IMG/VR virus record: IMGVR_UViG_3300029212_000224
Origin: a virus
Taxonomy: Duplodnaviria > Heunggongvirae > Uroviricota > Caudoviricetes
Length of the DNA: 5,531 bases
Strand: one strand, 5' to 3'
The translations under genes were made by a program, and so were the position numbers. The notes below the pieces were generated by a model that saw only the letters and a program-made list of their open reading frames with translations, was not told where the DNA came from and did not search any database. Shown here piece by piece: positions 1 to 5,531 of the stretch. Each line of letters starts with the position of its first letter. Position 1 is the stretch's first letter.

Positions 1-19
1 CTATTTGATAAATATTAAA

Positions 20-1315
20 TTAATTTTTCATTGCTTCGTTATGGGGCATGGTTGGGGCAAACTCGCTTAACTGTGTATTTAACAAAGCTACCTGTGCATT
101 ATTGTTTTCAGACATCCATTTTCCGTATACCTGAAATACCATTTGCGCATCTGCATGGCCCATCTGGTTTGCTATAAATGCCGGGTTAGCACCAGCTGTC
201 AGCGACCAGCAGGCATAAGTATGTCTCGACTGATATGATTTTCGATGGCGGAGTCCGGCACGTTTTATCGCTGCGTCCCACATCTGCCTTATTGAGTCAA
301 CGGTAAAATGGTCACCATAATTTTTTACTCTCGCTGACACTTCAGGTTGAAAAACAAAGGTGCATTTTTGTTTTTCTGTTCTGCCATACTCTCTGAGGTG
401 AACATCAATGATATGCTCTTTGCTCAGTCTCGTTAATGTCATCTGACTCCGGAGAGCGTCGATTGCTGGCTTAATAAGATGAATGACCCGATTGGTTCCC
501 GCCTGTGTTTTTGGTACCGTGAAACGGTCTTTTGCTAAATTTCTCCTGATCATCATTGTTCCATTTTTCAGATCTATGTCCTCCCATCCAAGTGCACACA
601 GCTCACCAGGGCGAACGCCAGTATAAACAGAAACACACCATAAATTTTTTGCTTGCTGATTTCTGCACGCATCGATAAGACGGATAAATTCCTCCCGCGA
701 AAGAGGATCCGGAATGGTTCTTGATTCCTTTAATGGCGAGATCCCCTTAAACGGATTATCTGCCAGGTAACCGTTATCAACACCAAACTGGAACACGGCG
801 TTAAGATTTGTTATGTAATTATTTACAGTTACAGCCGATCTCCCTGGTTGTGTAACAATATAGTTACTTTTGGGGATCTGGTATCCAGTCAGTAGCTCTT
901 TACGAACCTCCAGTAATTTTTCTTTATTAATCGATGAGGCAAGATTTTTTTCACCGATTATGCTCAGGATATTTTTGATGACGGCACGGTATGTGTTGAG
1001 TGATGTTTTGGCGACTTCAGTTTCTTTCAGTGCCAAAAATTTTTCAGCCAGTTCTTTTATGGTTAAATCTTGTCGGGCCTCACCAAATTTTTCCAGATTG
1101 CGTGAGGAGGGAAACTGTTTTGCATAGTCGAAAACACCAGTTTTTATTGCGTAACAAACAGAGGAGCGTAGTTCACCTGCAACGCGCCTGTTTTTTGATG
1201 TGTCAGGAACCCCCAGATTTTCCCTGACTCTTACGCCTTTATAAACAAACCAGATACGTAATTTCCCTCCATGGTTTTCCACGCCTGTCGGATATTTCAT
1301 TTCAACTTCTCTCAT
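20..1315 (-). CDS. int: phage-type tyrosine integrase (site-specific recombinase)
   Basis: 431-aa ORF. N-terminus (MKYPTGVENHGGKLRIWFVYKGVRVRENLG) looks like an integrase arm-binding domain. C-terminal catalytic region has GVRPGE (Arg box), SRHTYACW (H/R box) and MGHADAQMVFQVYGKW with the putative catalytic Tyr at nt 125-127. The start may be the second ATG at 1298-1300 (MKYPTG...), which has a purine-rich GAGAAG stretch upstream; the first ATG at 1313-1315 has no obvious SD. Confidence 0.9.
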   Translation of the reverse strand: MREVEMKYPTGVENHGGKLRIWFVYKGVRVRENLGVPDTSKNRRVAGELRSSVCYAIKTGVFDYAKQFPSSRNLEKFGEARQDLTIKELAEKFLALKETEVAKTSLNTYRAVIKNILSIIGEKNLASSINKEKLLEVRKELLTGYQIPKSNYIVTQPGRSAVTVNNYITNLNAVFQFGVDNGYLADNPFKGISPLKESRTIPDPLSREEFIRLIDACRNQQAKNLWCVSVYTGVRPGELCALGWEDIDLKNGTMMIRRNLAKDRFTVPKTQAGTNRVIHLIKPAIDALRSQMTLTRLSKEHIIDVHLREYGRTEKQKCTFVFQPEVSARVKNYGDHFTVDSIRQMWDAAIKRAGLRHRKSYQSRHTYACWSLTAGANPAFIANQMGHADAQMVFQVYGKWMSENNNAQVALLNTQLSEFAPTMPHNEAMKN

Positions 1316-1334
1316 TAGTTAGTGTGGCTTTTAG

Positions 1335-1586
1335 TCAAGTAAGATGACGTCTTGGTCTCGCTGATGCCTGGCGCTCAATCCAGCGATCAATTTCTTCCAG
1401 GTTGTAAAAGCATGGACTGTTATCCCATGGCATACCGTCATGAGCGACATGCTTATATTCCCTTCCTTCCATAAACGATTTTTCCCGGGCCTTTTTTAAC
1501 GTACCTTTTTTTATTCCTTTCAGCGCAATTAACTGCTCTTCGGATACCCATTTGCCGGGAGAGACAATCATGATTACTTCGCTCAT
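1335..1586 (-). CDS. xis: excisionase-like small DNA-binding protein (Xis-like)
   Basis: 83-aa ORF immediately upstream of int on the same strand, 19-nt gap, the classic xis-int arrangement. Contains a GREY motif (MEGREYKHVAHDG) reminiscent of lambda Xis (DGREYLF). AAGAGATAAAGAAA purine-rich region precedes the ATG. Assignment is by context and motif only. Confidence 0.7.
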   Translation of the reverse strand: MSEVIMIVSPGKWVSEEQLIALKGIKKGTLKKAREKSFMEGREYKHVAHDGMPWDNSPCFYNLEEIDRWIERQASARPRRHLT

Positions 1587-1615
1587 CGATTTCTTTATCT
1601 CTTACATCAGACGAG

Positions 1616-1647
1616 CGCCGGTTGCAGAATACCAGTCACAACCGGCG
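1616..1647 (-). other. perfect 9-bp inverted repeat (stem-loop) between the exonuclease gene and xis
   Basis: CGCCGGTTG (1616-1624) and CAACCGGCG (1639-1647) separated by a 14-nt loop, lying 11 nt after the exonuclease stop codon and 29 nt before the xis start. No U-tract follows on the transcribed strand, so it is not a canonical intrinsic terminator. Confidence 0.4.
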
Positions 1648-1658
1648 ACAGTTGAACA

Positions 1659-3728
1659 TTAAGAATCAGCCTGACTCGGGATCAGTTTTTGCCAGATAAC
1701 TGAAACGTATTTTGCCTGGTAACGGGCGTCATCAAGTGCATTATGGCGCTCACCTTCGAATGGAATAGCCGTTCTGGCATCGAAGTCTATGGCTTTCCCC
1801 AGCTCAACGATTGTGCGTACATCGCGATCGTTGTAGTAACGCCACGGGCAGGGGATCCCCTGCCGTTCGTATGAACGGCGCAAAATCGTGTTGTCGAAGT
1901 TGGCTCCATTTCCCCAAACCTGAACAAAAAATTCACCGGAGTTTTCGTCGATAAATTCCCGCAATTGTAACAGTGCATCATCTAACGGGATTTCATCGGT
2001 CATAATGGCAGATTGCGCTTCGCGTGATTGCTTAAGCCACCATTTAATGGTGTCCCGATCAATGACTCCGCCAGCAGTTTCCAGATCGATAGTCTTACTA
2101 AATTCCGGTCCCATATCTCCGGTTTGCGGATCGAAAAATATTGCACCTATTGAGATGATCGGGGCATCAGGATTTTTTCCCATGGTTTCAAGGTCGATCA
2201 TTAGATGGTCACACGTCCTGCTGGTGGATGTGATTTCGTGATGACCGTTCACCTTAATTGGGTGATCTGCCGTCTCGCCAGTTTCATTATCGCTATTGTG
2301 ATGCTGATTGCCGCCAGTGTTCTCCTTGTGTGGATGTTCAGCGCCTTCCATTTCCTCCGGATCATCTTCCTGAACTTCAACCTGATACTCTTCATCGAAT
2401 GTTTCTTGGTATGTTGCGTCGCCCATCACCGCGCCACAATCAGGGCAGTTGCCGCCGCCGGTCTGACCGCAGGCGGTGCAGGCTTTTTCCACTTCCTGTT
2501 GCGCCACTGGTTCAGGCTGTTTCGTTTCTGGCTCGTTTTGTAACGCATTTGGACTGTTTTGTTCCGCTTTTTGGTAGTTCCGTTCCGATTCATGCTGGTT
2601 CTGGTTCACAGAATCGCGGGTCTGGATCCCCTTAACCCATTTCGGATCATTCGGGTCACTAATCCCTTCAACAAATTCACCACGTGATGCAGCAAGCAAC
2701 TTATCGGCGTCAGGCTGGCTGATATTGGCTGCCTGCATAATTTTGTTTACTTCGTCAGCGGTAACTTTTATCGGCTCTGGTTGTTCTGAATCTTCAGCGG
2801 TATCTACATTTTGCGGTAAGCCCGTGTATGTGCCATTTTTTCGGGCAAAATATTCTTCTTTTGTGATTTCAGTGGCGCCAGCAGCCAGTGCCTTATCCAG
2901 ACCAGAAAGTTTGTTTGCGCGACCGTATTTTTCTCCGTCCTTATCTGCGAAGAGGAAATAGAACGGCCCCTCACGCTCTACAGATGGTTCAGCTTCCGGC
3001 GCGGTTTCATTTTTTGGGATATCAGATACCTCAGTTTCCACTGCATCAGTTTGTGTTTCTGATGACTGGAGAACAGCAACAGTGCCCAGGTCTGTTTCTT
3101 CATTCTCAAACACGCCCTTTGTCGTCAGGTATTCGCAGATATATTTGTTCAGTGCTACGGGATCTTTGTGAATGTCGATCGGACGCTCACGGACAAGGCC
3201 AAAAATAGTTTGGCGGTCGTAGCGAAGGGCATCAGGCTGTTTGCGTATTGATGCCGAGATACGCTTCCAGTCTTCGCGGTCGTTGTCGATAACTTCTTTT
3301 TTTGCCCAGCGATGGATGCTGCCGTCAATGTTTCCGGCATCCACATCACCAGGGCAGAGAGCGTAGGCCAGTTCGTCATCCAGTGTTTTCCATGTCTGCT
3401 TGTATTCGCGATGAATGGCAGCAATGACCGAGCTGATTTTTCCTGTTGAATTTTCAGTGTACTGTTGATTGGCTCTGGCGCGGGCGAGATCAACAACAGA
3501 CGTGTATTTTCCGGTTTCCTTGCGTTCACCTTCGCGACGTTTTTTCCAGATGCGCATCTCTGCCTGAATTTCGGGCCATTTAGCACCAGGAATACATTTA
3601 TGCTTAACCCACCCAATGGCGTGCAACTTAAGCTCCGGATACATGGCGTTAACTTCTGGCATTTTCATCAACGCTTCAACGATATGTCCGTCGAATGTTG
3701 CCATGTCTTTGAAAGAGCGCCCGAACAT
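1659..3728 (-). CDS. multidomain protein with C-terminal DEDDh (DnaQ-like) 3'-5' exonuclease domain; of the kind often annotated as exodeoxyribonuclease VIII-like in prophages
   Basis: 689-aa ORF. C-terminal domain (about aa 505-689, nt 1662-2216) carries the full DEDDh motif set: MIDLETMG (D512, E514), GNGANFDNTIL (D612), ERHNALDDARY (H662, D667). A CxxC-x7-CxxC zinc-ribbon-like motif (CTACGQTGGGNCPDC) lies at nt 2436-2480, flanked by acidic low-complexity linkers. Start is uncertain: no SD before the first ATG (3726-3728), and an in-frame stop sits 3 codons upstream (3735-3737). Confidence 0.8.
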   Translation of the reverse strand: MFGRSFKDMATFDGHIVEALMKMPEVNAMYPELKLHAIGWVKHKCIPGAKWPEIQAEMRIWKKRREGERKETGKYTSVVDLARARANQQYTENSTGKISSVIAAIHREYKQTWKTLDDELAYALCPGDVDAGNIDGSIHRWAKKEVIDNDREDWKRISASIRKQPDALRYDRQTIFGLVRERPIDIHKDPVALNKYICEYLTTKGVFENEETDLGTVAVLQSSETQTDAVETEVSDIPKNETAPEAEPSVEREGPFYFLFADKDGEKYGRANKLSGLDKALAAGATEITKEEYFARKNGTYTGLPQNVDTAEDSEQPEPIKVTADEVNKIMQAANISQPDADKLLAASRGEFVEGISDPNDPKWVKGIQTRDSVNQNQHESERNYQKAEQNSPNALQNEPETKQPEPVAQQEVEKACTACGQTGGGNCPDCGAVMGDATYQETFDEEYQVEVQEDDPEEMEGAEHPHKENTGGNQHHNSDNETGETADHPIKVNGHHEITSTSRTCDHLMIDLETMGKNPDAPIISIGAIFFDPQTGDMGPEFSKTIDLETAGGVIDRDTIKWWLKQSREAQSAIMTDEIPLDDALLQLREFIDENSGEFFVQVWGNGANFDNTILRRSYERQGIPCPWRYYNDRDVRTIVELGKAIDFDARTAIPFEGERHNALDDARYQAKYVSVIWQKLIPSQADS

Positions 3729-4122
3729 CGATGTTCAGCGTGTCACAGATGAAGGTGGCGCGGTTGATCAGCGAGCGCTTGGCGTTAATCGAGTGAAGAT
3801 ATTCGAACGCTGGAAGGCTATCGACACTAGGGATAAGCGTGAAAAGTTCACGGCGCTAGTGCCTGCAATTATGGAGGCTATCCGGATTAATGATTTCAGG
3901 TTGTATCGTGAAATTAGTGACGGAAAAAGCATCACGTACATGATCGCCGGGTTAAACAAAGAATATGGCGATGTGGTGGAGTCCGGACTGCTTTTTGCTG
4001 ATCCTGCCGTAGTGGATCGTGAAACTGACGAACTTATAGAAAAAGCAATTGCTTTCAAACTTGCGTATCGACAGCAATACCAACAAAAAGCTGGATGGAA
4101 TTATGAGCCTTCTTTTTGCTGA
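3703..4122 (+). CDS. hypothetical protein, start uncertain, possibly 5'-truncated
   Basis: Protein-like composition from about 3703 onward (SLKERPNIDVQRVTDEGGAVDQRALGVNRVKIFERWKAIDTRDK...). The tracked ORF begins at 3616, but 3616-3702 overlaps the opposite-strand exonuclease gene and translates to an antisense-looking, Ser/hydrophobic-rich peptide. No SD at any candidate start (ATG 3616, 3703, 3871; GTG 3793). The 3' end overlaps the next gene by 20 nt, which suggests translational coupling. No recognisable family. Confidence 0.45.
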   Translation: MSLKERPNIDVQRVTDEGGAVDQRALGVNRVKIFERWKAIDTRDKREKFTALVPAIMEAIRINDFRLYREISDGKSITYMIAGLNKEYGDVVESGLLFADPAVVDRETDELIEKAIAFKLAYRQQYQQKAGWNYEPSFC

Positions 4123-5068
4123 ACGCCCACTGGTTATAAACACACAGCTTGCGATGAAGATTGGCTTAAATGAAGCCATTGTGTTGCAGCAGTTGCATTA
4201 CTGGTTGAGAGATACCAATTCCGGCATGGAATGTGATGGTGTTCGCTGGATTTACAACACAACGGAACAATGGCTGGAACAGTTCCCATTCTGGTCAGAG
4301 TCAACGTTAAAGCGCGCGTTTGCAAGTCTGAAAACGCTGGGGCTTTTGCGTTGTGAAAAGCTCAATAAATCAAAGCGCGATATGACCAATTTCTACACGA
4401 TCAACTATGGGAGCGAGCTTTTAGATGGTGGCAAATTGAACGAATCCATCGGTTCAAAATGCGCCGCTCCATCAGGTCAAAATGACACGATGGAAGAGGT
4501 CAAAATGAAACGCTCCATTGGTTCAAAACGACCCAATGTCATCGGGTCAAAATGGCCTGATGATCTTACAGAGAATACAACAGAGATTACTACAGAGAAT
4601 AAAAACACTTTTCGTCCGGAAGCTTCGCAACCGGACCCGCAGACCGCTGAACAGGATTTTTTAACCCGGAACCCCGACGCGGTTGTGTTTAGTGCGAAAA
4701 AACGCCAGTGGGGTAGCAGGGAGGATTTGGCGTGTGCGCAGTGGATTTGGGGGCGGATCGTGAACCTTTACGAACAGGCTGCCAGCGACGATGGAGAGAT
4801 CATGCGACCAAAAGAGCCTAACTGGACAGCCTGGGCCAATGACGTGCGCACAATGCGGATGCTGGATGGCAGAAGCCACAGACAAATTTGCGAAATGTTT
4901 GGTCGGGTACAGCGAGATCCATTCTGGGTAAAAAACATCATGAGCCCGTCAAAACTCCGCGAAAAATGGGACGAACTGGTCATCCGCTTGGGACGTTCAC
5001 CTGTACAGCGTTGTGTGAATCATATTTCTGAACCGGATACAGAAATTCCGCCTGGTTTCAGGGGATAA
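4103..5068 (+). CDS. phage replication initiator: N-terminal winged-helix DNA-binding domain plus C-terminal DnaT-like (primosomal protein I-like) domain
   Basis: Tracked ORF starts at a TTG (4049); the first ATG at 4103 (MSLLFAERPLVINTQLAMKIGLNEAIVLQQLHYWL...) is the more likely start. The N-terminal region resembles origin-binding domains of phage initiators. The C-terminus ends ...VNHISEPDTEIPPGFRG, which matches my recollection of the E. coli DnaT C-terminus (...SEPDSQIPPGFRG). A direct-repeat array lies in the interdomain linker, as in lambda O. Confidence 0.8.
   Translation: MSLLFAERPLVINTQLAMKIGLNEAIVLQQLHYWLRDTNSGMECDGVRWIYNTTEQWLEQFPFWSESTLKRAFASLKTLGLLRCEKLNKSKRDMTNFYTINYGSELLDGGKLNESIGSKCAAPSGQNDTMEEVKMKRSIGSKRPNVIGSKWPDDLTENTTEITTENKNTFRPEASQPDPQTAEQDFLTRNPDAVVFSAKKRQWGSREDLACAQWIWGRIVNLYEQAASDDGEIMRPKEPNWTAWANDVRTMRMLDGRSHRQICEMFGRVQRDPFWVKNIMSPSKLREKWDELVIRLGRSPVQRCVNHISEPDTEIPPGFRG
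4446..4554. repeat. candidate replication-origin iteron array (5 direct repeats, 23-bp period)
   Basis: Direct repeats with core GGT(T)CAAAA(T/C)G at 4448-4461, 4471-4484, 4494-4507, 4517-4530 and 4541-4554; spacing 23, 23, 23, 24 bp. A degenerate sixth copy may lie at about 4424-4437 (GATGGTGGCAAATTG). The repeats fall in different reading frames of the host ORF (IGSK / SGQN / EVKM), so conservation is at the DNA level. Confidence 0.6.
4566..4606. repeat. A-rich ACAGAGA(A/T)T triple repeat, possible DNA-unwinding element next to the iterons
   Basis: ACAGAGA at 4568-4574, 4580-4586 and 4592-4598 (12-bp period), followed by AATAAAAACA. It sits immediately 3' of the iteron array, mirroring the iterons-then-AT-rich layout of lambda ori. 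It is in frame (encodes TENTTEITTENKN), so a protein-level repeat cannot be excluded. Confidence 0.4.
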
Positions 5069-5096
5069 GTGTTGATTTCAGGTCATGAGGTAATTT

Positions 5097-5103
5097 TAAG
5101 GAG
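5097..5103 (+). promoter_or_regulatory. Shine-Dalgarno sequence for the 5109 ORF
   Basis: AAGGAGG located 5 nt upstream of the GTG start at 5109. Confidence 0.65.
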
Positions 5104-5108
5104 GACTT

Positions 5109-5531
5109 GTGGCAAAAGTTTTTACACAGGAAGAGCGGGAAAAAATTAAAGAGCAGGTGGTCGAACTTGTGCGCCAGAGCGGTCGCGAGACATTACGACA
5201 GTTGGAAGCTAAAACAGGTGCGACAAGATATCTGATGAGCATTCTTGCCAGAGAGCTGGTTGCCAGTGGTTATGTATACAACTCCGGCTACGGGTTATTC
5301 CCGTCTGAACAGGCACGAAAGGACTGGCAAAATGCCCGCAAAAAACTCTCTAGGGCGAAGGTGAAGAAACCCGCTGTGGTTGATCCGGACCTTATCTGGT
5401 CACTACCTGATGGAGAAATACGTCGCTACGACAGTCGTCTAAACATAATCTGTCGCGAGTGCCGGAAGAGCGAAGTTATGCAGCGCATATTGTCGTTTTA
5501 TCAGGGAAATGTTCGGTATCTATTTAAGTGA
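5109..5531 (+). CDS. hypothetical small protein with putative winged-helix N-terminus
   Basis: 140-aa ORF with GTG start at 5109, preceded by a canonical AAGGAGG SD at 5097-5103 (5-nt spacer). N-terminal segment RETLRQLEAKTGATRYLMSILARELVASGYV has HTH-like character, followed by a basic stretch (ARKKLSRAKVKKP). Stop codon TGA at 5529-5531 is the last codon of the window. Not a DnaC or P-type helicase loader (no Walker A). Confidence 0.7.
   Translation: MAKVFTQEEREKIKEQVVELVRQSGRETLRQLEAKTGATRYLMSILARELVASGYVYNSGYGLFPSEQARKDWQNARKKLSRAKVKKPAVVDPDLIWSLPDGEIRRYDSRLNIICRECRKSEVMQRILSFYQGNVRYLFK

What the first reader, a model, noticed from the sequence alone, without database searches (positions are those of the whole stretch)
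1659..3728. Large recombination-module protein carries a 3'-5' DEDDh exonuclease, not a RecE/lambda-Exo type 5'-3' nuclease, and has no annealase partner in the window
Proteins at this position in lambdoid prophages (upstream of xis-int) are usually 5'-3' exonucleases paired with an annealase (RecE/RecT, Exo/Bet). This protein ends in an intact DEDDh 3'-5' exonuclease domain (D512, E514, D612, H662, D667), preceded by a zinc ribbon and long acidic linkers, and no RecT/Bet/Erf-like gene lies between it and the replication module. A 3'-5' polarity would not generate the 3' overhangs an annealase needs, so the protein may do something other than classical recombination, for example DNA-end processing, anti-defense or host takeover.
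Basis: partly seen in the sequence, partly recalled or inferred. Interest (0 to 1): 0.6.

Follow-up and report, generated by a model that had tools for sequence, protein, structure and literature searches.

The report
Truncated prophage 3'-5' exonuclease gene
This is a deletion-damaged copy of a very common E. coli prophage gene whose protein joins the non-catalytic body of the RecE recombination nuclease to a 3'-to-5' exonuclease and is never encoded next to an annealing partner; the domain call is right, the gene family is already catalogued, and its biological role is still untested.

Summary
The ORF (1659-3728, minus strand, 689 aa) and its C-terminal DEDDh exonuclease are real: Pfam Rv2179c-like scores E=1.8e-67, and D512/E514/D612/H662/D667 align with the T4 DexA catalytic residues. 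The four-Cys ribbon and the acidic linker are present, and the window holds no annealase.

The ORF is not an intact gene. Compared with otherwise 100%-identical E. coli loci, the window has a 3,083-bp deletion. It removed native codons 1-140 of an 823-codon gene, altered codon 141, and removed ydfD, dicB, DicF, the repressor, cro and the start of ydaT.

The intact protein belongs to the YdfE family: a RecE-like scaffold with the RecE PD-(D/E)XK head replaced by a DEDDh head. The lack of an annealase is conserved across about 90 loci, Escherichia/Shigella plus four other enterobacterial genera. RecE-type relatives have recT immediately downstream.

The DEDDh head occurs in 75% of complete E. 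coli genomes; the RecE head occurs in 32%. A third head on the same scaffold has a Rad52 fold, which ties the scaffold to recombination.

The function of the family is untested. The family is already annotated, and DnaQ-type nucleases next to int were noted in 2025. Interest is moderate to low.

The parts
1659..3728 (-). 689-codon ORF. It is a 5'-truncated remnant of an 823-codon YdfE-family prophage exonuclease gene: 6 novel codons, 1 junction codon and native codons 142-823.
   Evidence: ORF list. phrog_2082 'exonuclease' profile positions 141-822 of 823 match aa 7-688. blastn against the intact locus L001. RefSeq annotates the intact gene as exonuclease or 3'-5' exonuclease.
1692..2207 (-). 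DEDDh (DexA / Rv2179c-like) 3'-5' exonuclease head, aa 508-679. Catalytic residues D512, E514, D612, H662 and D667.
   Evidence: Pfam PF16473 E=1.8e-67. PDB sequence match to 8kel/8ken, T4 DexA, E=1.5e-6 (identified via PMC12153337). Invariant columns in alignment A1.
2229..2435 (-). Acidic, His-rich linker (aa 432-500) between the zinc ribbon and the exonuclease head.
   Evidence: 12-14 Asp/Glu and 0-1 Lys/Arg per 40 residues. Nearly identical to RecE 535-592.
2436..2480 (-). Four-Cys motif CTAC-x7-CPDC (aa 417-431), a putative zinc ribbon.
   Evidence: Regex on the translation. Conserved in RecE as CNAC-x7-CPDC. Metal binding was not tested.
2250..3347 (-). Region homologous to the non-catalytic middle of RecE (aa 128-493, matching RecE 278-592). 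It is part of the YdfE_C scaffold.
   Evidence: BLASTP E=4e-62, 39% identity overall and near-identical from the DKLLAASRGEFV block to the end of the linker. NCBIfam RecE model matches partially, 286 bits against a cut-off of 1269. Precomputed Pfam PF27432 YdfE_C on close homologues.
3707..3709 (.). Deletion junction (3-bp microhomology CTT) joining exonuclease codon 141/142 to ydaT codon 36. 3,083 bp are missing relative to intact loci.
   Evidence: blastn coordinates and sequence comparison. A junction-spanning query finds no one-piece match in 5,426 complete E. coli genomes. A 37-mer across the junction is absent from IMG/VR and JGI metagenome contigs. The arrangement is unique among 99 loci.
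3616..4122 (+). Chimeric ydaT' ORF: 30 codons read from the antisense of the exonuclease gene, a junction codon, then native YdaT/CII-like codons 37-173. It overlaps the exonuclease ORF head-to-head over 3616-3728.
   Evidence: Pfam YdaT_toxin and phrog_163 CII-like matches. Frame arithmetic. tblastn.
1335..1586 (-). Excisionase (DUF1233 type). It starts 72 bp downstream of the exonuclease stop codon, leaving no room for an annealase gene.
   Evidence: Pfam PF06806 E=1.6e-31 and phrog_539. Same spacing in L001 and HannyBb.
20..1315 (-). Tyrosine integrase of the prophage. The prophage is inserted next to rspB in the intact locus.
   Evidence: Pfam Arm-DNA-bind_2 and Phage_integrase. L001 annotation.
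4049..5531 (+). Start of the replication module: O-like initiator (annotated start at 4103) and a DUF977/Ren-like gene (5109-5531).
   Evidence: phrog_391, Pfam DUF977 and phrog_142. L001 annotation.

Best explanation
SHOWN
- The ORF is a deletion-truncated copy of a YdfE-family early-left gene of a Qin/Kim-like lambdoid prophage of E. coli.
- The intact 823-aa protein is modular. It has an N-terminal alpha/beta domain (YdfE_N, lost here), a helical scaffold (YdfE_C), a small beta/alpha domain, a block with a four-Cys ribbon and an acidic linker that is almost identical to RecE, and then a DexA/Rv2179c-type DEDDh exonuclease. The exonuclease sits exactly where RecE carries its PD-(D/E)XK 5'-3' nuclease.
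- In intact prophages the gene lies at the end of the leftward early operon: repressor, ydfA, DicF, dicB, ydfD, exonuclease, xis, int.
- It has no annealase, SSB or anti-RecBCD partner in any locus examined.

INFERRED
- The head is a Mg-dependent exonuclease that removes nucleotides from 3' ends.
- The scaffold is also used by RecE and by a Rad52-fold annealase fusion. It brings whichever head it carries to the same DNA substrate or host partner during lytic growth.
- The DEDDh version therefore most likely trims 3' ends of phage DNA ends or recombination/replication intermediates, in lambdoid phages that have no Rec module and depend on host RecA/RecBCD.

THIS COPY
- It has lost the N-terminal domain, its own start codon, the early-left promoter/operator region and the repressor.
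- It has no sigma-70-like promoter, so it is probably silent or inactive.
For: Identity and truncation.

Catalytic residues.

RecE relationship: homology ends at the boundary of the RecE nuclease domain.

Modular family:
- Only 204 cluster representatives among 1.84 billion proteins match the scaffold.
- Among the 57 representatives of 450 aa or more that were typed, the heads are DEDDh, PD-(D/E)XK or a third type. Both N-terminal types (YdfE_N, Exonuc_VIII) occur with DEDDh and PD-(D/E)XK heads.
- The third-head genes are flanked by a Gam-like gene and a Gp157 gene.

Partner pattern: recT follows the gene in 6 of 6 RecE-type loci. None of 89 DEDDh-type loci has an annealase, nor do four other genera or the whole HannyBb genome.

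Stand-alone homologues sit inside Rec modules in epsilon34 and Bas106, as PMC12315714 also states for epsilon34.

HannyBb has 7 Chi sites against about 1.7 expected. This fits the class of Chi-rich lambdoid phages without a Rec module described in that paper.

No promoter-like site lies in window 1500-4300. DicF and the immunity genes lie in the deleted segment.
Against: - No biochemical or genetic data exist for this family. Literature searches found none.
- Substrate (DNA or RNA) and polarity are inferred from homology alone. The Pfam family is named after an exoribonuclease.
- 3'-5' exonucleases usually inhibit recombination in E. coli (statement in PMC12315714).
- The authors of that paper do not count DnaQ-type genes next to int as Rec-module genes.
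- Stand-alone homologues also occur outside Rec modules.
- The 80 IMG/VR loci are 92-100% identical to one another, so they are not independent observations.
- The annealase screen used six seed proteins plus Pfam/PHROG labels, so an unrecognised annealase family could be missed.
- The scaffold model comes from a relative about 33% identical to the intact E. coli protein, not from the window protein.
- The promoter scan is a simple consensus scan; read-through transcription is possible.
Confidence: 0.5

Rival explanations
1. Superinfection defence or exclusion nuclease (HREX-like). The DEDDh head degrades the modified (5hmC-type) DNA of incoming T-even phages, as reported for the stand-alone E. 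coli DexA homologue EcD.
For: PMC12153337 reports that the E. coli DexA homologue EcD cleaves T4 DNA and protects cells. The window head matches T4 DexA in sequence. The head is retained in 75% of complete E. coli genomes, up to 7 copies each, often in cryptic prophages.
Against: The residues named for 5hmC recognition are not kept: DexA W152 aligns with Y632 and D169 with A646. The tetramer residue D90, which EcD replaces by Ala, is retained as D584. The alignment is uncertain in those loops. There are no PADLOC hits. The gene lies in the repressor-controlled early-left operon rather than in a lysogen-expressed moron position. EcD is a stand-alone protein and lacks the RecE-like scaffold.
Confidence: 0.15
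2. Exoribonuclease or anti-defence enzyme. The head degrades RNA or nucleic-acid immune molecules (for example retron or reverse-transcriptase products, or signalling oligonucleotides) rather than acting on phage DNA ends.
For: The best Pfam family is named after the mycobacterial 3'-5' exoribonuclease Rv2179c. RefSeq often names the protein a 3'-5' exoribonuclease. The gene is solitary, with no recombination partner.
Against: The only solved structures found by sequence search are of the DNA exonuclease T4 DexA. The scaffold is shared with a DNA exonuclease (RecE) and with a Rad52-fold ssDNA annealase. Close stand-alone homologues sit in DNA recombination modules. No known anti-defence family matched.
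Confidence: 0.12
3. Classical RecE-like recombination exonuclease whose annealase partner was lost here by the deletion.
For: The window does carry a 3.1-kb deletion next to the gene. The protein shares its middle region with RecE.
Against: The deleted segment in intact loci holds ydfD, dicB, DicF, ydfB/A, the repressor, cro and the 5' end of ydaT, and no annealase. In Rac, recT lies downstream of recE, on the side that is intact here and is occupied by xis after 72 bp. No DEDDh-type locus has an annealase. The nuclease fold differs from RecE.
Confidence: 0.03
4. The family is selfish or decaying baggage with no current function, and the ORF is kept open by chance.
For: This copy is truncated and lacks a promoter. 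The K-12 copy (ydfE) is also a fragment. Many partial database entries exist.
Against: Full-length 823-aa copies dominate, including one cluster of 23,183 member sequences. The catalytic residues are invariant out to T4 DexA. The architecture is conserved in at least five genera with 50-60% sequence divergence. An isolated, plaque-forming phage carries the intact gene.
Confidence: 0.1

Closest known systems
RecE (exonuclease VIII) of the Rac prophage, with RecT
   Same: Same kind of locus: a large early-left gene a short way upstream of xis-int in a lambdoid prophage. The central region is homologous (39% identity over about 370 aa). The block from DKLLAASRGEFV through the CxxC-x7-CxxC ribbon to the acidic linker is nearly identical.
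   Different: The C-terminal head is DEDDh (3'-5') instead of PD-(D/E)XK (5'-3'). The N-terminal domain is YdfE_N rather than Exonuc_VIII. No recT follows the gene. The NCBIfam RecE equivalog model scores far below its cut-off.
T4 DexA (PDB 8KEL/8KEN) and the E. coli stand-alone homologue EcD ('HREX', PMC12153337)
   Same: Same DEDDh fold family, with all five catalytic residues aligned.
   Different: Only 26% identity to DexA. The window head is fused to a scaffold of about 630 aa. The residues named for 5hmC recognition and for the dimer/tetramer switch do not follow the EcD pattern.
Stand-alone DnaQ-like nucleases of lambdoid and P22-like phages (epsilon34 gp34, Bas106_0031, mEp460 gp26, ST64B 'endodeoxyribonuclease')
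   Same: 56-60% identical to the window head. They lie in the early-left operon, some directly next to xis/int.
   Different: They are about 180-190 aa with no scaffold. In epsilon34 and Bas106 they are packed between the SSB (or an endonuclease) and Abc2, next to an Erf-like annealase.
YdfE of E. coli K-12 (Qin prophage; Pfam YdfE_N PF27430 and YdfE_C PF27432)
   Same: Same gene family. In the two K-12-like genomes fetched (L013, L014; ECDA1023, ECGI0523), the ydfE position holds the first ~256 codons of this gene. Close homologues of the window protein carry both Pfam domains.
   Different: K-12 keeps the N-terminal fragment and lacks the head. The window keeps the head and lacks the N-terminal domain.
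'RecE-2' proteins (PMC12315714), annotated as exodeoxyribonuclease VIII in Enterobacter, Klebsiella and Citrobacter
   Same: Same YdfE_N and YdfE_C scaffold (about 30-35% identity) and the same position upstream of xis-int.

Membership tests
DEDDh / DnaQ-like exonucleases, Rv2179c-like subfamily (PF16473) | Profile match above the curated threshold over the whole domain | tested here: met
   226.9 bits against a cut-off of 27, profile positions 2-177 of 177, aa 508-679.
DEDDh / DnaQ-like exonucleases, Rv2179c-like subfamily (PF16473) | Exo I (DxE), Exo II (D) and Exo III (H-x4-D) catalytic residues | tested here: met
   D512/E514, D612 and H662/D667 align with DexA D7/E9, D119 and H186/D191 and are invariant in A1.
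DEDDh / DnaQ-like exonucleases, Rv2179c-like subfamily (PF16473) | 3'-5' exonuclease activity and substrate (DNA or RNA) | not testable with these tools
   Needs purified protein and end-labelled substrates.
RecE / exodeoxyribonuclease VIII (NCBIfam NF007259 equivalog) | Full-length match above the equivalog cut-off | tested here: not met
   286 bits against a cut-off of 1269. Only profile positions 446-600 match.
RecE / exodeoxyribonuclease VIII (NCBIfam NF007259 equivalog) | C-terminal PD-(D/E)XK 5'-3' nuclease domain (PF12684) | tested here: not met
   Present in K-12 RecE and absent here.
RecE / exodeoxyribonuclease VIII (NCBIfam NF007259 equivalog) | Adjacent recT annealase gene | tested here: not met
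   xis starts 72 bp after the stop codon. None of 89 DEDDh-type loci has RecT; all 6 RecE-type loci do.
RecE / exodeoxyribonuclease VIII (NCBIfam NF007259 equivalog) | Shared central region with four-Cys ribbon and acidic linker | tested here: met
   BLASTP E=4e-62, native aa 262-627 against RecE 278-592.
YdfE family (Pfam YdfE_N PF27430 + YdfE_C PF27432) | YdfE_C scaffold domain | tested here: met
   Precomputed PF27432 on homologues 87-92% identical over 99% of the query; name. This model is not in the local Pfam copy, so membership rests on these close homologues.
YdfE family (Pfam YdfE_N PF27430 + YdfE_C PF27432) | YdfE_N N-terminal domain | tested here: not met
   Native residues 1-140 are deleted in the window. 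N-terminally shorter database entries (661-752 aa) also lack PF27430. In the model of a relative, the breakpoint maps to the end of the N-terminal alpha/beta block.
HREX defence nuclease (EcD type, PMC12153337) | Trp and Asp/Glu equivalents of DexA W152 and D169 kept, and D90 replaced so that tetramers cannot form | tested here: not met
   Y632, A646 and D584 occupy those columns. The alignment in these loops rests on 4 sequences, so the result is tentative.
HREX defence nuclease (EcD type, PMC12153337) | Selective cleavage of 5hmC DNA and protection against T4 | not testable with these tools
   Needs an experiment.
Lambda Red / canonical lambdoid Rec module | Exo-type nuclease together with an annealase, with or without SSB and anti-RecBCD genes, in the early-left operon | tested here: not met
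   No hits to lambda Exo, Bet or Gam, P22 Erf or Abc2, or the epsilon34 Erf-like protein or SSB, in the window or in any DEDDh-type locus.

The most novel reading that the evidence does not exclude
The YdfE/RecE scaffold may be a general docking platform for phage recombination that accepts interchangeable heads: a 5'-3' nuclease, a 3'-5' nuclease or a Rad52-like annealase. On this reading the solitary DEDDh version, present in three quarters of complete E. coli genomes, is the sole phage-encoded DNA-transaction enzyme of lambdoid phages that lack a Rec module. It would drive a reverse-polarity (5'-overhang) or host-dependent end-processing route that has not been described for lambdoid phages.
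Probability: 0.25. Interest if true: 0.65.

Novelty: new variant of a known kind. Interest (0 to 1): 0.38.

Why it matters
- The N-terminal two thirds of RecE are dispensable for its nuclease activity and their role is unknown (own knowledge of the RecE literature). A small family in which the same scaffold carries a 5'-3' nuclease, a 3'-5' nuclease or a Rad52-fold annealase gives a direct handle on what the scaffold does, through head swaps and partner pull-downs.
- A fifth of the lambdoid phage panel in PMC12315714, and about half of the lambdoid prophages in Bobay et al. 2013 as quoted there, have no recognisable recombination module. This gene is the only DNA-transaction gene found in the early-left operon of one such isolated phage (HannyBb), so it is a candidate for how they cope.
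- On the practical side, the family is annotated inconsistently as exonuclease, 3'-5' exoribonuclease or exodeoxyribonuclease VIII. The annealase-headed relatives are misnamed as nucleases.
- For this particular window the message is more modest: the copy is a broken remnant.

Tried and rejected
- Exact-product look-up of the 689-aa ORF found nothing on record.
- The junction was sought in complete E. coli genomes, IMG/VR and JGI metagenomes and was absent from all three. Whether the deletion is natural, strain-specific or an assembly artefact could not be settled.
- Sequence-only tests of the third head were weak. The PDB profile search found no RAD52. Pfam Rad52_Rad22 was sub-threshold at E=0.0036. 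hhalign aligned only a 22-residue motif.
- The head-only model built from 5 sequences reached only pLDDT 66 and was not used further.
- The PADLOC defence library gave no hit for the window protein.
- Rfam found nothing in the window.
- Three literature searches were wasted on word collisions ('RecE' matching 'receptor', 'Qin' as an author name) or a syntax error.
- 'Rv2179c' with 'prophage', and 'ydfE' with 'prophage', returned no functional study.
- I first assumed epsilon34 gp36 was Sak4. PHROGs shows it is Erf-like.
- The first P22 fetch missed the erf region.
- A full-length model of the E. coli protein itself was not made.
Full report
WHAT THE WINDOW IS

The window is the left arm and the start of the replication module of a Qin/Kim-like lambdoid prophage of E. 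coli. The genes are:
- integrase (20-1315, minus strand)
- DUF1233 excisionase (1335-1586, minus strand)
- the 689-codon ORF of the finding (1659-3728, minus strand)
- a YdaT/CII-like ORF (plus strand)
- an O-like replication initiator
- a DUF977/Ren-like gene

Megablast finds the whole window at 99.9-100% identity in many complete E. coli genomes, but always in two or more pieces that span about 8.6 kb or more. In strain AREA_C483 the locus lies next to rspB. Its gene order is int, xis, exonuclease (823 aa, WP_059330971), ydfD, dicB, ydfB, ydfA, HTH repressor, then cro, ydaT, O-like gene and DUF977 on the other strand.

THE DELETION

- Window 1-3709 equals L001 6001-9709, and window 3707-5531 equals L001 12793-14617. 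The joint is a 3-bp overlap, CTT.
- The window therefore lacks 3,083 bp. The missing segment holds native codons 1-140 of the exonuclease gene (codon 141 is altered), ydfD, dicB, the DicF sRNA (Rfam 72.5 bits in L001), ydfB/A, the repressor, cro, the divergent early promoter region, and the first 35 codons of ydaT.
- The ATG of the 689-aa ORF and its first six codons (MFGRSF) are read from the antisense strand of ydaT. Codon 7 spans the joint.
- In the other direction, the ydaT remnant acquires 30 new N-terminal codons from the antisense strand of the exonuclease gene. The two ORFs overlap head-to-head over 3616-3728.
- A junction-spanning 301-bp query has no one-piece match in 5,426 complete E. 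coli genomes.
- The exact 689-aa product is not on record.
- A 37-mer across the joint is absent from IMG/VR and JGI metagenome contigs.
- The gene order is unique among the 99 sequences compared, the window included.
- No sigma-70-like promoter is found between 1500 and 4300 on either strand.
- This copy is therefore a remnant with no promoter and no N-terminal domain, in a prophage that has lost its immunity region.

CHECK OF THE OBSERVATION

- The C-terminal domain call is solid. Pfam PF16473 (Rv2179c-like) matches aa 508-679 with E=1.8e-67.
- The only solved structures found by sequence are 8KEL/8KEN. These are T4 DexA (PMC12153337).
- D512, E514, D612, H662 and D667 align with DexA D7, E9, D119, H186 and D191. 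They are invariant in an alignment with two stand-alone phage homologues.
- CTAC (417-420) and CPDC (428-431) form a four-Cys motif. Residues 421-480 are strongly acidic.
- No annealase is encoded in the window.
- The proposed RecE homology is real but lies elsewhere. Native residues 262-627 (window 128-493) match RecE 278-592 with E=4e-62.
- Identity is near-complete from the DKLLAASRGEFV block through the ribbon and linker. The match stops where the RecE PD-(D/E)XK domain begins.
- The RecE N-terminal domain PF06630 is not present. The NCBIfam RecE equivalog model is far below its cut-off.

A MODULAR FAMILY

- A full HMMER scan of 1.84 billion cluster representatives with the non-nuclease part (aa 7-500) finds only 204 relatives.
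They share a middle scaffold, which Pfam calls YdfE_C.
- The N-terminal domain is either YdfE_N or Exonuc_VIII.
- The C-terminal head is one of three kinds: DEDDh, PD-(D/E)XK, or a third head with no Pfam match.
- Both N-terminal types occur with DEDDh and PD-(D/E)XK heads. For example, Exonuc_VIII plus DEDDh is abundant in Citrobacter, Atlantibacter, Kluyvera and Salmonella.
- The third head carries the motif KKSLTDAxKKALSLLGF. This recalls the Rad52 motif KEAVTDGLKRALRSFG, which I quote from memory. Sequence tests were only suggestive.
- These proteins are annotated 'exodeoxyribonuclease VIII'. They are probably the 'RecE-2' proteins that PMC12315714 describes as lacking a nuclease domain. 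They lie between a Gam-like gene and a Gp157 gene, upstream of xis-int.
- The scaffold is therefore found attached to a 5'-3' resection nuclease, to a 3'-5' nuclease, or to a Rad52-fold annealase domain.
- Mapping the window protein onto the model places the deletion breakpoint at the end of the N-terminal alpha/beta block.

NEIGHBOURHOOD SURVEY

The canonical order is DUF977, O, ydaT, cro, then repressor, ydfA, (DicF), dicB, ydfD, exonuclease, xis, int.

Loci examined:
- 89 loci encoding the DEDDh head, among 98 fetched loci: GTDB genomes of E. coli, E. ruysiae, E. albertii and Shigella; 80 IMG/VR prophage contigs; the isolated phage HannyBb; and vB_EcoS-813R8.
- None of these has a RecT, Red-beta, Erf, Erf-like, SSB, lambda Exo, Gam or Abc2 homologue within about 7 kb.
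- All six RecE-type loci have recT immediately downstream.
- The small early-left ORFs of HannyBb and vB_EcoS-813R8 match only PHROGs of unknown function.
- The complete 45-kb HannyBb genome contains none of the seed families. It has 7 Chi sites against about 1.7 expected.
- Divergent DEDDh fusions in Atlantibacter, Kluyvera, Citrobacter and Salmonella sit in an even shorter operon (repressor, Rrf2-like gene, exonuclease, xis, int), again without a partner.

Caveats: the IMG/VR loci are near-identical, and the screen depends on known annealase families.

Prevalence: the DEDDh head DNA is in 4052 of 5426 complete E. coli genomes, with up to 7 copies per genome. The RecE head is in 1730.

Stand-alone homologues (56-60% identical) occur in two kinds of context. 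Some lie inside canonical Rec modules: epsilon34 and Bas106 have an Erf-like annealase, SSB, (an endonuclease), the DEDDh gene and Abc2. Others lie outside: mEp460 next to xis, Vibrio VP58.5, and a P2-like Klebsiella phage.

LITERATURE

[quoted passage not shown] It adds that sporadic DnaQ-type genes lie 'very near int' and are not counted as Rec-module genes.
- PMC12153337 (NAR 2025) solves the T4 DexA structure. It reports that a stand-alone E. coli homologue, EcD, cleaves 5hmC DNA and protects against T4 ('HREX').
- The window head does not follow the EcD residue pattern: Y632, A646 and D584 occupy the DexA W152, D169 and D90 columns (tentative alignment).
- PADLOC has no match.
- No paper in the searchable library addresses YdfE function.

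MECHANISM

Shown:
- the domain architecture
- the intact catalytic residues
- the RecE-type scaffold
- the conserved solitary gene context
- the truncation of this copy

Inferred:
- The head removes nucleotides from 3' ends.
- The scaffold brings it to the same substrate or partner as RecE and as the Rad52-fold fusion.
- The protein therefore processes phage DNA ends or recombination/replication intermediates in phages that rely on host recombination.

3'-5' resection leaves 5' tails. These can still anneal, as in 3'-5'-exonuclease-driven single-strand annealing by the vaccinia DNA polymerase and in exonuclease-III-dependent in vivo cloning in E. coli (both from my own knowledge, not tested here). 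Polarity alone therefore does not exclude recombination.

Rivals are an HREX-like defence nuclease, an exoribonuclease or anti-defence enzyme, loss of a partner by deletion (contradicted by the survey), and decay without function.

VERDICT

The missing annealase is a conserved feature of the family.
In E. coli it is the majority type, it is already annotated as a 3'-5' exonuclease with its own Pfam scaffold families, and it was noted in print in 2025.
- What remains open, and moderately interesting, is the function of a scaffold that swaps a 5'-3' nuclease, a 3'-5' nuclease and an annealase.

Noticed in passing
window 3707-3709 (junction); deleted segment = L001 9710-12792: A 3,083-bp deletion with 3-bp microhomology (CTT) removes the immunity region (repressor, cro, early promoters), dicB, ydfD, DicF, ydfA/B and the 5' ends of both flanking genes. 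The junction was found in none of 5,426 complete E. coli genomes, nor in IMG/VR or JGI metagenome contigs.
   Followed up: yes
window 3616-3728, both strands: The two truncated genes each gained a new start codon from the other's antisense strand. This gives two head-to-head overlapping chimeric ORFs: exo' with 6 novel codons and ydaT' with 30 novel codons. No promoter-like site or obvious Shine-Dalgarno sequence precedes either.
   Followed up: partly
[not shown]
   Followed up: yes
window 2250-2700 (aa ~340-493) versus K-12 recE (L002 5787-8387): A block of about 150 aa (DKLLAASRGEFV..., zinc ribbon, acidic linker) is nearly identical between this protein and Rac RecE, while the flanks are diverged or unrelated. 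It looks like a recent recombination joint just upstream of the exchangeable head.
   Followed up: partly
window 2220 (+ strand); L001 8220; HannyBb (L115) 26330: A Chi octamer (GCTGGTGG) lies inside the exonuclease gene just before the DEDDh domain and is conserved in the intact loci. The complete phage HannyBb has 7 Chi sites against about 1.7 expected from base composition, and no Rec module.
   Followed up: partly
L013 and L014 7001-7363 (K-12-like genomes ECDA1023, ECGI0523): In these two K-12-like genomes, the Qin prophage position corresponding to K-12 'ydfE' holds the first ~256 codons of this same exonuclease gene. These genomes and the window therefore keep complementary fragments: the N-terminal part there, the head here.
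   Followed up: partly
RefSeq annotations under: Product names for one family vary between 'exonuclease', '3'-5' exonuclease', '3'-5' exoribonuclease (domain-containing protein)' and 'exodeoxyribonuclease VIII'. The last name is wrong for both the DEDDh-headed and the Rad52-headed members.
   Followed up: no
L001 14935-16422 (outside the window): In the intact reference locus a P-loop ATPase of the Sll1717 family follows the DUF977 gene, then a hokD remnant and IS3. It may be a defence-type cargo gene and was not examined.
   Followed up: no
window 20-1315 and 4049-5068: The longest ORFs for the integrase (431 aa) and the O-like protein (339 aa, TTG start) are longer than the RefSeq gene models (426 aa and 321 aa). 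The upstream starts are probably not used.
   Followed up: no

What the first reader, a model, noticed from the sequence alone, without database searches (positions are those of the whole stretch)
3565..3740. Head-to-head gene junction with no room for divergent promoters; possible deletion junction
The minus-strand exonuclease ORF is capped by an in-frame stop at 3735-3737, so its first possible ATG is 3726-3728. The plus-strand ORF is open from 3568, with ATGs at 3616 and 3703. The two therefore overlap 5' end to 5' end, neither has a recognisable SD, and there is no intergenic space for promoters or operators. In a lambdoid layout one would expect kil/gam/N, the repressor, cro and cII between the recombination and replication genes. 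The simplest reading is a deletion that fused an N-truncated exonuclease gene to a 5'-truncated plus-strand gene; the alternative is truly overlapping divergent starts with promoters inside coding sequence.
Basis: inference. Interest (0 to 1): 0.5.

Follow-up and report, generated by a model that had tools for sequence, protein, structure and literature searches.

The report
Deletion scar in Qin-type prophage
The head-to-head gene junction is the scar of a 3,086-base deletion that removed the repressor switch and the cell-division-inhibitor genes from a defective E. coli prophage, leaving two beheaded pseudogenes; this is ordinary prophage decay.

Summary
The breakpoint is at window 3707-3709, a 3-bp microhomology CTT. 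Window 1-3709 and 3707-5531 match E. coli AREA_C483 at 99.97% and 100%, but 3,086 bp apart. Three phage genome records (HannyBb, PhiR42_1, mEp460_ev081) show the same split. The missing block holds codons 1-141 of an 823-aa exonuclease, ydfD, dicB, the DicF sRNA, the ydfC/B/A region, a DicA-family repressor, a DicC-family Cro, both early promoters by analogy with K-12 Qin, and codons 1-36 of the CII-equivalent YdaT. The element is a Qin-family defective prophage next to rspB. The overlapping ORF starts are accidental: each ORF reads a little way into antisense sequence of the other gene. No promoter-like site lies in 3300-4200. The junction is real, since four independently assembled contigs carry it. 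It is rare, since none of 5,426 complete E. coli genomes has it. At least five other deletion alleles of the same region exist, and some reuse breakpoints within 3-5 nt, which I could not explain. Interest is low.

The parts
20..1315 (-). Tyrosine integrase of the prophage. The ORF is 431 aa from the first ATG; annotated relatives use a 426-aa start.
   Evidence: ORF. Annotated as integrase in HannyBb, PhiR42_1 and AREA_C483. Pfam Arm-DNA-bind_2 and Phage_integrase hits on the identical gene in L005.
1335..1586 (-). Excisionase (DUF1233 family)
   Evidence: Pfam PF06806, 108 bits. Annotated as excisionase in relatives.
1659..3709 (-). 3' remnant of the exonuclease gene (ydfE homologue). Native residues 142-823 of 823 are kept. 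The C-terminal Rv2179c-like 3'-5' exoribonuclease domain (about 1692-2207) is intact. The start codon, ribosome-binding site and residues 1-141 are lost.
   Evidence: Window 1-3709 matches L009 6001-9709 at 99.97%, while the parent gene runs to L009 10130. Pfam PF16473, E=1.8e-67, at residues 508-679 of the 689-aa ORF.
3707..3709 (.). Deletion junction. The 3-bp microhomology CTT is shared by both parental ends, and 3,086 bp are missing relative to AREA_C483.
   Evidence: Base-by-base three-way alignments. BLAST piece ends are 3709 and 3707.
3710..3728 (-). Accidental 5' extension of the exonuclease ORF into antisense ydaT sequence. It supplies 7 non-native residues (MFGRSFK) and the ATG at 3728-3726. 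The in-frame stop is at 3737-3735.
   Evidence: The parent protein reads ...LLQEDMATFDGH where the window reads MFGRSFKDMATFDGH.
3568..3706 (+). Accidental upstream extension of the ydaT frame through antisense exonuclease sequence, containing the ATGs at 3616 and 3703. Not native coding sequence.
   Evidence: The same antisense ORF (MACNLSSGYMALTSG...) exists inside the intact exonuclease gene of the parent at L009 9616..9966. The deletion happened to join it in frame to ydaT.
3707..4122 (+). 3' remnant of ydaT (CII-equivalent regulator). Native residues 37-173 of 173 are kept. The start codon, the overlap with dicC and the first 36 residues are lost.
   Evidence: Window 3707-5531 matches L009 12793-14617 at 100%, while the parent gene is L009 12687-13208. 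Pfam YdaT_toxin scores 26.8 bits against a cutoff of 21. Weak alignment of parent residues 2-93 to YdaT structures 3c4r and 8bt1.
4103..5068 (+). Replication-initiation O-like gene (321 aa), intact, overlapping the ydaT end by 20 nt.
   Evidence: Annotated 'replication initiation O-like' or 'phage replication protein O' in relatives. Identical 321-aa gene called in L005-L007. No Pfam or NCBIfam hit.
5109..5531 (+). DUF977 / Ren-like gene (140 aa), intact.
   Evidence: Pfam PF06163, 100.7 bits. Annotations.

Best explanation
The junction is a scar, not a regulatory device. An ancestor carried a Qin-family lambdoid prophage next to rspB, with this order: int - xis - exonuclease - ydfD - dicB - DicF - ydfC/B/A region - dicA (repressor) - dicC (cro) - ydaT (cII equivalent) - O-like - DUF977. 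A single 3,086-bp deletion joined a point inside exonuclease codon 141 to a point inside ydaT codon 36, at a shared CTT. That much is shown. I infer the mechanism to be RecA-independent illegitimate recombination at microhomology (replication slippage or end-joining of a break). The deletion removed both divergent early promoters and their operators, the repressor and the Cro, and the toxic dicB, DicF and ydfD genes. I infer it was tolerated because the repressor was lost together with the genes and promoter it silences. What remains are two 5'-truncated pseudogenes lying head to head. Their apparent overlapping starts arise because each frame happens to stay open for a few codons (minus strand, 7) or about 46 codons (plus strand) in antisense sequence of the other gene, and meets chance ATGs there. 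Neither remnant keeps its native promoter, ribosome-binding site or start codon. The prophage remnant can no longer run an immunity switch or early transcription.
For: 1. Collinearity with a gap. Window 1-3709 matches L009 6001-9709 (1 mismatch) and window 3707-5531 matches L009 12793-14617 (0 mismatches) in E. coli AREA_C483. HannyBb, PhiR42_1 and mEp460_ev081 match the whole window in two pieces spanning about 8.5-8.6 kb; the missing block measures 3,107 bp in HannyBb and 2,971 bp in PhiR42_1.
2. Gene lengths. The intact genes are 823 aa and 173 aa, against window ORFs of 689 aa and 139 or 168 aa with non-native N-termini.
3. Content of the gap. ydfD and dicB are annotated. DicF scores 72.5 bits in Rfam against a gathering score of 48. 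NCBIfam gives DicA 224.7 bits (cutoff 101), DicC 165 (cutoff 130) and DicB 132.8 (cutoff 100).
4. The long form is the common one. 1,368 of 5,426 complete E. coli genomes hold both flanks within one place, and none has this junction.
5. The junction is not an assembly error. The exact 61-mer across it occurs in four independently assembled contigs (Logan and ENA), one of which shows the rspA-rspB-int context. The junction-specific 139-aa product is on record in JGI/IMG, Logan and ENA.
6. No sigma-70-like promoter lies in 3300-4200.
7. PGAP labels the analogous remnants in H6 and FCI51 'incomplete; missing N-terminus'.
8. DicA represses dicBp, and dicB and DicF are toxic when derepressed (PMC10448788).
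Against: Nothing contradicts the deletion itself. The mechanism is inferred only: 3 bp of microhomology is weak. The nearby in-register ACGATAT match (16 of 40 identical, reached by 3.3% of random offsets) was chosen after seeing the data. The selective argument that the repressor had to be lost along with its targets is not tested. 181 genomes keep dicB without dicA, which is viable presumably because dicBp is also gone. Whether either remnant is still transcribed or translated cannot be decided from sequence.
Confidence: 0.96

Rival explanations
1. These are real overlapping divergent genes. Both ORFs are complete and are transcribed from promoters embedded in each other's coding sequence.
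For: Both ORFs begin with ATG and are long. Gene callers did call a 139-aa product from ATG 3703 and a 669-aa product on the other strand.
Against: Both are shorter than their full-length homologues and carry non-native N-termini encoded by antisense sequence of the other gene. No Shine-Dalgarno sequence is present. There are 0 promoter-like sites in 3300-4200. The arrangement is absent from 5,426 complete genomes and from all phage records.
Confidence: 0.02
2. The junction is an assembly or chimera artefact that joins two parts of one prophage.
For: Prophage regions are repeat-rich, and no complete E. coli genome carries the junction.
Against: An identical junction 61-mer is present in four contigs from different samples and assemblers, at 99.9-100% identity to the window over 1.2-5.5 kb.
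Confidence: 0.01
3. The short form is ancestral, and the 3.1-kb block in other genomes is an insertion.
For: Lambdoid phages are mosaics and modules are exchanged.
Against: The junction cuts two ORFs that are complete only in the long form. The block is the canonical immunity and early-left region, not a mobile element. The long form occurs in phage genome records and in roughly a thousand or more E. coli genomes.
Confidence: 0.01

Closest known systems
Cryptic prophage Qin (Kim) of E. coli K-12
   Same: It sits at the same chromosomal site (rspB side) and has the same gene order: int - exonuclease (ydfE) - ydfD - dicB - dicF - ydfCBA - dicA - dicC - ydaT-like (ydfX). This is seen in the intact relatives.
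   Different: K-12 keeps the dic module and has lost most of the exonuclease (ydfE is a pseudogene cut by IS2E), xis and the O-like gene. The window keeps those and has lost the dic module, so the two show complementary decay.
Prophage pseudogenisation by internal deletion (domestication or decay of defective prophages)
   Same: An internal deletion removes regulatory and lethal genes, leaves truncated ORFs, and has short microhomology at the joint.
   Different: Nothing distinctive. This allele is simply a rare one.
Other deletion alleles of the same region: 042-type, H5/H6, FCI51, MB06234, FORC_082
   Same: All remove part or all of the dicA/dicC/dicBF block. H5/H6 and FCI51 also fuse a truncated exonuclease head to head with a truncated ydaT.
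   Different: Their breakpoints differ. Those alleles reuse two breakpoint hotspots (L009 about 12965 and about 10685), and the window's junction (L009 9709|12793) uses neither.
Lambda immunity region (cI-PRM/PR-cro-cII with PL leftward operon)
   Same: The deleted block is its functional analogue: DicA corresponds to CI, DicC to Cro, dicBp to PL and YdaT to CII (PMC10448788, PMC9986795).
   Different: The families are unrelated in sequence. The leftward operon carries dicB and DicF rather than N, gam and kil.

Membership tests
Deletion junction (pseudogene scar) in a prophage | Both flanks are collinear with an intact relative that has extra sequence between them | tested here: met
   99.97% and 100% identity to AREA_C483 with 3,086 bp intervening. 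Three phage records show the same split.
Deletion junction (pseudogene scar) in a prophage | The genes at the joint are truncated relative to full-length homologues | tested here: met
   The exonuclease lacks residues 1-141 of 823 and YdaT lacks residues 1-36 of 173.
Deletion junction (pseudogene scar) in a prophage | The junction is reproducible in independent data, so it is not an assembly artefact | tested here: met
   The exact 61-mer is in L005-L008 from four samples.
Qin-family defective lambdoid prophage | Integration beside rspB/ynfP with the order int - xis - exonuclease (ydfE homologue) | tested here: met
   L005, which carries the window sequence, shows rspA-rspB-int-xis-exo. K-12 Qin layout.
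Qin-family defective lambdoid prophage | Presence of the dicA/dicC switch and the dicBF operon | tested here: not met
   Absent from the window because it is the deleted block. Present in the parent allele.
True divergent overlapping gene pair with internal promoters | Both genes are full length and promoter or RBS signals are present | tested here: not met
   Both are truncated. There are 0 promoter-like sites and no Shine-Dalgarno sequence.
YdaT family (CII-equivalent, POU-like HTH plus tetramerisation helix) | Pfam PF06254 scores above its gathering threshold | tested here: met
   26.8 bits against a cutoff of 21 for the remnant, and 26.1 for the parent.
YdaT family (CII-equivalent, POU-like HTH plus tetramerisation helix) | Complete N-terminal DNA-binding domain | tested here: inconclusive
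   Parent residues 2-93 align only weakly to YdaT structures 3c4r and 8bt1 (E about 0.05-0.07). On that alignment the lost residues 1-36 would include helices alpha1-alpha2 (helix positions from PMC9986795).
RecE / exodeoxyribonuclease VIII | NCBIfam equivalog NF007259 scores above its cutoff | tested here: not met
   286 bits against a cutoff of 1269, and only a central stretch matches. The catalytic domain is an Rv2179c-like 3'-5' exoribonuclease.

The most novel reading that the evidence does not exclude
The dic/immunity block of Qin-family prophages may be lost through a site-preferring process rather than at random. Among six deletion alleles, three resume within the same 5 nt of ydaT, at the 8-bp palindrome ATCCGGAT. 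Two others end 3 nt apart between dicF and dicB. A fragile site or a nuclease or gyrase target could repeatedly trigger disarming deletions. The window's junction would then be one more, off-hotspot, product of the same instability.
Probability: 0.12. Interest if true: 0.4.

Novelty: already known. Interest (0 to 1): 0.13.

Why it matters
It matters mainly for annotation. The ORFs 1659..3728 (minus strand) and 3616/3703..4122 (plus strand) should be flagged as 5'-truncated pseudogenes, not as an overlapping divergent pair. Carriers of this Qin allele lack DicB, DicF and DicA, which are known to affect cell division, phage receptor function and host gene regulation, so they differ physiologically from dic-positive strains. 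The finding also adds one allele to a series of recurrent deletions showing how defective prophages lose their lethal and regulatory core while keeping int, xis, replication genes and cargo genes.

Tried and rejected
- An exact 30-mer across the junction found nothing in genome contigs. That collection holds one genome per species, so the result is uninformative.
- Exact look-ups of the 689-aa and 168-aa ORF products found nothing, because gene callers choose other starts. The 139-aa product from ATG 3703 did find the junction-bearing contigs.
- A PDB sequence search with the full YdaT at the default threshold found nothing. At E<=10 the two YdaT structures were among the top four hits, but weakly, so the claim that the HTH is lost stays tentative.
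- I considered RecE/exoVIII identity for the exonuclease and rejected it on the NCBIfam cutoff.
- I considered an IS-mediated deletion. No IS sequence or scar is present at the junction.
- I considered whether extended in-register homology drove the deletion. There is only a 7-nt ACGATAT match 22 nt away, of borderline and post-hoc significance.
- I did not predict structures or run large protein searches, because the answer did not depend on them.

Full report
**Observation.**
- On the minus strand an ORF of 689 aa runs 3728 to 1659. Its first ATG is at 3728-3726, and an in-frame TGA at 3737-3735 caps it.
- On the plus strand TGA lies at 3565-3567. The frame is then open to 4122, with ATGs at 3616 and 3703.
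- The two ORFs overlap 5' to 5' by 26 or 113 nt.
- None of the three ATGs is preceded by a Shine-Dalgarno-like sequence.
- A sigma-70 consensus scan of 3300-4200 found no site on either strand, against 1.1 expected.

**What it is.** Megablast of the whole window against phage records gave three genomes that cover it completely, but in two pieces spread over about 8.5-8.6 kb: Escherichia phages HannyBb, PhiR42_1 and mEp460_ev081.
- Local BLAST put the piece ends at window 3709 and 3707.
- Against complete E. coli genomes, the best records (AREA_C483 and 1218KP) match at 100.0%, again in two pieces over 8,617 bp.
- In AREA_C483 (locus L009), window 1-3709 equals L009 6001-9709 with one mismatch. 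Window 3707-5531 equals L009 12793-14617 with none.
- Removing 3,086 bp from that parent therefore reproduces the window apart from one SNP.
- A three-way alignment shows both parental ends carry CTT at the joint, a 3-bp microhomology at window 3707-3709.

**What was lost.** In the parent the missing block contains:
- codons 1-141 of an 823-aa exonuclease;
- ydfD (lysis protein) and dicB (NCBIfam 132.8 bits, cutoff 100);
- the DicF sRNA (Rfam 72.5 bits, gathering score 48);
- the ydfC/B/A region;
- a DicA-family repressor (224.7 bits, cutoff 101) and a DicC-family Cro (165 bits, cutoff 130);
- codons 1-36 of a 173-aa YdaT-family protein.

By analogy with K-12 Qin (PMC10448788), the divergent early promoters and operators lie between and beside dicA and dicC. 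They are therefore gone too.

YdaT is the functional equivalent of lambda CII. It has an N-terminal POU-like HTH domain and a C-terminal tetramerisation helix (PMC9986795). The parent's residues 2-93 align, weakly, to the YdaT structures 3c4r and 8bt1. On that alignment the lost residues probably include the first two helices of the DNA-binding domain.

**Why the ORFs appear to overlap.**
- The minus-strand remnant keeps native residues 142-823. These include the intact C-terminal Rv2179c-like 3'-5' exoribonuclease domain (Pfam E=1.8e-67).
- Its first seven residues (MFGRSFK) are read from antisense ydaT sequence, up to a chance ATG.
- The plus-strand remnant keeps native YdaT residues 37-173.
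- Upstream of the joint, that frame continues through antisense exonuclease sequence. This antisense ORF already exists inside the intact gene of the parent at L009 9616..9966. The deletion joined it in frame.
- The ATGs at 3616 and 3703 come from that antisense ORF, so the overlap is a by-product of the deletion and not a design.

**Context.** The contig L005 carries the window sequence (99.98% identical, same junction). It shows rspA-rspB immediately left of the integrase, which is the attachment side of cryptic prophage Qin in K-12. K-12 has rspB - ynfP - intQ' - IS2E - ydfE' - ydfD - dicB - dicF - ydfCBA - dicA - dicC - ydfX. The window is therefore a Qin-family allele that has lost exactly the block K-12 retains. 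The parent in AREA_C483 is already defective, with an IS3 and capsid gene fragments a few kb to the right.

**Reality and frequency.**
- The exact 61-mer across the joint occurs in four contigs from different samples and assemblers.
- The junction-specific 139-aa product is recorded in JGI/IMG, Logan and ENA.
- No complete E. coli genome (0 of 5,426) and no phage record has the junction.
- 1,368 genomes hold both flanks within one place. Of these, about 190 have shorter spacings caused by other deletions.
- The long form is therefore the norm, and it is the form found in phage genome records.

**Mechanism and consequences.** This part is inferred.
- A 3-bp microhomology with no IS or repeat at the ends points to RecA-independent illegitimate recombination, either slippage or break joining.
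- An in-register ACGATAT match 22 nt from the joint is only borderline, and I noticed it after the fact.
- DicA represses dicBp, and DicB and DicF are toxic when derepressed.
- Removing the repressor together with the promoter and the toxic genes is therefore a viable route. Removing dicA alone would not be.
- Afterwards the element has no immunity switch and no early promoters.
- The ydaT remnant, the O-like gene and the DUF977 gene have lost their PR-equivalent. The exonuclease remnant, and xis and int if they too depended on leftward early transcription, have lost their PL-equivalent.

**Rivals.** Three alternatives are each contradicted by the comparisons above and together get about 4%:
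- true divergent overlapping genes;
- an assembly artefact;
- a short form that is ancestral.

**Side observation.** The same region carries at least five other deletion alleles in complete genomes:
- 042-type (181 genomes): keeps the exonuclease, ydfD and dicB, and loses DicF through the 5' part of ydaT.
- H5/H6 and FCI51: truncated exonuclease fused to truncated ydaT, like the window.
- MB06234: loses DicF through the 5' part of dicC.
- FORC_082: loses the 5' part of the exonuclease through ydfA.

The 042-type, H5/H6 and FCI51 alleles all resume within the same 5 nt of ydaT (CTA|TCC|GG, inside the palindrome ATCCGGAT). The left ends of 042-type and MB06234 are 3 nt apart. The right flanks of H6 and FCI51 are 99.8% identical, so serial deletion is possible. 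Even so, each new endpoint would have to fall within a few bases of an old one. I could not resolve whether this is a hotspot or serial nibbling. The window's own junction uses neither site.

**Verdict.** The feature is an ordinary prophage-decay scar, already understood in kind. Its main value is for correct annotation, and it adds one allele to a recurrent deletion series.

Noticed in passing
L009 12965-12969 and 10684-10687 (equivalent to window 3879-3883; the second site is inside the deleted block): Other deletion alleles of the same region reuse breakpoints. The 042-type (181 genomes), H5/H6 and FCI51 alleles all resume within 5 nt at the palindrome ATCCGGAT in ydaT. The 042-type and MB06234 alleles end 3 nt apart between dicF and dicB. 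Whether this is a hotspot or serial deletion is unresolved.
   Followed up: partly
Just right of window 5531: L005 12147-13634, L009 14935-16422, L003 6727-8562, L004 6113-8603: The slot after the DUF977 gene carries different cargo in different strains: an Sll1717-family P-loop ATPase (in the lineage with the window's junction), a retron Ec67 RT/endonuclease (H6), QueH plus a Kiwa KwaB-like gene (FCI51), and a SAM methyltransferase (the phages and FORC_082). It looks like a variable defence or moron slot.
   Followed up: no
window 1659-3709 (exonuclease remnant): The only difference from the AREA_C483 parent across the whole window is one SNP. It changes Trp to Cys in the exonuclease remnant ('ALCPGDVD' against 'ALWPGDVD').
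   Followed up: no
window 1659-3728; L009 7659-10130: Phage records often label the large 'exonuclease' as exodeoxyribonuclease VIII (RecE). It fails the RecE equivalog cutoff (286 against 1269 bits). Its only confident domain is a C-terminal Rv2179c-like 3'-5' exoribonuclease, and the K-12 pseudogene ydfE is its N-terminal fragment.
   Followed up: partly
L014 (K-12 Qin, NC_000913.3 1647174-1652708): K-12 Qin and the window show complementary decay of the same ancestral layout. K-12 keeps dicC through ydfD and has lost most of the exonuclease, xis and the O-like gene. The window keeps those and has lost the dic block.
   Followed up: yes
window 20-1315: The integrase ORF is 431 aa from the first ATG, but all annotated relatives use a start 5 codons downstream (426 aa, 1281 nt).
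   Followed up: no
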